Assembly: GCA_963822945.1 (NCBI GenBank)
Contig: CAWGJO010000027.1
Location: 128,001-192,000 of the forward strand
Origin: an uncultured Gemmatimonadaceae bacterium
Lineage (GTDB): Bacteria > Gemmatimonadota > Gemmatimonadetes > Gemmatimonadales > Gemmatimonadaceae
Length of the DNA stretch: 64,000 nucleotides
Direction of reading: 5' to 3'
In this document: piece by piece, positions 1 through 64,000 of the stretch
How positions within the stretch are numbered: position 1 is the stretch's first letter
Layout: each line of letters begins with the position of its first letter
Notes under the pieces: generated by a model
What the model saw: the letters and a program-made list of their open reading frames with translations, nothing else
Database searches by the model: none
Told to the model about the DNA's origin: nothing
Program-made: the position numbers and the translations under genes

Positions 1-91
1 CGCCGAGTTGCTCGATATCTCCGACGCCACCGTCTTGCGCGACTGGCGCCTGGCCCGCGCCTGGCTCGCCCGCGAACTGCGCAACTTCTGA
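1..91 (+). CDS. 3' end of ECF-type RNA polymerase sigma factor (region 4 HTH), partial
   Basis: Frame from base 2 reads AELLDISDATVLRDWRLARAWLARELRNF* (TGA 89-91), typical C-terminus of kinase-associated ECF sigma factors; kinase starts 4 bp later. Confidence 0.85.
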   Translation, partial: AELLDISDATVLRDWRLARAWLARELRNF

Positions 92-95
92 CCCC

Positions 96-2750
96 GTGGA
101 CGCCCATCGGTGGGACCGGATCCAGGAGTTGTTTCACGCTGCGGCCGACCTTCCCCGGGGCGAACGCGAGGCCTGGCTCCGCACCGCCTGCAGCGACGAC
201 CGGGACCTCCTCGCGGACGTGCTCGCCCTGCTGGCCGAGGATGACCGCGACGGCACGATTCTGGACGAGGAGCTCGCCGTTGTGGCCGAGCGCACCCTGG
301 AGCCCGGAATACCGCCGGCCCTGCTCGACCAGCGGTTCGGACCGTGGCGCATCGTGCGGGTGCTGGGCGAAGGCGGGATGGGCGTGGTGTACCTGGCCCG
401 GCGGGACGATCTCGGGAGCCTGGCGGCGGTCAAGATCCTCCGGGACGCGTGGCTCTCACCCGCCCGGCGCGAGCGCTTTGCCGCAGAGCAACGGACCCTC
501 GCGCGGTTGAACCACCCGTCCATCGCGCAGCTCTACGACGCGAACACCCTTCCGGACGGCACGCCCTGGTTCGTCATGGAGTACGTGGATGGATCCACGC
601 TCACCGACTACTGCGCCCACCACGCCGCTTCCGTGGCCGAGCGTCTCCGGCTCTTCCGCGCCGTGTGCGATGCGGTGCAACACGCGCACCAGCACCTCGT
701 CATTCATCGCGACCTGAAGCCCTCCAACGTGGTGGTCAAGGCGGACGGGAGCCTCAAGCTGCTGGATTTTGGCATTGCCAAGCAGCTCGACGCACTGGAC
801 GATCCGGCCGATCAGACGCGGACGGACATCCGCTTCATGACCCCGGCCTACGCGGCACCCGAACAGATCCGCGGTGAGCCCGTTGGTGTGCACACCGACA
901 TCTACTCGCTCGGCGTCATTCTCTACGAACTACTCGTCGGGCGCCTGCCGTTCGATTTCGCGCACCGAACGCTGGCCGATGTCGAGCGCACGATCACGGA
1001 GCGTGAGCCGGAACGCCCCTCGGCGGCAGCGTCGCGCATGCGCCGCCTGCAGGGCGAGGCCCGCGGCGCGGTCTCAGCCGGCCGCTCGGCCTGGGCCGAC
1101 CTCGACGTGCTCTGCCTCACCGCCATGCACAAGGATCCCGCCCGCCGGTACCGTTCGGTGGAAGCGCTGATTCGCGACCTGGACCATTTCATGGCCGGCG
1201 AGCCGTTGGAGGCGCGGCCGGATACCTGGAGCTACCGGCTCGGAAAGTTCTCGCGGCGCAACTGGCGACCGCTGGCGGCCGCCGGAATCGTGTTGACGAT
1301 GGTGGTCGGACTGGTGGCCTTCTATACATATCGTCTCGCGTCCGCCCGCAACAACGCGGTGACCGAAGCGGCCCGCACCACGCGGATTCAGGAATTCATG
1401 CTGAGCCTGTTCAGCGGTGGCGAGGCCGATGTCGGACCCGCCGACACGCTTCGGGTGATCACGCTGGTAGACCGTGGACTGCGAGAGGCCAAGGCCCTGG
1501 AGGGAGACACATCGACGCAGGCGCAGCTCTACGAGACCCTGGGCGGGGTCTACCAGCAGCTGGGCAAGCTGGGGCGAGCCGATACCCTGCTCCAGGCCGC
1601 CCTCGCCGAACGGCGGGCGTTCTACCGAGGCGACAGTCACGAGACCGCGCAGAGCCTGGTCGCCCTCGGCCTGCTCCGGCAGGCTCAGGCCGAATACGAG
1701 GAGAGCGAGCGGCTGATCCGGCAAGGTCTGGCGATGCAGCAGCGGATCTCGCCGCTGGACGGCGCCGCCGTCGCCCGGGCGGAGACCGCACTTGGCGAAG
1801 TGCTGCAGGCGCGCGGCGACTATGACGCCGCCATTCCCCTGCTCGAAGTGTCGGTCCGGTTGCTCTCCGCAGACAGTGGAACCGACCTGTCCACGGCGCT
1901 CACCGACCTGGCCAACACCCACTTTTACGCCGGCCACTACGGCGTAGCCGACAGCCTCAACCGGCTGGTGCTCGCCATGGATCGCCGGCTGTACGGCCCG
2001 CGCCACCCGAATGTCGGCGAGGATCTGGTCAACCTCGGCGCCATCGACGCCGAGGCGGGACGATCCGTCCAGGCGGAGGCGTTCTACCGCCAGGCCATCG
2101 ATATCCTGAGCGCCTGGTACGGCAATGACAACCCGGAAACGGCATCGGTGCTCACCATGCTGGGGCGCGTCATGGTGGGTCAGAAGCGCTACGACGAGGC
2201 GGGCGATATCCTGCAGCGGGCGCTGGCGATTCAGGAACGAGTATACGGCCCGGTACATCCGCGGGTCGCGTCCGCACTGAACGAGTTGGGCAAGCTGGCG
2301 GAGCAGCGCGGTGACCTCGACGGAGCCGCCGCCGACTTTCGCCGGATGGCCGACATCTACCGCCGCGTATATGGGGGTCACCACTATCTGCTGGGGATCG
2401 CGCTGTCCAACCTGGCAGGGGTCGAGCAGCGGCGGAAGCAGTACGCCCGGGCGGAAGAGCTCTTCCGACAGGTAATCCGGCTATACAGCGAGGTGCTGAG
2501 TCCGGAGCACCAACTCATGGGGATCGCCCGGGTACGACTTGGGGCCGTGCTCGAGGACGAACACCGGTACTCCGATGCCCTGACCGAGAGCCGCGAAGGC
2601 TACCGCATCCTGACGGCGCAAGCGTCGCCGCCGCGCGACTGGGTGGAAACGGCGCGCAAGCACATTGCCGATGACTACGACGCCCTAGGGCAGCGCGACG
2701 AAGCCGCGCGGTTCCGCACGGCACTGACGGACTCCGCCGCCCATCGTTGA
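96..2750 (+). CDS. Membrane-anchored Ser/Thr protein kinase with C-terminal TPR repeats
   Basis: GEGGMGVVY, AVK, HRDLKPSN, DFG, TPAYAAPEQ motifs; TM segment (LAAAGIVLTMVVGLVAF); repeated HPxxAxxLxxLG TPR units. Confidence 0.95.
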   Translation: MDAHRWDRIQELFHAAADLPRGEREAWLRTACSDDRDLLADVLALLAEDDRDGTILDEELAVVAERTLEPGIPPALLDQRFGPWRIVRVLGEGGMGVVYLARRDDLGSLAAVKILRDAWLSPARRERFAAEQRTLARLNHPSIAQLYDANTLPDGTPWFVMEYVDGSTLTDYCAHHAASVAERLRLFRAVCDAVQHAHQHLVIHRDLKPSNVVVKADGSLKLLDFGIAKQLDALDDPADQTRTDIRFMTPAYAAPEQIRGEPVGVHTDIYSLGVILYELLVGRLPFDFAHRTLADVERTITEREPERPSAAASRMRRLQGEARGAVSAGRSAWADLDVLCLTAMHKDPARRYRSVEALIRDLDHFMAGEPLEARPDTWSYRLGKFSRRNWRPLAAAGIVLTMVVGLVAFYTYRLASARNNAVTEAARTTRIQEFMLSLFSGGEADVGPADTLRVITLVDRGLREAKALEGDTSTQAQLYETLGGVYQQLGKLGRADTLLQAALAERRAFYRGDSHETAQSLVALGLLRQAQAEYEESERLIRQGLAMQQRISPLDGAAVARAETALGEVLQARGDYDAAIPLLEVSVRLLSADSGTDLSTALTDLANTHFYAGHYGVADSLNRLVLAMDRRLYGPRHPNVGEDLVNLGAIDAEAGRSVQAEAFYRQAIDILSAWYGNDNPETASVLTMLGRVMVGQKRYDEAGDILQRALAIQERVYGPVHPRVASALNELGKLAEQRGDLDGAAADFRRMADIYRRVYGGHHYLLGIALSNLAGVEQRRKQYARAEELFRQVIRLYSEVLSPEHQLMGIARVRLGAVLEDEHRYSDALTESREGYRILTAQASPPRDWVETARKHIADDYDALGQRDEAARFRTALTDSAAHR

Positions 2751-2764
2751 GGGCCCCTCCCGGC

Positions 2765-5700
2765 TCACCGCCCTCCCCCGCTGCCGCCTCTGCCGTTGTT
2801 GTGGAACGACTTGTCCGGATACGGCGGCGGTGCCGGCACGGGCCGCGGATCGGCCTTGATCTCGGCGCGCAGCTCCTTGATCGCCGCGGCCAGTTGCGCG
2901 TCATGCCCTTCGAAGGTCGCGTGCGGCAGGTTGTCCACCGTGATGTCGGGATCCACCCCGTGCCCCTCGATCATCCACGTTCGATCGGGCAGGTAGGTGC
3001 CCATCTCGGCCGCGCTCGCGATGCCCCGGTCCACCATCACGTTCTGCTGGCTGAGCCAGATCTCCCCGCCCCACGTGCGCACCCCGATCACCTTGCCGAG
3101 CCCAAGCTGCCGGAATCCCTCGGCGAACGCCTCGCCGTCGGAGGCCGTGTGCGCGTCGGTGAGCAGCACGATGTGTCCGCGGAACGCGTACTGCATGTTC
3201 CAGGTCGGATTGCCGACGCGCGACTTGAAGTAGAACCAGGCCTTCCGGATCAGCTTCTCCAGGATCCAGCTGTCGATGTTGCCGCCGCGGTTGTGGCGGT
3301 CGTCGATGATCAGGCCCTGGCGCTGGAACACCGGATAGAAGTCGCGCTCCCACTGATTGATGTCGGCCGTTCCCATGGCGCGCAGGTGGATGTAGCCGAT
3401 CGAGTCGTGGGCAATGGAATCCACGGCCAGCCGGCGCGTGTATTCCCATTCCGAGTAGCGCAGACTCGATGCGTCGCGCTGCGTGATGGGCTCCACCACC
3501 ACCTCGTGCTCGGCGCCGTTTCCGCCCGTCTTCACGGACAGCAGCATCTGGCGTCCCGCCTCGTTGCGCAACAGCGCGCCGAGCGCCGGCGCCGAGAGCG
3601 TCGGCACGTGGTTCACGGCGGTGATCACGTCCCCTTCGTGCACGTCCACGCCGTAGCGGGCCAGCGGCGAGAGTTCGTCGGGCCCGTCGGGATCATTGCG
3701 ATAGATGTGCTGCACGCGATACCCGCCCGCCGCTTCGTCGCGCACGAACTCGGCGCCGAGCGCAGCGGGGTGGATCGAGTCGTCGGGGGTGCGCATGTCG
3801 CCGCCACGCACGAAGGTGTGCAGCGTGGACAGTTCGCCCATGGTCTGCGAGAGCAGGTTGTTCAACTCCGACCGATCGGTGACGCGGCTGACGAGCGGCT
3901 CGTACCGCTGCCGGATCAGCTTCCAGTCCACGCCGTTCATGGCCGGGTTGTAGAAGTAGTCCCGTTCCAGACGCCAGGCGTCGATGAATTCGTCGTGCCA
4001 CTCGTCGCGCGGCACGATGCGGATGGCCCAGTGGCTGAGATCCACCTTGTGCTTCCCACTGTCGTTGGGCGCCTTGGCGGCTGCGTCGTACACGAAGAAC
4101 TCGTTGCCGCGGCGCACCATCACCTTGCGCCCGTCCAACGACAGTTCGTACTGGCGCACGCCGCTGGCAAAGGCCGTCGGTTTGGCCGGCGTGTTGCCGA
4201 TGGGATAGGTCATGAGCCGCGCGCCACCACCACCGCGGCCACCTCGTCCGGCACCTGCCGCGCCGCGTTCCAGGAAGTAGAGACGCGTGCCGTCGGTGGA
4301 GAGATCGCTGTAGTCGCCGGGCGCCAGCGGAAGTTGGACGAGCCGCTGCTCGATGCCGTTGAAGTCGATGCTGACGTTGGCGGGAGCGTGGACCGCCGCG
4401 CGCCCACCCCGGGCCCCGCGCATCTGCTCCCCGCGCGCCGGCGCGCTGTCTTCGGACGCGAGCGAGCGCACCGGATCGGTGAGTTCGTTGGCGGGCGCGA
4501 AGGGCGACGTCGCATCGGGCTGCAGCGCGAGCCCGTACATCTGGGTCGTATGGTCGAAGTAGGGCTCGGGCTGCCGCGCGCCCCACGGCGAACCCACCGC
4601 GCTCTGGAAGTGCCGGTCGGAGAGGAAGTACAGCCACTTGCCGTCCGTGCTCCACACGGGGCTGTAACTGCTGTACCGGTCGGTGGTCACGCGCACGCTC
4701 TTGCCGCTGGCGATGCCGTAGATCCGGATCTGGTCGAACTGGTTGTCGGCCGCCGCCACGTACGCCAGCCACCTGCTGTCCGGCGACCAGGCGTAGTCCA
4801 TGATCTGGCTCGCACTGTCCTCGGCGATCAGCGTCTCGCGTCCCGTGGCCAGATCGAGCAGCCAGAGCCGCTCGTTCTTGTCGGAGTGGGCGACGTACTT
4901 CCCGTCGGGCGACGGCATGCCGTCCCAGCGCAGCTCGGTGGCGCCGGTGGTGAGCTGCTTCTGGGCGCTCCCATCCATCGGCACGTTCCAGAATTCCACT
5001 TCACCGCTCTTGTCGGAGAGCGTGAGCAGCGATTTGCCATTCGGCATGAAGCGCGCGATGCGATAGCGCACGCCCTGGTCGTGCGTGGCCTGCGCCAGCC
5101 GACCGCCGGCGTCGCCGGTGGGCGCGACGAACACCTGGCCGCGCGCGTCGAGCACCAGCCGGTCGCCGGTGGGGGAAAGGTGCGCCGAAGTGAGGAGCGC
5201 CATCGGGTCGGTGTCCCACTTCTCGCGCGTCTGATCGAAGTCCGAGAGGAGCCGGATCGGGATCAGCGCGTCCCTGCCCGATGCGATGTCGTAGACGCGG
5301 AGATCGGCGCCGAGCTGGTACACGATTTTGCCGTCGCCGAGCGAGGCCGACTGGATGTCGTACACCGGATGGTGCGTGAGCTGCTTGAGGTCGTGCCCCT
5401 GTTCGTCCATCGACCAGAGGTTCATGATGCCGTCGCGATCGCTCAGGAAGTAGATGCGCCCCTTGTACGGCATCGGATCCTTGCTGGTGCCGGTGTAGTC
5501 GGCAGTCAGCGGCTGCGCCTCGGCGCCGTTCCGGGCGAATCGCCAGATATTCTGCGCGGTGCCGCCCTTGTAGCGCTTGGTGTGGCTGCCCTGGAAGGGA
5601 TAGCGCGTGAAGAAGAACGTTCCGTTGGCGTCGTAGCTTCCGTCGGCCGCCTGGGCCAACGGCACCAGCCCGTGCGACCCGTCGGCGGGGTTCACCCATC

Positions 5701-6106
5701 CCACCTCCATGTCGGGGAGCGTGGCGTAGTCGTTCGTGGCATACAGCACCTTGCCGTCGGGTGTCCATCCCACGACCGTGGCCACGCCGCCCTCGTAGGT
5801 GAGCCGTTTGGGCGGCCCGCCGTCGATGGACATGACGTACGCCTCGGTGGGGCCTTCGTACGCCGCGGAGAACGCCACCTGCTTGCCGTCCGGAGAGATG
5901 GCGGCGTTGGTCTCCTCGCCGAGCGCCGTGGTGAGCCGCGTGGCCGTGCCGCCGGCGACGGGAACCTTCCAGAGGTCGCCCTCGGCGGTGAAGACCACCG
6001 TGTTGCCGTGAATGGCGGGGAAGCGGTAGTAGCCGAGCTCCGTCTGCTGCGCCGAGACGGCGGAGAGCGGGAGGCAGAGCGCGATAGCAAGAGAGGTGAG
6101 CCGCAT
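2765..6106 (-). CDS. Tricorn-like S41 family protease (beta-propellers, PDZ, catalytic domain), secreted
   Basis: Signal peptide; FTAEGDLW and SPDG propeller repeats; GYIHL, LIIDDRHNRGGN, ASDGE, RTWGG, IEGHGVDPDI motifs. Confidence 0.95.
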   Translation of the reverse strand: MRLTSLAIALCLPLSAVSAQQTELGYYRFPAIHGNTVVFTAEGDLWKVPVAGGTATRLTTALGEETNAAISPDGKQVAFSAAYEGPTEAYVMSIDGGPPKRLTYEGGVATVVGWTPDGKVLYATNDYATLPDMEVGWVNPADGSHGLVPLAQAADGSYDANGTFFFTRYPFQGSHTKRYKGGTAQNIWRFARNGAEAQPLTADYTGTSKDPMPYKGRIYFLSDRDGIMNLWSMDEQGHDLKQLTHHPVYDIQSASLGDGKIVYQLGADLRVYDIASGRDALIPIRLLSDFDQTREKWDTDPMALLTSAHLSPTGDRLVLDARGQVFVAPTGDAGGRLAQATHDQGVRYRIARFMPNGKSLLTLSDKSGEVEFWNVPMDGSAQKQLTTGATELRWDGMPSPDGKYVAHSDKNERLWLLDLATGRETLIAEDSASQIMDYAWSPDSRWLAYVAAADNQFDQIRIYGIASGKSVRVTTDRYSSYSPVWSTDGKWLYFLSDRHFQSAVGSPWGARQPEPYFDHTTQMYGLALQPDATSPFAPANELTDPVRSLASEDSAPARGEQMRGARGGRAAVHAPANVSIDFNGIEQRLVQLPLAPGDYSDLSTDGTRLYFLERGAAGAGRGGRGGGGARLMTYPIGNTPAKPTAFASGVRQYELSLDGRKVMVRRGNEFFVYDAAAKAPNDSGKHKVDLSHWAIRIVPRDEWHDEFIDAWRLERDYFYNPAMNGVDWKLIRQRYEPLVSRVTDRSELNNLLSQTMGELSTLHTFVRGGDMRTPDDSIHPAALGAEFVRDEAAGGYRVQHIYRNDPDGPDELSPLARYGVDVHEGDVITAVNHVPTLSAPALGALLRNEAGRQMLLSVKTGGNGAEHEVVVEPITQRDASSLRYSEWEYTRRLAVDSIAHDSIGYIHLRAMGTADINQWERDFYPVFQRQGLIIDDRHNRGGNIDSWILEKLIRKAWFYFKSRVGNPTWNMQYAFRGHIVLLTDAHTASDGEAFAEGFRQLGLGKVIGVRTWGGEIWLSQQNVMVDRGIASAAEMGTYLPDRTWMIEGHGVDPDITVDNLPHATFEGHDAQLAAAIKELRAEIKADPRPVPAPPPYPDKSFHNNGRGGSGGGR

Positions 6107-6272
6107 CGGGACGAATCCGGGTGGAAGAGTCGGAGCCAGATATACGGGCTGGGCACGGGACTTTCCACCACCGGTGGGTGGCGGAGTGCGGCCGACCGGT
6201 CGTGGCGGAGGCCGCGGATGAAATGGGAGGCCGACCCCGCCACCCCTTCACTTTTCACGGCCGCCCGCCTAC

Positions 6273-6296
6273 GTTATAGACCACCTGGTCTATAAC
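6273..6296. promoter_or_regulatory. Palindromic operator, probable TetR binding site
   Basis: GTTATAGACCA-CC-TGGTCTATAAC, perfect 11-bp arms, AT-rich against the background, 12 bp upstream of the tetR ATG; partial second half-site ACCGGTCTA follows. Confidence 0.8.
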
Positions 6297-6308
6297 ACCG
6301 GTCTAGCC

Positions 6309-6932
6309 ATGGTCCGCGATCGCTTCGACAACCTCGACCCCGACAAGCAGGAACGCCTCTTCGAGGCGGCCGCCGACGAGTTCAGCGACCACGGCTTCGA
6401 GGGCGCCTCGCTCAACCGCATCATCGACCGCGCGGGGATGAGCAAGGGCTCGCTCTACTACTACTTCAACGACAAGAGCGACCTCTACGCCACCGTCGTC
6501 GAGCGCGCCACCGCCGCGGTGGTCAAACTCGTGGGCGGGTTCTCGCTCGACGAACTGACCGCCGAGACCTTCTGGCCCCAGTTCGAGGGCGCCGTGCGCC
6601 GCTCCGTGGACTACATGCAGCGGAACGAGTGGTTCGTGCGCCTCGGCCGTTCCTTCTACCGCATGCGCGGCGGCAGCGGCCGCAAGGCCACCAAGCGCGT
6701 CTTCGACTGGATCGGCACCTGGACTACACGCGTCCTCGAGCGCGGCCAGCAGCTCGGCGTGATCCGCACCGACATGCCCATCGAATTTCTCGTCGAACTC
6801 GCGCTGGCCGTGGGCGAGACGGGCGACCGGTGGCTGCTCACACACTGGCACGACATGACGAAGAAGCAGCGCAACGAGGTGCTGAACGCCGAGATGGACG
6901 CCTTCCACCGTTTGCTCGAGCCCCGCCCATGA
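6309..6932 (+). CDS. TetR/AcrR family transcriptional regulator
   Basis: N-terminal HTH: AAADEFSDHGFEGASLNRIIDRAGMSKGSLYYYFNDK. Confidence 0.95.
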   Translation: MVRDRFDNLDPDKQERLFEAAADEFSDHGFEGASLNRIIDRAGMSKGSLYYYFNDKSDLYATVVERATAAVVKLVGGFSLDELTAETFWPQFEGAVRRSVDYMQRNEWFVRLGRSFYRMRGGSGRKATKRVFDWIGTWTTRVLERGQQLGVIRTDMPIEFLVELALAVGETGDRWLLTHWHDMTKKQRNEVLNAEMDAFHRLLEPRP

Positions 6933-7690
6933 ACCGTCTCCGCACCGCCACTGCCGCCGCCGTGCTCGCCCTCGCCGCCGTTGCCCCGCGCCTGGCCGCG
7001 CAACAGGTGAACCCCGACTCCATCGTCGACCGCGTGGACAAGTTGCTGCGCGGCACATCCAGTCGCGGCACTGTCTCCATGCAGATCGTCACGCGCCAGT
7101 GGAAGCGGACGCTCGACATGGACATCTGGTCGCTGGGCAACGACTACGCGCTCGTCCGCGTGACCGCGCCGGCCAAGGAAGCGGGCACGGCCACGCTCAA
7201 GGTGAAGAACGACGTCTGGAACTACCTGCCGCGGGTGGATCGCACGATCCGCATTCCCCCCTCGCTCATGGCGGCCGACTGGATGGGCTCGCACTTCACC
7301 AACGACGACCTCGTGAAGGAGAGCCGGCTGGTGGTGGACTACGACATCACGCTCGCCTTCGACGGGGTGCGGGACGGCGCCAAGGTCTGGGAGTTCCGTC
7401 TCACCCCGAAGCCCAACGCCGCCGTGGTGTGGGGCCACATCGAGATGCGGGTGCGCCAGGCGGACCTGATGCCGGTGTGGGAGCGCTACTACGACGACGC
7501 CGGCAAGCTCGCGCGCACGATCACCTTCTCCGACTACCGGGTGATGGGCGGTCGCAAGGTGCCCGCCGACCTGACCGTGACCCCGGCCGACAAGCCCGAC
7601 GAGCACACGACGCTCACGTACCACCACCTCGAGTTCGACGTCGGACTCCGTCCCGACTTCTTCTCGCTGCAGAACCTCAAGCGCCGGTGA
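6929..7690 (+). CDS. Outer-membrane lipoprotein-sorting (LolA-like) periplasmic protein
   Basis: ATGA overlap with tetR stop; signal peptide; WNYLPRVDRTIRI and WMGSHFTNDDL motifs characteristic of LolA-like family. Confidence 0.85.
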   Translation: MNRLRTATAAAVLALAAVAPRLAAQQVNPDSIVDRVDKLLRGTSSRGTVSMQIVTRQWKRTLDMDIWSLGNDYALVRVTAPAKEAGTATLKVKNDVWNYLPRVDRTIRIPPSLMAADWMGSHFTNDDLVKESRLVVDYDITLAFDGVRDGAKVWEFRLTPKPNAAVVWGHIEMRVRQADLMPVWERYYDDAGKLARTITFSDYRVMGGRKVPADLTVTPADKPDEHTTLTYHHLEFDVGLRPDFFSLQNLKRR

Positions 7691-8958
7691 GCGTGGACGG
7701 CCGCGGGATCTGGTGGCGGATCGCCGTCCGCAACCTCGGGCGCAACCGCAAGCGCACCGTGCTCGCCGCGGGCGCCCTGGCGTTCGGGTTCGCGGCCGCG
7801 GTGGTGATGGTCGCGCTGTCCAACGGCATCACCTCGGACCTCATCACCAACGGCACGCGCTCGCTCGCCGGGCAGATCCAGATCCACGCCCGCAACTACC
7901 TGCCGGCCCGGCACACGTGGGCGACGATCGGCGCCGACAGCGGCGTCGACCTCGCCCGTGCCATGGCCGCCGTGGACGCGGAGCCCGGCGTGGTGGCCGC
8001 GGCTCCCCGCGTATACGGAGGCGGCCTGATCAGCGCCGGCGATCACACCGTTGCCGGGGTGCTGCTCGGCGTGGACCCGGCGCGCGAACCGCGCGTGAGC
8101 GCGTTGCTGAGCGCCATCGTGCAGGGCCGGGAGCCGCGCGCCGGCACGCACGACATTGCCATCGGCACCGAGACCGCGCGCCGGCTGCACGCGGCCGTGG
8201 GGGACACGATCGTCGTCGTCGCGCCGGCCGCCGATGGGTCGCTGGGCAACGATCTCTATGAGGTGAGCGGCATCTACCACACCGGGCTCGCCTCGCTCGA
8301 CGCCGGAATGGCGGTGATGCCAATCGGCGCGCTGCAGTCGCTGCTCGTGCTGGCGCCGAACCGTGTGCACGAGATCGCCGTGACACTCCGCGATCCATGG
8401 AGCGCCGGCGCAGTGGCCGATTCCATCGCGGCGCTGCCCGTCTTCGGGCACCTCGGCGTGTCCGTGGAACCGTGGATGAAGTTCCGCCCGGAGCTCGCGT
8501 CGTACGCCGACATCGCGAAGGGCGAGAACGGCTTCTTCATCGCCATCGTATTCCTGATGGCCATCTTCGGCGTGACCAATACGCTGCTCATGAGCACCTT
8601 CGAGCGGCGGCGGGAGTTCGCCGTGGAGCAGGCGCTCGGCGTGGATGCCCGGACGCTCGCACGGACGATCGTATACGAGGGCATCGTGCTCGGGGTGGTG
8701 TCGCTCGTGGCCGGTGCCGCGATCGCGGCGCCCATCGTGTACTGGTGGCACGTCTCGCCGCTCGACCTGAGCGGATTCGTCGGGAACATGACGATGTCGG
8801 GCGCGCTGTTCCGGCCCGTGTTCCGCACCGATCCCACCTGGGGCGCGCCGCTCGCCGCCGCCGTGGCGCTGCTCGTGACGTCGATCCTCGCCGCGCTCTA
8901 CCCGGCCTGGCGCGCCACGCGCGTGGCGCCGGCCGATGCGCTCGGGGGCCGCCAATGA
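7687..8958 (+). CDS. ABC transporter permease (LolC/E, FtsX-like)
   Basis: GTGA overlap; IAVRNLGRNRKRT, periplasmic GVDP segment, NTLLMSTFERRREF, ALYPAWRA. Confidence 0.9.
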   Translation: MSVDGRGIWWRIAVRNLGRNRKRTVLAAGALAFGFAAAVVMVALSNGITSDLITNGTRSLAGQIQIHARNYLPARHTWATIGADSGVDLARAMAAVDAEPGVVAAAPRVYGGGLISAGDHTVAGVLLGVDPAREPRVSALLSAIVQGREPRAGTHDIAIGTETARRLHAAVGDTIVVVAPAADGSLGNDLYEVSGIYHTGLASLDAGMAVMPIGALQSLLVLAPNRVHEIAVTLRDPWSAGAVADSIAALPVFGHLGVSVEPWMKFRPELASYADIAKGENGFFIAIVFLMAIFGVTNTLLMSTFERRREFAVEQALGVDARTLARTIVYEGIVLGVVSLVAGAAIAAPIVYWWHVSPLDLSGFVGNMTMSGALFRPVFRTDPTWGAPLAAAVALLVTSILAALYPAWRATRVAPADALGGRQ

Positions 8959-10214
8959 ACCGCTTCGGCATTCTCGCCCGGCTCGCGGCGCGCAACGTGA
9001 TGCGGCAACGGCGGCGCAGCGCGCTCATCGCGCTCGCCATGATCCTCGGCGTCGCGCTGCTCATCTTCTTCCTCGCCCTGGGCGACGGGATGCACGCGCA
9101 GTGGATCGACGCGGGCGTGCGATTGGCCGACGGGCACGTGGCGGTGGAAACGCCCGCCTTCCGGCGCAGCGCCAGTCTCGACGACCGCCTGGACTCGACG
9201 GCCGCGGCGGCGGTCGCCCGTGCCGTGGCCGACCCCGCCGTGGCGCGCTTCATCGCCGCCGCCGCGCCGCGCCTCACGGTGAGCGCGCTCGCCAGTTCGG
9301 CGTCCTCCGCCCTGCCCGTGCAGGTGCTCGGGGTGGATCCCGTGCTGGAGTCGCACTTCTCGACGCTTCCGGAGAAGCTCGTCGGCGGCCGCTGGCTGGC
9401 CGACTCGGACGTCACCGCCGCCGTGGTGGGTCAGGGGCTCGTGGACCGGCTGGGCCTGTCGCTCGGCTCGCGATTCGTGATCACGGCGCAGACCACGCGC
9501 GGCGACGTGCAGGAACAGCTCGTGCACGTGACCGGCATCTTCCGCACGGGCATCCGCGAGGTGGACGAGGGCATGATCGACGTGCCGCTCGCCACGGCGC
9601 GGCACTGGCTCGCCGCGCCGGGCGCCGTGACGTCGGAGGCGATTCTGCTCCGCGACGTGGCCGACGTCGGCCCGGCGACGGACGCGCTGCAACCGCTCCT
9701 GCCGGCGGGCGCCCGTGCGTTCACCTGGCGCGAGACGTCGCCGGAACTCGACGCCGCCGTGCGCGTCGACAACTTCGGCAACTACCTGTTCAACGGCATC
9801 CTGCTGGCCATCGTCGCGCTTGCCGTGCTGGAGGCCCTGCTGGTTTCCGTGCTGCACCGGCGGCGCGAATTCGGGGTGATGCACGCCATCGGCCTCTCGG
9901 CCCGCGAGACCTCGGTGATGGTGCTCATCGAGGGCGTGATGCTCGCCGTGGTGGCCGGCGCCGTCGGGATGGGCGTCGGGTGGGGCGTCGTGGCGATTCT
10001 CGGACACACGGGACTCGATCTCACGGCGGCGTTCGGCAACCAACTCTCGATTTCAGGGGCGGTCGTCAGTCCCATCGTGTACCCGGTGGTGCATCTGGCC
10101 CGCGCCTGGCAGGGCGGCTCCGTCGTGCTCGCGCTCGGCGTGCTCTCCTCTCTCTATCCCATGTGGCAGGCGTCGCGCATCGACGTGGCCGAAGCCATGC
10201 AGGACGAACCATGA
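8955..10214 (+). CDS. ABC transporter permease (LolC/E, FtsX-like), second subunit
   Basis: ATGA overlap; LAARNVMRQRRRS, SVLHRRREFGVMHAIG, SSLYPMWQA. Confidence 0.9.
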   Translation: MNRFGILARLAARNVMRQRRRSALIALAMILGVALLIFFLALGDGMHAQWIDAGVRLADGHVAVETPAFRRSASLDDRLDSTAAAAVARAVADPAVARFIAAAAPRLTVSALASSASSALPVQVLGVDPVLESHFSTLPEKLVGGRWLADSDVTAAVVGQGLVDRLGLSLGSRFVITAQTTRGDVQEQLVHVTGIFRTGIREVDEGMIDVPLATARHWLAAPGAVTSEAILLRDVADVGPATDALQPLLPAGARAFTWRETSPELDAAVRVDNFGNYLFNGILLAIVALAVLEALLVSVLHRRREFGVMHAIGLSARETSVMVLIEGVMLAVVAGAVGMGVGWGVVAILGHTGLDLTAAFGNQLSISGAVVSPIVYPVVHLARAWQGGSVVLALGVLSSLYPMWQASRIDVAEAMQDEP

Positions 10215-10927
10215 CCCAACCATCCTCCGCCGAGCTCGCGGTCCGTACCGAGGACCTGTGGAAGACCTACCCGCAGGAACCGGCGCCGGTGCAGGCCGTG
10301 CGCGGGGTGACGCTCGAGATCGCCCGCGGCGACTTCGTCGCCCTCGCGGGGCCGTCCGGATCGGGCAAGACGACGCTGCTCAACCTGCTCGGCGGGTTGA
10401 CGCACGCCACGAAGGGGCGTGTCTGGATCGACGGGCGCGAGATCACCGGGCTCTCGGACCGCCAACTCACGCACCTGCGGCTGGAGAGCATCGGTTACGT
10501 ATTCCAGGCGTACAACCTGCTTCCCGTGCTCACGGCGCTGGAGAACGCGGAGTTCACCCTGCTGCTGCGCGGCGTGCCGCACGAGGAGCGGCGCGCGCGG
10601 GTGCGCGCGCTGTTCGAACGCATCGGCATGACGGGGTTGGAGGACCGCCGGCCCGGCAAGCTCTCGGGTGGGCAGCAGCAGCGGGTGGCGGTGGCGCGCG
10701 CCGTGGTCGGGCGTCCCGCCCTGGTGCTCGCCGACGAGCCCACGGCCAACCTCGACTCGGTGACCAGCGAGGCGCTGCTCGACGTGATGGAGCAGTTGAA
10801 TCGGGAGGAGGGCACGACGTTCGTCTTCTCCACCCACGATCAGCGCGTCATGGATCGCGCCCGCCGGCTGATCCAGCTCGTGGACGGACAGATCGCGAGT
10901 GACGAGCGATCGGATCATGCGGCGTAG
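10211..10927 (+). CDS. ABC transporter ATP-binding protein (LolD-like)
   Basis: Walker A GPSGSGKT, LSGGQQQRVA, ADEPTANLDS, STHD. Confidence 0.95.
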   Translation: MTQPSSAELAVRTEDLWKTYPQEPAPVQAVRGVTLEIARGDFVALAGPSGSGKTTLLNLLGGLTHATKGRVWIDGREITGLSDRQLTHLRLESIGYVFQAYNLLPVLTALENAEFTLLLRGVPHEERRARVRALFERIGMTGLEDRRPGKLSGGQQQRVAVARAVVGRPALVLADEPTANLDSVTSEALLDVMEQLNREEGTTFVFSTHDQRVMDRARRLIQLVDGQIASDERSDHAA

Positions 10928-12129
10928 CGTCCGGCGTTCCATCACCATGACGTTGCTCGCGTTCGGCAGCCTGCAGTTGGCAGCCGGCGCCGTGACCCCG
11001 CTCCGGGCGCAACTGCCCGACTTCTCCGGCTACTACCAGAACGTCGGCATCGGGACGGCGGCCGCGGCGGGCGCGGGCGCCGGCGCGTTCGACGCGCAGC
11101 GCGCCCGGCTGATGTGGACCCCGTCGGTCGGCCACTGGTCGCTCGATGCCGCGTACGAGCACACCCTGTGGTGGCGGAGCTCCCCGAACGCCGGCATGGG
11201 CGGCGGGCTGTTGTCGAGCACGCGGCCCGGCGGCGACTGGTTGCACCTGGGATGGACCGTGTACGACGGCACACGCGTCAGTTGGCAGCAGCGGTTCGAT
11301 CGCCTGAGCGTCTCGTACACGCGCGGGCCGGTCACGGCCACGGTGGGACGGCAGGCGGTGTCTTGGGCCACCACGCTCCTGCTCACGCCGGCCGATCCCT
11401 TCGTGCCCTTCGACCCATCGGATCCGTTCCGCGAATACCGCACCGGCATCGATGCCGCGCGCGTGCAGTGGTTCGCGGGCGCGTTCACGACGCTCGACTT
11501 CGTGGTTCGGCCGGCGGACACGCCCACCGGGCGCACGCTCACGGCGCTGCTGCGCGGCAGGACGGACGTGGGCGGGTGGGAACTCTCGGCGTGGGGCGGC
11601 GCCATTCACGATGCGCCCGGCGGCGCGGTGGGCATCACGCGCCCGGTGGCCGGCTCCGCGGTGCGCGCCGAATCCGAATTCCGTCGCGACACCCTGGGCC
11701 ACGCGGTGGCGCGAGTCGCGGTGGGCGTGGACCGTCGATTCAGCGTGCTCGACCGCGACCTGTACGGGGTGGTGGAGTACCAACACGATCCGTTCGGCGC
11801 CGCGCGACCGGCGGACCTTCAGGCGGCGTCGCTGTCGCGGGCGGCCGGCCGGCGGGAGCTGCAGGTGCTGGGACGCGACGAGTCGGCGGTGCAGCTCACG
11901 TATCAGGTGCACCCGCTCGTATCCGCCGAGCTGATGGCGCTCTGGAATCTCCGCGACGGCAGCGCGCTCGTTGCGCCGGCGGCTTCGATCTCGTTGAGCG
12001 ACGAGAGTTCGGCGCGGGTCGGGGTGTTCGTTCCCGCGGGGCCTGGGTTCAGATCGCCTCGCCGGCCCGCAGTCGGAGTACGGACCGGTGCCATTCACAG
12101 GCTACGCGGGGCTGAGCGTCTACTTCTGA
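10917..12129 (+). CDS. Predicted outer-membrane beta-barrel protein, apparent frameshift near 12051
   Basis: Signal peptide; GRQAVSW and GIDAAR motifs; a shifted frame ends SEYGPVPFTGYAGLSVYF* (TGA 12127-12129, terminal Phe beta-signal), whereas the unshifted ORF runs into the convergent gene. Confidence 0.7.
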
Positions 12130-12154
12130 GGCCGCGAATCCGCTCCGGCCGCGC

Positions 12155-12643
12155 TCACCCTTCCCAGCTCTCTCCCGCTCGGATCTTCGGGTGCACCGAG
12201 AGCAGGAACGCCGCCATGGCGGCGGCGGCCGCGAAGCCCGCCGTCCAGATCGCCCACCCGGAGATCGCCTCCTGCACGGGGATGGCCAGCGCCTGCATGG
12301 CCGCCACGATGTGGAAGGCGATGAAGAAGAAGAAGAACAGTCCGACGTACCAGAACTGCGTGAACCGCTCCGACACCGACGCCAGCCAGGCGCTCACGAG
12401 GCCGAACACGAGAAAGACCACGAGGTGCGCGCCGTTGTACGCGAACACGTATTCCGCGGTCACACGGATCTTGGCCGGATCGTGGATCCCGTAGAACAGC
12501 GATCCGCCCAGCAGGGCCGCCGTATAGAAGACCGAACGCCCTACGAGCAGATTCGCGAGACCGAACACCGCCGCGACCACCGCATAGCCGATCAGTCCCG
12601 CCAATACACCCTGGCTCAGGATCTTGGTCTGTTCTTCCCTCAT
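12155..12643 (-). CDS. Small multi-pass membrane protein, function unknown
   Basis: 162 aa with about four to five hydrophobic helices; GGAGGG RBS upstream. Confidence 0.75.
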   Translation of the reverse strand: MREEQTKILSQGVLAGLIGYAVVAAVFGLANLLVGRSVFYTAALLGGSLFYGIHDPAKIRVTAEYVFAYNGAHLVVFLVFGLVSAWLASVSERFTQFWYVGLFFFFFIAFHIVAAMQALAIPVQEAISGWAIWTAGFAAAAAMAAFLLSVHPKIRAGESWEG

Positions 12644-12827
12644 GTGCCCTCCTGGATACGCGATCGCCGATTCCGATGTCTACTCTGGGGAGGCAATTTC
12701 CCTACGTCTGTAAGGCATCGGGGCGTGCACGGTAGGGGAAGCGCCCACTGGACCCCACCTTCCCGCTCCGCGATCCTCACTTTCGGGACCTCACGCAGCA
12801 CACACGCCGTCCATCACTCTCGCGCCC

Positions 12828-14444
12828 ATGTCCGAACACACCTTCGACTTCGTCATCATCGGATCGGGCTTCGGCGGCAGCGTCACCGCCATGCGGCTTG
12901 CCGAGCGCGGGCACAGGGTGCTGGTGCTCGAGCGGGGAAAGCGGTTCCGCGACGAGGACTTCGCCCGTTCCACCTGGAATGCGCGCCGCTATCTGTGGGC
13001 CCCGGCGCTCCGTTGCTTCGGTATTCTGCAGGTGAGTCCATTCCGCGACGTGTGGGTGCTGCACGGCTGCGGGGTGGGGGGCGGGAGCCTCGGCTACGCC
13101 AACGTCCTCATGCAGCCCACCGACGCGCTGTTCGATGCGCCGGCCTGGCGCGATCTGGCCGACTGGAAGACGATCCTCACGCCGCACTTCGCGACGGCCA
13201 AGCGCATGCTCGGCGTTGCGCCCAACCCGCGGCTCTGGCCGGCCGACCGCGTGCTCAAGCAGATCGCCGAGGACCTCGGCACGGGCGACAGCTTCTCGCC
13301 CACGCCGGTGGGCGCGTTCTTCGGCGAGCCGGGCTGCGAGGGCGAGGAGGTGGACGACCCGTACTTCGACGGCGCCGGTCCCAGCCGCCGCGGGTGCATT
13401 CATTGCGGCGGGTGCATGGTGGGGTGCCGGCACAACGCCAAGAACACGCTGCCCAAGAACTACCTGTACTTCGCCGAGCAGCATGGCGCCGAGATCCGCC
13501 CGGAGTGTCAGGTGCGTGACATCCGCCCATTGGGCGACGGTCAGGGAGACGGCGCGCGGTACGCGGTGGTCTACCGCCGTTCGACGGCCCTCCTGTCGCG
13601 CCGCACGACGACGGTCCGCGCCCGCAACGTGATCGTCGCCGCCGGTGCCCTCGGCACGGCGCGCCTGCTCTTCCGCTGCCGCGACGTCACCCGTTCGCTC
13701 CCCGCCCTCTCGTCTCGACTCGGCGACTCGGTACGCACCAACAGCGAGAGCATCCTGGGAAGCGTGAGCCGGCCGCGCGACGTGGACTACTCCAAAGGCG
13801 TCGCGATCACCTCGATCATCAATGCCGACCCGGTGACCACGGTGGAGCCCGTGCGCTATCCCGCCGGGTCGTCGCTGATGCGCTTTCTCAGCGGCCCGCT
13901 CACCGAGGGGCACACCTTCCTGGGCCGCGCGCTCCGCTCACTGGGTCAGATCTTCACGCGCCCGGTGGACTTTCTCCGCACGCACGTGGTGCCGGGATGG
14001 GCCGAGCGTGCCACGGTGCTGCTCGTGATGCAGACCGTGGACAACCGGATGCGGCTGCGTCCCGGCCGCGGGCTGCTCACCGGGTTTCGACGCGGACTGG
14101 TGAGCCATCCCGACGCCGAGAGCGAGGCGAGCGGGTCGCCGGAACTCGGGCGCGCCGTGGCGCGCACCTTCGCCGAGCGCACCGACGGTGTGCTCACGGG
14201 GTCGATCAACGAGGGGTTGTTCGGCGTGCCGATGACGGCGCACATCCTGGGCGGCTGTCCCATGGGGCGCGACGCGAGCCAGGGCGTGGTGGACCTCGAC
14301 TGCGCCGTGCACGGCTACCCGGGCCTGTTCGTGGTGGATGGATCCATCGTACCGGCGAATCCCGGCGTGAATCCGAGCCTCACGATCACCGCGCTGGCCG
14401 AGTACGCCGCGGAACGGATTGCAGCGCGCGTGGAAGACCGCTGA
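12828..14444 (+). CDS. GMC family FAD oxidoreductase, cholesterol oxidase (ChoD)-like
   Basis: IIGSGFGGSV, GVGGGSLGYAN, CIHCGGCMVGC, AKNTL, TAHILGG, GVNPSLTITALAE. Confidence 0.9.
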   Translation: MSEHTFDFVIIGSGFGGSVTAMRLAERGHRVLVLERGKRFRDEDFARSTWNARRYLWAPALRCFGILQVSPFRDVWVLHGCGVGGGSLGYANVLMQPTDALFDAPAWRDLADWKTILTPHFATAKRMLGVAPNPRLWPADRVLKQIAEDLGTGDSFSPTPVGAFFGEPGCEGEEVDDPYFDGAGPSRRGCIHCGGCMVGCRHNAKNTLPKNYLYFAEQHGAEIRPECQVRDIRPLGDGQGDGARYAVVYRRSTALLSRRTTTVRARNVIVAAGALGTARLLFRCRDVTRSLPALSSRLGDSVRTNSESILGSVSRPRDVDYSKGVAITSIINADPVTTVEPVRYPAGSSLMRFLSGPLTEGHTFLGRALRSLGQIFTRPVDFLRTHVVPGWAERATVLLVMQTVDNRMRLRPGRGLLTGFRRGLVSHPDAESEASGSPELGRAVARTFAERTDGVLTGSINEGLFGVPMTAHILGGCPMGRDASQGVVDLDCAVHGYPGLFVVDGSIVPANPGVNPSLTITALAEYAAERIAARVEDR

Positions 14445-14633
14445 CCGTCTGACGGGCCGACGGTATGCAATCCCTTCCCCTACCCCGCATCATCACTGCC
14501 CCTACAGAACCTGCTTCGCAAGACACGCACCTTTCATAGTGCAAACGCAGGTGCGTCCTGCGCACCAGACATTCCCGCGCGAGGGAATTGAACGGTCCCC
14601 TCGAGGCGAACTTTCCGACAGAAGGAGTGGACC

Positions 14634-15044
14634 ATGCCGAAATCACTGATCAAATCCCCCCAGCTCCCCGCGCTCCGCGATTCTGCGTACCAGATCTGGC
14701 TGGCCGGACTGGGCGCGCTCTCGATGGCCGAGGATGAGAGCGGGAAGATCTTCAAGACGCTCGTCAAACGGGGCAAGACCTTCGAAGCGGCGAGCAAGGA
14801 TCGCCTGACCAACGTGCGGAACGCCCTCGACATCCGGAAAGCGGCGAGCGACACGATGAGCCGCATCACCGACAACCTGGACGACGGGGTGAACGGGGTG
14901 CTGGGTCGCCTGGGTCTGCCGAGCAAGAAGGAGATCGATGCGCTCGGCAAGCGGGTCGATCGGCTCACGAAGGCGCTCGAAGAGAAGCCGGTGAAGCGGG
15001 CACGCCGGGCGCCGGCGAAACGCCGCCGCGCTGCGACGGTCTGA
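14634..15044 (+). CDS. Phasin / granule-associated protein (PhaF/PhaI-like)
   Basis: QIWLAGLGALS..E.E.GKIFKTLVKRG and RLGLPSKKEIDAL motifs; basic C-tail; AGGAG RBS. Confidence 0.9.
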   Translation: MPKSLIKSPQLPALRDSAYQIWLAGLGALSMAEDESGKIFKTLVKRGKTFEAASKDRLTNVRNALDIRKAASDTMSRITDNLDDGVNGVLGRLGLPSKKEIDALGKRVDRLTKALEEKPVKRARRAPAKRRRAATV

Positions 15045-15047
15045 TGA

Positions 15048-15128
15048 GTCGGTAGGTCGGTAGGTCGGTAGGTCGGAGAACGACGAACGTGGTTGACGTT
15101 CGGACGTACCGACCTACCGCCCTACCGA
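15048..15128. repeat. 8-bp tandem repeat (GTCGGTAG)x3.5 with inverted copy, forming a long hairpin
   Basis: 15048-15076 versus TACCGAC-CTACCGCC-CTACCGA at 15107-15128; inner hairpin CGAACGT-ggttg-ACGTTCG. Confidence 0.85.
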
Positions 15129-15166
15129 TGCACGAGCTTCCGACCGGCACGAACTCGGAGATTGCC

Positions 15167-16396
15167 ATGCCCTCTTCACGCAAGCCGAAGATCGGTCTCG
15201 CGCTCGCCGGCGGCGGGCCGGTGGGTGCGATGTACGAGATCGGCGCGCTGCGCGCGCTCGAGGAGGCCGTGGACGGGCTCGATCTCAATCACGTGCACAG
15301 CTACGTGGGCGTGAGCGCCGGATCGTTCATTGCCGCCTGTCTCGCCAACGGGCTCACCACCACGCAGATGCTGCGCGCCGCGCTGCGCGACGAGCCCGGC
15401 GTGAACCCGCTGCGTCCCGAGATCTTCTTCACGCCGGCGTACCGCGAGTTCGTGCATCGCGGATTCAAGCTGCCGCGGCTGCTCGCGGAATCGGTGGCCG
15501 AATTCGTTCGGCGGCCGGGGGCGCAGGGGCTCGGCTCGGCGATGAACTATCTGATGCAGGCGCTCCCCGTCGGCGTGTTCGACAACGAACCCATCCGCGC
15601 CTACATGCACGAGATCTTCTCGATGGAAGGGCGCACCGACGATTTCCGGGAGCTCGGCGGCCGGCTCACCGTCGTTTCCGCCGATCTGGATTCGGGGCGT
15701 GCCATCCGGTTCGGCGGCCCGGGGTGGGACCACGTGCCGATCTCCACGGCGGTGCAGGCGAGCACCGCGGTACCGGGGCTCTATCCCCCGGTGTGCATCG
15801 AGGGGCGGCAGTGCGTGGACGGGGTGCTCCTCAAGACCGTACACGCGTCGGTGGCGCTGGAGCAGGGCGCCGACCTGCTGTTCTGCATCAACCCCATCGT
15901 GCCCATCGACGCGGCCGCCGCCGCGGCGGCGGGGCGGCTGCCCGACGACGTCGTGGTGCAGTCGGGCTTGCCGGCCGTGCTGTCGCAGACCTTCCGGACC
16001 CTCATCCACTCGCGGCTGCGCGTGGGCTTCGCCCGATATTCGACGCGCTTTCCCGATGCCGACGTCGTTCTGCTGGAACCCGACGAGATGGAGTACGAAC
16101 TGTTCTTCGCCAACGTGTTCAGCTTCCGGTCGCGCCGCCACATCTGCCGCAGCGGGTACGAGGCCACACGTCGCATCCTGCGCCAGCGCTACGACGAACT
16201 CGAGCCGGTGCTCGCGTCGCACGGCCTCGACCTGCGCGCGGATGTGCTGGAGGACCGGACCCGCGATCTCTGGAGCAGCGCCGGGTTGGCGCCCGACACC
16301 AGGCCGCGCGTGGCGCCGCCCAGCGTGACCGATGCGCTCAGTCGTGCGCTCGATCGGGTCGAGGCGGTAGCGGCCGCTCGCTCAGCCGCCAGATGA
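15167..16396 (+). CDS. Patatin-like phospholipase/esterase
   Basis: Oxyanion motif LAGGGPVG, nucleophile GVSAG, DGV (DGG-like); GGAG RBS before ATG 15167. Confidence 0.9.
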   Translation: MPSSRKPKIGLALAGGGPVGAMYEIGALRALEEAVDGLDLNHVHSYVGVSAGSFIAACLANGLTTTQMLRAALRDEPGVNPLRPEIFFTPAYREFVHRGFKLPRLLAESVAEFVRRPGAQGLGSAMNYLMQALPVGVFDNEPIRAYMHEIFSMEGRTDDFRELGGRLTVVSADLDSGRAIRFGGPGWDHVPISTAVQASTAVPGLYPPVCIEGRQCVDGVLLKTVHASVALEQGADLLFCINPIVPIDAAAAAAAGRLPDDVVVQSGLPAVLSQTFRTLIHSRLRVGFARYSTRFPDADVVLLEPDEMEYELFFANVFSFRSRRHICRSGYEATRRILRQRYDELEPVLASHGLDLRADVLEDRTRDLWSSAGLAPDTRPRVAPPSVTDALSRALDRVEAVAAARSAAR

Positions 16397-17556
16397 AGGT
16401 CCCCTGGGCCTCGCAGCGCTGTTCGCGGGTCATGCCGCGGTAGCCGCATGGCGGCCGGCGCAGCCACCGCGCCAGCGAGAGCAGCGGCCATCCGAACGGC
16501 AGATAGAACGCCAGCAGGTCGAAGTCGCGCAGCGCGGCGTGGAGCCAGTTTCGCGCCGGCGGGCGCCGGCGGTCGCGGTCGTTGCGGATGAACGTGACCG
16601 GCCATCCCGTGGGGAGCACGTGCCGCAGGATGCCGCGCGCTCCCGCCTTGCGCAGGCCGGCGCGCAGCGACTGCCAGTTGTACGGCCGTTGGCCATACTG
16701 CGCCACCTGCGCGTTCAGTTGCGCCTGCATCAGCTTGCGGAACCGGTGCGCCGCGCGGTCGAGCGCATTTCGATCAGGCTCGTCGTGATCGGACACGCCC
16801 ACCTCGTGCAGCACCGACCAGACATCGATCGGATCGCCGATCACGAACGTCATGTGCGCGGGCAGCGCCAGATACCACATCCACGGAAAGATCACTGCCA
16901 GCAGCCCCGCCGGCAGCGGCAGGAATGGCACGTGGAAGAAGCGCTGCATCACGCCGGTCCAGCGGCGGGAAGGTGACGTGGAAGGGCATCACCCATTCCG
17001 CGTTCACCACCGACACCGGGTAGATGGGCACGTCGTGGCGCGCCGCCAGCCGCACGAAGCTCGTCCGGAAGCGCTGCAGTTGGTAGCGATGCTGGAAGCC
17101 CTTCCCGATGCCCGGCACGCCCTCGGGGTAGTAGATCACGCGATCGCCGCGTTCGAGCAGGCGCTCGAAGTTGTCGAACGTCATGTCCACACCGCCGCCG
17201 CGCCGCCAGAGGTTGTCCACGCCGAACGGCCGCATCCACCACGCCAGCGTGAGTTCCTTCTCGAACACCGAACGACACTTGGCCTCGGGGCGCAGCCCGT
17301 CACGGCGCCAGAGCGCGAAGTCGAACACGATGGCGTCGTATGGAAACGCGGTGCCGCTGTGGTTCGTGGCGATTACCGCCGGCCCCTCGGCCGGCAGCTT
17401 CTCGGCACCAATCATGCGCGCCCGGAAGTAGTAGTCCGAGAGCGGCCCCACGGCATGCTTCAACAGGTCGCGGCAGTAGTCGGCCTCGAACGGCTCGTAG
17501 TCGTTGGCCGTGCGCGCTTCGCCGGCCGGCGGGAGCATGGTCGCGGTGGGCGTCAT
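16338..17556 (-). CDS. Glycerolipid acyltransferase (PlsC/DGAT-like), frameshift near 16953
   Basis: NHSGTAFPYD and YYPEGVPG motifs in the first frame; continues as VMQRFFHVPFLP...GDPID in a second frame after one extra base. Confidence 0.75.
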
Positions 17557-17560
17557 CGGA

Positions 17561-19273
17561 TCACCCGCCGCGCCGGAAGGCCAGCAGCACGGCGGCCGCG
17601 AACAATCCCGCCCACAGTGGCCAGGTGCCGCCGAACGCCATGATGATCGCGCCGGCCACCAGGCAGAACCCCGCCAGCAGCGTGGCCCGCACGCCCTGCA
17701 GCGGGTTCTCCGCCGGCGGCCGCGTGCTGCGCTCCAGCACGCGCACACCCTCGGTGACCAGCGACGGCAGCTTCACCGCCGCATCGATCAGCTCGGGCGC
17801 TCCCCGCAGGCCCTCGTGCACGAAGCGCAAGGGACTGAACTGCTCCAGGAACACCGTGCGGATGTGCCGCCGCGACACGTCGGCCACGTCGAAGTCGGGA
17901 AGCAGCACGTGCCCCACCCCCTCGAACGTCACCAGCGCCTTGACCATGAGCACCAGTTCCACCGGGAAGTACATCCGGTACTGCGCGCCGCGGGTCACCG
18001 ACTCCAGCACCAGCTGGGCGAGCGAGAACGAGTCGAAGCTCGACGCCCGGTGCCAGCGGGCCGAGATCTCCGACACGTCGCGGCGGAATCCGGCTGGATC
18101 GCCGTCCCGGCCCGGCTCTGCCACCGCCGCCAGGTAGCGCGCCGCGTTCTCGTGGTCGCCGGTCACCAGCGAGTAGTAGTAGTACAGCAGCGCCCGCCGC
18201 AGGTCGCTCTCGAACCGCCCCACCATGCCGAGGTCGATGAACCCCACGCGGGCGCCCGGCAGCACGAGCAGGTTGCCCGGATGCAGGTCGGCGTGGAAGA
18301 AGCCGTCGCGGTAGAGCATCCGGATGATCGACTCGGAGCCCAGGTCCACCAGGTGATCCCGTTCCTCCTCGCTCAGCGCCAGCGCTTCCGGCGAATCCGG
18401 ACGTACGCCGTCCAGGTATTCCATCGTCAGCACGCGCATCCCGCTGCGGTGCCGGTCCACCGTCGGGAAGACGACGTCCGACATGTCGCGGAAGTTGGTC
18501 GCGAAGTTCTCGGCGTTGTCGGCTTCGCGGCGCAGGTCCACCTCGCGGAGCGTGTACTCGCAGAACTCGGCGATGATGCGTTTGGGCTGATAGCGCGGGA
18601 TCACCGCCTGGAGGCCGGCGCCGAGCACGCGCAACAGGCGCGCGTCACGCTTGAGCGTCTCGGCCACGCCCGGCTTCACCGCCTTGATCACCACGTCTTC
18701 ACCGGTGAGCGTCGTCGCCCGGTGGATCTGCGCAATGGAGGCGGAGCCCAGCGGCTCGGGGTCGATCCACGAGTACAGCCGGTCCACCGGACGGCCGAGG
18801 TCCCGCTCCACGAGCGCCGTGAACTGCGCGAACGGAATCACCGGCAGCCGGTTGAGCAGGTTGCGCAGTTCGGTCGTCACCGAATGCGGCAGGATGTCCT
18901 CGCGCAGACTCAGGATCTGCCCGAGCTTGATGTACGTGGGACCCAGCAACTCCAGCCGGCGGCGGAACTGCTGGGGAAAGGGCAGGTCCACCAGGTCGCG
19001 CCGCAGCAGGGGGTGCGTGACGGCGCCGATGGCCCGCGCCAGTGCGTACTTGAGGCCCTTGGCGGTGGGCGCGTCGCGCTGCGCGCGCGTCCAGGCGATG
19101 ATCGCACCAAACAGCAGACCCGCCAGGTGGCGGTTGGTGCTCATGGCGCGGCGCACGATGCCCGGCGGCGGACGAGTGCTCGCTTGCTCGACCACGGCCG
19201 CCGGTTCATGCCCAACGGCCGACTGTCGACTCGCCGCCGGCGGCCGCATCTTCACCGCCGCATGCGCCGTCAT
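17561..19273 (-). CDS. ABC1/UbiB (AarF) atypical kinase with C-terminal TM helices
   Basis: YIKLGQILS, SASIAQIH, FFHADLHPGN, IDLGMVG; ATGA overlap with HMG-CoA reductase stop. Confidence 0.93.
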   Translation of the reverse strand: MTAHAAVKMRPPAASRQSAVGHEPAAVVEQASTRPPPGIVRRAMSTNRHLAGLLFGAIIAWTRAQRDAPTAKGLKYALARAIGAVTHPLLRRDLVDLPFPQQFRRRLELLGPTYIKLGQILSLREDILPHSVTTELRNLLNRLPVIPFAQFTALVERDLGRPVDRLYSWIDPEPLGSASIAQIHRATTLTGEDVVIKAVKPGVAETLKRDARLLRVLGAGLQAVIPRYQPKRIIAEFCEYTLREVDLRREADNAENFATNFRDMSDVVFPTVDRHRSGMRVLTMEYLDGVRPDSPEALALSEEERDHLVDLGSESIIRMLYRDGFFHADLHPGNLLVLPGARVGFIDLGMVGRFESDLRRALLYYYYSLVTGDHENAARYLAAVAEPGRDGDPAGFRRDVSEISARWHRASSFDSFSLAQLVLESVTRGAQYRMYFPVELVLMVKALVTFEGVGHVLLPDFDVADVSRRHIRTVFLEQFSPLRFVHEGLRGAPELIDAAVKLPSLVTEGVRVLERSTRPPAENPLQGVRATLLAGFCLVAGAIIMAFGGTWPLWAGLFAAAVLLAFRRGG

Positions 19274-20508
19274 CGATTGCGTCCCAGCTGCTCGTGCGCC
19301 GACACCCACTCCAACGACGAGATCGCCGACGCCAGCGACAATTCGCCGGCCAGCACGGTGGCGGCCACGATTTCGGCCAGCTTGTCGACGTGGCCCTTGC
19401 CCCAACAGCCGAGCATCTGCAGACATTCGCGCTGCGTGGGCAGGTGCGTGCCGCCGCCGTGCGTGGCCACGATCAGGCTCGGGATGGTGATCGAGAAGTA
19501 CAGGCTGCCGTCGTGCGTGATCTCCGTGTAGGTCGTGGCCGCCGCGCCCTCGGTCACGTTGGCCACGTCCTGGCCGGTGGCGATGAACATCGCCGTGATC
19601 GCGTTGGCGGAGTGCAGCCCGTTGTTGTTGGCGCCCGAGAGCAGCGCGGCGACGTTCGCCACACCCCAGTGGTAGGCCAACTGCTCAGGCTCGGCGTGCA
19701 GATGCTTGCGGAGGAGATCGTGCGGAATCGTGGCCTCGGCCGTCACACGCTTGCCGCGCGGATGCAGGATGTTGACGCGCGACGCCTTCTTGTCGGTGGC
19801 GAAGTTCGACTCGAGGTACGCGCGGCGCACCGCGCGGTGGTTGGCCAGGATCCACTGATAGGCCGCGTACGTCGCCTTGCCCACCATGTTCTGTCCGGCC
19901 GCGTCGCCCGTGGTGAAGTTGAACCGGAGAAACGCGAACTTGTTGGACAGGAAGGGCTCGATGTGCGTGAGCCGGGCCACGTGCGACGTCGCCTGGGCCA
20001 CGGCGCGAATCGCGTCCATGTGCGCTTCGATCCACCCCAGGAAATCGCGGGCCTCGCGGGCCGACTCGAAGATGAACACCGGCGCCCGCTGCATGCCGTC
20101 GCCGGACACGGTGGTCTTCACGCCGCCGGCCAGACTCACGACCTTCATGCCCCGGCTGTACGACGCCACCAGAGAGCCTTCGGTGGTTGCGAGCGGGATG
20201 AAGAAGTCGCCGTGCGCATGCTCGCCGTCGATGTACAGCGGCCCCGCGATGCCGAGCGGCACCTGCGCCACCCCGGTGAAGTTCTCGATGTTGCCGCGCG
20301 TCTCCGACGGCTCGAGCGAGTACGAGGACACGTGCTTCAGGCGCACGCCGCGCTCGCGCTCGACGAACGCCTGCCGTGCGGCGATCAGCGCCGGTTCGTA
20401 GTCCTCGGGCCGCCCCTTGGCATGTGGGATGTGGTCGACGTCGGCGTTGTGAGTCGCGGAGGCGGCGGGCGCGGACCCGCGATCGACCAGGGAGGATGAC
20501 GTACCCAT
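19270..20508 (-). CDS. HMG-CoA reductase, class I-like catalytic domain
   Basis: ENFTG, PLATTEGSLVAS, TGDAAGQNM, TDKK, GQDVA, GGGT, C-terminal His (AHEQLGR); alternative GTG start at 20529. Confidence 0.9.
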   Translation of the reverse strand: MGTSSSLVDRGSAPAASATHNADVDHIPHAKGRPEDYEPALIAARQAFVERERGVRLKHVSSYSLEPSETRGNIENFTGVAQVPLGIAGPLYIDGEHAHGDFFIPLATTEGSLVASYSRGMKVVSLAGGVKTTVSGDGMQRAPVFIFESAREARDFLGWIEAHMDAIRAVAQATSHVARLTHIEPFLSNKFAFLRFNFTTGDAAGQNMVGKATYAAYQWILANHRAVRRAYLESNFATDKKASRVNILHPRGKRVTAEATIPHDLLRKHLHAEPEQLAYHWGVANVAALLSGANNNGLHSANAITAMFIATGQDVANVTEGAAATTYTEITHDGSLYFSITIPSLIVATHGGGTHLPTQRECLQMLGCWGKGHVDKLAEIVAATVLAGELSLASAISSLEWVSAHEQLGRNR

Positions 20509-20794
20509 TGGTCCCTCGTGGATGGACACCGTAGGATGTGCGCGAACGTCTGCCCCAGGTATCAGGTGCGTGCGCCGGATCTGTAGGCCGTTCCCTCACG
20601 CTCTCCGGGTCGGCCCTTGGCGGTCGGCAGTTCGGGATTCGTTGCTGAGTGCCGACGGTCGACTCTCGACGCGAAACACCCGAGTGTTCGCCGCCACCTG
20701 TTCCCTCCACTCTCCCTACGCGGCGTCCTCCTGCTGCATGGAGAAGTTCAGGGTTTTCCTGAATTGGCGGAACTTTCGAAAGGGGCGAACTTCA

Positions 20795-21093
20795 CTTCGT
20801 GTTCGCGGACGGGAATACCGCGAACGGAGCCAACCCGCGGGATACCGTCGGCTGGCAGCGCGGTGGGAGTTCGACCCCAACTGCGCAGGTTGTGAGGTCG
20901 CTGGACACAACTGTAGTCCCGAGAGCCAAGGGGCACCTGAATCGGTCCCGTCCGATGAGGGTAAGATTGCCGGCCAGATCACCTGTTCGCATGTCTTCAG
21001 TGCCGTCGCTCAGGTGAAGCCGAAACGACCGACCGGTAATCGCCAGCGGGTCAGAACCCTCGCCGGAGGCAGTGATGCCGACGACGAGGGTTC
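20795..21093 (+). ncRNA. Candidate large structured non-coding RNA, family not recognised
   Basis: At least seven compatible helices in a gene-free gap (see findings); G-U and GNRA pattern favours + strand. Confidence 0.55.
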
Positions 21094-21154
21094 GCCACAT
21101 CCGGGCCTCGCGTACCGAGCGTATCACCACGTCGCACGCACACGGAGGTGAACG

Positions 21155-21580
21155 ATGAGCTCCGGTCTCACGACGCTCCCCGTGGGCGAGTGGCGCGTGG
21201 AGTTGCGCGGCGACACGCGTGACGAACTGTTCAGCCGGGTCGCCACGCTGATCGCGTGCGCGGCGGGCCGTACCAATGGCACGCACGGCACGTGGGAGCC
21301 GGTCGCGCTGTCGGCGCGCGACGACGCCGCGCTCCTCGCCGGCTGGGCCAACGAACTCATCGGACGCGGCGAGGCCTCGGGCATGGCCTACGCCGAGGTG
21401 CGCAACATCGAACTCTCGCCGCCGGGGGGCCGCGCGTCTCCGGCGTGGCATCTTACCGCGGAGATTCGCGGTCGCCCGGTGGACGATTGGCGATCGTCGC
21501 TCAAGGCGGCCAATGGCCGCCGGGCAGGACTCGAGCGTCGCGGCGGCCAGTGGCACGCCACGTTATCGTTCGATATCTGA
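21155..21580 (+). CDS. Archease-like protein, divergent
   Basis: GGAGGT RBS; size 141 aa; pattern V.L.G....ELF, LLAGWANELI, LTAEIRG, LKAA, W.ATLSFDI matches archease fold and terminal FDI. Confidence 0.75.
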   Translation: MSSGLTTLPVGEWRVELRGDTRDELFSRVATLIACAAGRTNGTHGTWEPVALSARDDAALLAGWANELIGRGEASGMAYAEVRNIELSPPGGRASPAWHLTAEIRGRPVDDWRSSLKAANGRRAGLERRGGQWHATLSFDI

Positions 21581-21711
21581 ACAACGCCGGCGGCCGCGGG
21601 AGATGTCGTGCGCCCCGTGGAAGTGATGGCGACGTGAACGGCGAGGAGCACGTGGTCCGGATCGTGCGCGATCTGGCGCGCGAACTGCACGGCGATCGCG
21701 CCGGCAACTTC

Positions 21712-24654
21712 TCATCTGCCCAGTCGCACCAATTCAGTCTTCAACGCGTCGAGTTCGCGGCGCTGTTCCAGCGTGGGCGGATAGAGCGTTCCCGAGAGCG
21801 CTCCGCTGCCGTTGAACTCCCCGGCCAGTGCATACGCGCGCCGCTGGAGCCGCGCCGCCGAGCGCCGCTCCGGTGCGGGCGCCTCGCGCGCCAGGGCATA
21901 CGTACGTTGCTGCACGCCCAGCAGCTCCACCAGGAACGCCTCGCGCTCGCGATACTGGGCGAGCGTGAGCGGCATCTCCGGATCGGGCTTCACCTGCACG
22001 GTGCGCTTCACGGTCACGCCGTTGGCGGTGAGCGCCACGGTGTACGTGCCCGGCGAGACGAAGGGACCGGCCGGGGCCAGCGAGCGCGGCGGACGGGGCA
22101 ACGCGTCGAGATTGTAGCTGTTCGTATCGGGTGTGGAGGGCGGCGGGGTGTGGCGCAGGTCCCAGACCACACGGTGCACCACGCCGGCGCCGCCCGGCCC
22201 GTCGAGCGTGCGCACCAGCTCGCCCTGCGCGTTGCTCACCGTGACCTTCACATCCGCGGCGTCTCGCCCCACCGCGTAGTCGATGATCGCGCCGGCGGGC
22301 GGATTCTCGCCCGCGTAGAAGTTCTGGCCGCGATAGGAGTAGTCCTCCCAGTACTGGAAGATCGTGGCCGGCCGGATGCTGAACAGGTGCGCCGGTTCCG
22401 CCGCCACCTGGGGCGACCATTCGGCCAGCGCGCTCCCGTGGTCCAGTATCCAGAGGCTGCGCCCGTGCGTGGCCACCACCACGTCGCCGGTGCGCGGCTG
22501 CACCTGCACGTCCATGTACAGCGTGGTGGGCAGATTGCTGCCGAGTGGATTCCAGTGCGCGCCGTAGTCGGTGGAAACCCACAGCGCATGTTCGGTGCCG
22601 AGGAACACCACGTTGGCGTGCTGCGGGTACGCGGAGATCGTGCGCACCGAGCCGTCGGCGGGCAGGCCGGCGGTGATCGCCGTCCACGTGCGGCCGAAGT
22701 CCGTGGTGTGGAAGGCGTACGGGCGGAAGTCGCCACGCCGGTGGTTGTCGAACGCCACGTACGCTTCGCCCGGCGCATTGCCCGACGCCGATACGCGGCT
22801 CACGTACGTGCCGTCCGGCACGCCGTGCACGTTGTGCCCCACCTCGGTCCAGGTGGTGCCCCCGTCGCGGGAGAGCTGCACGTTGCCGTCGTCGGTGCCC
22901 ACCCACAGGATGCGCGCATCGAGCGGCGACTCGTCGATGGCCGAGAGCGCGCTGAACGCCGTCTGTCCGTCGTTGCGCGAGTTCACGATCTTCGCATCGG
23001 GCACGCCCATCACCGTCACCGTGTCGCGATCCACCTCACGCGTCAGATCCCTGGTGGCGCGCCAAGTGAGCCCGCGGTCGTCGGTGATGAACAGCCGGTT
23101 GCCGCCGTAGTAGTACACGCCGGCCGCGTGGCGCGACGCGAGTCCTGGGGTGATCCATTCGAACCGGTACGGCGGCTGGCCGGCCGGCGCCTGCGGGTGG
23201 ATGTCGGCGCGGTCGCCGGTGTACGTGTCCACGCGGGTGAGGTCGCCGTCCACGGCGTTGCTGTACACGTAGTGCCGGCCGTCCCGGTCCACCGTCGAAG
23301 ACACGCCGTCGTTGAATCCGATCTCGCGCCAGTCGTCGCCGACGATGCCCAGATAGTGCCGCGTGGCGCTCGGTCCGAACCACGAGTGGTTGTCCTGCAT
23401 GCCGCCGTAGATGTGGTACGGCGTCTCGTCATCGAGCCCGACGCCGTAGAACTGCCCGATGGGAATGTTGTTGATGCGGATGTAGGTGGCTCCCATGTCC
23501 CAGCTCTGGTACAGGCCGCCGTCGCCGGCCAGATAGAAGTGACTGGGGTTTCCGGGGTCGATCCACATCGCGTGATAGTCGCCCTTCAGGCCCACGTCGT
23601 ACGTGGGCTCGGTGGGCATGATGCGCCAGTGGGCGCCCGCGTCGTCACTTCTATAGAAGTAGCGCGCCATCATGTACACGCGGTTTGCGTCCGTGGGGTC
23701 CACGGTGATCGAGCTGTAGTACATGGGCCGCGGGTCGAGCGAATTGAGGCGCGTCCAGTGGTCGCCCCCGTCGTCGGTGCGGTACACGCCGCCCGCGGTG
23801 GGATGTTCGATCACCGCATATACGCGCCGGCCGTTGGTGCGCGCGATGGCGAGGCCGATGCGTCCGGTGTTGCCGGTGGGCAGCCCGCCCGCGAGCCGCT
23901 GCCAGCTGGCGCCGCCGTCGGTGGTGCGGAAGATTCCGCTCTCCTCGCCGCCGCCGTTGAAGCAGCAGGGCGTGCGCAGGCGTGCATACGTGGCAGCGTA
24001 CAGCGTATTGCTGCTGTCCGGATCCATGACCAGATCCACGGCGCCGGTGAGCGTGTCCACGAACAGGCTCTTGGTCCAGGTGCGTCCGCCGTCGGTGGTC
24101 TTGTACACGCCGCGGTCGGGCGACGCCTTCCACAGGTTGCCGAGTGCGGCCACGTAGGCCACCGCCGCGTCGTGCGGATCGACGACGATGCGGCCGATGG
24201 CGCGCGTGCTGTCGAGTCCGACGTGCGTCCACGTGGCGCCGCCGTCGGTGGACCGGTACACGCCGTTGCCCCACGAGCTGCTCTGCCGGTTGTTCTGCTC
24301 GCCGGTGCCCGCCCACAGCACGTTGGAGTCGGAGGGCGCGATGGCGATCACGCCGAAGGCGGACGTCGGTTCGTGGTCGAAGATCGGCGTCCACGTCGTG
24401 CCGTGGTTTGTGGACTTCCAGAGCCCGCCCGTGGCCGAGGCGATGTACACCGTCGAGGGATCTCCGGGGAGCGCCTGAACATCGTGGATGCGGCCGCCCA
24501 TGACGGCCGGCCCGATCGATCGCAGGTCGAGTTCGCGGAAGGGACCGGCGGACATCTGCGCGCCGGCCGGTGCGGCGAGAGCGAGCAGAACGAACGCGGC
24601 GAGCGGGCCCAGAATCGCGCCGCGCTGACAGGGACTGCGGAAGCTTGGGGTCAC
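21712..24654 (-). CDS. Secreted BNR/Asp-box (VPS10/sortilin-like) beta-propeller protein, glycosyl hydrolase-like
   Basis: RSIGPAVMGGRI, many S/T-x-D-x-G-x-T-W repeats, GGMQDN, ATHGRSLWILD; start approximate. Confidence 0.88.
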   Translation of the reverse strand: MTPSFRSPCQRGAILGPLAAFVLLALAAPAGAQMSAGPFRELDLRSIGPAVMGGRIHDVQALPGDPSTVYIASATGGLWKSTNHGTTWTPIFDHEPTSAFGVIAIAPSDSNVLWAGTGEQNNRQSSSWGNGVYRSTDGGATWTHVGLDSTRAIGRIVVDPHDAAVAYVAALGNLWKASPDRGVYKTTDGGRTWTKSLFVDTLTGAVDLVMDPDSSNTLYAATYARLRTPCCFNGGGEESGIFRTTDGGASWQRLAGGLPTGNTGRIGLAIARTNGRRVYAVIEHPTAGGVYRTDDGGDHWTRLNSLDPRPMYYSSITVDPTDANRVYMMARYFYRSDDAGAHWRIMPTEPTYDVGLKGDYHAMWIDPGNPSHFYLAGDGGLYQSWDMGATYIRINNIPIGQFYGVGLDDETPYHIYGGMQDNHSWFGPSATRHYLGIVGDDWREIGFNDGVSSTVDRDGRHYVYSNAVDGDLTRVDTYTGDRADIHPQAPAGQPPYRFEWITPGLASRHAAGVYYYGGNRLFITDDRGLTWRATRDLTREVDRDTVTVMGVPDAKIVNSRNDGQTAFSALSAIDESPLDARILWVGTDDGNVQLSRDGGTTWTEVGHNVHGVPDGTYVSRVSASGNAPGEAYVAFDNHRRGDFRPYAFHTTDFGRTWTAITAGLPADGSVRTISAYPQHANVVFLGTEHALWVSTDYGAHWNPLGSNLPTTLYMDVQVQPRTGDVVVATHGRSLWILDHGSALAEWSPQVAAEPAHLFSIRPATIFQYWEDYSYRGQNFYAGENPPAGAIIDYAVGRDAADVKVTVSNAQGELVRTLDGPGGAGVVHRVVWDLRHTPPPSTPDTNSYNLDALPRPPRSLAPAGPFVSPGTYTVALTANGVTVKRTVQVKPDPEMPLTLAQYREREAFLVELLGVQQRTYALAREAPAPERRSAARLQRRAYALAGEFNGSGALSGTLYPPTLEQRRELDALKTELVRLGR

Positions 24655-24730
24655 GGGACGGTCCGGCGTTGCGGGGTTGGAGTCAACGCAGTCGGTATTA
24701 CGCTCCGGTCCACGGTGCGTCAACGGCTAT

Positions 24731-24796
24731 GACTATGGTATATTATAATATGAGTTACGGCCACTTTTTGGCAAGAAGCCATATTATATTATAGTC
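24731..24796. promoter_or_regulatory. AT-rich promoter/operator with inverted repeats upstream of the antitoxin
   Basis: TATAATATG (24744-52)/CATATTATA (24780-88) and GACTAT (24731-36)/ATAGTC (24791-96). Confidence 0.7.
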
Positions 24797-24797
24797 C

Positions 24798-25088
24798 ATG
24801 CTGAATTCGATCCGCCGTTCCCTCTCCGACCCCCAGATTCAGACCGTCCTCGGCGAGCGGCTCCGCAGCTACCGCAAGGCCCACGGCCTCTCCCTCGACG
24901 CACTCGCCGAACGGACCGGACTCTCCGCGCTCACCATCCACAAGGCCGAGCACGGCGGCAACTTCACCATCCGCACGCTGCTCCGGGTGCTGCGCGCCCT
25001 GGACCGCCTCGAGCAGCTCGACGCCTGCCTGCCACCGGCCCCGCGTTCACCGCTCGACCTCATCGACGAGGAATCCCCGGTTGGCTGA
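24798..25088 (+). CDS. XRE-family HTH antitoxin (HipB-like)
   Basis: LGERLRSYRKAHGLSLDALAERTGLSALTIHKAEHG; overlaps the hipA-like gene by 8 bp. Confidence 0.88.
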   Translation: MLNSIRRSLSDPQIQTVLGERLRSYRKAHGLSLDALAERTGLSALTIHKAEHGGNFTIRTLLRVLRALDRLEQLDACLPPAPRSPLDLIDEESPVG

Positions 25089-26358
25089 CCGCATCGCCGC
25101 ACGCATCGTGCTCTGGGACCGCACCGTCGGCGCCGTGGCCGAGGAGCCGTCGGGACAGGTGGTGTTCCAGTACGACCCCGCGTTCCGCCGCAGCGGTTTG
25201 GAAATCTCGCCGCGGCATCTCCCGCTCTCGCTCGCGGCGCCCATCACCTTTCCCGCGCTCCGCCACCTCGAGGCGTTCATGGGACTCCCCGGCGTACTCG
25301 CCGACGGACTCCCCGACCGGTTCGGCAGCGCGCTCATCCGCCAGTACTTCACTCGCGCGGGCACGCCGGAGAAGGCGGACCGCCCCATCCAGCGCCTGCT
25401 CTACGTGGGGCGCCGCGCCATGGGCGCGCTGGAGTTCCTGCCCGCGCTCGACGTCGGCCCCGCGGTGGAGGAGATCATCCAGCTCAAGCACCTGGTGGAC
25501 GAGGCGCGGATCGTGGTGCAGGGAAAGTTCGACGTCGCGGTGCCCGAGATGATGCGCATGGGAACTTCGGCCGGTGGCGCGCGCCCCAAGGCTCTGATTC
25601 TCTGGAACCGGAAGACGAACGAGGTCCGGAGCGGATTCGCCGCGCCCGGCGAGGGCGACGAATCGTGGATGCTCAAGTTCGACGGCGTCGGAGAACTCGA
25701 CGCTCCCAATCCGCACCCGCAGCCCTATACGCGAATCGAGTACGCCTACACGCGCATGGCCGGCGCCGCGGGACTCGCGACCACGGAAGTCGAACTGCTC
25801 CCCGACCGGCGGCTGCATCATCTGCTCGTCAAGCGGTTCGACCGCGACGACGCCGGGCGCCTCCACTACCACAGCCTTGGCGGGATCGACCACGCCGACT
25901 ACAACGCGCCCGGCGCCTATTCGTACGAACAGTACCTGCTCGTCTGCCGCGAACTCGGCCTCGGGCCGGCCGAGCTCGACGAAGCATTCCGGCGCGCCGT
26001 GTTCAACGTCGCGGCCGTCAATCAGGACGACCACGTGAAGAACTTCGGCTTCCTCATGGATCGCCACGGGCGCTGGTCGCTCGCGCCGGCCTTCGACCTC
26101 ACCTACGCGCAGGGCGCGGGGTACACGCGCCGGCACCAGATGACGCTGAACGGAAAGACCGACGGCTTCACGCGCGACGACCTGCTCGCGTTGGGCCGCT
26201 CGCTCGGCGTCAGGAAGGACGGTGCGCTCGTGATCGATCGGGTGCTCGACGCGGTGGGCCAGTGGCCGGAGTTCGCCGCCGACGCCGGGGTGCCGGCCGA
26301 TCGCGCGCGGGCCATCGGGGCGGCGCACCGGCGCACGGCGCTCGCCGCCACACGGTAG
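25081..26358 (+). CDS. hipA: HipA-family toxin kinase
   Basis: LADGLPDRFG, TSAGGARPKA, LKFD, KRFDR, NQDDHVKNF, LAPAFDL. Confidence 0.93.
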   Translation: MADRIAARIVLWDRTVGAVAEEPSGQVVFQYDPAFRRSGLEISPRHLPLSLAAPITFPALRHLEAFMGLPGVLADGLPDRFGSALIRQYFTRAGTPEKADRPIQRLLYVGRRAMGALEFLPALDVGPAVEEIIQLKHLVDEARIVVQGKFDVAVPEMMRMGTSAGGARPKALILWNRKTNEVRSGFAAPGEGDESWMLKFDGVGELDAPNPHPQPYTRIEYAYTRMAGAAGLATTEVELLPDRRLHHLLVKRFDRDDAGRLHYHSLGGIDHADYNAPGAYSYEQYLLVCRELGLGPAELDEAFRRAVFNVAAVNQDDHVKNFGFLMDRHGRWSLAPAFDLTYAQGAGYTRRHQMTLNGKTDGFTRDDLLALGRSLGVRKDGALVIDRVLDAVGQWPEFAADAGVPADRARAIGAAHRRTALAATR

Positions 26359-26380
26359 GCGTTCCCGCGCGCCGGCCGTC

Positions 26381-26866
26381 CTACTCGATCACGCCGTACG
26401 ACGCCACCGTGTTCGCCAGCGTCTCGGTGACCCACATCCGCCGGCCTACCAGCCCGGCAAACGTGCTGGGTGCGCCGCGAAGCTCGTGCGACGTTCCGTC
26501 CGGCAGCCGCAGGGTGAACCCGTCGCCCTGCCGCTCCAGCGTACCGTCCCAGGCGGGCTGACCGCCGGCGCCGCGCACCAGGAACTCCTCCACGCGGAAC
26601 CTGCCGGCGTTCTCCGCCGTTCCGCGCACCCAGAGATCCAGCTGCCCGAGCAACTGCATGGCGGGCGGCACGTCGTCCAGTGCCATGGAGCCGCCGGCCG
26701 TGCGCAGCACCGTCATCGGCATCGGGTCGCTTCCCTCGAGCACGAAGGTGCCGCGGAGCGTATCGCGGCCGGCAGCGGCCGGCACACTTGCCGGCGTCGG
26801 AGCGGGGGTCGCCGCCGCGCAACCTGCTGCGGCGGCGAACGCCAATCCCGCGATCACCGCGCGCAT
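26381..26866 (-). CDS. Small predicted lipoprotein, unknown function
   Basis: MRAVIAGLAFAAAAGC lipobox; TGATG coupling to the upstream gene. Confidence 0.75.
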   Translation of the reverse strand: MRAVIAGLAFAAAAGCAAATPAPTPASVPAAAGRDTLRGTFVLEGSDPMPMTVLRTAGGSMALDDVPPAMQLLGQLDLWVRGTAENAGRFRVEEFLVRGAGGQPAWDGTLERQGDGFTLRLPDGTSHELRGAPSTFAGLVGRRMWVTETLANTVASYGVIE

Positions 26867-29439
26867 CACTGCTTCCGTGCGATCGCGATGCGCAGGCTGA
26901 ACGACGCCGGCCCGCTTCCGCCGGCGCCCAGCAGCGACAGCGTCTGCCCCGCCGTCGCGCTCGTGGTCAGTTCGTACATCGCGAACGCTCCCCCGTGGAT
27001 GCCGGCGTTGTCCACCGCGAACGATCCCGCCGGCAGCGCCAGCGGGGTGAGCGGGAAGGGCAGCGGGAAGTACGAATAGGATGGATAGGGGAAATCCGAC
27101 GCCATGCCGGCGTAGATGTCGCGCGTGTTCCACGTGGGGAACTGCACGTCGGGATTGGACGCGAAGGCGGCATCGCCGTCGAGGTCGAGAGACAGCGTCC
27201 AGTGCCCGAGCATGTCGTCCGCCGACTGCCCGGTGAGCGCCGAGATGCTGGCCAGTCCGGTGGTCGTCGTGGCCTGCGTGATGGCGCGCAGGAACGAGGC
27301 ATCGGACGTGGCATAGCGGTCGTCCGCCCAGCGCGAGAACGACCAGGCCAGTGAGTAGAAGTTGAAGTCGTTGTCGGCCACACGCCCGAACAGGGAGGAC
27401 GCTCCCGGCGACTCCAGCACCGAATAGAGGGTGTTGAAGTTGCCGAAAATCCCGAACGGTTTGCCCGCGCACTGCGGGAAAGTGGGCCGCACGTCGCAGT
27501 ACAGCGTGTTCGCGTAGCGCGCGTCGCCCTTCCACGCCACGTTGTAGATGTTGTTCCGCAGCCATACCGATTCGGCCTCGCGCGCCATGCCCTCCTCGAG
27601 CCATGACTCCTCGAAGCTCGACGCATGGTTGGTGAGGCGTGCCCCGAACGACGCGATGTGCTTGACCTCGTGCACCACCGTCGTCCGGATGCCGCGCAGC
27701 CAGGCGTCGGCCGTGTTGCCGCTGAACCCGGTGCCGGCCACCGTGGGCACCACGGCGTAGAAGAATTCGCCGAAGTTGCTCGATGGATCGTTCACCGAAT
27801 CGCGCGCAAACAGGTCGCACGCGGTCACGAACCCGGCCACGCCGGACGGCACCGACGGCGTGAACACCATGTCGAGATGGTGGTCGCCGTCCGTATACGG
27901 ATCGGTGACCAGCGGGTCGCCGAAGTAGGTCGAGTCGCTCCGGTACATGGTGGAGTCGAATTCCTGGCCCAGCTTCGTGAAGTAGCTGTCCATCGTCCCC
28001 GCCAGCGGCGCCGCCACGTCCTCCCAGATGATGCTCTTGGTGCCCACGTACGCCACACGCGCCGTGATCTCCTTGTACGACGAACAGCTCCCCGTGGCGC
28101 CGAGCGTGGTCGTGAACTGATTCACGCGGAAGGTCCGCGTCGTACCCACGGTCGGCACCGAGGCGAATGCCGGCAGTCCGGCAACCGCACGCGAGAACGC
28201 TGGCCGGGCGCGATCCGTTCCGCGCAGCATCTGATACGCCGCGCGACTGGCGTCGAGAATGCGCAGGTGCATGGCCGGGCTCTCCGGCAGTCCCGCCACG
28301 TCGGCCGGCAACGACGGTGCGGCCGCCGGCCGCGCCAGCGCCTGCCGCATCATCACCGGCGCCGCGCGGTCGGGCGCGGCCCCGCTTCCCACGGTACCCG
28401 CCAGACGGAACGGTGCGATCGACGTCGGCGCCTGGAGGTCGTTGAACACGCTCACCACGTAGTCCCCGTCCGCCTGCGGGAGTTCCAGGCACGCCAGTTC
28501 ACTCGCCGAGGTGACCACGGCGGTCCCGCCCACCGCCAGGGATTCCGGCGTGGCGGTACGGAGTGTCTGCGTGCGCGTGGCCGAGAATCCGCCCACCGTC
28601 ACCTGTATGGAGGCGCCGTGCGTGGGAGCGCAGGGCATGGTCGTCGGCACCTTGGCCGTGAGTTGCGTGGCCGACGCCCCCGTCACCACGGTAAACACAC
28701 TGTCGATGGTCAGCGTGTCCGCTGCCGGCGTCGCGCTGAACCCGGTGCCGGTGATCGTGACCGTCGCGCCAGGCGTCAGCACGGCGGGAGAGATGGACAG
28801 AATGGTCGGCGCGCCACCCGGCGGGGGCGGCGCGATCACCGAGATCGCCGAACTGTCCGACTGCGTCTCGCTGGTGGCCGTGATCGTGGCGTTCCCGATG
28901 GAGATGCCGGTCACCAGCCCGGTGCTGTCCACCTTCGCCTTGGCCGTGTCGGACGACGTCCAGACCACCACCCGCCCCGTCAGCACGTTGCCGTTCGGGT
29001 CCAGCGTGGCCACGGTCAGCTGCTGGGTGGCACCGGGGACGATCGATGCAGATGGCGGCAGCACGTTCACGCGCGCCACCGGCAGCTGTTTCACGGTCAG
29101 CGTCGCCTGCGCCTGCTTGGTGCCGGCGGCCGCGATCACGGTGGTGGTGCCGGGCGCGACGGCCGTGACCCGTCCATCGTTCGCCACCGTTGCCACGCCG
29201 GGCGTTCCGGTGGACCAGATGATGGTGCCGGTGGCGATCGATGCGCCGTGCTGGTCGGTGCCCGACGCCGACGCGGTCACGGTCGATCCCACATATACCG
29301 TGGGCGCTGAAAGCGCCACCGACAGCGTGGTGAGCACTGGGGGGTCCGGCGCCACCAGGTGATCGCTGTTCCCGCCGCCGCAGCCGGCGACGGCAACGGC
29401 GAGTCCCATTCCAACCACTTCAAGCATCCTACGGAGCAT
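26866..29439 (-). CDS. Lipoprotein with two Ig-like (Big_2) domains, IPT/TIG domain and zinc metallopeptidase-like domain
   Basis: Lipobox AVAGC; WSTGTPGVATV and WTSSDTAKAKVD Ig repeats; TVTITGTGFS; HEVKH...WLEEG zincin motif. Confidence 0.82.
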   Translation of the reverse strand: MLRRMLEVVGMGLAVAVAGCGGGNSDHLVAPDPPVLTTLSVALSAPTVYVGSTVTASASGTDQHGASIATGTIIWSTGTPGVATVANDGRVTAVAPGTTTVIAAAGTKQAQATLTVKQLPVARVNVLPPSASIVPGATQQLTVATLDPNGNVLTGRVVVWTSSDTAKAKVDSTGLVTGISIGNATITATSETQSDSSAISVIAPPPPGGAPTILSISPAVLTPGATVTITGTGFSATPAADTLTIDSVFTVVTGASATQLTAKVPTTMPCAPTHGASIQVTVGGFSATRTQTLRTATPESLAVGGTAVVTSASELACLELPQADGDYVVSVFNDLQAPTSIAPFRLAGTVGSGAAPDRAAPVMMRQALARPAAAPSLPADVAGLPESPAMHLRILDASRAAYQMLRGTDRARPAFSRAVAGLPAFASVPTVGTTRTFRVNQFTTTLGATGSCSSYKEITARVAYVGTKSIIWEDVAAPLAGTMDSYFTKLGQEFDSTMYRSDSTYFGDPLVTDPYTDGDHHLDMVFTPSVPSGVAGFVTACDLFARDSVNDPSSNFGEFFYAVVPTVAGTGFSGNTADAWLRGIRTTVVHEVKHIASFGARLTNHASSFEESWLEEGMAREAESVWLRNNIYNVAWKGDARYANTLYCDVRPTFPQCAGKPFGIFGNFNTLYSVLESPGASSLFGRVADNDFNFYSLAWSFSRWADDRYATSDASFLRAITQATTTTGLASISALTGQSADDMLGHWTLSLDLDGDAAFASNPDVQFPTWNTRDIYAGMASDFPYPSYSYFPLPFPLTPLALPAGSFAVDNAGIHGGAFAMYELTTSATAGQTLSLLGAGGSGPASFSLRIAIARKQ

Positions 29440-29732
29440 CGTCGCCCTTGGATTTACTGGTGTCTATGCGCAGGAGGTGCGGCCGCAAATGGGGGCTTCG
29501 CGTCCCGCGGTGGGATCAGCAATACTAGCCGTGAAAGATACCGTCGGCAGTCGGCGGAATGCCATGCATTCGCGCGTTCTCGAGGGGATTCGTGCTCTGC
29601 GTCACAACCGCGCCGCCGGGCGCTCCGCCCTTGGCGCCTCACCGGCAAGGCGCTAGACTGGCCCCACATGTTCACCACACCCCGCGCCGCGCGCGCTGCT
29701 ACGGGCCGCCCCGCGGGCGGCGGGGGGCGCTG

Positions 29733-31358
29733 ATGAGCAGTCCCGACGCCGGTCACGAGCGGCTGCTCGCCGCCATCCGCCGCCGGCGCACCTTCGCGAT
29801 CATCAGCCACCCCGACGCCGGCAAGACCACGCTCACCGAGAAGCTGCTGCTCTACGGGGGCGCCATCCATCTGGCGGGGTCGGTCAAGGCCCGTCGCGCC
29901 GATCGCCACGCCACCTCCGACTGGATGCAGATGGAACAGGAGCGCGGCATCTCGGTCACGTCGAGCGTGATGCAGTTCGAGTACGAGGGGTACGTGATCA
30001 ATCTCCTCGACACGCCGGGGCACGAAGACTTCTCCGAGGACACCTACCGCACGCTCGTCGCGGCCGACAGCGCCGTGATGCTGCTCGACAACCGCAAGGG
30101 CGTCGAGGAGCGCACCCGGCAGCTGTTCGCCGTCTGCAAACGGCGGCGCACTCCGATCTTCACCTTCGTCAACAAGTGCGACCGGTGGGGCGAGGATCCG
30201 CTCAAGCTGATCGGCGACGTCGAGTCGGACCTCGGCATCAACTGCCACCCGATCACCTGGCCCATCTTCAGCGCCGAGGACCTGTCGGCCGGTTTCGTCG
30301 GCGTGTACGACCGGCGGCTCCGGCAGATCCACCTGTTCGAGAAGGACGAGTCGCGCGGCGCCCGACGGTCGGTGGCCCGCGTGGGACGTCTGGATGGCGC
30401 CGAGGCGCGCGAGTTGCTGGGCCCGACCACCCACGAACGGCTCGTGCACGACATCGCGCTGCTCGACGAGGCGGGCCATCCGTTCGACGAGCAGCAGGTA
30501 CTCGCCGGCGAACTCTCGCCCGTGTTCTTCGGCAGCGCGCTCAACAACTTCGGCGTCGAGCCGTTCCTGCGGGAGTTCCTCGAACTGGCCCCGCCGCCGG
30601 CGCCCCGCGATTCGAACGCCGGCGTAATCGAGCCGGATCGCGACGCCTTCAGCGGGTTCGTGTTCAAGATCCAGGCGAACATGGACCCCAAGCACCGCGA
30701 CCGCGTGGCCTTCGTACGGGTCGTCTCCGGCCACTTCGAGACCGGCATGCAGGTGATCCACGAGCGCACCGGCAAGCCGATGCGCCTGGCGGCGCCCCAG
30801 ACCTTCATGGCCCGCGAGCGCACGGCCGTGGAGGACGCCTGGCCCGGCGACATCGTCGGCATCATGGACCGGCGGGCGCTGCGCATCGGCGACACGCTGT
30901 CGGCCGAAGGCGGCGTGGTGTTCGCCGACATTCCGCGCTTCGCCCCCGAGCACTTCGCGCGCGTGATCCTCACCGACCCGATGCGGCGCAAGCAACTCGA
31001 TGCGGGACTGCGCCAGCTCACCGAGGAGGGCGCGGCGCAGGTGTTCTTCACCTCGGGCACCGACACCACGAGCCCGACGCCGATCGTCGGCGCGGTGGGG
31101 CAGCTCCAGTTCGACGTGATGATGCACCGGTTGGCGCACGAGTACGGTGTAGATGCTCGGCTCGAGCGCATCTCGGCGCGCTACCCGCGCTGGGTCACCG
31201 GCAGCCCGAAGGCCATCGAGCGCGCCGCCCGCGATTCCGGGCGGATGCTGCTGTTCGACGCCAAGGGGCAGCCGCTGCTCCTGTTCGACAGCGATTGGCA
31301 GATGCGCTGGGCGCTGGACCACGAACAGGACGTCGAACTGCACGACATCGCGCCCTGA
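29733..31358 (+). CDS. prfC: Peptide chain release factor 3
   Basis: RRRTFAIISHPDAGKTTLTEKLLL, DTPGHEDFSEDTYR, NKCD, FKIQANMDPKHRDR. Confidence 0.97.
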   Translation: MSSPDAGHERLLAAIRRRRTFAIISHPDAGKTTLTEKLLLYGGAIHLAGSVKARRADRHATSDWMQMEQERGISVTSSVMQFEYEGYVINLLDTPGHEDFSEDTYRTLVAADSAVMLLDNRKGVEERTRQLFAVCKRRRTPIFTFVNKCDRWGEDPLKLIGDVESDLGINCHPITWPIFSAEDLSAGFVGVYDRRLRQIHLFEKDESRGARRSVARVGRLDGAEARELLGPTTHERLVHDIALLDEAGHPFDEQQVLAGELSPVFFGSALNNFGVEPFLREFLELAPPPAPRDSNAGVIEPDRDAFSGFVFKIQANMDPKHRDRVAFVRVVSGHFETGMQVIHERTGKPMRLAAPQTFMARERTAVEDAWPGDIVGIMDRRALRIGDTLSAEGGVVFADIPRFAPEHFARVILTDPMRRKQLDAGLRQLTEEGAAQVFFTSGTDTTSPTPIVGAVGQLQFDVMMHRLAHEYGVDARLERISARYPRWVTGSPKAIERAARDSGRMLLFDAKGQPLLLFDSDWQMRWALDHEQDVELHDIAP

Positions 31359-31388
31359 GCGGTCCGCCCGCCGCATGTCGCCGTCGGC

Positions 31389-31865
31389 TCAGGGCGGGGC
31401 CGAACGGACGACGAGCCACAGCCCGACGCGGCATCGCCGCGGGCCATCGGCCCACCACTGCGCGCCGAGCGCGGCCCGCGCGAGCTGCCCGGCCACTCGT
31501 TCGGTAATGATCTCGTCGAATTGATCGGTGGGCGGCGCGCCGCGACGCTCGAAGGTGCGGAACACGCTGCGACTGTCGATGTGCAGCCCGACCAGTTGGC
31601 GCACCAGCTCGCGCTCGGCGCGCAGACGCGCGACCGTGCAAACACTGGCCGCGTTGGTGCTGTCGGCAACCGCGGTGCCGACCGCGACCGCGATCGAGTC
31701 GCGCCCGACCAGCACCAGCAATGCGCCGTCGCCGTCGGCCAGCGGGGGGCGCGCGAACTCGGCGCGCACCTGGACGGGCACCGACGGCGGCATCCCCGCC
31801 GCCGTCTGCGCGCCGAGCCGTGACGCGACGAGGAGCGCCGCGGCCAACGTCGAGAGCCGACTCAT
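31389..31865 (-). CDS. Secreted protein, LPP20/FlgP/FlgT-N-like fold (tentative)
   Basis: Signal peptide; AVGTA...ARLRAERELVRQLVGLHIDS...IITERVAGQL pattern; ATGA overlap with upstream gene. Confidence 0.55.
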   Translation of the reverse strand: MSRLSTLAAALLVASRLGAQTAAGMPPSVPVQVRAEFARPPLADGDGALLVLVGRDSIAVAVGTAVADSTNAASVCTVARLRAERELVRQLVGLHIDSRSVFRTFERRGAPPTDQFDEIITERVAGQLARAALGAQWWADGPRRCRVGLWLVVRSAPP

Positions 31866-33322
31866 GGTCCGGTGCTCCCGAGGGGCCGCCGGAAGTCGTC
31901 CACCGGTGCCGGGTGATCGCACACCCGAATGGAATCGGCCGTTCCGTTCGGCCAGTGTGCGAACGCCACGCGACACCGCACCGGCGGCAGGCGATGGTCG
32001 ATCTCGAGCGGTTCGACGCGCAGTTCGCGCAACGAAGCCAACTGCGGAGGCGTGAACCAGAGGTCGACGACGGCCGTGTCGGCGCGTACCGCCCTTCCCA
32101 CCTGCACCCAGAGCACCACGTCCTGGGCTCCCGCCACGACGGGAGTGCCCGGGCCCCCGCTGGTACGCTCGCGGAACGGACGCACCAGCCGTACCCTGAC
32201 CGCCGGCTGGGAGTCGGCGGTGAGCAGCGCGGGGTCGAAGGCGCCGCTCCACGGCGCACGGAAGACCTGACGCAACGTCACGGCGCGATCGCCGACGACG
32301 AGGCGCATCCGTGCCTCGTCGACCACCGTGCGCAGGTAGTCCACCACGGCAAAGAACGCTGCGGTCGAGCGCAGATGCACGTAGCGCGCGCGCTCCGCGG
32401 CCCGATCCACGAACGCCACCGCGAACCCGCCGGCGGTGCTCAGCGCGGGGAACAGCGCCGGGACGCGATCCGGCGCACCCGCCGTGACGACGGGGGGATC
32501 GAACCCCGCGAAGCTATCCGTCGGCGCCAGCACCGCCCGGGCATCGAGCAGCCGGCGACTATCCGGACCGCAACGGGAGACGCACGGATGCACCATGCGC
32601 ACCTGGGCGGTGGTGGGCGGATACCGCAGCCGGCGCTCGCCCCCGGGCCCGGCGATGGCCGAGAGGATGGCCTCCGCCCGTTGCATGGCGGCCGCGTAGT
32701 TCGCGTTCGGCGTGCGGATGAGGAGCACGCGCATGCGCAGCCGGTCCCCGTCGGGTACCGCCGGACCGGGGGCCACCCGATACGCGTAGAGACTGGGCTG
32801 GTGCTCGATGTCGGCGAAGATGGATTGGACGATCTCGCCTTCCGCGCGGCGCCGTTCGGCGTCGATCGCGTCGCCGGCCGCCCAGAGATCCCCGGGCACG
32901 CGGACGCTGGTGCCGGGAACCGGCGTGAGCGGCTGCTCGCGAATGCGCGAGACCATGGCGAGGATCCGCACGTGCACCGTGCCATGGCTGCGTGCGCTGT
33001 CGAGCAGGACGTAGCGGGTGACGATGCCGCGGCTCACCGTGTGGATGGAGTCGCTGACCACGCGATCGCCGCGTACGGTGATGGCGCTGGCGAGCATGGC
33101 GCCGGCCCCCGACTCCACGGCCATTCGAACGGCCTGCGCCAGCGCCGCGGCGAAGCCGGTGCCGCTGCCGACGGCCACCACCGGGATCGGCGGGTCGGCG
33201 GCGGCATCCGGCGGATGACGATCACCGCGGGGCGGCACGCGTTGGGCCGCGGCGCGCGCCGCGCCCGCGACCAGGATCGCGCCGATGGCGATCCCTCGCC
33301 ATCGCCTACGGACGCGGGTCAC
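31862..33322 (-). CDS. Secreted protein with FlgT N-terminal-like domain and unknown C-terminal region
   Basis: Signal peptide; VAVGSG...ALAQAVRMAVESGAGAMLAS...DSIHTVSRGIVTRYVLL pattern; GTGA overlap. Confidence 0.6.
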   Translation of the reverse strand: MTRVRRRWRGIAIGAILVAGAARAAAQRVPPRGDRHPPDAAADPPIPVVAVGSGTGFAAALAQAVRMAVESGAGAMLASAITVRGDRVVSDSIHTVSRGIVTRYVLLDSARSHGTVHVRILAMVSRIREQPLTPVPGTSVRVPGDLWAAGDAIDAERRRAEGEIVQSIFADIEHQPSLYAYRVAPGPAVPDGDRLRMRVLLIRTPNANYAAAMQRAEAILSAIAGPGGERRLRYPPTTAQVRMVHPCVSRCGPDSRRLLDARAVLAPTDSFAGFDPPVVTAGAPDRVPALFPALSTAGGFAVAFVDRAAERARYVHLRSTAAFFAVVDYLRTVVDEARMRLVVGDRAVTLRQVFRAPWSGAFDPALLTADSQPAVRVRLVRPFRERTSGGPGTPVVAGAQDVVLWVQVGRAVRADTAVVDLWFTPPQLASLRELRVEPLEIDHRLPPVRCRVAFAHWPNGTADSIRVCDHPAPVDDFRRPLGSTGP

Positions 33323-33912
33323 GGCATCGAATCGCGCGGGATCGTACGCTCGAGCTCCCGGTATGCCTGCGTCGCGCGCAGGCGGGTATAGAGCGCCTCG
33401 TTCGCCTTCAGCTCCCGGAGCAGGCGTTCCGTCATGTCCGCCCTGGCGGCCGACATCAGGACGAACGCGCGGTAGCCGCCCGGTTCACGTTCGAGATACT
33501 GCGACCGGGGGGCGGTGTTGACGAGCGTCGTGTGCACGACCCCTTCGACGGTGCGCGTGAACTGGTCGAGGAGTTGCGTGGTGGAGTCGCGCCCCACCTC
33601 CTCCGCAAACTGCTTGTTCAGCACGTCGTAGGTGGCCTGCATCTGTTCGGCCAGCGTGGCCCGCGCGATCGTCTGCGCCTTGGTGAGGGCCAGCTGCATG
33701 TCCTCCGACGTCGCCGACGCCGTGGCGACGATCGTGCGATCGTCCCGCGGCGGGTTGACGTACCAGTCGGGCACCGTACGTCCGGCGTCGGCGGGTTTGA
33801 CGTCGGGCAGCGTGGTCACGTGCGTTCCCTGATGGCAGCCCCACGCGATCGCGGCGCTCACGAGGAGCGCGACGGGCACGAACGGACGGTGGCGCGGAAC
33901 ACTTCGATACAT
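33319..33912 (-). CDS. LPP20-family lipoprotein
   Basis: Lipobox-like AIAWGC; PDWYVNPP; ATASATSEDMQLALTKAQTIARATLAEQM; GGAG RBS. Confidence 0.75.
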   Translation of the reverse strand: MYRSVPRHRPFVPVALLVSAAIAWGCHQGTHVTTLPDVKPADAGRTVPDWYVNPPRDDRTIVATASATSEDMQLALTKAQTIARATLAEQMQATYDVLNKQFAEEVGRDSTTQLLDQFTRTVEGVVHTTLVNTAPRSQYLEREPGGYRAFVLMSAARADMTERLLRELKANEALYTRLRATQAYRELERTIPRDSMP

Positions 33913-33977
33913 TCGGGGCTCCTTGCCGCGGGGCCGGCGGTCCGCCCCGCGTGGCGAGTATGGTCCTTCGCCTCCCG

Positions 33978-34006
33978 AGTATCGACCGTTGGGGCGCGCG
34001 ACTTTA
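33978..34006 (-). promoter_or_regulatory. Sigma28 (FliA)-like promoter for the LPP20 operon
   Basis: TAAAG-N15-GTCGATACT on the minus strand. Confidence 0.75.
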
Positions 34007-34024
34007 GCCGCCGGACTCGAGCAT

Positions 34025-34053
34025 TCAAGTCCGCACGGTATCTTGCCGATACT
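34025..34053 (+). promoter_or_regulatory. Sigma28-like promoter, divergent, pointing antisense into the EAL-HDOD gene
   Basis: TCAAG-N15-GCCGATACT on the plus strand. Confidence 0.6.
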
Positions 34054-34080
34054 CATCAACGCGGGGTCTGCCCGGCGGCG

Positions 34081-35301
34081 TTAGGCGGCGGTCAGCACCT
34101 CGCGAGCCCAGGTGCCCGCGTCGGTGTACCAGCCGCCCAACCGGTCGCCCACGCCCAGTCCGTCGGCCATCGCGATCATCGGCTCCCACGATCCCCGGAC
34201 GTACGACGAGGCGATGTCCAGGTACGGCGTCAGTGGCCCATTGGCGTGGAGCAGTGCGGACGCGACGTCGCTCGACACGTGCACGTGGCGCAGCAGGTCC
34301 CGCATCGTAATTCCCAGAATCGCGTCGAACTTCGAGAGCAGGCCGGCCAGGAACGCCGAGGCGGCCGCCTGAGGCCGGCCCGAGTGCATGGCGAGCAGCT
34401 CGCACATGCGGGCGAGTTCCAGGGCCTCGAACGCCAGTTCGCGCTGGACGCCGGTGCCGCGGGGCAGCGCGCTGGCCAGCAGCAGCGACAGCCAGCGGTG
34501 CAGCGTGCTGCGTCCCACGATCTGCACGGCGCGCTGGATGGAATCGATGCCCACCCCGCCGACGGCCGCGGAGTTGACGATGCGGAGCAGCTTGAGGCTC
34601 AGGCCGGGGTCGGTTCGGAATGCACATTCGAGTTCGCGATCCGTGGTCCGGGAATCCGACACCAGATTCATCAGCCGTGCGATCGCGCCGAGACCGGCGG
34701 GAAGGTCGCGGCCGGCGACGGTTTGCGGGCGCTGAAAGTAGTAGCCCTGGAACATGCTGAACCCCAGCGACCGGCAGAGGCCGTAGGTCTCGGGGTCCTC
34801 GACGCGCTCGGCCAGCAGCCGGGCGGGGTGCCGCGCGAGGCGACGGGCCACCGGGGCGAGCGTCTCGCGGGTGGCGCCCAGCACGTCGACCTTGACCACC
34901 TGTGCCAGTTCGAGCAATGGATCGTACTCGGCCCCGCCGCAGAAATCGTCGAGCGCGACGTCGAACCCGCGCGCGTTGAGGGCGCGAACCGCCGCCACCG
35001 TCTCGGGGTCGCAGGTCACGGTCTCGAGCACCTCGACCGTCACCTGGCGCGGATCAAGCAGTTCGTGCACGTCGCTCAGCAGCAGGTCGCGCGGGAAGTT
35101 CACGAACGCCCGTGACCCGTCCACCAAGCGGTCGAGGCCGATGGTGAGCAACGCCGCAACGAGCGTGGCGCTCGACATGCCCACCGGCGTGGCGCCGCCG
35201 GCGCCGGTGGCCGTGCGCGAGTCGCGGTACAACAACTCATAGCCGACCAGTTGATCGTCGAGGTTGAAGATCGGCTGCCGGGCGACGAAGACGTCCGACA
35301 T
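34081..35301 (-). CDS. EAL-HDOD protein (YuxH/PdeH-like c-di-GMP phosphodiesterase), motifs intact
   Basis: ARQPIF, YELLYR, FVNF, VEVLE, LDDF, KVD, AERVE, FQGYYF; HDOD DPGLSLKLLRIVNSA. Confidence 0.92.
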   Translation of the reverse strand: MSDVFVARQPIFNLDDQLVGYELLYRDSRTATGAGGATPVGMSSATLVAALLTIGLDRLVDGSRAFVNFPRDLLLSDVHELLDPRQVTVEVLETVTCDPETVAAVRALNARGFDVALDDFCGGAEYDPLLELAQVVKVDVLGATRETLAPVARRLARHPARLLAERVEDPETYGLCRSLGFSMFQGYYFQRPQTVAGRDLPAGLGAIARLMNLVSDSRTTDRELECAFRTDPGLSLKLLRIVNSAAVGGVGIDSIQRAVQIVGRSTLHRWLSLLLASALPRGTGVQRELAFEALELARMCELLAMHSGRPQAAASAFLAGLLSKFDAILGITMRDLLRHVHVSSDVASALLHANGPLTPYLDIASSYVRGSWEPMIAMADGLGVGDRLGGWYTDAGTWAREVLTAA

Positions 35302-35310
35302 CGGGAGTGC

Positions 35311-36516
35311 CTATGCCGCCAGCATGTTGCGCGCCCAGGCCCCCGCCTGCGCATACCAGATCGGCAGGTCGTCGACCACGTCGAGCTCCGAGGCGAGGAC
35401 GAGCGCGTCGTCCCATTTCGCCTGGCCGTAGAGGCGGGCGAGCGCGAGGTACCTGGCGTACGGCCCCGAGTCGTGGAGCAGCGCGGCCTCGACGTCCAGC
35501 GACACGTGGACCTGCCGCAGCAGTTCGCGGGGGGAGACCCCGAGCATGGCATCCACCGCCGAGAGCAGTCCCGTGAGGAATACGGAGGGCGCCGCACGGT
35601 GGTCGCCGTCGTTGATGGCCAGCAACTCGCACAGGCGTCCGCGGGCGAGGGCGGCGACGACCAGTTCCCGCTCGACGTCGCTGGATTGCGGGATGGTGCC
35701 CGAGAACAGCACCGAGAGCCACCGGTGCAACGCCGTGCGCCCGATGAGGCGCACGGCGTGCTGAATCGACTCGATGCCGACGCCGCCGATGGCGGCGGAA
35801 TTGACGAGGCGCAGCAGGCGCAGGCTCAGCCCGGGATCGACGCGGAACGCCTCTTCGATCGCGCGGTCGGTGGCGGTGGGGTCCTGGACCGCGTTCATGA
35901 CGCGGGCGATGCCCGTGACCCCAGTGGGGAGATCGCGGCGTTTCACGATCTGCGGACGGCTGAAGAACTTCCCCTGGTACAGCGATGCGCCGAGGGCGCG
36001 GCTGGTGTCGGCGGCCCGCGCGTCGTCCACGTGGTCGGTCAGCAGCCGGAGGCCGTACTTCGCCGCGCATTGCGCGGCGCCGGCGAGCACGTCGTCCGCG
36101 TCGTGCGTGGCGTCCACGCGCATCAGTTGCGCCAGCCGGAGGACGGGCCGGAACTCGGCGGCGGTCGCGTATGCGCCGACCGCCAGCGTGAACCCCGCGG
36201 CGCGCAGCGCGGCGATGGCCCCCAACGCCTCGTCGTCCGCGGGAAAGGGATCGGTCAGTTCGATCGCCACGTGCTGCGGGTCGAGCAGTTCGAATGCGCG
36301 ATCGAGCAACAGTGGATGGGGGAACCGCACGTACGCCGGCGTGTCCCCGACGAGTTGTTCGAACCCGACGGTGAGCAGGCCGGCGATCAGGGCGTGGCCC
36401 TGGCGGCCGGCGTCGCTCTCCGCTGCGGCGCCGACGGCCCGATACAGCAGTTCGTACCCTGCCAACTGATTCCGGGCATCGAAGATCGGCTGTCGCGCAA
36501 TGAGAATGTCGGGCAC
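35311..36516 (-). CDS. EAL-HDOD paralogue with degenerate EAL domain
   Basis: Same architecture, but YVRF, IELTD, LAVGAY, RVD and TDHVD replace the catalytic motifs. Confidence 0.88.
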   Translation of the reverse strand: MPDILIARQPIFDARNQLAGYELLYRAVGAAAESDAGRQGHALIAGLLTVGFEQLVGDTPAYVRFPHPLLLDRAFELLDPQHVAIELTDPFPADDEALGAIAALRAAGFTLAVGAYATAAEFRPVLRLAQLMRVDATHDADDVLAGAAQCAAKYGLRLLTDHVDDARAADTSRALGASLYQGKFFSRPQIVKRRDLPTGVTGIARVMNAVQDPTATDRAIEEAFRVDPGLSLRLLRLVNSAAIGGVGIESIQHAVRLIGRTALHRWLSVLFSGTIPQSSDVERELVVAALARGRLCELLAINDGDHRAAPSVFLTGLLSAVDAMLGVSPRELLRQVHVSLDVEAALLHDSGPYARYLALARLYGQAKWDDALVLASELDVVDDLPIWYAQAGAWARNMLAA

Positions 36517-36571
36517 GGGTCGGGTCTCGGTTCGGGGGCGGCGGTGCCGCCGGCGGTGACGTGCGCCGGTC

Positions 36572-36600
36572 AGTATCGACCCGTGGACCGTGTGGCTTGA
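36572..36600 (-). promoter_or_regulatory. Sigma28-like promoter for the EAL-HDOD pair
   Basis: TCAAG-N15-GTCGATACT on the minus strand. Confidence 0.75.
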
Positions 36601-36604
36601 CCGT

Positions 36605-37460
36605 TCACGGCGACCCGCGGCCCGGGCTCAGCTCCGGCGCGGGGTCGGGAAGCGCCGTCGTGTCGTTGCCGTCGGGAAGTTGATGCACGAAGGGGAGCAG
36701 AATGGTTACCCGCCGGTTGGCCGCGCTGAACGGGTGCGCGGGATCGCGCAGGTCGCGATCGGCCATGCCTTTCACTTCGGCAATGCGGCTCTCGGGCAGG
36801 CCGGCGGCTTCGAGCACGCGGCGCGCCGCGTTGGCCCGGTCCGCCGACAGTTCCCAGTTGGTGTACGTGCTCGTCCCATACGGCGCGGCATCGGTGTGCC
36901 CCTCGATCTCCACCGGGTTCTGGAGCGCGACCAGTTCGCTCCCGATCATCGTGACCACCCGCAGGCCGATGGACGTGAGCTGCGCCGATCCCCGGGCGAA
37001 GAACGTGTCGCCCGAATCGCTCTCGACGAGTTCGATGCGCAGCCCGTTCTGGCCGACGACGATCTCGACGTTGGCGGCCACCTTCTGCAGGCCCGGAGAA
37101 TTCGTGAGTGCCTGCTTGATCTCGCCGCCGGTGACCGAGAGCTGCTGCTGCTCGCGCATGTACGCCACCGTGCGGAACACGTTGGCCTGCAGGGCAGACG
37201 GGGAATTGCCAGTCGAGAGCGGGCTCCTGCCGCTCCCGTAGCCGTGGCGGTATCCGACCGGGTTCGAGAAGTAGCCCTCGACGGCGCGCTTCACGTTCTG
37301 GTCCATGCCCGACGATCCACATCACCAGGAAGAACGCCATCAGTGCCGTGACGAAGTCGGCGTACGCCACTTTCCATGACCCGCCGTGATGCGCGCTGTG
37401 AGCCGCCTTCTTCTTGACGACGCGGATGATAACCGGCCGGTCCTCTTTCCGATCGCGCAC
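36605..37460 (-). CDS. motB: Flagellar stator protein MotB, frameshift near 37309
   Basis: HGGSWKVAYADFVTALMAFFLVMWI in one frame; OmpA-like IEGHTD, NWELSADRAN, NRRV in the next; one extra base in a 3-G run. Confidence 0.9.
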
Positions 37461-37461
37461 C

Positions 37462-38319
37462 CTACGCTGCCTTCCGACGGGTAAGCGCTTCGAGCTCCTC
37501 GAACGACGGGCGGTGCGTGGGTTCGATGTTCCGGCGCGCGAATTCGGCGCAGGTCATGGGCGCATCCCCGCGCGAGAACGAGAGGAGCGCCGTCCGGATG
37601 CACGCCAGATACGCCGACTCGCCGCGCACCCGCGTCTCGATGGCCTGGGCGATCGGCGCGAAGAACCCGTACGACAGGAGGATGCCCAGGAACGTCCCGA
37701 CGAGGGCCGCGGCGACCTTCGAGCCGACCTCGGCCGCCGTCCCGTTGATCGACTGCATGGTCACGACCACGCCGAGCACGGCGGCCACGATCCCGAACCC
37801 GGGCATCGCGTCCCCGGCTCGAGCCAGGGCGCCCGGCACCACCGAGGCCTCTTCGTGATGCCGCTCCAGGTCGAGGTCGAGGATCTCGGACAGGTGGTGG
37901 TCCTCGACCGTTCCGCTCAACATGACCTTGAGCGTGTCGCACAGCAGCCGCACCGCGTGTTCATGGCTGCTGAAGATCGGATACCTCTGGAACAGCAGGC
38001 TCGCGCCGGGATCCTCGACGTGGGTTTCCAGCGCAATCAGCCCGTCCTTCCGCGCCGTCTGGAACACCTCGAACAGCATCTGCAGGAGTTCCGCGTACGC
38101 GGACTCGGAGAAGTGGCTGGGCTTGAGCAGCCCGAGCACGTCCCGGACGATCGCCTTCAACACGGAGGGCGGATTGCCGATCACCATCGCGCCGACGCCC
38201 GCGCCGCCGATGATGATGAACTCCGAAACCTGCAGGAGTACCGCCACGTGGCCATCGTGCATGGTGTAGCCGAGCAGAATACTGCCGATGACGATGACGA
38301 TGCCGACGATAACAGTCAC
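37462..38319 (-). CDS. motA: Flagellar stator protein MotA
   Basis: EFIIIGGA, RKDGLIALE, PGFGIVAAVLG, ALVGTFLGILLSYG. Confidence 0.96.
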   Translation of the reverse strand: MTVIVGIVIVIGSILLGYTMHDGHVAVLLQVSEFIIIGGAGVGAMVIGNPPSVLKAIVRDVLGLLKPSHFSESAYAELLQMLFEVFQTARKDGLIALETHVEDPGASLLFQRYPIFSSHEHAVRLLCDTLKVMLSGTVEDHHLSEILDLDLERHHEEASVVPGALARAGDAMPGFGIVAAVLGVVVTMQSINGTAAEVGSKVAAALVGTFLGILLSYGFFAPIAQAIETRVRGESAYLACIRTALLSFSRGDAPMTCAEFARRNIEPTHRPSFEELEALTRRKAA

Positions 38320-38364
38320 GGGGCACGCTTGGGTCGAGGTCCGAAAGAATTTTCTCCGGCGGTG

Positions 38365-38393
38365 AGTATCGACCGGTCACCGAAGAAACTGGA
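38365..38393 (-). promoter_or_regulatory. Sigma28-like promoter for motAB
   Basis: TCCAG(TTT)-N15-GTCGATACT on the minus strand. Confidence 0.7.
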
Positions 38394-38426
38394 CCCCGAT
38401 CGGAGGAATCGGCCCAACGTGCAATG

Positions 38427-38660
38427 CTAGGCGGAGTTGCGGCTCCCTGGCGGATCGAGCAGGGCGGCCCAGTCGGAACCTGCCCGCGCGCGGCGATTCT
38501 CCTCGGCGATCTCGATCACGATTTCCTCGCGCTGGATCCCGACGTGCGCCGGCGCATCGATCCCGATGCGCGCGCCCCCGCGGTCGCAGGCCAGGAGCAC
38601 GATGCGGATCTCCGATCCGATCATGATCGCCTCCCCCGGGCGGCGGCTCAGGATGAGCAC
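38427..38660 (-). CDS. csrA: Carbon storage regulator CsrA
   Basis: (M)LILSRRPGEAIMIG...RIGIDAP...IQREEI. Confidence 0.92.
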   Translation of the reverse strand: MLILSRRPGEAIMIGSEIRIVLLACDRGGARIGIDAPAHVGIQREEIVIEIAEENRRARAGSDWAALLDPPGSRNSA

Positions 38661-38661
38661 C

Positions 38662-40127
38662 TTATGGCACCATGTTGAGGATGGCCTGCGCCATGTCGTT
38701 CGCTGCCTGCACCACCTTGGCCGCGGCCGCATACCCCTGCTGGAACTGCATGAGCTTGGTCATTTCCTCATCCAGCGACACGCTGCTCACCGATTGGCGA
38801 CGCGTATTGGCCTGCTGGGCGAGCGTCTGATAGGTCGACGCGTCGTTGCCGGCCGAGCTCACGTCAGCGCCGAGGCGCGTGACCAGCGACTGGAAGCTGT
38901 CGCCGAACGAACTGTTGGGCGGCAGCCCCACCTGGGCGGCGAAGGCGGCAGCGCCCATCGTGGTGCTGAGCGCCGTGGCGCCGGTGCCGTCTCGGAGGGC
39001 GCCAATGGCCAGCGCCACCGAATTGTCGCCCGTGGACGTGGTCCCCGACGCGATCACCGAACTGTCGGCCTGGACGGCCGACGACAGCTTGATGGTTTCC
39101 GCGGTGGTTGCCGTCGGATCGAAGAAGTCGATGCCGCTGCCCGTGGGGCCGACGGGAGGCGCCCCATTCGCGACGCGGATGGCGTCGCCCGATGCCGTGT
39201 AGCCGGTCTCGTGAATCGTGTTCACGGCGTTCACCACGCCGCGCGCCAGCGCGTCGAGTTGGCTGCGTACCGACGGCAGTTCGGTCTGGAGGAACGTGAC
39301 CAGGGTGCCGAGCGACCCGCCGCCACCGGCGGAAGCGGCGTGGAGTCGCCGCTGACGGTGAGCACGGGGGCGCTGGGCGTGCCGCCCAGGGTGAGCGTTC
39401 TCGCGTCGGCGCCGCTGACCACCGACACGCCGCCCAGCACCACGTTTACCCCGCCGTTGGTGCCGTTCAGTACCCGCACCGGCGCCAGTTGCGACAACTG
39501 GTCGAGCAGGCGGTCGCGCTGGTCGAGCAGGTCGGGCGCCTGGTGGCCGCCCGACTCGCTGGCGGTGATCTGGCGGTTCAGATCGCCGATCTGCCGCGCC
39601 AGTTGGTTGAACGACTGCACGTTCTGATCGAGTTGCGAGGCGGCGCTCGCCTGGGCGCTATCGAGTTGGCGCGCGTCGGTGTTGAGCAGGTTGGCCAGTT
39701 CGCCGCCGCGAGCGCGGACGACCGACTGGGCCGATGGATCGCCCGGGGTGTTGGACAGGTCCGACCATGACGACCAGAAGGCGTCCAGCGATGCGGCGAG
39801 CCCGGTGTCCGACGGTTCGTTGAAGATCGACTGGACGCCGGTGAGCAGGTCCTGATGGAGCGAGGCCGCCGAGCTGTTGGCCGACTGTTCACGGTACGTG
39901 GCGTCGAGCAGCGTGTCCCGCGCGCGGGTGACGTCGGCAATGGTGACGCCGGTCCCGAACACCCCCTGCGGCGTGACCAGCGGCGGGGTGGCCGAGAGTT
40001 CCGCGCGTTGCCGCGAATACCCTTCGGTGGATGCGTTGCTGACGTTCTGCGCCACCACCTGCATGGCGCCCTGCTGGGCGCGGGCCGCGGTGCTGGCGAT
40101 GCTGAGAATGCTCGTGAGCGATGACAT
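38662..40127 (-). CDS. flgK: Hook-associated protein FlgK, frameshift near 39324
   Basis: AQNVSNASTEGYSRQR, IFNEPS, LLDQRD; after the shift GGSLG...SVSLDEEMTKLMQFQQGYAAAAKV. Confidence 0.9.
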
Positions 40128-40136
40128 GATCTGGCC

Positions 40137-40658
40137 TCAGCCGCACCGGTTGACGAGGAGGCCGCTGCGCCCGGCGCCGGCCGCCGGGGCGTCGCCATAG
40201 GTCAGCGCCGGCACCGCGCCGGTGAGACGGGCGGCGTGCGCATCGTTGGTGGCGAGGGCAGTGCGCAGGACGCGCCGCGTGACCTCGACCTCGGCCGCCA
40301 ACCGGCGAGCGGAGGCGCGGAGCGCCACCCGCGCGCTGCGCACATCATCGGTCATGCGGTCGCCGAGGAAGTCCTCGATGTCGCCGATCGGGATGTCGGA
40401 CCCGCCGAGGAGCCGGCCGATGCTCCGCCGCCGGTGCCGGGCCTCGTGCAGCGTGAACAGCACGCGCTGCATGGCGTGCGACGTCCGGTCTACGGTCTCG
40501 AGGTCGTCGGCGCCGATCGCGGAGCGCTGCCGTGTGACGATCGCGGTCAGCTCCTCGACCAGGCGGCGTTCGGTGGCGAGCACGTCGTGAATGGCGTCGA
40601 CGGCGCCCGGGGGCGCGTGGGAACCGGGCGTGGCCCGCACTTCGGTGGACTGGTGCAT
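40137..40658 (-). CDS. flgN: FlgN-like export chaperone
   Basis: Helical ~173 aa protein between flgJ and flgK; QRSAI..DDL pattern. Confidence 0.65.
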   Translation of the reverse strand: MHQSTEVRATPGSHAPPGAVDAIHDVLATERRLVEELTAIVTRQRSAIGADDLETVDRTSHAMQRVLFTLHEARHRRRSIGRLLGGSDIPIGDIEDFLGDRMTDDVRSARVALRASARRLAAEVEVTRRVLRTALATNDAHAARLTGAVPALTYGDAPAAGAGRSGLLVNRCG

Positions 40659-40662
40659 GCGC

Positions 40663-41013
40663 TCAGCGCCTCGACGCCGAAGGTGGAATGGTCTGCGCGG
40701 CGTCGAGCGCCGCGTCGTTCCCAACCGGCGGGGTTCCGCCGGGCAGCCGGCTCGCCAGTTGGCGGTAGACGCTCTCGGCCAGGCCGTCGTGCCACTGCTG
40801 GGGTGCGGCGTCGGCGATCTTTTCGTCGAACAGGCCCGTGAACATGTCCTCTCCCGCGCCACCGTCGGCGTATCCGTCGTGGGGCACCGTCTGGCGCATG
40901 GCCTTGAAGAGCTGCTCCACGAAGACCCCCTCGAGTTGGTGCGCCGTGCGCCGGAGCCCCGCCTCGGGCGTTTGCGCGGTCGACGCGGCCGCGCTCGCGT
41001 TCACCGTTGTCAT
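40663..41013 (-). CDS. flgJ: FlgJ-like rod-binding protein, no muramidase domain
   Basis: LEGVFVEQLFKAMRQTVP, EDMFTGLFDEKIA, GLAESVYRQL; only 116 aa. Confidence 0.88.
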   Translation of the reverse strand: MTTVNASAAASTAQTPEAGLRRTAHQLEGVFVEQLFKAMRQTVPHDGYADGGAGEDMFTGLFDEKIADAAPQQWHDGLAESVYRQLASRLPGGTPPVGNDAALDAAQTIPPSASRR

Positions 41014-42076
41014 CGTACGATCACCTCGGCCGTGATCGCGCCCACGTCGCGCAGGGCCTCGAAGATCGCGGCGATCTGCGACGGTGGTGCGTTCACAGCA
41101 TGCAGCGCGGCGACGAGCGTCTGCACGCTGCTCCCCGCCGCCAGGTCCACCTGGCCCTGACGCCGGACAGTATCGGTCGGAAGGGCGCCGATCCTTAGCG
41201 CAATGTCGCCGGCGCTGGCCACGCCCTCGCCCACCGTCAGGTCGCCCCCCGCAACCACGGTGCCCGACCGGGCATCGATCACCACCCGACCGCTTCGCGC
41301 CGGCGCCACCTTGAGCTGTGCCACGCGCGTCATGGTGGCCGCGCGCTCGGCGGGCGTTCCCTTGAGCGCCAGGGACACCTGCCCCGGGTCGTCCACCACC
41401 GCCACGCTGTCGGCCAGCGCCTGGTTGATGGCGGCGGCAATGCGCGCGGCGGTGCCGGCATCCGGTTGCCGGAGTGTCAGATGCGCCGGACCGCCGGACG
41501 GGAGCGGCGTGCGCGGCAATTCCGCTTCCACGAGCCCCCCGTCGGTACCCGCGCGCTCGCCACGTCGGACGCCCGCATGCCGCCGGTCCAGGCGCCGGTC
41601 CAGGCGCTGCCCGCGGTCGGCCGGTCGGTGCCCACGAGCAGCGTGCCCTGCGCGCTACCCACCGGGGTGCCGCCCACGTCCATCACGAGCGGCGTCATCC
41701 AGAGCGTGCCGCCGCGAAGCGACCGGGCATCGCCGATCGACGACACCTGCACGTCGAATCGACCGCCGGGCCGCAGGTACGGCGACACCTCGGCAGTGAC
41801 GAGCACCGCCGCTACGTTCCGCGTGTTCAGCCAGTCGGGCGGCACCTGCACGTTGAATCGGCGCAGAATGTTGGCCACGGATTGGACCGTTTCCATCGAC
41901 CCACGGCCGGTGGCCCGGTCGCCCGTGTTCGGGAGGCCGACCACGAGCCCATAGCCCATCAGCCGGATCGGAACGGCCTGGTCGGCGATCACCAGATCGC
42001 GCACGGCAACATCCTGCGCGCCGGCGGAACCGGCGGCCACCGCGGCGGCGACGGCAAGCATCAGCAGTCGTTTCAT
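41010..42076 (-). CDS. flgI: P-ring protein FlgI, frameshift near 41540
   Basis: LMGYGLVVGLPNTGD, NVAAVLVTA, SSIGDARSLRGGTL; second frame VVIDARSGTVVAG...GAITAEVIV. Confidence 0.9.
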
Positions 42077-42744
42077 GGCCACAGCGCTCCCAGAATCCGA
42101 AGCAGCAAGTGTCCCTTCGGCTTGTCGATGTCGCCGGTGGCGTGGTACGTGAGCTGCGCGTCGGCGATCCGCCACGATTCGATGGTGTTCGTGGGCGAGA
42201 CGTCGTCCGGCCGGATCCAGCCCGAGATCGCCAGTTCTTCCTTGGACTTGTCGAGTTCAACGAGCTTGGTGCCCTTCACCTGGAGCAGTCCGGTGGGCGA
42301 CACGGCGACCACGCGGGCCGTGATCGCCCCCACGAAGTCGTTGGTCCGCGACGCCTGGCCCTCGACCTGGGAATGGCCGTTGTTCTCGCTGTTGATCGAG
42401 GCCTGTGGGCCCAGGCCGGCGGCGCCCTGCGCAGCGGCGAAGCCGAGGCTCCGGCTGCGCTGATCATCGGCCGCGTTCTTCCGGTCGGCGCTCGCGAGCA
42501 GGTGCTCGTCCACGTTGACGGTGATGATGTCACCGATGGCGAGTGGCATCCGGTCGGCGGTCCAGCTCTGCCGTGGGGCGCGGACTACCGGTGCGCCAAC
42601 GGGCGCCGAGAGCGGCGCACGGACCGACGACGAGTCGGGGCGGGCCTGCTGCGCGGCCGCCGTGGCGCCCGGCGCGGCGAACACCACCGCGACGGCAAAG
42701 AGGAAGCTCCACGAAAGTCTGCGAGTCATGGGTCGGGTTCTCAT
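42073..42744 (-). CDS. flgH: L-ring protein FlgH
   Basis: IGDIITVNVDE, ITARVVAV, SGWIRPDDV..NTIES.RIADA. Confidence 0.92.
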   Translation of the reverse strand: MRTRPMTRRLSWSFLFAVAVVFAAPGATAAAQQARPDSSSVRAPLSAPVGAPVVRAPRQSWTADRMPLAIGDIITVNVDEHLLASADRKNAADDQRSRSLGFAAAQGAAGLGPQASINSENNGHSQVEGQASRTNDFVGAITARVVAVSPTGLLQVKGTKLVELDKSKEELAISGWIRPDDVSPTNTIESWRIADAQLTYHATGDIDKPKGHLLLRILGALWP

Positions 42745-43433
42745 TGATGGGAGTTGAGCGTGGCGCGATGGGGGCCGGCGGCGATTCCGGCGAGCGTCCG
42801 CCCGCCGGACAGTCGGACGGTTACCGGATCGCCGGCCACCGCCGCGCGCTCCGCCGCGATACCGTGCACGACCAGTCGAATCCGGTCGTGCTGCCAGACC
42901 AGAGCGATGGAATCACCCGCCGCGATGAGCGGGGGCGGCTGGACCGCCGGCGATTGCAGAATTTCGCCGGGGCGGATGGCACGCTGTGCCACCCAACCGA
43001 GGCGGCCCGGCACGTGCCGGGCCGGGCGACCCCAGCGCACGATCACGGTGTCGACGGCAATGGCACGCGTCACCACCGCATTGCGCGGCAAGGCGGTACG
43101 GGCGACCCACGTCGATTCGGCCACGCCGGCGCGCACGCGCCACCGTGCCACGTCGGGGCCCGTGACCGCCGGCAGGGCGACGCTGAACCAGCCGCCGCGT
43201 TCGGCGACGAGCGCTGCGCGGGAGGCCGTGGTATCGATGCCGGCCACGGACCCCGTGGTGGCCCAGTCGAGCCGCACGGCAGTGGCCGGCACCTGCCAGC
43301 GCGCGGCCACCAGCGTGGCAACACGCCGGGTCACGGGCTCCGGCACGGCCGGCGCCTGCGCCAGAGCGGGCGCGCCGCGCAACCAGTGCGCGAGCAGGAC
43401 GGGCAGCACGAACCACGAACGCCGGTGCATCAT
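42741..43433 (-). CDS. flgA: P-ring chaperone FlgA
   Basis: Position between flgG and flgH; SAF-like PPLIAAGDSI...GDPVTVR. Confidence 0.8.
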   Translation of the reverse strand: MMHRRSWFVLPVLLAHWLRGAPALAQAPAVPEPVTRRVATLVAARWQVPATAVRLDWATTGSVAGIDTTASRAALVAERGGWFSVALPAVTGPDVARWRVRAGVAESTWVARTALPRNAVVTRAIAVDTVIVRWGRPARHVPGRLGWVAQRAIRPGEILQSPAVQPPPLIAAGDSIALVWQHDRIRLVVHGIAAERAAVAGDPVTVRLSGGRTLAGIAAGPHRATLNSHQ

Positions 43434-44218
43434 CGAATCAGGTTGTCCGCCATCTGCTGCATCTGATCACTGTTCGTGATCGCCTTCGAATTGATCTCGT
43501 AGGCGCGCATGGCGGTGATCATGTCGACCATCTCCTGCACCACCTGGACGTTGCTGCCCTCGAGATTTCCCTGGAGCAACTGCCCCATGCCATTGTCGCC
43601 GGGATAGCCGGTCACGGGTTCTCCGGACGCCGGCGTGGCCGAGAAGACGTTCTGACCGTCGGCCAGGAGGCCGGCCGGGTTGGCGAAGGTCGCGAGCTCG
43701 ATGCGGCCCAGATCCACCGGCGTGGTGTTCGAGCCCCGTGTGGCGCTCACCTCGCCGGTCCGTGAGATCGTGAGGGCGGTCGCGTCCTGCGGAATCTTGA
43801 TTCCGGGCACCACGGCGTAGCCGTCCTGTGTGACCAGCGTTCCCTGGTCGGACACGTTGAAGCTGCCGTCGCGCGTGTAGGCCGTTTCCCCGCTGGGCAT
43901 CGAGACCTGGAAGTAGCCCGCGCCTTCGATGGCGAGGTCGAGATCGCGTCCGGTCTGTTCGAGGTTGCCCTGCGTATCCAGGCGCTGAACGCCGGCCAGC
44001 CGCGTGCCACGGCCTATCTGGATGGGTGGCGCGGTCTGCGCGTCGGGCGAGCCGAGGATGGCGCCGTTCTGCACGTTCTGATAGAGCAGATCTTCGAAGT
44101 CGGCGCGGCTGCGCTTGAACGCGGTCGTGTTCACGTTCGCGAGATTGTTCGCGATCACGTCGGTGCGCGTCTGCTGCGCCATCATGCCGGTGGCGGCGGT
44201 GAGAAGTGCGGGATCCAT
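43430..44218 (-). CDS. flgG: Distal rod protein FlgG
   Basis: ANNLANVNTTAFK, FEDLLYQ, YTRDGSF, LEGSNV, RAYEINSK. Confidence 0.96.
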   Translation of the reverse strand: MDPALLTAATGMMAQQTRTDVIANNLANVNTTAFKRSRADFEDLLYQNVQNGAILGSPDAQTAPPIQIGRGTRLAGVQRLDTQGNLEQTGRDLDLAIEGAGYFQVSMPSGETAYTRDGSFNVSDQGTLVTQDGYAVVPGIKIPQDATALTISRTGEVSATRGSNTTPVDLGRIELATFANPAGLLADGQNVFSATPASGEPVTGYPGDNGMGQLLQGNLEGSNVQVVQEMVDMITAMRAYEINSKAITNSDQMQQMADNLIR

Positions 44219-44261
44219 GGTCAGTCCAGTGAAGAGGGATGAGTGGTGGAGTCCGTCGGCG

Positions 44262-44957
44262 TCAGACGGGCTTGGCGAGGTCGTTGCTGATCGTGCCGTT
44301 CACGCCGTCCATGGTGATCATCGCCTTCTGGACGGCGGCGTAGGCCCGCTGCACGGCGATCATGTCCACCATGCTGCTGATGGTGTTCACGTTGCTGTGC
44401 TCGAGACTCCCTTGCTGCACGTGCCGCGCCGACGGCGGCACCGGCGTGGTCGTGGACGGCGGAATGAACAGCGTGCCGGCGGCGTGCTGCAGCGCCGTGC
44501 CCGGCGGGACGGCTTCCAGGCGGAGGCGATCCACGAACTGGCCGTCGGCGTACACACCGCCGGCGGGATCGATGTGCACGGCGCCCCCGAGAATGCGGAT
44601 GGGTCCGGCGTCGCCGAGCACGTGGTTCCCGGATGCGTCGGCCAGATACCCCCCGGCGTCCAGTTGCAGCGATCCGCCGCGCGAGAGCCGATTCCCCTGC
44701 GGCGTCTGCACGACCAGAAAGCCGCGGCCGCCGATGGCGACGTCGAGCGGATTTCCGGTGGGCGTAATGGCGCCCGCGCTCATGTCGGTCGCGGCCGCCG
44801 GCGCCGTGGTGCCGTCGGCGAGCAGGGTACCGAACACGCGCTCGGCCTTGAACCCGTCGGTGTCGGCGTTCGCCAGGTTGTTGCTGATCACGTCCTGCCG
44901 GCGCTCCCAGTAGTGGAGGGCGGCGGCGGCGCTCGCCATCGGGTCGACGGGGCTCAT
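44262..44957 (-). CDS. flgF: Proximal rod protein FlgF
   Basis: SNNLANADTDGFK, TGNPLDVAI, LEHSNVN. Confidence 0.9.
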   Translation of the reverse strand: MSPVDPMASAAAALHYWERRQDVISNNLANADTDGFKAERVFGTLLADGTTAPAAATDMSAGAITPTGNPLDVAIGGRGFLVVQTPQGNRLSRGGSLQLDAGGYLADASGNHVLGDAGPIRILGGAVHIDPAGGVYADGQFVDRLRLEAVPPGTALQHAAGTLFIPPSTTTPVPPSARHVQQGSLEHSNVNTISSMVDMIAVQRAYAAVQKAMITMDGVNGTISNDLAKPV

Positions 44958-45199
44958 GCGAGTTCTCCGGCGCCGTCCTCGGTCCCGGCGGGCACGAGCA
45001 GCGCCACCGCGTCGTAGGCAAAGCGGGTCCGGCGCACGATCTCGTCGCGTGACAATCCCTGGGCGGCATACGCACAGATGGCGCGCCGCCGGCCGTGCGG
45101 GGAGAGCGACCGCGGCGGTTCCGCGGCCAGGGCGGGCGCCGAATCGGCCTCCGGCGTCCGCCGGCGCAATCCCGAGATGAGCATGGCGATGGGCGTCAT
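44954..45199 (-). CDS. Small HTH-like hypothetical protein
   Basis: 81 aa, ATGA-coupled to both fliA and flgF; AAQGLSRDEIVRRTRFAYDAVALL resembles an HTH. Confidence 0.6.
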   Translation of the reverse strand: MTPIAMLISGLRRRTPEADSAPALAAEPPRSLSPHGRRRAICAYAAQGLSRDEIVRRTRFAYDAVALLVPAGTEDGAGELA

Positions 45200-45969
45200 C
45201 CGACCATCTCCAGCGGCGTCAGTCCGCGCACCGGGCCCATACGAGCCCGCAGCTTGTCCAGCGCGCGCGTCCGGATCTGCGACACCCGCGACTCGGTGAC
45301 CCCGAGCACCTCGGCCACCTCGTGCATCTTGAGTTCTTCGTGGTAGTACAGCACCAGCACGTGGCGCTCCTGCTCCTTCAACTGCTTGAGCGCTTCGGTC
45401 ATGATCGCGATCTCCTGATCGCGCGTCATCTCGTCTTCGACCGTGGCCATGCTGTTGGTGCTCAGCTCGTCGAGGCCGCTCACCAACTCGCCGTCTTCGG
45501 CCGTGAGGGATTCCTCGATGGAGACCCGACCGGCCCGGCTCGCCGTGGCCGACCACCGGTCGAACGTGGCGATGTCGATGCCGAGGTGTTCGGCCACTTC
45601 GTGATTGGTGGGCTGGCGGCCGTTCTGTTGAGCCAGCGTTTCGCGGGCGCCGGCAAGCGCGCGCATCTTGCGCCGCACCGAACGGGGAACGTGGTCCTGG
45701 CGGCGCAACTCGTCGAGAATCGCCCCGCGGATGCGGGGCACCGCGTACGTACTGAACGCGAGGCCGCGGGCCGTGTCGAAACTGTCGAGGGCCGAGATGA
45801 GCCCGAGTGTGCCGTACGACACCAACTCGTCCATCTCGTGACGTGTGGAGAGGAGGCCGCACACCTGCTGCGCCACATGGTAGACGAGCGTGAGGTGCGC
45901 GTCGAGGAGCGCGTCGCGGGCCGTCGCGCTGCCGCGGGCGAATTCCTTCCAGAGTCTAGCGTGTTGCAT
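45196..45969 (-). CDS. fliA: Flagellar sigma factor (sigma28, FliA/WhiG)
   Basis: FSTYAVPRIRGAILDELRRQDHVPRS; LYYHEEL...LGVTESRVSQI. Confidence 0.95.
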   Translation of the reverse strand: MQHARLWKEFARGSATARDALLDAHLTLVYHVAQQVCGLLSTRHEMDELVSYGTLGLISALDSFDTARGLAFSTYAVPRIRGAILDELRRQDHVPRSVRRKMRALAGARETLAQQNGRQPTNHEVAEHLGIDIATFDRWSATASRAGRVSIEESLTAEDGELVSGLDELSTNSMATVEDEMTRDQEIAIMTEALKQLKEQERHVLVLYYHEELKMHEVAEVLGVTESRVSQIRTRALDKLRARMGPVRGLTPLEMVG

Positions 45970-46741
45970 GACGGGACCTGCCGGTGGAAGATGAGTTGGA
46001 GCGCGAACCCGGGACGTCCAGAGCGCGCCCGCCGATTTCGGCGAGCGCCATGAGCGCCGGGGAGACGCGCGGATCGCCGGACGGCGTGTCGGGCGTACGC
46101 CCCGCGAGGAGCGCGGCCAGCGCCGGATCGGCGGGCACGGTGCCGGCGTATTCGAGGGGCCGGCCGAGGAACTGCTGCGTGGCTCCGCTCAGGAGTTCGC
46201 GGATGCCGAATGCGGTGACATCGTCCTGCATGTTGCCCACCACGCGGACGTCGATCTGCGGGTGCTGCAGGTGGAGCAACTTCTCGAGCGCGTAGGCGCC
46301 GGCGGCGGCGATGCGGTCGTCGGTCGTGACGACGATCGCCGAAGCGGACGGCGCCGCGCACGCGGCCAGTACGGCGGCGGCGCGCGATCCGGCGTCGACG
46401 ACGACGACCTCGAAGCGGTCGTACGTCGATTCCAACCGGCGGTGGAGCGTGGCGCGCTGGGCCGCGGACAGGGCCGGCAACGCCGGATCGCGGCCGGCGA
46501 CCAGCGTCAACTCGCCGCCGGCCGGCGTGAGCACCAGCTCCGGCGTCGTGCCGAGCAGCAGATCGCCGGCCGTCCTGGGGGCGTCCACACCCAGCATCCG
46601 GGCAAGGGAGACCGCGCCCTCATCCGCTTCCACGAGCAGCGTGGTGCGCGTGGAGGCAAACGTCGTGGCCAACCCCGCCGCCAAGGTCGACGTTCCCACG
46701 CCGACCTTGCCGCCGGCCACCACGAATACGGGGGGTCTCAT
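45956..46741 (-). CDS. flhG: FlhG/FleN (MinD-like) protein, deviant Walker A
   Basis: Position between flhF and fliA; AGGKVGVGTST, VVVDAG, AYALEK. Confidence 0.75.
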   Translation of the reverse strand: MRPPVFVVAGGKVGVGTSTLAAGLATTFASTRTTLLVEADEGAVSLARMLGVDAPRTAGDLLLGTTPELVLTPAGGELTLVAGRDPALPALSAAQRATLHRRLESTYDRFEVVVVDAGSRAAAVLAACAAPSASAIVVTTDDRIAAAGAYALEKLLHLQHPQIDVRVVGNMQDDVTAFGIRELLSGATQQFLGRPLEYAGTVPADPALAALLAGRTPDTPSGDPRVSPALMALAEIGGRALDVPGSRSNSSSTGRSRHATR

Positions 46742-47574
46742 GCGGCCACCATTCGCGTGTCGGGATGCGCGGTTCCGAGCGCGGCCAGCACCCGGCCGTG
46801 CGCGAGGTCGAGGTCGCGGGGGATGTCCTGCCCGGTGGTCACCCAGCGCGCCGGCAGCGGCACCGCATCGCTGAGATCCACCAACGCCGACTCGTCGTGC
46901 AGTTCGTCCACCTTGGCATACAGCGCATGGGTGGGACGGCACGCGGCGTATTCGGTGACCAGCGCGGCGGCCAGGTCCGGGCGAAGCCCCGACGGGATCA
47001 TCAGATGCACCTCGTCGGGACTCACCGACTGCAGCATGCTGCGCCAGACGCCGTTCACCTGTTGCGCATGCGGGCTGCGTCCCGGTGTGTCGATGATGAC
47101 GACGTCGCACTCATCGAGCCGGGCCAGCGCCCGGAGCATGTCCTTGGGCTCGTACGCCACTTCGAGGACGAGATCGGCGAGCGCGGCCAACTCGCCGATC
47201 TGCTCGAGCGCGCCCACGCGATACGTATCGACCGTCAGCACGCCCACTCGCTGGTTCCGGAACGCGGAGGCATTGAGGGCGAGCTTGGCCACCGTCGTGG
47301 TCTTGCCGGAGCCGGTGGGTCCGACGAGCGCCACGATGAACGGTCCGATGTCGCCGCGTCCGTAGGGGCCGCGGCGGAAGACCGGGGCCGGCGTATTCAG
47401 GCGGCGGCGCAGCGTCTCGACCTCGTCCATGGGCGCGACGGTGAGTTGGAACCGCGTGGCACCCTCGTGATGCAGCACCTCGGTGCGCAGAATCACAGCG
47501 TCCTCACCGAGCGCGGCGCGCGCGTTTTCGAACACGTGTCGAAGCTGGACTCCGCTGAACACTTCACTTCGCAT
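46738..47574 (-). CDS. flhF: FlhF SRP-type GTPase, short form
   Basis: ALGEDAVIL, GPTGSGKTTTVAKLA, DTYRVGA, DTPGRS, KVDE, TGQDIP. Confidence 0.9.
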   Translation of the reverse strand: MRSEVFSGVQLRHVFENARAALGEDAVILRTEVLHHEGATRFQLTVAPMDEVETLRRRLNTPAPVFRRGPYGRGDIGPFIVALVGPTGSGKTTTVAKLALNASAFRNQRVGVLTVDTYRVGALEQIGELAALADLVLEVAYEPKDMLRALARLDECDVVIIDTPGRSPHAQQVNGVWRSMLQSVSPDEVHLMIPSGLRPDLAAALVTEYAACRPTHALYAKVDELHDESALVDLSDAVPLPARWVTTGQDIPRDLDLAHGRVLAALGTAHPDTRMVAA

Positions 47575-49645
47575 GGGGAAGCTCCCAGGTAGCAACGGCG
47601 TTGAGTTTGACGGCGGGTGGCAGCTCGGCGAGCGACAGCACGGAAACGCCGGGCAGAACGGGCTCGAGCAACCGGCGGACTCCCACCCGGAGTGACGGTG
47701 GCGTGATCAGCGGCGGCATCCGCCCCTCACTCGCGAATCGCGTGGCGAGCCGGTCGAGATCGCGGAGGGCCGCGCCGAGCGTGTCGGGGGTGAGCACGGA
47801 GTGCTCGGCGTTGGCCCGCGGGCTGAGCAGGCCCATGAGCGCGGCTTCCAGCCGTGGTCCGACGGTGAGCGCCGACAGCGCGCCGTCCGGGGTGGTGAAC
47901 TGGCGGGCGATCACGTTGGTGAGCGCACGCCGGGCATATTCCGTGAGGGCTTCGGCGTCCTTCGTCTGGTCGGCCGCGTCTCCGATGGCTTCGAGAATCG
48001 TCACCAGGTCCCGGATCGGCACGCGCTCGCGCAGCAGGCGTTGCAGGACACGATGGAGCACGGCGAGCGGCACCTTGTTCGGGATCACCTCGTCCACCAG
48101 GGCCGCATGCGTCTTCTTGAGCGTCTCGACCATCGCCTGCACATCCTGACGGCCAAGCAGTTCGGCCGCGTTGGCCTTGAGCGATTCCATCAAGTGCGTC
48201 GCGATGACGGTCGTCGGCTCGACGACCACGTACCCGTTGGCCTCGGCGTCCACCCGGCGGGCCGGCGCGATCCACCGCGCCGCCATACCGAACGATGGGT
48301 CGATGGTTTCGATGCCTTCGATGGCCCGCTGTACGGTGCCGGTGTCGAGCGCCAACAGGTAGCGCGGCATCACCTCGGCGCGGGCGATCTCGGAGCCGCG
48401 GAGTTTCAGCAGGTACTCGTTGGCGGGCAGCCGGATGTCGTCGCGGATCCGCACGGGGGGAATCAGGATCCCCACCTCGAGCGCCGCCTGCTTGCGCAGC
48501 AGTTGGATGCGCTCCAGCAGATCGCCGCCCTGTTTCTCGTCGACCAGCGGGATCAGCGCATAGCCGACCTCGAGTTCGATGGCATCGATCTGCAACAGGT
48601 CGTGCAGCGGGTCGGCCGCTTGCAGCGCCGGCGCGGCCGCGGCGGCCGCTTCCTGCTGCGCGTGGGCCGCACGCCGGCGCTCGTCGGTGCGCGCCAGGCG
48701 GGCCATCACACCCATGCCGCCGGCCAGCAGCAGGAAGGGCAGCGCCGGGAGTCCCGGCACGAACCCGAACACGGCGAGCACGCCCGCCGACAGGCCCAGC
48801 GAACGCGAGTTCCCCAGCTGTGCCGCCACCTGCGCGCCCATGCGGGCGCCGCCCGACGCGCGCGTAACCATGATGCCGGCCGCGGTGCTCACGATCAGCG
48901 CCGGGATCTGGGTCACGAGACCGTCGCCGACGGTGAGCAGCGTGTACGTCGAGGCGGCGCGGCTGAGCGGCATGCCGCGCTGCAACACCCCCACCACCAT
49001 GCCACCCACGATGTTGATGCCGGTGATGAGCAGGCCCGCGATCGCGTCGCCCTTCACGAACTTGGAGGCGCCGTCCATCGCGCCGTAGAAGTCGGCCTGG
49101 CGGGCGATCTCCTCGCGCCGCCGACGGGCCTGCCGCTCGTCGATCAGTCCCGCCGAGAGATCGGCGTCGATCGCCATCTGCTTGCCGGGCATGGCGTCGA
49201 GGGTGAACCGCGCCGCTACCTCGGCCACGCGCCCCGCGCCCTTGGTGATGACGATGAAGTTGATGCCGACGAGAATCAGGAACAGCACCACGCCCACGGC
49301 GTAGTTGCCGCCGATCACGAACTGGCCGAAGGCGTGAATGACGCTGCCCGCCTCGCCGCGCCCGAGGATGAGCCGCGTGCTGCACACGTTCAGCGCCAAC
49401 CGGAAGAGCGTGAACAGCAGCAGCAGGGCCGGGAACGAACTGAACTCCAGCGCTTCGGTGGTCTGGAGCACGGTGAGCAGCATCGCAAGCGACGCGCCGA
49501 TGCTGGTGGCCAGAAACAGATCGAGCAGGAAGGGCGGCAGGGGCACGACGAGCAGCGCGATCACGAACACGACCGCGGCCGCGAGCGCCAGCTCCGCCTT
49601 GCGGCTCGCCGAACCGGCCTCGATGGGCAGCACGGCCGTACTCAC
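47564..49645 (-). CDS. flhA: Export gate protein FlhA
   Basis: RVAEVAARFTLDAMPGKQMAIDADL, FYGAMDGASKFVKGDAIAG. Confidence 0.97.
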   Translation of the reverse strand: MSTAVLPIEAGSASRKAELALAAAVVFVIALLVVPLPPFLLDLFLATSIGASLAMLLTVLQTTEALEFSSFPALLLLFTLFRLALNVCSTRLILGRGEAGSVIHAFGQFVIGGNYAVGVVLFLILVGINFIVITKGAGRVAEVAARFTLDAMPGKQMAIDADLSAGLIDERQARRRREEIARQADFYGAMDGASKFVKGDAIAGLLITGINIVGGMVVGVLQRGMPLSRAASTYTLLTVGDGLVTQIPALIVSTAAGIMVTRASGGARMGAQVAAQLGNSRSLGLSAGVLAVFGFVPGLPALPFLLLAGGMGVMARLARTDERRRAAHAQQEAAAAAAPALQAADPLHDLLQIDAIELEVGYALIPLVDEKQGGDLLERIQLLRKQAALEVGILIPPVRIRDDIRLPANEYLLKLRGSEIARAEVMPRYLLALDTGTVQRAIEGIETIDPSFGMAARWIAPARRVDAEANGYVVVEPTTVIATHLMESLKANAAELLGRQDVQAMVETLKKTHAALVDEVIPNKVPLAVLHRVLQRLLRERVPIRDLVTILEAIGDAADQTKDAEALTEYARRALTNVIARQFTTPDGALSALTVGPRLEAALMGLLSPRANAEHSVLTPDTLGAALRDLDRLATRFASEGRMPPLITPPSLRVGVRRLLEPVLPGVSVLSLAELPPAVKLNAVATWELPHAK

Positions 49646-50733
49646 GCCATCACCTCCTGTAGTCGCTTGCCGCGGACGATGCGGCGGCGGATCACGAACG
49701 CGAGGATCTCGGCCACGGCCACGTACAGCTCGGCGGGGATCATCGTGCCCACGTGCGCGCCGGCCAGCAGGGCGCGCGCCAACGGCTTGTTCTCCACCAG
49801 CGGGACGCCGGCTTCGCGCGCGATCGCCTTGATCCGTTCGGCCACCTTCCGCTGACCCATCGCGACGACCAGAGGCGCCGGCGCCTTGGCGGGATCGTAG
49901 ACCAGGGCCACCGCGATGTGGGTGGGGTTGGTGATCACCACGTCGGCCGATGGGATGGCGCGGAACATCTGCCGGCGCGCCATGGCGCGACCCATGCTCC
50001 GCATGCGCTGCTTGATGAGCGGGTCGCCTTCCGTCTCCCGCGCCTCCTGCCGCAGATCCTCCTTCGACATGCGCAGGCGACGCTCGTGCAGCCAGACCTG
50101 CCAGAAGTAGTCGGCGCCGGCGAGCGCCAGGTAGCTGAAGCCGGCGGTCACGAACAGCTGTACGGTGCGCCGGGCAATGACGCCGGCCAGCGCCAGTTCG
50201 GATTGCTGCGGCAGGGCCGTAATGTCGGCCCATGCCGCGCGCACGGTGGCTCGCATCGCGAGGCCGATCACGACGAGCTTCAGCGCCGCCTTGAGCAGCT
50301 CGCCGATGCCCTGGGTGCCGAATACGCGCTTCACGTTCTCCAACGGATTCAACCGGCCCGGCTGAGGCTGCAGCGGCTTCCACGACAGCACGCCGCGCGC
50401 CTGCGCGCCGGCCACGGCGACGGCAATGGTCGTCAGCGCCGCGAGCCACAGGCTGAGCGCGCCGAGCGCGCGCCAGCCGACCCAGCGGATGAGGGCCACC
50501 AGGCCCTCGACGCCCAGGTCCGGGGTGCCCGACGCGGAGAGCCCGACACCCACGATGTCGCGCAACGCAACCGCCAGCGTGGGCCCCACGGTGGTCACGA
50601 CCAGCGCCGACCCGAGCAGCAGAGCGACGGTCGTGAGGTCCTGGCTGCGCGCCACCTGGCCGTCGCGCAGCGCCTGCTGCCGCCGGCGGGGGGTCGCGGC
50701 CTCGGTGCGCTCCAGATCGCTGCTTTCGGACAT
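49642..50733 (-). CDS. flhB: Export switch protein FlhB
   Basis: TEAATPRR, EGDP, TNPTH autocleavage motif. Confidence 0.97.
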   Translation of the reverse strand: MSESSDLERTEAATPRRRQQALRDGQVARSQDLTTVALLLGSALVVTTVGPTLAVALRDIVGVGLSASGTPDLGVEGLVALIRWVGWRALGALSLWLAALTTIAVAVAGAQARGVLSWKPLQPQPGRLNPLENVKRVFGTQGIGELLKAALKLVVIGLAMRATVRAAWADITALPQQSELALAGVIARRTVQLFVTAGFSYLALAGADYFWQVWLHERRLRMSKEDLRQEARETEGDPLIKQRMRSMGRAMARRQMFRAIPSADVVITNPTHIAVALVYDPAKAPAPLVVAMGQRKVAERIKAIAREAGVPLVENKPLARALLAGAHVGTMIPAELYVAVAEILAFVIRRRIVRGKRLQEVMA

Positions 50734-50734
50734 G

Positions 50735-51529
50735 TCAGCGGCCTCGGGCGCCGGCCAGCGCGCGGAATGCGTGGGTGATCATGGCGTCGTACTCGCCGCG
50801 CCATCCGTGCAGCCAGCCGGCGATGAACGGCAGCGCGGCGCCGAGCGCGAACACGCCGACGGCGATCTGCAACGGGAACGAGATCGCGAGCAGGTTCATC
50901 TGGGGCGCCACGCGCCCGAGCACCGACAGCGCCGCGTTCACGACCATCACGGCGGCGATCACCGGCGACGCGAAGCGCATGCCGAGCACGAACAGACGCG
51001 TACCCAGGCCGACGAGCGCCGACAGGCCGGCGTCGAGGTGCATCACGGACCCCACCGGCAGCCGATCGAGACTCGTGGCCAGTGCCTGCAGCATGACCAG
51101 GTGCAGGTTGAGCGACAGCAGCAGCGCAATCGTGAACAGACTCGCGAACTCGCTGAGCGCCGAACTCTGGCCCTGGCCGAGCGGATCGACGAGCGCGGCG
51201 CCCGAGAGGCCGATCTGAATGCCGAGAATCTCGCCCGCGGCCTCGGCGGCCCCCACGATGAGTGCGGCGCCGGTGCCTATGACGATCCCGACCACCGCCT
51301 CGCCGGCCACCGCGGCCGGCGTGAGCAACGGCATGCCCACGGCGCTGGTCAGCGCCACCGGCACCAGCAACACCGAGATGAGCACCACGAGCAGCGTACG
51401 TACCGGAACCGGGACCGTGCGCGCGCTGAACACGGGGGCCGTGAGCACCACCCCACCCACGCGCGTCGACACGAGCACCAGCATCGTCGCCGCGCCGGGC
51501 GCGAACGGATCGAAGGCGGCGACGATCAC
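50735..51529 (-). CDS. fliR: Export protein FliR
   Basis: APVFS, AGEILGIQIGL, GRVAPQMNL..SFP. Confidence 0.93.
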   Translation of the reverse strand: MIVAAFDPFAPGAATMLVLVSTRVGGVVLTAPVFSARTVPVPVRTLLVVLISVLLVPVALTSAVGMPLLTPAAVAGEAVVGIVIGTGAALIVGAAEAAGEILGIQIGLSGAALVDPLGQGQSSALSEFASLFTIALLLSLNLHLVMLQALATSLDRLPVGSVMHLDAGLSALVGLGTRLFVLGMRFASPVIAAVMVVNAALSVLGRVAPQMNLLAISFPLQIAVGVFALGAALPFIAGWLHGWRGEYDAMITHAFRALAGARGR

Positions 51530-51795
51530 GACACGAGCCCCGGAATGCCGCGGAACAGTTCCGTGGCATAGCGCACCACCAGTTCGAGCATCCACGGCAG
51601 CGCAATGAGGAACACCACCGCCACGGCCACGAGTTTGGGCACGAAGGAGATCGTCTGCTCCTGTACCTGGGTGAGCGCCTGCACGATGCTCACCAGCAGG
51701 CCCACCACGAGCGCCGTGAGCAGCATCGGCGCCGAGAGCAGCACCGCGGTGAGGATCGCGTGGCGGGCGAGGTCGACGACGAGGGCGTAGGGCAT
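51526..51795 (-). CDS. fliQ: Export protein FliQ
   Basis: GLLVSIVQALTQVQEQTISFVPKL. Confidence 0.96.
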   Translation of the reverse strand: MPYALVVDLARHAILTAVLLSAPMLLTALVVGLLVSIVQALTQVQEQTISFVPKLVAVAVVFLIALPWMLELVVRYATELFRGIPGLVS

Positions 51796-51802
51796 CGCGC
51801 GC

Positions 51803-53008
51803 TCAGCGGAAGCTGTGGACGAGGCCCTGAATGACCAGCGACCACCCGTCGACCAGCACGAACAACAGCAGCTTGAAGGGCAGCGAGATCATCACCGGCG
51901 GGAGCATCATCATCCCCATGCTCATCAGCACCGCCGACACGACGATGTCGATCACGATGAACGGCAGGAACAGCGCGAAGCCGATCTGGAATGCCGTGCG
52001 CAGCTCGCTGGTCACGAACGCCGACATCACGGTGACCGTGGGGATGTCGTCCACCGTCTTGGGCGGCGCTTCACGGCTCATCTCGACGAACGCCTGCAGA
52101 TCGGACTGCCGCGTCTGACGCAGCATGAACTGGCGGAACGGCGTGATCGCCGTCGTCATCATGGTCGCCTGGTCCATCCGGCCGTCGAGCCACGGCGTGA
52201 GCGCCGTGCGATTCACCTCGGTCAGCGTGGGCGCCATCACGACGCCCGTGAGCAACAGCGCCAGCGCCGTCACCAGATGCGCCGGCGGAGCAGCCTGGGC
52301 GCCGATGGCCTGCCGCAGGAAGTTCAGCACCACGAGAATGCGCGTGAAGCTCGTCATCAGCAGCAGCAGCGTGGGCAGCAGTGTCAGCAGGCCCATGAGG
52401 ACGATCACGCCCACGGTACCGCTCAGGTGCAGCCCGTCGGCGGCGCCGGAGGCGCCGTTGTTGAGCCTGAGGTCGATCTGCGGCATCGCATGGGCCAACG
52501 CTTCCACGGTGGACGGGGCGAGCGCCGGGGCCTGGGCCGGGGCCGTGGTGGGCCCAACGGCAGCGGGGTGCGACGCCCCCGACGGGGGAGGCGGCGCGGC
52601 CTGCGCGCGCACGGCGGCCGGCCACAGCAACGCAGCAGCCACCACCGTCATCGCGGCGCGGGTCCCCATCCGGCGCGCGCGGATGAGCCCCGCCGCCAGC
52701 AGCCGACGGAAGTCTGGCGCGGCATCCGGCGTGCCCGCGGCGCGATCCGCCACCTCGGCGGCCTCGAGTTCCCGCAGCACGTGCACCCCACCCTCCCCGA
52801 GCGAGACGGCAACGTGGCGTGCGCCGATGCGCACCACCGCGATGCCCTGCCGCGGGCCGAGCCCGATGCGCTGCACCACCTGCAGACGCACCGCACCGGT
52901 GCCCGAAGGCGTCACGACGTACCGCCGCAGCAGGCGCAGTGCCACCGCCGCCAGCGCGAGCACGAAGACCAGGGTCAGCCCGATGCCGACCGCGCTGCTG
53001 AAGCTCAC
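51803..53008 (-). CDS. fliP: FliO-FliP fusion protein
   Basis: N-terminal FliO-like TM plus LQVVQRIGLGPRQGIAVVRIG, in frame with FliP core MTSFTRI, SELRTAFQIGF, PFKLLLFVLVDGW. Confidence 0.88.
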   Translation of the reverse strand: MSFSSAVGIGLTLVFVLALAAVALRLLRRYVVTPSGTGAVRLQVVQRIGLGPRQGIAVVRIGARHVAVSLGEGGVHVLRELEAAEVADRAAGTPDAAPDFRRLLAAGLIRARRMGTRAAMTVVAAALLWPAAVRAQAAPPPPSGASHPAAVGPTTAPAQAPALAPSTVEALAHAMPQIDLRLNNGASGAADGLHLSGTVGVIVLMGLLTLLPTLLLLMTSFTRILVVLNFLRQAIGAQAAPPAHLVTALALLLTGVVMAPTLTEVNRTALTPWLDGRMDQATMMTTAITPFRQFMLRQTRQSDLQAFVEMSREAPPKTVDDIPTVTVMSAFVTSELRTAFQIGFALFLPFIVIDIVVSAVLMSMGMMMLPPVMISLPFKLLLFVLVDGWSLVIQGLVHSFR

Positions 53009-53346
53009 GATGCGGCGCCCGTGGAGGGTGAGGAGACGAGAATGCGCGTCACGCGAACGCCGAAGTTCTCGCCGAGCACCACCACCTCTCCCTCGGCGAA
53101 TCGCCGGTCCCCGACGTACACATCCACCGGCTCGCCGGCCAGCCGTTCGAGCTGCACCACGGAGCCGCGGCCCAGGCGCAGGATTTCCTGAACGGTCATC
53201 GAGGTGCGCCCGAGTTCGATCACCACGGGCAGCGTGAGGTCCATGAGGGCCGAGAGCGGGAGCTGCCCCTCGGTAGTCGGTTGGCTCGCGAGGTCGCTGA
53301 GCTCGGTCGGCGTTGCGGACATGGCGTCGGTCATTGAAGCACTCAT
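53005..53346 (-). CDS. fliN: Motor switch protein FliN
   Basis: ELGRTSM, GSVVQL, GEVVVLGENFGVRVT. Confidence 0.95.
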   Translation of the reverse strand: MSASMTDAMSATPTELSDLASQPTTEGQLPLSALMDLTLPVVIELGRTSMTVQEILRLGRGSVVQLERLAGEPVDVYVGDRRFAEGEVVVLGENFGVRVTRILVSSPSTGAAS

Positions 53347-54389
53347 GAGATGCGGGGAGTCGGGGCCGCGCCGTTTCTGGCGGCATGGTCACTGGGGTCG
53401 GTGGCGTCGATGGGGCCGGCGATCTGGACGCCGATGCGTCCGTTCACGCGGCCGGCGGTGCCGCTGAACCGGGGAGTGGCGCCGACGTACACCTCGAGCG
53501 GCGCGTTGCGCGCGATACCCGTAGGCATCACCCGTCCGACGGTGAGCGACTGCAGCTCGCGCATCGACACGCGGAATTCGGGCAGCCGCGCCGCCACCGC
53601 CACGCGTGATGCGCGGAGCGACAACTCCGACAGTTCGCGGGTGGCCGCCTGCTCGTCCGGACTGCCGGTCATCACGATGCGGCGCGTGTTCGTCGTCGAG
53701 AAGAACTTCTCGACCGCCATGTATGGAAGGCAGATCACGAAGAGACAGGTGTGATCGGCTGCCGTGACTTCGAAGTTGGCCACCACCACCGGGTCTTCGT
53801 GGTTCGCGGCGCGGAGGATTTCGGGAATCGACTCGAAGCCGCTGAGCTCGAGTTCCAACTCCACGTGGTCGCGCCACACCTCGGCGACGTGATGCACGGT
53901 CCGCTCGGCGAGCGTCCGCACGGCCATTCGTTCGATCGGCGTCATCGGCCGCTGCGGAATGGTCGGCGTGCCGCTCCCGCCGAACAACCGATCGACGAGG
54001 AAGAACGCGAATTCCGATCCGATGTCGATGACGCCCTGCAGCCCGCCGACCGGCAGGATGTCGAAGGTGTACGCCGCGCATGGTGTGGGCAGCGAGAGCA
54101 CGAACTCGCCGAAGCTGTACTGCTCGACGCTCTGCAGCCGCAGGTCGACCTGTCCGCGCACCCGGCCCAGGAGCCACCCTTCGAGCGATTTCGCCAGGCG
54201 TTCGTACATCGCTTCGAGCGTCCGCAGCTTCTCCTTCGAGACGCGGTAGGGACGCCGGAAGTCGTACAGTTGCGCGTCCAACCCGGCCGGCGGCGGCGCG
54301 ACGGCGGCCGCGGCCGGCGCCGACCCCTGCCGGAACAGGGAGTCGATCTGATCCTGCGTGAGCGCTTCCTTGGTGGCGCGGTCGCTCAT
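53343..54389 (-). CDS. fliM: Motor switch protein FliM
   Basis: LTQDQIDSL CheY-binding motif, YDFRRP, DRLFGG. Confidence 0.95.
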   Translation of the reverse strand: MSDRATKEALTQDQIDSLFRQGSAPAAAAVAPPPAGLDAQLYDFRRPYRVSKEKLRTLEAMYERLAKSLEGWLLGRVRGQVDLRLQSVEQYSFGEFVLSLPTPCAAYTFDILPVGGLQGVIDIGSEFAFFLVDRLFGGSGTPTIPQRPMTPIERMAVRTLAERTVHHVAEVWRDHVELELELSGFESIPEILRAANHEDPVVVANFEVTAADHTCLFVICLPYMAVEKFFSTTNTRRIVMTGSPDEQAATRELSELSLRASRVAVAARLPEFRVSMRELQSLTVGRVMPTGIARNAPLEVYVGATPRFSGTAGRVNGRIGVQIAGPIDATDPSDHAARNGAAPTPRIS

Positions 54390-54889
54390 TGGATCACGAA
54401 CTGCGGAAAGTAGATCTGCCGGATGGCGCCGGGAGCGAACAACTTGCTCAACCGGTCCTTGAGTTCGCGGCGCAGCGCCACACGCTGGCCAACGTCCGCC
54501 AGCTGGTCCACGGTCTTGCTCCCCAGGAGCTGCAGCGCCTGATCGCGAACCTCGGCGTCGCGGTCGTTCATCTGTTGGTTCACCGCGGCATCGCGCACTT
54601 CGATGGCCACCGTCACCATGAGAAAGCGCGTGCCGCCGGTGCCGGCCGGATTGAGCACCAGGTTGTCGATCTGATGCATCACCGTCGAACCAGCGTCGGC
54701 CTTTGCCGAGTCGGATGCCTGGGCGGCCGCTGCGGCCTGGAGCCGCTTCACCACGCGCGGTCCAACGAGCCCCGTTCCCAGGCCACCGCCCACCAGCAGC
54801 GCGACTGCGCCAACGACGATCGTGAGCACTTTGGACGGGCGTTGTGGTGCCGCGACTTCTTCCGGGGACGCAGGTGCTTCTTCAGCCAT
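54386..54889 (-). CDS. fliL: Basal-body protein FliL
   Basis: N-terminal TM; LVLNPA...RFL, VRD...LL.SKT, IYFPQFVIQ. Confidence 0.92.
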   Translation of the reverse strand: MAEEAPASPEEVAAPQRPSKVLTIVVGAVALLVGGGLGTGLVGPRVVKRLQAAAAAQASDSAKADAGSTVMHQIDNLVLNPAGTGGTRFLMVTVAIEVRDAAVNQQMNDRDAEVRDQALQLLGSKTVDQLADVGQRVALRRELKDRLSKLFAPGAIRQIYFPQFVIQ

Positions 54890-54952
54890 GTTTCCGTACC
54901 GAGGGGGTTCTGTGCAGCCATTGTCGCGAAGCGTCTCGCGCCCCCCACTAAG

Positions 54953-54967
54953 GCACACCGCGTACCA
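54953..54967 (-). promoter_or_regulatory. Sigma54-like -24/-12 promoter upstream of fliL
   Basis: TGGTACG-CGGT-GTGC on the minus strand, GG/GC at canonical spacing, 63 bp before the fliL ATG. Confidence 0.55.
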
Positions 54968-55158
54968 CGTGCGCCCGCCGATGCCACGCCGCTGGCACGG
55001 ATCGAACCCGTTGTCAAACAACGAGTTGGCGGAACGCCCCCCCGACCCCCCACGCCCCGGCACCATGCGCACCTTCTTCCCGTCGGCAACAACTTCCCAG
55101 CGCACTCGGCGCACTCTGCCGGTCTCCCATCCCCCAACCGCTCCACCCGGAAGCAGAG

Positions 55159-55184
55159 CGGGGCCGGACGAGTGTCCGGCCCCG
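55159..55184 (-). terminator. Stem-loop downstream of flgE, probable terminator
   Basis: CGGGGCCGGAC-gagt-GTCCGGCCCCG, perfect 11-bp stem, 32 bp after the flgE stop; U-tract weak. Confidence 0.65.
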
Positions 55185-55216
55185 GTGCGGAGTGAATCTT
55201 TCGGAACGCCGTGGAT

Positions 55217-56514
55217 TTACTGTTTCAGATTCACGACCTCCTGGAGCATCTGATCACTCGTCGTGATCACGCGGCTGTTGGCCTGGAAGCCACGCTCGGC
55301 CACGATCATGTTGGTGAACTCGTTGGCCAGATCCACGTTCGACATCTCGAGTGCGCCGCTGGTGATGAACGACTGGCTGCCCTGAAGGGGGAGGCCCAGC
55401 ACCGCGCTGCCCGAGTTGCCCGTGGTGGTATACATGTTGTCGCCCGACCGCATCAGGCCGCTCGGGTTGTTGAAGTCGGCCAGCACGATCTGCCCCAGCG
55501 GCTGGGTGACGCCGTTGGTGAACGACCCGGTGATCAGTCCCGTGCGGTCGATGGAGAAGCTCTGGAGCGTGCCGGCCGTGAAGCCGTCCTGGTTGCTCAT
55601 CACGGCGGTGGTGCTGCCCGAGAAGCTCGACAGCCCGTTCACCGTTCCACTCCCCGCATCGAGCGTGATCGACATCGGCTGCGCCCCCGGCGGGGTGAAC
55701 GTAATGGCCGGAATGGACGACGCGGCGGTGTCGAGCGTGCCGTCGTTCTTGAACACGAACTTGCCCGGTCCGAAGTTGGCCGGCGCGGTGTTGTCGTAGT
55801 TCAGGTTCGTCGGATCCACCTGCCAGTCCCACTCGTCGGGCGCGGTCTTCCACATCGTGACCTTGAGGTCGTGTTTGTTGCCCAGGGTGTCGTAGGTGGT
55901 GATGGTCGTGTCGAGGAACGCGCCGGCGTTGGCCGGATTGGCGAGGTCGGCGGCGTTGTTGACGCTGCCGGTGAAGATCGGCGCGCCCGCATCGATGTTG
56001 CCCGACAGCGTGACTTTGGTGGTCGCCGAGGCCGACGTCTTCTGGCCGAACGGCAGCTTGATGTCCTGGATCTGATCCGTCATCTGGCCGTTGACCGCCA
56101 GCTTGCCCTGGACCACGAAGCCGTTGGTCGGTGACACCAGCCGGCCGTCGGCATCGAGCTGGAAGTTGCCCGACCGCGTATAGAACTGCTGGTTGCCCTT
56201 GGCGACGACGAAGAACGCGTTGCCCTGGATGGCCATGTCGGTGTTGACGCCGGTGGTCTCGATGTTGCCCTGGCTGAACAGCGTGTCGATGCTCCCGATG
56301 GCCGAGCCGAGGCCGATCTGGATGGGGTTGGTGCCGCCCGATTCCCCGGGGGGCGGCTGGCCCCCTGGAGCAGCTGCGCGAACGCTTCCTTGAACGTCAC
56401 GCGGCCGGACTTGAACGCCACCGTGTTCACGTTGGCGATGTTGTTGCCGATCACGTCCATTCGGGTCTGGTTGTCCTGCAGACCGGAGACGGCGGCGAAG
56501 AGGGAACGCATCAT
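55217..56514 (-). CDS. flgE: Hook protein FlgE, frameshift near 56339
   Basis: [12 protein letters not shown]...[13 protein letters not shown] in one frame; [11 protein letters not shown]...[12 protein letters not shown]...RGFQANSR in the next. Confidence 0.93.
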
Positions 56515-56543
56515 GGGAAGAACTCTCCTGAGGAGGAAGGAAA

Positions 56544-57221
56544 TCAGCTGCCGCTGATTGCGGTCACGGAGCCGAAGGGGATGGTGAGCGGGCCGGCGCC
56601 GAGGACTGGGCCATTGGCGGTCGCCTGCAGGGAATCGATCTTCGCGACGGTGTACGTCGTCACCGGCACGCTGGCGCCGGTGGAGTCGGTGACCTCCACC
56701 TGGTAGGTGTAGGCCCCGCTCGTCAGCCCGGCGGCCGTCGCGCCGAGGGTGATCTTCTGATGGCCGCCGTTGAGCGAACCGAGGTGCTCGGTGTCCACCT
56801 CGGCGCCGGAGGCGTCGAAGATGTGAACGGTCGCATCGCCGCCGGTGTTGCCGACATCGAAGGTGATCGTAGGCGCGGTACCGTTGGTAACTGCTACCTG
56901 ATTGCCGGTGGCCGTCACGGTACGCCCGATGGTCGTGGCGGCGGTGTTCATCGTCACCGCCTGTTCGATGCCCTGCGACGCCGTGTTCTGCGCCGACAGC
57001 GCCGAGTTGATGTCGACCAGTTGATTGAGACTCGAGAACTGGGCGAGCTGCGCCGCCAGGTCCTTTCCGTCCATGGGATTGGTCGGATCCTGATTCTTCA
57101 TCTGGGCAACGAGCAGCTTGAGAAAGTCGTCCTGACCCATCGACGTGTTCATCGACGTGGACGCGGCTGCCGATTGCGTCGCGCCCGCCGAGGAAGACGT
57201 GGGCTGGATGGGAGCCGTCAT
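56544..57221 (-). CDS. flgD: Hook capping protein FlgD
   Basis: [29 protein letters not shown]. Confidence 0.96.
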
Positions 57222-59086
57222 GATGCGGATTCTCCGTGTGGTTTGGGCTGGGGTGATCGCCGGCCGGGGTTTCCCCACTGGCGGCGGGGCTGGCCGGCGT
57301 TCGATCCGCCCGACCCGCGTGAACTGCCTCGCGGAGGGTCGCCGCCTCCGCCCGGATTGCCGTTGGAAGTCGTGGCCGGCGCGGCGTCGGGAATTCCCCC
57401 GGCCCGTGCCGTCGCGTCGTCCGTACGCGACGCCGCCGATGCGTCGTGCACGCGAAGCGTCCCGACGTCGAGTCCGTGCTCCTGGAGCGTCGCGCGCAGC
57501 TGGCCCATGTCACTGGTCAGACGCTGCGAGAGAGTGCGATCCTGTGTGCCGACGGCCATCTGCACCGTGGCACCGCGCATGTTGACCCGAATGCGGTCGG
57601 TGGCGCCGTTCGCGCCATCGAGGCGCAATACGATCTGCGAGACCGGCTGCGCCATGACGGCATCGTGCGCGGCGTCGATGCGGGCAATCTGCGCCCCGAT
57701 CGACGTGCGCGGGGCCGGCGCCTCGATCGGCGCCGGCGCCAGGATGCCGTGGTTCATGTCGTGCGCGGGCGCGGCAGCGCGGTCGGGGCCGGCAACCACC
57801 ACCGGTGATTGACTGGCCGTGACCGTGGGCGACTGGTCGCGATGCGGCGCCCGGTCGCCCTGCGCGCTGCCGTCCGCGTTCGTCCCGCCCTGATCGTGTG
57901 CCGAGTTTGCAGGCGCGGCGCTCGATGCGGCCGCGTTCGATGGCGACGGCGCCTGCAGTCGGTGCCCCGTCACCGGCGCGGCCGGCGCGCCCTCCGCTCC
58001 GGCTACCGCCACCCGTGCCACTGCCGCCACGCGGGCAACCGACGCGACGGAGGCGACGGTGGCCACGCGCGCCACGCGTGCTGGCTGTGCAACGGCTGCG
58101 GGTGGCACAGCAGGTGCGGCGGGTGCCGCGCTCGACGGCGCTGCGGCGGGCGCGGGTGCCAGGTCGGAGGCTGGAGCGGCAGTCGCACGCCCCGCGATCG
58201 GGCGCGGGACGTCCGAACCCTCCGGTGTCGACTCCACATGCCCCGGATCCTGCGGGCCGAGCGTCCGCAGTCCCAACTGCGCCGCAACCTGCGCCAACCG
58301 TTGATTGGCGAGCGCCGGATCGGGTGCGTTCGTGATCGCCAGATCGGCGGCGAGCCCCTGCGAATGCAGCGAATGGTCGGTCCAGGTGACGACCGGGCCC
58401 GGCGTGGTGCGCCCCTGCGCGAACAGCTGGTCCTGCCGCGCCTGCGTACGGTATGTCTCGCGCACGTCCACGTCGTATCCGTAGTCGTGGCTCAGACGTG
58501 CGATGACCGCCGTGAGTCTGTCGCGAAACGCGGGCTGCAGCGCCGCCATGGATCGGATCACCGCACCGGCGGCGCCGGTGGGCGTGACGGGTGCCGCGGT
58601 CGTTGCGGGTGCTGCGGGTGCTGCGGGCGGCGCCAACGCCGGCGTCGGCAGCGGCGCGTCGGCGGACGGATCGAGGGCCGCGCCCTGCCCGCCGAGCAGC
58701 GTGCCGAGCAGTGTGGCTGGCTGCGGACTCGCCGCCGGCAACTGCACCGATTCGACGACGACATCGTCCAGCGAGAGATTCCGGAGCGGCGCGGCGTCGG
58801 CGAGGGACGCGAGCGACACGTAGCCAGCGGCGGGCGGCGCGTAGCCGGTTGGCGGCGTGCCGGTACGGCCGCCGGCCGGCGGAGCGAGGGTCGCCGGCGC
58901 GGGCGCCGGGAACGCCACCGGCAGAAAGCTCGCCAGCGCCACGGCGAAGATCGGCACGGGAGTTGTGTCCTTGCCGTCCGCTTCCGGCTTGCCGGGGTCG
59001 GACGGATGGCTGCCGGCGAGTGCCGCGGCGGGCTCGAAGCCGGACGCGAGCGCGGGGGCCGCGACCACGATGGCGGGAGGCATCAT
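57218..59086 (-). CDS. fliK: FliK-like hook-length control protein with embedded M15 metallopeptidase domain
   Basis: Canonical fliK position before flgD; Ala/Pro-rich; C-terminal T3S4-like IVLRLD...[12 protein letters not shown]...[10 protein letters not shown]; internal [24 protein letters not shown]. Confidence 0.75.
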
Positions 59087-59682
59087 GGCAGCGGGGGGCG
59101 GAGCGTGAGTTGGCTCATCGCCGCCACGCGATCGGGCGGAAAGTTCGAGAGGATGTCGGCGGCGTGGCGGTTGTCCATTGCCGAGATCACCATCTGCGCG
59201 TCGGCGTTGCTCATCTGGACCAGCACTTTGGCCGCGTCGCGCGCCGGCATGGCCGCAAAGAGCCGTGCCAGGCGGCCCACCCGCGCCGTGTCCACGCGCT
59301 TCACCGTGTCGCGCGGCATCGCCGCCGTGACGATGCCGGCCTTCATGACGTGCCGCAGGTCGACCGGCGGCGTCGAGTCATGGTGTACGGCGAGCGCGGC
59401 GGGATGCCGTTGCGCGGGCTGCGTATCGGCGACCGGTGCCGCGACGGGCTTCGTCGCAACGGGGCTGGTCGCGTCGTGGGTCGTGGAATCGACGGTGGCC
59501 GAATCGGCCGCCGTCGCCACATGCGACCCGGAGTCGTTCGCGGCTCCCTTCGCGGCCGCCGGTGCCGCTGTCGAGTCGGCCCGCGGATGAGGCGCGTGCC
59601 GGCCCAGGGCGACGGCAACACCCGTGCTCCCGCCGAGGCCCACCACGAGGCCGAGCACGGCCATCACGATCAGGCGCTTCAT
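59083..59682 (-). CDS. MotE/FlbB-like protein with MgtE N-terminal-like domain
   Basis: N-terminal TM; RLARLFAAMPARDAAKVLVQM...AADILSNF; sits between fliJ and fliK. Confidence 0.8.
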   Translation of the reverse strand: MKRLIVMAVLGLVVGLGGSTGVAVALGRHAPHPRADSTAAPAAAKGAANDSGSHVATAADSATVDSTTHDATSPVATKPVAAPVADTQPAQRHPAALAVHHDSTPPVDLRHVMKAGIVTAAMPRDTVKRVDTARVGRLARLFAAMPARDAAKVLVQMSNADAQMVISAMDNRHAADILSNFPPDRVAAMSQLTLRPPLP

Positions 59683-60146
59683 CAGCGGTTCCCTCCGGCT
59701 GCCGACCGCGGGTGGCCCTGGTTGAAGCGCGCCAGCGCCACGGCGTCCATCGCGACCCGGTCGGCCGCGGCGGCTTCGAGGCGCACCACTTCGAGGTGGC
59801 GTTCGTGCAATCGATCGAGCGCGCACCGGTCGCGCGATGCTTCGTCGTGCAGTTCGCGCGCGCGCGCGGCGATTTCGTGTGCCGCGGCCACCGCCTCCTT
59901 GGCCGCGTCGAGGCGCGCATCGATGGACGTGAGGACCGAGGAGAGCGCGTGCAGCTCGCCGATCGTGGCACCGGCTCGCGCGGCGGCGGCGATCTGCGTC
60001 TCGCCGGTAACGCGGGCGTCGCACACGGCCTCATGGGCGGCGCTCGCCCGGTCCACGTCGCGACGGGCCTTGACGAGTTCGGCGGCCACGCGTTCTTCGC
60101 GTTCGATGCGCAGATCGTGGACGCGCTTCAGGGAGAACTTCTTCAC
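59682..60146 (-). CDS. fliJ: Export protein FliJ
   Basis: FSLKRVHDLR, coiled-coil, MDAVA near C-terminus; directly after fliI. Confidence 0.85.
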   Translation of the reverse strand: MKKFSLKRVHDLRIEREERVAAELVKARRDVDRASAAHEAVCDARVTGETQIAAAARAGATIGELHALSSVLTSIDARLDAAKEAVAAAHEIAARARELHDEASRDRCALDRLHERHLEVVRLEAAAADRVAMDAVALARFNQGHPRSAAGGNR

Positions 60147-61483
60147 GGGACTACCGGAGTGGAGGTGAGGGCGCTGGCGCTGCCGGCGATGGCCGTCAGC
60201 GAGGCGCGCGTCTGGGCGAGCGACGAGCGCTCGTCGGGGCGTTGGCGGAGCAGCTTGGTGATCGGGTCGCGCAGTTCGAGCGCGATGTCGACCGCGGGCC
60301 GGCTGCCACGCTGGTAGGCGCCTACGAGGATCAGGTCTTCGGTTTCGCGGTACGCCGACTCGAGGGACAGCAGCGTGTCGGCCGCCGCCCGATGCTCGGT
60401 GTCGATGATCTGATCGCGCACGCGGCTCTTGCTCTCCAGTACGTCGATGGACGGGAAGTGCCCCGCCGACGCGAGCTTGCGCGTGAGCACGATGTGTCCG
60501 TCGAGAATCGAGCGCGTGGCGTCGGCGATCGGTTCGTTGAAGTCGTCGCCGTCCACGAGCACGGTGTAGATGCCGGTGATGGCACCGGAGCGCGAGGGCC
60601 CGGCCCGCTCCAGCAGGCGGGGCAGCGCGGCGAACACCGACGGCGGATACCCCTTGGTCGTGGGGGGCTCGCCGACGGCGAGCCCGATCTCGCGCCACGC
60701 CGTTGCCACGCGTGTCACCGAGTCGACCATCAGCAGAACGTGCTTGCCCTGGTCTCGGAAGAACTCGGCGATCGCCGTGGCCACCAGCGCGCCGCGGGCG
60801 CGCACGAGCGCGGCCTGGTCGCCCGTGGCGACGATCAGCACCGATCGCGCCAGCCCTTCGGGCCCGAGTGAGTGTTCGATGAAGTCACGCACTTCGCGGC
60901 CGCGTTCGCCGAGGAGCGCGATCACGTTCACGTCCGCCTTCGCGTGCCGGGCGATCATGCCGAGCAGCGTGCTCTTGCCCACGCCCGATCCGGCGAAGAT
61001 GCCCACGCGCTGGCCGCGGCCGATGGTGAGCATGCCGTCGATGGCGCGGACGCCCGTCTCGAGCGGTTCGTCTACCAGGCGCCGCTCCAGCGGATTGGGC
61101 GGTTCCGCGGAGAGCGGCACCCGCTCGTGCGCGTCGAGGCGTCCCTTGCCGTCGATCGGACGCCCCAGCCCGTCGAGCACGCGGCCGAGCATTTCCGGTC
61201 CCACCTCGGCGCCCGACAGGCGTCCCAGCGGCTCCACGGAACTGCCCGCGTGCAGGCCGTCGAGTTCCCCAAGCGGCATGAGGAGAATGCCGCGCTCGTG
61301 AAAGCCGACCACCTCGCCGAGCACCGAGTGGTCACCGCCGGTGCTCGTGATGCGGCACAATTCGCCAAGCCCGAGTTCGAGCCCCACGGCTTCGATTACC
61401 AGGCCCACGACGCGCACCACGCGGCCAAAAGCGGCGAAACGCGCACACTCGTCCACGGCACGGAGGGCAGCTCTACACGTCAT
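60143..61483 (-). CDS. fliI: Flagellar export ATPase FliI
   Basis: GIFAGSGVGKS, GERGREV, GEPPTTKGYPPS, LDGHIVL. Confidence 0.97.
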   Translation of the reverse strand: MTCRAALRAVDECARFAAFGRVVRVVGLVIEAVGLELGLGELCRITSTGGDHSVLGEVVGFHERGILLMPLGELDGLHAGSSVEPLGRLSGAEVGPEMLGRVLDGLGRPIDGKGRLDAHERVPLSAEPPNPLERRLVDEPLETGVRAIDGMLTIGRGQRVGIFAGSGVGKSTLLGMIARHAKADVNVIALLGERGREVRDFIEHSLGPEGLARSVLIVATGDQAALVRARGALVATAIAEFFRDQGKHVLLMVDSVTRVATAWREIGLAVGEPPTTKGYPPSVFAALPRLLERAGPSRSGAITGIYTVLVDGDDFNEPIADATRSILDGHIVLTRKLASAGHFPSIDVLESKSRVRDQIIDTEHRAAADTLLSLESAYRETEDLILVGAYQRGSRPAVDIALELRDPITKLLRQRPDERSSLAQTRASLTAIAGSASALTSTPVVP

Positions 61484-62114
61484 ACTGTGCCACCCGCCGG
61501 TAGAGGCGTTCGAGCGCCGTGTCCACGCGTCCGTCCACGATGCGTTCCGGCCCCTCGACCACGCATCCGCCCGGTACGATGGTCGGGTCGGCCACCCACT
61601 GGTCCGTACGGCTCGGGACGCCGCTGGCGGCGTCCACGATCGCCATCGCGGAGAGGTCCGATGGATTCACGCGCACGCGAACCGGCTGGTCGACGTCGAA
61701 GTCGTTCCGCGCGCGCTCCACCAGCTCATGGAGCAGCGTGGGGTCGGCGCTCAGTTCACGCTCCATCAGGTGGCGCGCGATCGCCGTGGCCAGTGCGCAG
61801 AGATTGTCCTCGAACGCTTCCGCCCACGCGCTCTGGTTGGCGGTCATCCGGCAGAGCGCCTCGTTGGCTGCCTCGACGGTGGTGTGCAGGCGGGCGCGCT
61901 CGGCGCGTTCGCCCGCCAGCCGGCCCTCCTCGTACCCGCGCTTGAACCCTTCGGCGGCCGCCCCGGCCACCGCGGCGTCGGACTTCGCACCCGGTACCGC
62001 CTGGCCGGCCACGATCTCGGGAATGTAGGACAGGTCGGCCAGCTGCCACGCGTCGGGCGCAGCCACGAACTGCGGCTCCGTGGGCCCTGGAAATTCAGAC
62101 GACCACATCGTCAT
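61473..62114 (-). CDS. fliH: Export protein FliH
   Basis: GxxxG repeats (EGFKRGYEEGRLAG), VRVNPSD, DPTIVPGGCVVE. Confidence 0.9.
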   Translation of the reverse strand: MTMWSSEFPGPTEPQFVAAPDAWQLADLSYIPEIVAGQAVPGAKSDAAVAGAAAEGFKRGYEEGRLAGERAERARLHTTVEAANEALCRMTANQSAWAEAFEDNLCALATAIARHLMERELSADPTLLHELVERARNDFDVDQPVRVRVNPSDLSAMAIVDAASGVPSRTDQWVADPTIVPGGCVVEGPERIVDGRVDTALERLYRRVAQYDV

Positions 62115-63126
62115 CCGCTCCGTTCACCACGATCTCGCCTGCTTCCTCGAGTTCGCGCACTTGGGCCACGATGCTCGCCTGTGCGGCTTCCACGTCGCGC
62201 ATGCGAACCGGTCCCAGCAAGTCCATTTCGTCGTTGAGGGCGGTCACGGCGCGCTGGCTCATGGCCCCGGTCACCTTCTCCTTCAGTTCCGCGCTCGCCG
62301 CCTTGAGGCTGAGCGCGAGCGCCTTGACGTCCACGTCGCGCAGTACGCGTTGCAGCGATCGCGAGTCGAGCGTGCTGATGTCCTCGAACACGAACATCAG
62401 GTTCTTGATCTCCACGCAAAGCTCCGGATCGCGTTCGCTCACGCTGTCGAGCAGCGCCTTCTCCAGCGAACCCGGCACCAGATTGAGCACCGAGGCAACG
62501 GCCGCCGGCCCGCCCGACGTGCTCATGCCCTGGTTCACCGACAGATCCGTCTCGTCGGCGATCGAGCGTTCGATGATCTGCAGCAGGTCCGGCGCCACGC
62601 GTTCCATGCGTGCCATGCGGAACACCACTTCCGCGCCCGTGGCCGGATCCAGTTCCTTGAGCACGGCCGCAGTCTGCGGCGAGTCCAGGTGCGCCAGGAT
62701 CAGGGTGGCGGTCTGTGGATGTTCGCCGCGCAGCATCGTACCGAGCTGCTGCGGATCGGCATTCCGCAACCGGTGCAGGCCCGCGGTATCGGCCAGCTGG
62801 CTCTGCACGCGTTCCAGCACCTGTTGAGCCTTCCGCGCGCCGAGCGCCTTCTCGAGAATCTCACGCGCCGCATCGATGCCGCCCGCGGCCAGCGATTCGG
62901 CCGCCATGAACTCGGCGAGCCATTCCTCGACGATGGCCTCCACGGCCTGTCCGTCCACGCGGTCCAGCCGGGCGATCTCGAAGCCCAGCGCTTCGACTTC
63001 CTCAGGTGCCAGCCGCTGCGTCACCTTGGCGGCGCCTTCGGTGCCCAGCACCAGACAGAGCACGGCCGCCTTCTGGCGGCCCGTCATCGAATCGGTGGGC
63101 GCGAGACGCGCAATGGCGGTCGCCAT
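62095..63126 (-). CDS. fliG: Motor switch protein FliG
   Basis: QKAAVL, EHPQT, MFVFEDI, GPVRMRDVEAAQ. Confidence 0.97.
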   Translation of the reverse strand: MATAIARLAPTDSMTGRQKAAVLCLVLGTEGAAKVTQRLAPEEVEALGFEIARLDRVDGQAVEAIVEEWLAEFMAAESLAAGGIDAAREILEKALGARKAQQVLERVQSQLADTAGLHRLRNADPQQLGTMLRGEHPQTATLILAHLDSPQTAAVLKELDPATGAEVVFRMARMERVAPDLLQIIERSIADETDLSVNQGMSTSGGPAAVASVLNLVPGSLEKALLDSVSERDPELCVEIKNLMFVFEDISTLDSRSLQRVLRDVDVKALALSLKAASAELKEKVTGAMSQRAVTALNDEMDLLGPVRMRDVEAAQASIVAQVRELEEAGEIVVNGADDDVVV

Positions 63127-63130
63127 GACG

Positions 63131-64000
63131 TCACGCCTCCTTCAGCCAGGCGCGCATGAGGCGCGCGGCGTCTTCGGGTCGCGTGTCCACGGCCGACGCG
63201 ACGCGATTGCGTACCGCCATCGTGGCGCTGACCGCCGCCTCCGTCATCGCGCCGGCGGCGGTCGACTCCAGTTCCAGCGCCGGCCCCGGAAGTGCGCGCG
63301 TCTCGTGCTTCCGTGACGCCGGCGTGCGCAAGGCCCGCACGGCGAGCAGGGCGATGATGAAGGCGAAGGTCAGGCCCAGCGCGCCGACGCCGAGCTGCTG
63401 ATAGGGGCGGATTTCATCGAGCACCGTCGGCTTGAGCACCGGGACCGGCGCCGGTACCGCGGCGTCGTCGAACGGCAGGCTGACCACCGATACCACGTCG
63501 CCACGCGCCGAGTCGATACCCACCGCCGTGCGGACCAACGAATCGATGCTGGCCAGCTCCGCTGGCGAACGCGGCGCGAACTTGGGTTTGTCCGGCGTAC
63601 CGACCTGCCGCTCGTTCACGAGCACGGCCACGGTCAGCCGGCGGATGGTGCCCGCCGCGGGCGTGAATGTCTCGGTCTGCTTCGAGTTCTCGTAACTGGT
63701 GGCCTGATTGGTGGAGCCGGCGCCGCCCTGCGCTCCCGGCACGATCTCCGCCTTCTGTTCGGTGGACACGGCCTGCTTGGAGGGATCGACCGTCTGCGTG
63801 GTCCGCTGGAGCTGGTCGAAGTTCATGTTCGCCGACACCTGTACCCGCGCGTTGCCGGGGCCCACCAACTGGGACAGGAGTGTGGTAGCCTTGCCGCGCA
63901 GGTACGTCTCGAGCTCCTCTTCCACGCGCAGCTGGTGGCTGGTGAGCGCCGTGGCGGAGGAACTCTCCGCGGCTTCCGACAGCAGATGCCCTGCGTCGTC
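63131..64000 (-). CDS. fliF: MS-ring protein FliF, 3' part (5' end outside window)
   Basis: VGPGNARVQV, IRRLTVAVLVN, GIDSARGDVVSV, TM helix, RLMRAWLKE. Confidence 0.93.
   Translation of the reverse strand, partial: DDAGHLLSEAAESSSATALTSHQLRVEEELETYLRGKATTLLSQLVGPGNARVQVSANMNFDQLQRTTQTVDPSKQAVSTEQKAEIVPGAQGGAGSTNQATSYENSKQTETFTPAAGTIRRLTVAVLVNERQVGTPDKPKFAPRSPAELASIDSLVRTAVGIDSARGDVVSVVSLPFDDAAVPAPVPVLKPTVLDEIRPYQQLGVGALGLTFAFIIALLAVRALRTPASRKHETRALPGPALELESTAAGAMTEAAVSATMAVRNRVASAVDTRPEDAARLMRAWLKEA

Follow-up and report, generated by a model that had tools for sequence, protein, structure and literature searches.

Between a divergent HMG-CoA-reductase-like gene and an archease gene of the genome G000 lies a stretch of about 300 nt dense in potential helices, and the question raised by this locus is whether it encodes a structured RNA and, if so, of what kind and with what role. 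The window is the whole stretch of DNA that was analysed, 64,000 nt in length, and the features that frame the question are the following:

19270..20529, minus strand: HMG-CoA-reductase-like gene (PF00368), divergent, first of a lipid operon; shares the intergenic region and a palindromic box with the RNA gene
20799..21096, plus strand: RNA gene, ~298 nt; limits taken from conservation, RNA-derived contigs over 20810-21095
21155..21580, plus strand: archease gene (PF01951), into which transcription of the RNA likely reads through

The sequence-only reading had proposed a large structured non-coding RNA outside Rfam, a claim now backed by covariation, held-out tests and RNA-derived contigs. The segment 20795-21093 folds beyond chance, as had been suspected (-138.5 kcal/mol, z = -3.86, with none of 200 dinucleotide shuffles as good), and the minus strand gave z = -2.79 in the same test; the plus strand was assigned because of G-U-tolerant covariation, the promoter and the terminal hairpin. 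No Rfam family reached its gathering cut-off in the window and nothing credible appeared even at E ≤ 10, while 20 diverse homologous loci searched against Rfam 15 gave no match, only sub-threshold hairpin scores. ARAGORN called no tRNA or tmRNA in the window, in line with the earlier remark that the element fits neither consensus. ORFs overlapping the element do lack the local codon bias (GC3 0.61–0.71 vs 0.85–0.91 in the flanking genes), the lengths of the homologues, taken modulo 3, fall into each of the three classes, and no reading frame is open throughout all 33 of 33 homologues; on these three grounds the element is non-coding and a protein-coding reading was ruled out.

Few bacterial RNAs are both large and intricately folded, and ribozymes and core machines are among those known. 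At more than 200 nt, with many covarying helices and pseudoknots, the element has the features of a large ornate standalone ncRNA, and it neither sits consistently in 5' leaders nor contains a conserved ORF. We regard it as very probable that it represents a real standalone structured RNA family of the Gemmatimonadota. No published description of the RNA was found by title or abstract, a coverage outside which paywalled papers fall, and the string 'Gemmat' is absent from the main texts of PMC11109978 and PMC8632094, the supplement of the former, which could list the RNA, lying outside the coverage. Within this partial coverage of the literature, the element is a new RNA family with a fold of its own and falls within a kind already known, the large ornate RNAs of bacteria.

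The architecture consists of nine helices in series, P1 to P9, and up to three long-range knots (PK1 to PK3):

20801..20825, plus strand: P1 hairpin, stem 20801-08/20818-25, loop 20809-14 being a PK1 partner
20829..20856, plus strand: P2 hairpin, P2a 20829-35/20850-56 and P2b 20837-40/20845-48
20858..20886, plus strand: P3 hairpin, stem 20858-64/20880-86, capped by the T-loop-like pentamer TTCGA (20870-74)
20888..20912, plus strand: P4 hairpin, stem 20888-94/20906-12, with the most conserved loop (20895-20905), a conservation inflated by the finding of most members through a P4-loop pattern
20916..20961, plus strand: P5 (20916-20/20930-34) and P6 (20936-45/20952-61, tandem G.A), the P6 loop 20946-51 being the other PK1 partner
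20965..21041, plus strand: P7 and a long P8, whose shared internal loop (P8/P7) holds a second T-loop-like pentamer, CCGAA (21020-24)
21054..21093, plus strand: P9 terminal hairpin, terminator-shaped but without a T-run here, GNRA loop 21072-75

In a comparative model of 93 pairs across 33 homologues, 91% of the 3033 cells were paired, 68 of the 93 pairs showed two-sided changes and none of 500 shuffles scored as high, a result to be read with the model having been drawn on the same alignment and with relatedness inflating the shuffle test. Slid controls of the same model were paired at 35–47%, and a second set of 34 distant members showed two-sided changes in 30 of 40 pairs. Every helix listed in the sequence-only reading is present where it had been placed, and P1, P3, P6 with its tandem G.A pairs, P7, P8 and the last hairpin all carry two-sided changes in the 33 homologues (11/11 pairs in P7 and 8/8 in P8). 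Two of the listed helices turned out not to be conserved: ACCCGC/GCGGGT, the long-range one, is paired in 75% of cells, and in GGAC/GTCC the A-column pair forms in only 9 of the 33; together they gave 2 pairs with two-sided changes vs 2.3 expected from shuffles, and both were dropped for showing no covariation above that expectation. The parts missing from the earlier list are P2 (94% paired, two-sided changes in 9/11 pairs), P4, P5 and the kiss between the P1 and P6 loops. As a variation on this theme, L115, L119, L151 and L168 have in P6 an inserted UUCG-capped hairpin in place of the usual PK1 loop.

In PK1, a covarying kissing-loop interaction, the P1 loop (20809-14) pairs with that of P6 (20946-51). 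A perfect 5-bp match was found in 63/88 members vs 26.4 ± 3.6 with partners shuffled, and in 42/67 held-out metagenome members vs 16.5 ± 3.2, the loops having been picked automatically, so that some of the misses are wrong picks. The pairing CGCTGG/CCAGCG (20899-904/21043-48), earlier offered as a possible alternative, proved to be a conserved core pseudoknot, PK2, which links the P4 loop with the strand preceding P9 and is 98.5% paired; it is near-invariant, with five of six pairs never varying in the 33 homologues, and compensatory variants occur in L027, L171 and L191. PK3, a covarying kiss between the P8 and P9 loops, belongs to the members with a short P8, where it matches in 33/44 vs 10.5 ± 2.5 when shuffled (held-out metagenome, 28/45 vs 10.7 ± 2.3) and shows two-sided changes in four of five pairs among the 34 distant members. 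None of the long-P8 members has it (0/38; held-out metagenome, 0/15). A GNRA loop on P9, on the other hand, was present in 27/38 long-P8 members and 13/15 held-out ones vs 6/44 and 3/45 among those with a short P8. The copy in the window has a long P8, a GNRA loop on P9 and no third knot, and we infer that in such copies the PK3 kiss is replaced by the GNRA loop docking on the longer P8. Because P9 takes part in PK3 in the short-P8 members and carries the GNRA loop in the long-P8 members, it is part of the fold and not a terminator alone; a T-run follows it in only 27/101 members. This natural exchange of a kissing loop for a GNRA loop is informative for RNA architecture.

A compact multi-knot fold, with core bases conserved beyond what pairing needs (the five invariant PK2 pairs), is also what a ribozyme could look like, either self-cleaving or processing another RNA, with the P4 loop and PK2 core as its active site. 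There was no match to any Rfam ribozyme, the carriers have a normal RNase P (5/5) and tmRNA (4/5 over the cut-off), and no joint indicative of a circle or skip was seen inside the element in the contigs of four RNA runs, which is weak evidence by its nature; overall, we consider a ribozyme very unlikely. A diverged tmRNA or RNase P was rejected, since no model matched and the canonical RNAs are present in 4/5 and 5/5 carriers, respectively; tmRNA was not found in G000, a genome 88% complete. A bacterial Y RNA was rejected as well, Ro60/TROVE being encoded in 2/151 genomes, neither of them a carrier.

The two T-loop-like pentamers would suit another possible function. The P3 loop reads TTCGA or TTCGG in 75/101 members, and the P8/P7 internal loop CCGAA or TCGAA in 54/101. 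Interdigitated T-loops, as they occur in the L1 stalk, T-boxes and RNase P, are described as a recurrent reader of the tRNA elbow (PMC4810234), and the element, with its two T-loop-like pentamers recognised by sequence, resembles both RNase P and T-boxes in this respect, although it matches neither and canonical RNase P is separately present in carriers. In a tRNA-binding RNA, the pentamers would interdigitate and stack on the elbow while GGU/UGG of the P4 loop reads the tRNA 3' end, the tRNA being sequestered or protected in dormancy and the rtcB and archease neighbours then being functional; the near-invariant P4 loop and the presence of rtcB or archease near some copies would suit such a role. 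However, the T-loop call is a sequence pattern alone, the UGG is paired internally in PK2 with compensatory changes in L027, L171 and L191, the P4 loop finds no long complement among the 57 tRNAs of G000 (longest 7 nt, in one), and archease and the RNA do not co-occur across genomes. Binding of tRNA is thus quite unlikely.

Nearly all members of the family come from the Gemmatimonadota. BLAST gave matches in 31/100 relatives, including 15/16 within the genus and several genomes with two copies, the weakest matches being short and at chance level. The P4-hairpin pattern occurred in at least 121 stretches of a genome collection; among the matches listed, the profile was reached by 95, of which by title 92 are Gemmatimonadota, one is Steroidobacteraceae, one Gammaproteobacteria and one unclassified, and the other 26 of the 121 listed, none titled Gemmatimonadota, were rejected for failing to extend. 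All 100 of 100 metagenome pattern loci match the profile, and in total more than 150 distinct homologues were collected. With a covariance model of the core, 24/151 genomes of the phylum gave matches, of which the three weakest (G168, G184, G044) were coding sequence without the fold and were dropped, leaving 21 carriers (G000, 9/31 in family f1, 1/74 in f2, 1/1 in f4 and 9/16 in f7), a number that may have missed some since only 22 candidates were scored per genome. The spread is thus patchy, at 21 of 151 genomes. The seed genome aside, weak matches alone, at E 6e-4 to 7e-3, were obtained in 6/151 genomes of an Acidobacteriota-centred sample and 6/120 further genomes in a Steroidobacteraceae-family sample; the four and two of these, respectively, that were inspected were coding sequence without the fold and were rejected. 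Carriers have one or two copies, G000 having one, and the cultured Gemmatirosa kalamazoonensis KBS708 has the RNA at two places on plasmid NZ_CP007130.1. Two copies lie ~2 kb apart on one contig at L079, and likewise at L145 and L146. Full-length copies are also present in two gammaproteobacterial assemblies (L080, L144), L080 being flanked by peptide deformylase and LysM genes; this gene setting makes horizontal transfer, rather than mis-binning, plausible for that copy.

Patchy spread, paired copies in several genomes, varied neighbours and the two gammaproteobacterial assemblies could also reflect a selfish or mobile structured element, such as a non-autonomous retro-element or a transposon-associated RNA, with no host function. 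The number of copies per genome is, however, one or two, and the 225 flanking proteins compared (Pfam, E ≤ 1e-8) included none from a transposase, reverse transcriptase or nuclease family, so that neither the many copies nor the linked transposase or reverse transcriptase of a mobile or repeat element was observed. Likewise, none of at least 121 viral pattern loci passes the profile and a phage collection gave no match. A regulated promoter and synteny within genera also speak against this explanation, which we regard as highly improbable.

To place the RNA relative to its neighbours, 87 distinct loci were scored with a simple codon-bias ORF caller for the nearest downstream gene within 700 nt. 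This gene was convergent in 32 loci and co-oriented in 30, with none in range in 25, and as convergent genes were as frequent as co-oriented ones, a general riboswitch role, one of the options of the sequence-only reading, is not supported for the family. Furthermore, a comparison of 225 of the 260 flanking ORFs with Pfam returned highly varied functions and no shared downstream function; the copies are not consistently 5' of co-oriented, functionally related genes, as riboswitches would be. A cis-acting riboswitch or attenuator could still be pictured for the downstream operon, which in some same-genus copies encodes a thiamine-binding protein, archease and RtcB, and P9 would then serve as the terminator: P9 is terminator-shaped and PK2 lies immediately 5' of it, one RNA-derived contig bridges the RNA end and the archease, and 30 of the 87 loci do have a co-oriented gene within 700 nt. 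But this leaves the 32 convergent genes, a copy without archease (L009), the lack of shared downstream functions and the part played by the P9 loop in the tertiary fold of short-P8 members, and makes such control in cis highly unlikely.

The identification of the downstream gene as an archease was correct (PF01951, E 4.5e-9). A fixed tie to RNA ligation, which had been suggested from this gene, was not sustained at the homologue loci, where archease lies near few copies, nor by any enrichment in carrier genomes. Archease was found in 8/95 listed locus records, some of which duplicate each other, and rtcB in four; in 1/100 metagenome loci, of which 39 extend at least 1 kb downstream; and in 5/21 carrier genomes vs 39/130 others, co-occurrence counts that are lower bounds because the family search missed the archease of the window itself. 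In family f1, the RNA is present in 3/3 archease-positive genomes vs 6/28 others, a weak hint of shared clustering. Two copies of the same genus (L010, L016) are followed by genes for a thiamine-binding protein, archease and RtcB, while the G000 locus keeps archease alone and a 95% identical copy, L009, has lost it and faces a convergent gene; the archease in the window is best read as a remnant of this downstream operon. Together with rtcB it looks like one of several dormancy-type neighbours. Elsewhere in G000, a second archease gene followed by rtcB was observed (C21:282402-284280), with the archease profile match in two pieces (1-81 and 91-136), possibly through a frameshift, and a gap in the rtcB match at residues 239-317.

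Evidence of transcription came from environmental RNA. Part of a 1.1-kb query was present in 20 metatranscriptome runs, drawn from 14 studies whose records name soil, sediment, salt marsh, plant or estuary as the source, and the contigs of four runs, all RNA runs and chosen because they contain the stretch, were mapped; such contigs show neither strand nor ends nor level. In run X1, pieces of 220 and 337 nt had no differences, which implies a near-identical organism in the sample. The summed contig depth, a poor expression measure as it adds up relatives, reached 221,563 and 152,535 in two bins within the element of this run, compared with 4–49 on the divergent gene, ~12 on the archease and none at 20613-20713. 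One X1 contig, spanning 21032-21368 without differences, bridges P9 and the archease. In run X2, single contigs on the element had depths of 2,000–5,350, two of them ending at 21095, and one RNA-derived contig carries, beyond 21097, a loose poly(A) end. In X2 and X9, only 3 of 30 bins had cover, and these all fall on the element; with contigs, uncovered regions prove nothing. The contigs support transcription of the element and suggest high abundance.

6S (RF00013) and Ms1 are standalone RNAs that are abundant in stationary or stressed cells, and the very high depth in environmental RNA would also suit an RNA of this kind, one binding to RNA polymerase during stationary phase and taking the place of 6S in these lineages. 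Rfam 6S was found in none of five carriers, and its nine matches in the 151 genomes of the phylum all fall in families without the element; this mutual exclusion says little, because 121 of the 151 genomes have neither RNA. As the multi-branched three-knot fold is no rod with a central bubble, we consider a 6S/Ms1-like function decidedly unlikely. Membership in the 6S family itself was rejected, the element having neither an RF00013 match nor the rod-and-bubble fold of 6S. As a separate observation, 142 of the 151 Gemmatimonadota genomes, including all those of f1, f2 and f7, gave no Rfam 6S match.

The sequence upstream of the RNA contains two predicted control elements:

20747..20763, no strand: palindromic box, 17 bp with 6-bp arms and a 5-nt spacer, directly 5' of the -35 hexamer
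20764..20792, plus strand: predicted promoter, -35 TTGGCG (20764-69), 17-nt spacer, weak -10 GAACTT (20787-92), start near 20799

From this arrangement, transcription would start near 20799. A consensus scan of the window returned no promoter and no terminator site; homologues have better hexamers at the same spacing, with near-consensus sigma-70 hexamers in distant copies. In a motif search, the box was recovered in 46/84 upstream regions, 42 of them with the box 136–146 nt before P4, and a literature search returned nothing relevant on it. It is likely to be a binding site of a NarL/LuxR-type response regulator. The best other site in G000 precedes a HAMP-kinase and REC-GerE operon, and a similar box precedes that operon in 16/16 same-genus loci (scores 11.6–24.1 vs 3.3–13.2 for in-gene controls), compared with one of five other-genus loci, the other four lacking it and one unpublished genome being left out. 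At L220 (G000:C20:667352-670954), the box lies between this operon and a divergent PAS kinase, and the operon may encode the master regulator, itself autoregulated, of a DosR-like regulon in the genus.

Dormancy-type neighbours, defined as BON, CBS, Hsp20, erythromycin-esterase-like, phosphoribosyltransferase and archease/rtcB genes, occurred at 15/42 box-bearing loci vs 3/42 others (Fisher p = 0.003, post hoc, the categories having been picked with the data in view and kin not being independent). The box is absent at 38/84 copies, roughly half, and box-less copies lie by housekeeping genes, for example after rplU-rpmA; dormancy control is thus not family-wide. For comparison with the Mycobacterium tuberculosis DosR regulon, we take Rv2630 to be an archease, and CBS, Hsp20 and erythromycin-esterase-like genes presumably belong to that regulon too (family labels of Rv2626c, Rv2030c and Rv2031c). 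The regulon includes rtcB (Rv2631), Rv2630 and a phosphoribosyltransferase and has palindromic boxes, according to the accessible portions of PMC5309233 and PMC3177182, and the likeness extends over a palindromic box near the promoter, a NarL-type regulator, rtcB, a phosphoribosyltransferase and storage-lipid genes. The box described here differs in its 6-bp arms and 5-nt spacer, and both its link to the regulator and a hypoxia signal are putative. The region 14634-20529 of the window holds a storage-lipid cluster with phasin, patatin, an ABC1 kinase and the HMG-CoA-reductase-like gene, which has its box in common with the RNA promoter.

Our leading explanation, which we hold tentatively and with slightly less than even confidence, is that of a stable, abundant RNA acting in trans as a protein-binding scaffold or decoy in stress or low-oxygen dormancy. 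The RNA would be transcribed from its own promoter, from about 20799 to about 21096, and in many Gemmatimonadaceae copies a NarL/LuxR-type regulator may activate it through the box at -44. Its compact shape would likely result from the covarying helices and kissing loops, and it would probably accumulate as a stable molecule and act on a protein partner. In many Gemmatimonadaceae the setting could be a DosR-like stress or low-oxygen regulon, and in the genome of the window, transcription may read through from the RNA into the archease gene.

Among known RNAs, raiA/ModT (RF03072) offers the nearest parallel to such a trans-acting RNA, being abundant, stable and trans-acting with two pseudoknots in the available text of PMC11706538. 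Both it and the element are ~200–300 nt, standalone, with their own promoter and at least two pseudoknots, and frequently have a terminator-like 3' hairpin, while abundance, stability and a link to growth-phase transitions are features of raiA/ModT in the same partial source. The raiA model found nothing in five carrier genomes at E ≤ 10, and the element model R1 misses a real raiA locus. Moreover, raiA comes from a different phylum and has its 5' and 3' ends closed in one long helix P1, whereas the element is a hairpin chain locked by kissing loops; membership in raiA was rejected for want of an RF03072 match and of an end-closing P1 around the core. ROOL, GOLLD and OLE are similarly large, covarying and rich in kissing loops, with functions unknown or partly known; ROOL is reported to be abundant and non-essential, and the kissing loops of these RNAs can be intermolecular (PMC12286853). 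In contrast to these, the element is half their size or less, has no Rfam match and was not found in phages or tRNA islands. It would work like raiA/ModT in gene layout and probable abundance and like ROOL/OLE in its kissing loops, and is a member of neither. The smtA 'Soda Lake' motif is also large, lineage-restricted and structured, with unknown function; as described in the available text of PMC11109978, it is >350 nt, exclusive to Thioalkalivibrio and located upstream of smtA, a description that sets the element apart.

A reading that would combine several of these strands sees a dormancy RNA machine, in which a double T-loop platform and the PK2 core bind or process tRNA with RtcB and archease co-induced, which would add a fourth, independent elbow reader to the ribosome, RNase P and T-boxes and place it among the most abundant unrecognised RNAs in metatranscriptomes of soil and sediment; we consider this unlikely. 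The RNA has a strong presence in environmental RNA from a phylum of soil and sediment bacteria that is widespread and barely studied. Its size suits cryo-EM, and the cultured strain KBS708 makes it testable.

Two minor observations concern the surroundings of the RNA. In family f7, the copies L194, L195, L197 and L199 have a 5' extension of ~60–100 nt with extra hairpins and lie mostly directly after rplU-rpmA, with a strong promoter upstream and a convergent chorismate-mutase gene opposite. In the window, an HTH antitoxin-like gene overlaps a HipA-family gene at 24798-26358.

Follow-up and report, generated by a model that had tools for sequence, protein, structure and literature searches.

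A reading frame of 622 amino acids in a flagellar cluster of Gemmatimonadaceae (57218..59086, minus strand, as are all features below) is confirmed as a hook-length ruler, FliK, with an M15 peptidase domain that is catalytically complete by its residues and is inserted in the ruler region. It lies within a stretch of 64,000 nucleotides that was analysed as a whole (the window). Literature searches found neither a natural insertion of a peptidase into FliK nor any description of such a fusion, here called FliK-M15. With a probability of roughly 0.55, it acts as an accessory periplasmic wall peptidase that reaches its site through the flagellar export system while the rod is growing.

FliK identity and gene neighbourhood

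The C-terminal (T3S4) switch domain of FliK spans residues ~461-552 (57431..57706). Pfam Flg_hook matches residues 479-550 at E 4.5e-6 and 26.8 bits in a single-protein scan, below the 29.8 cut-off, and at 30.7 bits, above it, in a search of the source genome (G000), where this is the sole Flg_hook match. AF2 models the domain with pLDDT >90, and Foldseek relates it to 2rrl (E 7.4e-4) and 5cuk (E 4.7e-3); fold comparison to 2rrl (VIA) yields a modest Z of 6.8, with an rmsd of 8.9 over 81 residues. Residues 1-176 (58559..59086) form an Ala/Pro-rich ruler segment (26% Ala, 19% Pro) that is predicted to be disordered, with pLDDT mostly <50 and a single short helix at 46-54. Only two folded domains appear in the AF2 model, in which confidence is low elsewhere and the ruler region is interrupted by the folded M15 domain. 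A crude Sec-signal rule, which caught just 3/6 Sec-exported controls, flagged 0/205 homologues. The protein shares a C-terminal T3S4-type domain with FliK of Salmonella and E. coli (PF02120; 2rrl) and with the injectisome ruler PscP (5cuk), and shares with the former a long low-complexity N-region, a gene directly before flgD and a single match per genome. Unlike any of these, it holds a folded, catalytically complete (by residues) peptidase and a (V-A-x)n repeat within the ruler region.

The neighbouring genes are flagellar. Directly downstream is flgD (hook cap; 56544..57221; Pfam FlgD, E 4e-23) and directly upstream is a flagellar gene with an MgtE_N domain (59083..59682; Pfam MgtE_N, E 2e-6); fliK-M15 overlaps the stop of the latter with its start and the start of flgD with its stop, both overlaps being of the ATGA type. 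The MgtE_N-domain gene keeps its position before fliK in relatives, and flgD directly follows fliK-M15 in 70/75 fused GTDB loci, the remaining five stopping short of the flgD position. Further upstream in the same gene run are fliJ and fliI (export chaperone and ATPase; 59682..61483; Pfam FliJ, ATP-synt_ab and T3SS_ATPase_C). The hook subunit gene flgE (55217..56514) is split within the window through the loss of one base in a G run at ~56347-56353; as locus L095 and contigs from runs X1 and X7 retain that base, the split is most likely an assembly error.

The M15 peptidase domain

The M15 (LAS-type) zinc peptidase domain comprises residues 177-290 (58217..58558) and is identified by sequence matches, fold and a conserved site. 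The sequence-only reading of this DNA had described an intact-looking M15 peptidase in the FliK-position protein, encoded at 58232-58549 by a segment that ends in DPGHVE and shares its frame with the C-terminal domain; the translation agrees, the five catalytic residues are present, the fold is predicted and flgD adjoins. Roles were assigned by correspondence with R50, H80, D87, D129 and H132 of the endolysin LysB4, as given in excerpts of PMC6354061. H241 (58364-58366; LysB4 H80), D248 (58343-58345; D87) and H283 (58238-58240; H132) are predicted zinc ligands, D280 (58247-58249; D129) the predicted general base and R213 (58448-58450; R50) the predicted oxyanion Arg, R213 being matched by alignment and D280 from the DxxH spacing of LysB4 D129/H132. 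The LysB4 counterparts of R213 and D280 are required for LysB4 activity (PMC6354061). The SxHxxGxAxD motif is present (S239, H241, G244, A246, D248), with H283 as the distal zinc ligand. All five residues are invariant in 121/121 homologues, and the catalytic motif is kept in 149/150 representatives (the best 150 of 454 strong ones). Many non-catalytic positions are also invariant, including those of the [12 protein letters not shown] flap and the TLG-x-x-DPGH strand.

The closeness to L-Ala-D-Glu endopeptidases suggested earlier is borne out by sequence and structure. Sequence matches in the PDB are LysB4 (E 1.2e-6) and Ply500 (E 4.2e-6), PHROG endolysins are matched at E 6e-17, and profile scores reach E 7e-11 for Ply500 and 3e-10 for LysB4 against 0.011 for LdcB. 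The domain, modelled mostly at pLDDT >90, adopts a Hedgehog/DD-peptidase fold that is matched most closely by four L-Ala-D-Glu endopeptidases: Ply500 (2vo9; Z 11.6 across 112 residues, rmsd 3.6), LysECD7 (8q2g; 11.6), LysB4 (6akv; 11.1) and ChiX (5opz; 10.8). VanX, VanY and LdcB trail at Z 9.6-9.9, about 2 Z units or less below the best. Hedgehog domains, which are known mainly as ligands, follow at Z 8.7-9.1. Structure prediction bore out both parts of the proposed fusion, as it recovered the M15 fold as well as that of FliK_C. Of the two domains expected from an HMM search, Flg_hook was found at the C-terminus, whereas Peptidase_M15_4 (PF13539) matched neither the 622-aa protein nor anything else in G000, and the sole M15-type Pfam match to the whole protein is a weak one to VanY (E 0.037). 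The M15 assignment accordingly rests on the PDB sequence matches, PHROG endolysins and fold rather than on Pfam. ESM Atlas neighbours carry VanY/M15_4 labels. The domain is classed as M15 and M15C-like, being nearest to M15C by sequence and structure; it is not placed in Peptidase_M15_4, given the lack of a PF13539 match. Cleavage specificity is left loose because the C-terminal third shows no sequence alignment to Ply500 or LysB4, because M15_4 is not matched and because VanX, VanY and LdcB fall within ~2 Z units. With the M15C enzymes Ply500, LysB4, LysECD7 and ChiX, the domain shares the fold, the SxHxxGxAxD and DxxH zinc site and the catalytic Arg. It differs from them in its shorter C-terminal lobe, in having no cell-wall-binding domain and in that it is built into a protein exported by the flagellum instead of depending on a holin for release; ChiX likewise serves a secretion process (PMC4259817, PMC5778951).

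A degenerate domain was rejected for the window copy, in which the five catalytic residues are intact. In the three closest pairs, pN/pS of the M15 domain is 0.004/0.059, 0.016/0.162 and 0.045/0.313, much as in FliK_C and, for most comparisons, lower than in the linkers on either side. With 10 pairs pooled, dN/dS is 0.33 for M15, 0.35 for FliK_C and 0.52 for linkers, values skewed by saturation, GC bias and the choice of pairs on M15 pS.

Integrity and distribution of the fusion

Separate genes or a chimeric assembly were considered and rejected. M15 and FliK_C lie in a single reading frame at 75/80 independent GTDB loci, four of the others being cut by contig ends and one in two overlapping frames, and locus L095, 97.4% identical over 16.8 kb, carries the same fusion. 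The fusion is thus conserved in relatives. Short contigs from four runs, one of them a metatranscriptome, cover pieces of fliK-M15, none spanning M15 to FliK_C.

Strong M15 matches occur in 18 of 201 genomes of the phylum, all 18 being flagellated and having the domain fused to FliK_C and adjoining flgD; the 148 genomes without FlgD yielded none. FliK-M15 is found in families f1, f4 and f7 and is conserved across Gemmatimonadaceae and Longimicrobiales. Beyond the phylum, ESM Atlas clusters at >=0.9 are exclusively Gemmatimonadota-dominated, and the 80 loci kept of 162 GTDB loci include one 3.5-kb contig labelled Chloroflexales and a few labelled just 'bacterium'; of 454 strong representatives, the survey took in the best 150. 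FliK-M15 looks confined to one clade, where it appears optional.

FlgJ and the history of the domain

FlgJ of the window (40663..41013), the single-domain rod cap, has 116 aa and matches Pfam Rod-binding only, without a hydrolase, as had been noted; it aligns to the N-terminal third of TIGR02541, and flgN begins a few bases past its stop. Tested as a possible dual-domain FlgJ, the fliK-M15 frame has no Rod-binding domain. The predicted co-occurrence with a short FlgJ holds for the window and for the 4/4 f1 FlgJs scanned but breaks down in the sister family f2, where 8/8 scanned FlgJs are single-domain, 0/22 flagellated genomes have a strong M15 match and 0/20 examined FliKs carry M15. The outgroup family f10 has an SLT domain on FlgJ in 10/10 scanned and M15 in 0/8 full FliKs scanned. 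Searches for a substitute hydrolase in f2 covered the SLT and M23 families. No other Pfam domain lies above cut-off in 18 full-length f2 FliKs; in 42 flagellated genomes, some with fragmented assemblies, no SLT match shares a contig with flgD/flgJ at a distance of 70 kb or less; among the matches listed for 28 genomes no M23 lies within 40 kb of the cluster, three matches standing outside that list; and no hydrolase appears in the parts of the f2 clusters of G160, G043 and G196 that were included in 112 hand-picked reading frames, taken also from G000 and G065. The flagellar cluster of G000 itself yielded no further wall hydrolase: in that genome (88% complete) no glucosaminidase was found, SLT matches sit on a contig other than that of the flagellar cluster, and contig C27 has no M23 among the matches listed.

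The M15 clade (SH-aLRT 98), rooted on f10, branches among or beside f2 lineages, which places the short FlgJ before the gain of M15. Within f1, the FliK of G087 has no M15 domain while its genus-mate G182 does, and the FliK of G138 carries a decayed copy; the clusters of G087 and G138 both look intact. This pattern suggests that the short FlgJ came first and that M15 was gained once, then lost twice in otherwise intact clusters. Because f2 combines a short FlgJ with FliKs free of M15, a flagellar gene set whose FlgJ has a single domain can do without M15. The earlier claim that the fusion is needed since FlgJ lost its hydrolase is therefore not upheld: f2 and the two losses weaken obligate compensation, and FlgJ hydrolase activity is dispensable in Salmonella, according to excerpts of PMC13584718.

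Proposed role

In the favoured reading, the flagellar type III system would export FliK-M15 unfolded and N-terminus first; in other systems, FliK is known to be exported while the rod and hook grow (PMC13344023). FliK exported during rod growth would reach the periplasm at the rod tip, where the 114-residue M15 domain could fold, bind zinc and cut stem peptides beside the nascent rod, most likely at L-Ala-D-Glu, and so raise the share of basal bodies that pass the wall. Once the rod had crossed the outer membrane, FliK would exit the cell, limiting the enzyme in time and place. On this view the domain, acquired a single time in one clade, would improve efficiency without being an obligate stand-in for a FlgJ hydrolase. 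Of the sequence-only proposal that a ruler-hydrolase fusion is exported to open the wall for the rod, periplasmic delivery has an engineered, analogous precedent, whereas the need created by a short FlgJ found no support. In that precedent, Salmonella FliK-beta-lactamase (FliK-Bla), an artificial fusion unlike the natural FliK-M15, FliK carries the enzyme into the periplasm during rod growth, where it is active before outer-membrane penetration and unfolded outside (PMC13344023); long insertions are also tolerated by FliK, whose ruler scale in Salmonella is 0.2 nm per residue (PMC6126814).

Like dual-domain FlgJ (a rod cap with glucosaminidase or peptidase, or SLT in f10), FliK-M15 would bring a wall enzyme on an early export substrate to the rod tip (PMC13584718), but its carrier is a transiently secreted ruler rather than a resident cap and its enzyme class is M15. 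SltF (Rhodobacter), PleA (Caulobacter) and BB0259 (Borrelia) cut the wall where FlgJ has no hydrolase (PMC8517470, PMC13584718); each of these is a protein in its own right, a lytic transglycosylase in the case of SltF and BB0259, in contrast to a peptidase inside FliK. Understanding of how rods pass the wall is under revision, with FlgJ hydrolysis dispensable in Salmonella and Bacillus appearing, in excerpts of the same source, to use no flagellar wall hydrolysis (PMC13584718). With FliK-M15, the FlgJ classes described so far would be joined by another kind of carrier. A natural ruler-enzyme fusion would also mean a second, catalytic job for FliK and a length ruler that tolerates a folded domain. 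The reach of the trait is limited by its restriction to one clade and by its seemingly optional nature. A single phylum offers a natural comparison of FlgJ-SLT (f10), no dedicated enzyme (f2) and FliK-M15 (f1, f4, f7) with two losses, and since cultured Gemmatimonas species are flagellated (PMC10581226), point mutants and deletions could separate catalytic from length effects.

Alternative explanations

The domain might have no catalytic role at the wall: stem peptides or a partner protein might simply bind in the pocket of its zinc site, or the folded domain as a whole might brake or anchor the ruler and thereby adjust both its export and the specificity switch. Hedgehog N-domains, ligands of the same fold, the many invariant non-catalytic positions and a repeat that travels with the domain speak for this. 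So does the bearing of FliK secretion rate on switch timing (PMC13344023). It is nevertheless improbable, as D280 and R213 are invariant beyond the zinc ligands and active lysins are the closest kin of the domain in both sequence and fold. Kinship with phage endolysins and virion peptidases could instead point to an exported effector or scavenging enzyme, also raised by the sequence-only reading, that is freed into the medium as the hook grows and there acts on the walls of other bacteria; FliK does leave the cell during hook assembly (PMC13344023), and patchy losses would suit an ecological trait. This found little support and is very doubtful. FliK secretion is intermittent and occurs only during assembly (PMC13344023, PMC6126814), which would make it a poor route for bulk enzyme, and FliK-M15 has no cell-wall-binding domain, AF2 showing just two folded domains; moreover, FliK-Bla secreted outside stayed unfolded, perhaps a Bla-specific effect (PMC13344023), and no strong M15 match free of FliK was found among complete reading frames.

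That the wall-opening job moved from FlgJ to FliK, so that rods cannot otherwise cross the wall, is quite unlikely in light of the older short FlgJ shared with f2 and the two nested losses in intact-looking clusters, even though the single-domain FlgJs of the window and f1, the FlgJ-SLT without M15 in f10 and the essential roles of PleA in Caulobacter and SltF in Rhodobacter (PMC13584718) fit it. The chances are slim that the enzyme opens no hole but trims the wall in the manner of a D,D- or L,D-carboxypeptidase and thereby remodels it for P-ring or stator seating: against the folds of VanX, VanY and LdcB, the weak VanY match and the ESM Atlas labels stand the far stronger profile scores for Ply500 and LysB4 than for LdcB, and early-substrate timing would suit the rod better than stators.

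The (Val-Ala-x)n repeat

A (Val-Ala-x)8 repeat at residues 338-361 (58004..58075), ~50 residues behind the M15 domain, had not featured in the sequence-only reading. Such repeats occur in 115/121 homologues and 125/133 full representatives, and in 0/30 FliKs without an intact M15; they are found solely alongside an intact domain, with which they were gained and lost. The repeat is unstructured in AF2 monomer models of the domain with the repeat, and complex prediction of the two with FlgJ scored 0.00. It probably forms one module with the peptidase domain, in which it might serve for docking or for pausing export. A bolder idea, considered unlikely, is that the ruler of Gemmatimonadaceae and Longimicrobiales is the main rod wall-opening enzyme, the repeat halting export for a time, or docking the chain to the tip of the rod, as the enzyme takes up its fold and cleaves. 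A single export event would then both gauge length and open the wall, and the clade would have another way past the wall besides FlgJ with a hydrolase, hydrolases made as separate proteins and passive pores. Between M15 and FliK_C lie anywhere from 76 to 328 residues, and the ruler therefore does not fix the depth of the enzyme.

Gene neighbourhood and domain architecture

The fliK-M15 ORF (57218-59086, minus strand; 622 aa) lies in a flagellar run ordered fliF-fliG-(fliH position)-fliI-fliJ-MgtE_N gene-fliK-M15 ORF-flgD-flgE, and overlaps both neighbours, its start with the upstream stop and its stop with the flgD start. As the sequence-only reading had predicted, Flg_hook occurs C-terminally (residues 479-550; Pfam E 4.5e-6; 26.8 bits, below the cut-off of 29.8); the same site scores 30.7 bits in a genome-wide search of the host assembly (88% complete), which gave no second Flg_hook match. 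AlphaFold2 with a 60-sequence alignment models two domains with confidence, at about 178-290 and 480-556, the rest being low-confidence, Ala/Pro-rich chain, and the C-terminal fold matches FliK_C (2rrl, E 7.4e-4) and PscP (5cuk) by structure.

The nearest named record, a Gemmatimonadaceae genome (L095), is 97.4% identical across 16.8 kb. Past the window, the cluster continues (G000:C27:194495-201843; L175) with a sigma-54 response regulator, flgL, fliW, flagellin, fliD and fliS. Two ORFs (246 and 486 aa) at 31862-34059 (minus strand), just outside the flagellar cluster, have no clear Pfam match. In the window, flgE (about 56350), flgI (41550-41640), flgK (39280-39470) and motB (37260-37300) are each broken across frames. 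The flgE break is one G missing from a G run; since the base is present in L095 and two sequencing runs, it is likely an assembly error.

Identity of the middle domain

Peptidase_M15_4, which had been expected centrally, has no Pfam match in the protein or elsewhere in the genome; the sole Pfam signal in the middle domain is VanY (E 0.037). The proposal of an intact-looking M15 peptidase is upheld by other comparisons, including sequence matches to LysB4 (E 1.2e-6) and Ply500 (E 4.2e-6), profile matches to LysB4 (3e-10) and Ply500 (7e-11) against 0.011 for LdcB, and matches to PHROG endolysins (E 6e-17) and 25 phage records, annotated mostly as CwlK, endolysin or peptidase among the matches listed. 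The best four structural matches are all L-Ala-D-Glu endopeptidases (Ply500, Z 11.6; LysECD7, 11.6; LysB4, 11.1; ChiX, 10.8), the type suggested originally, followed by VanX, VanY and LdcB (Z 9.6-9.9) and Hedgehog (about 9). LysB4 holds zinc via H80, D87 and H132, with D129 as base and R50 as oxyanion residue, and either substitution, D129A or R50Q, abolishes activity (PMC6354061). In the present domain, H241, D248 and H283 correspond to the zinc ligands, D280 to the base and R213 to the oxyanion residue; R213, H241 and D248 were placed by direct sequence alignment, and D280 and H283 by DxxH spacing and structural overlap, since no sequence alignment extends over the final third of the domain. 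Given these matches and counterparts, the domain belongs to M15; the predicted M15C-like specificity is probable rather than settled.

Conservation of the fusion

A domain search yielded 160 near-length proteins, 120 of them listed; with the query, all five catalytic residues are kept in 121/121 and FliK_C is present in 115/121. These homologues are named M15 peptidase, FliK or hypothetical in databases. The fusion proved conserved in relatives: a GTDB scan found 162 loci, of which 80 were kept, and M15 and FliK_C are fused in 75 (four others are cut by contig ends and one is split across frames), with flgD immediately next in 70 of the fused loci; the remaining five end before its position. 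A profile search gave 454 clusters at 50% identity (E up to 1e-30); among the best 150 of these, 149 carry the catalytic motif and 133 FliK_C, and the remaining 17, with short or aberrant tails, appear to be fragmentary or frameshifted. Across the three closest pairs, M15 and FliK_C are changed about equally little. One homologue, P0015, has an extra partial M15-like segment (residues 169-214) ahead of the full domain.

About 50 residues after the peptidase lies a (V-A-x)n repeat of eight triplets (58004-58075, minus strand), x being mostly R, Q, T or S; the sequence-only reading does not mention it. It follows the M15 domain in 115/121 proteins and in 125 of the 133 full representatives (among the best 150 of 454 clusters), in none of which it precedes the domain; the distance from the last His has a median of 46 residues (quartiles 37-58, range 14-210). 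The repeat is missing from 30/30 FliKs without an intact M15 domain (20 from family f2, eight from the outgroup f10, and those of genomes G087 and G138). Its gain and loss together with the intact domain suggest that it belongs to the peptidase module. It is unstructured in monomer models, and its sequence is similar to the hexapeptide pattern seen in left-handed beta-helices.

No description of a FliK-M15 fusion was found in the full-text literature searched (few subscription papers included), in line with the original impression; FliK and M15 peptidases are each known kinds, and their combination appears undescribed.

Distribution, FlgJ type and history

FlgJ (40663-41013; 116 aa) has only Rod-binding in Pfam, with flgN directly after, and thus lacks a hydrolase as first noted. 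FlgD occurs in 53/201 genomes of the phylum and FlgJ in the same 53 (f1, 18 including the host; f2, 22; f4, one; f7, one; f10, 11). The 18 strong M15-domain matches (16 in f1, plus f4 and f7) are all fused to FliK_C beside flgD, and the 148 genomes without FlgD have none. Six weak matches are not fused to FliK_C. Five of them were scanned and proved to be stand-alone proteins, of which four match M15 in Pfam. The suggested co-occurrence of the fusion with short FlgJ holds in part. It is supported by f10, where FlgJ carries an SLT domain in 10/10 scanned and M15 is absent from eight full FliKs (open frames about 960-1120 aa), a pattern that fits a trade-off. It fails in f2, where FlgJ is single-domain in the eight scanned and M15 is found in 0/20 FliKs examined of 22 (two at contig edges skipped; two of the 20 truncated), with no SLT gene, or M23 among the matches listed, near the flagellar cluster.

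Two f1 genomes have lost or degraded the domain. FliK of G087 (L075:4120-6054) lacks both M15 and repeat, and that of G138 (L076:1034-2755) lacks the repeat and retains M15 as a decayed segment that can still be recognised. Over the regions covered, both flagellar clusters are intact-looking; neither motA nor motB was found in the G138 region. In quick trees without bootstrap, FliI+FliG+FlgD (50 loci) sets f2 apart from the M15 clade (SH-aLRT 100), inside which both losses lie, G087 beside G182, which retains the domain; FlgD (61 rows, f10 root) supports the M15 clade at 98 and places its origin among or beside f2 lineages, where deep branches are weakly supported. The simplest history is a short FlgJ first, then a single M15 gain and at least two losses. 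In both trees, Gemmatimonadaceae flagellar genes cluster with Longimicrobiales and not with f2, of the same order as f1, which may reflect flagellar-cluster transfer. FlgD is absent from 3/3 same-genus relatives of the host. The cluster as a whole may have been transferred or frequently lost.

Possible role of the peptidase

FliK secretion is intermittent through rod and hook growth, and FliK-Bla, which its authors state does not fold properly outside, shows periplasmic activity that peaks where the rod is unable to extend to the outer membrane (PMC13344023). Hook length remains under control, at 0.2 nm per residue, with FliK variants 363-785 aa long (PMC6126814). A ruler can therefore deliver an enzyme to the periplasm; this one would carry it there at the rod tip, when the wall must be crossed. 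In dual-domain FlgJ the wall enzyme rides on the rod cap; here the M15 domain rides on the FliK ruler. FlgJ may bear a glycan hydrolase, a peptidase or neither; Salmonella FlgJ hydrolysis raises efficiency yet is dispensable, separate enzymes are required in Caulobacter and Rhodobacter, and Bacillus apparently has none (PMC13584718; PMC8517470).

We consider the protein a putative accessory wall peptidase (probability about 0.55), a reading that accommodates both how strictly the domain is conserved inside its clade and how it is missing or lost around that clade. A binding or brake role, to which the Hedgehog match points, is unlikely, and obligate replacement of the FlgJ hydrolase slightly more so: the f10 trade-off speaks for replacement, but f2 manages with short FlgJ and none of the enzymes sought nearby, and G087 and G138 lost or degraded the domain with intact-looking clusters. 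Action as an external lysin is improbable, and carboxypeptidase-type wall remodelling, despite the VanX, VanY and LdcB matches, is the most doubtful.

The SLT-fused FlgJ (lytic transglycosylase domain) of f10, found at L025, L028, L029, L031, L034, L036, L040, L041, L045 and L046, is a FlgJ type that deserves comparison with the classes already published.
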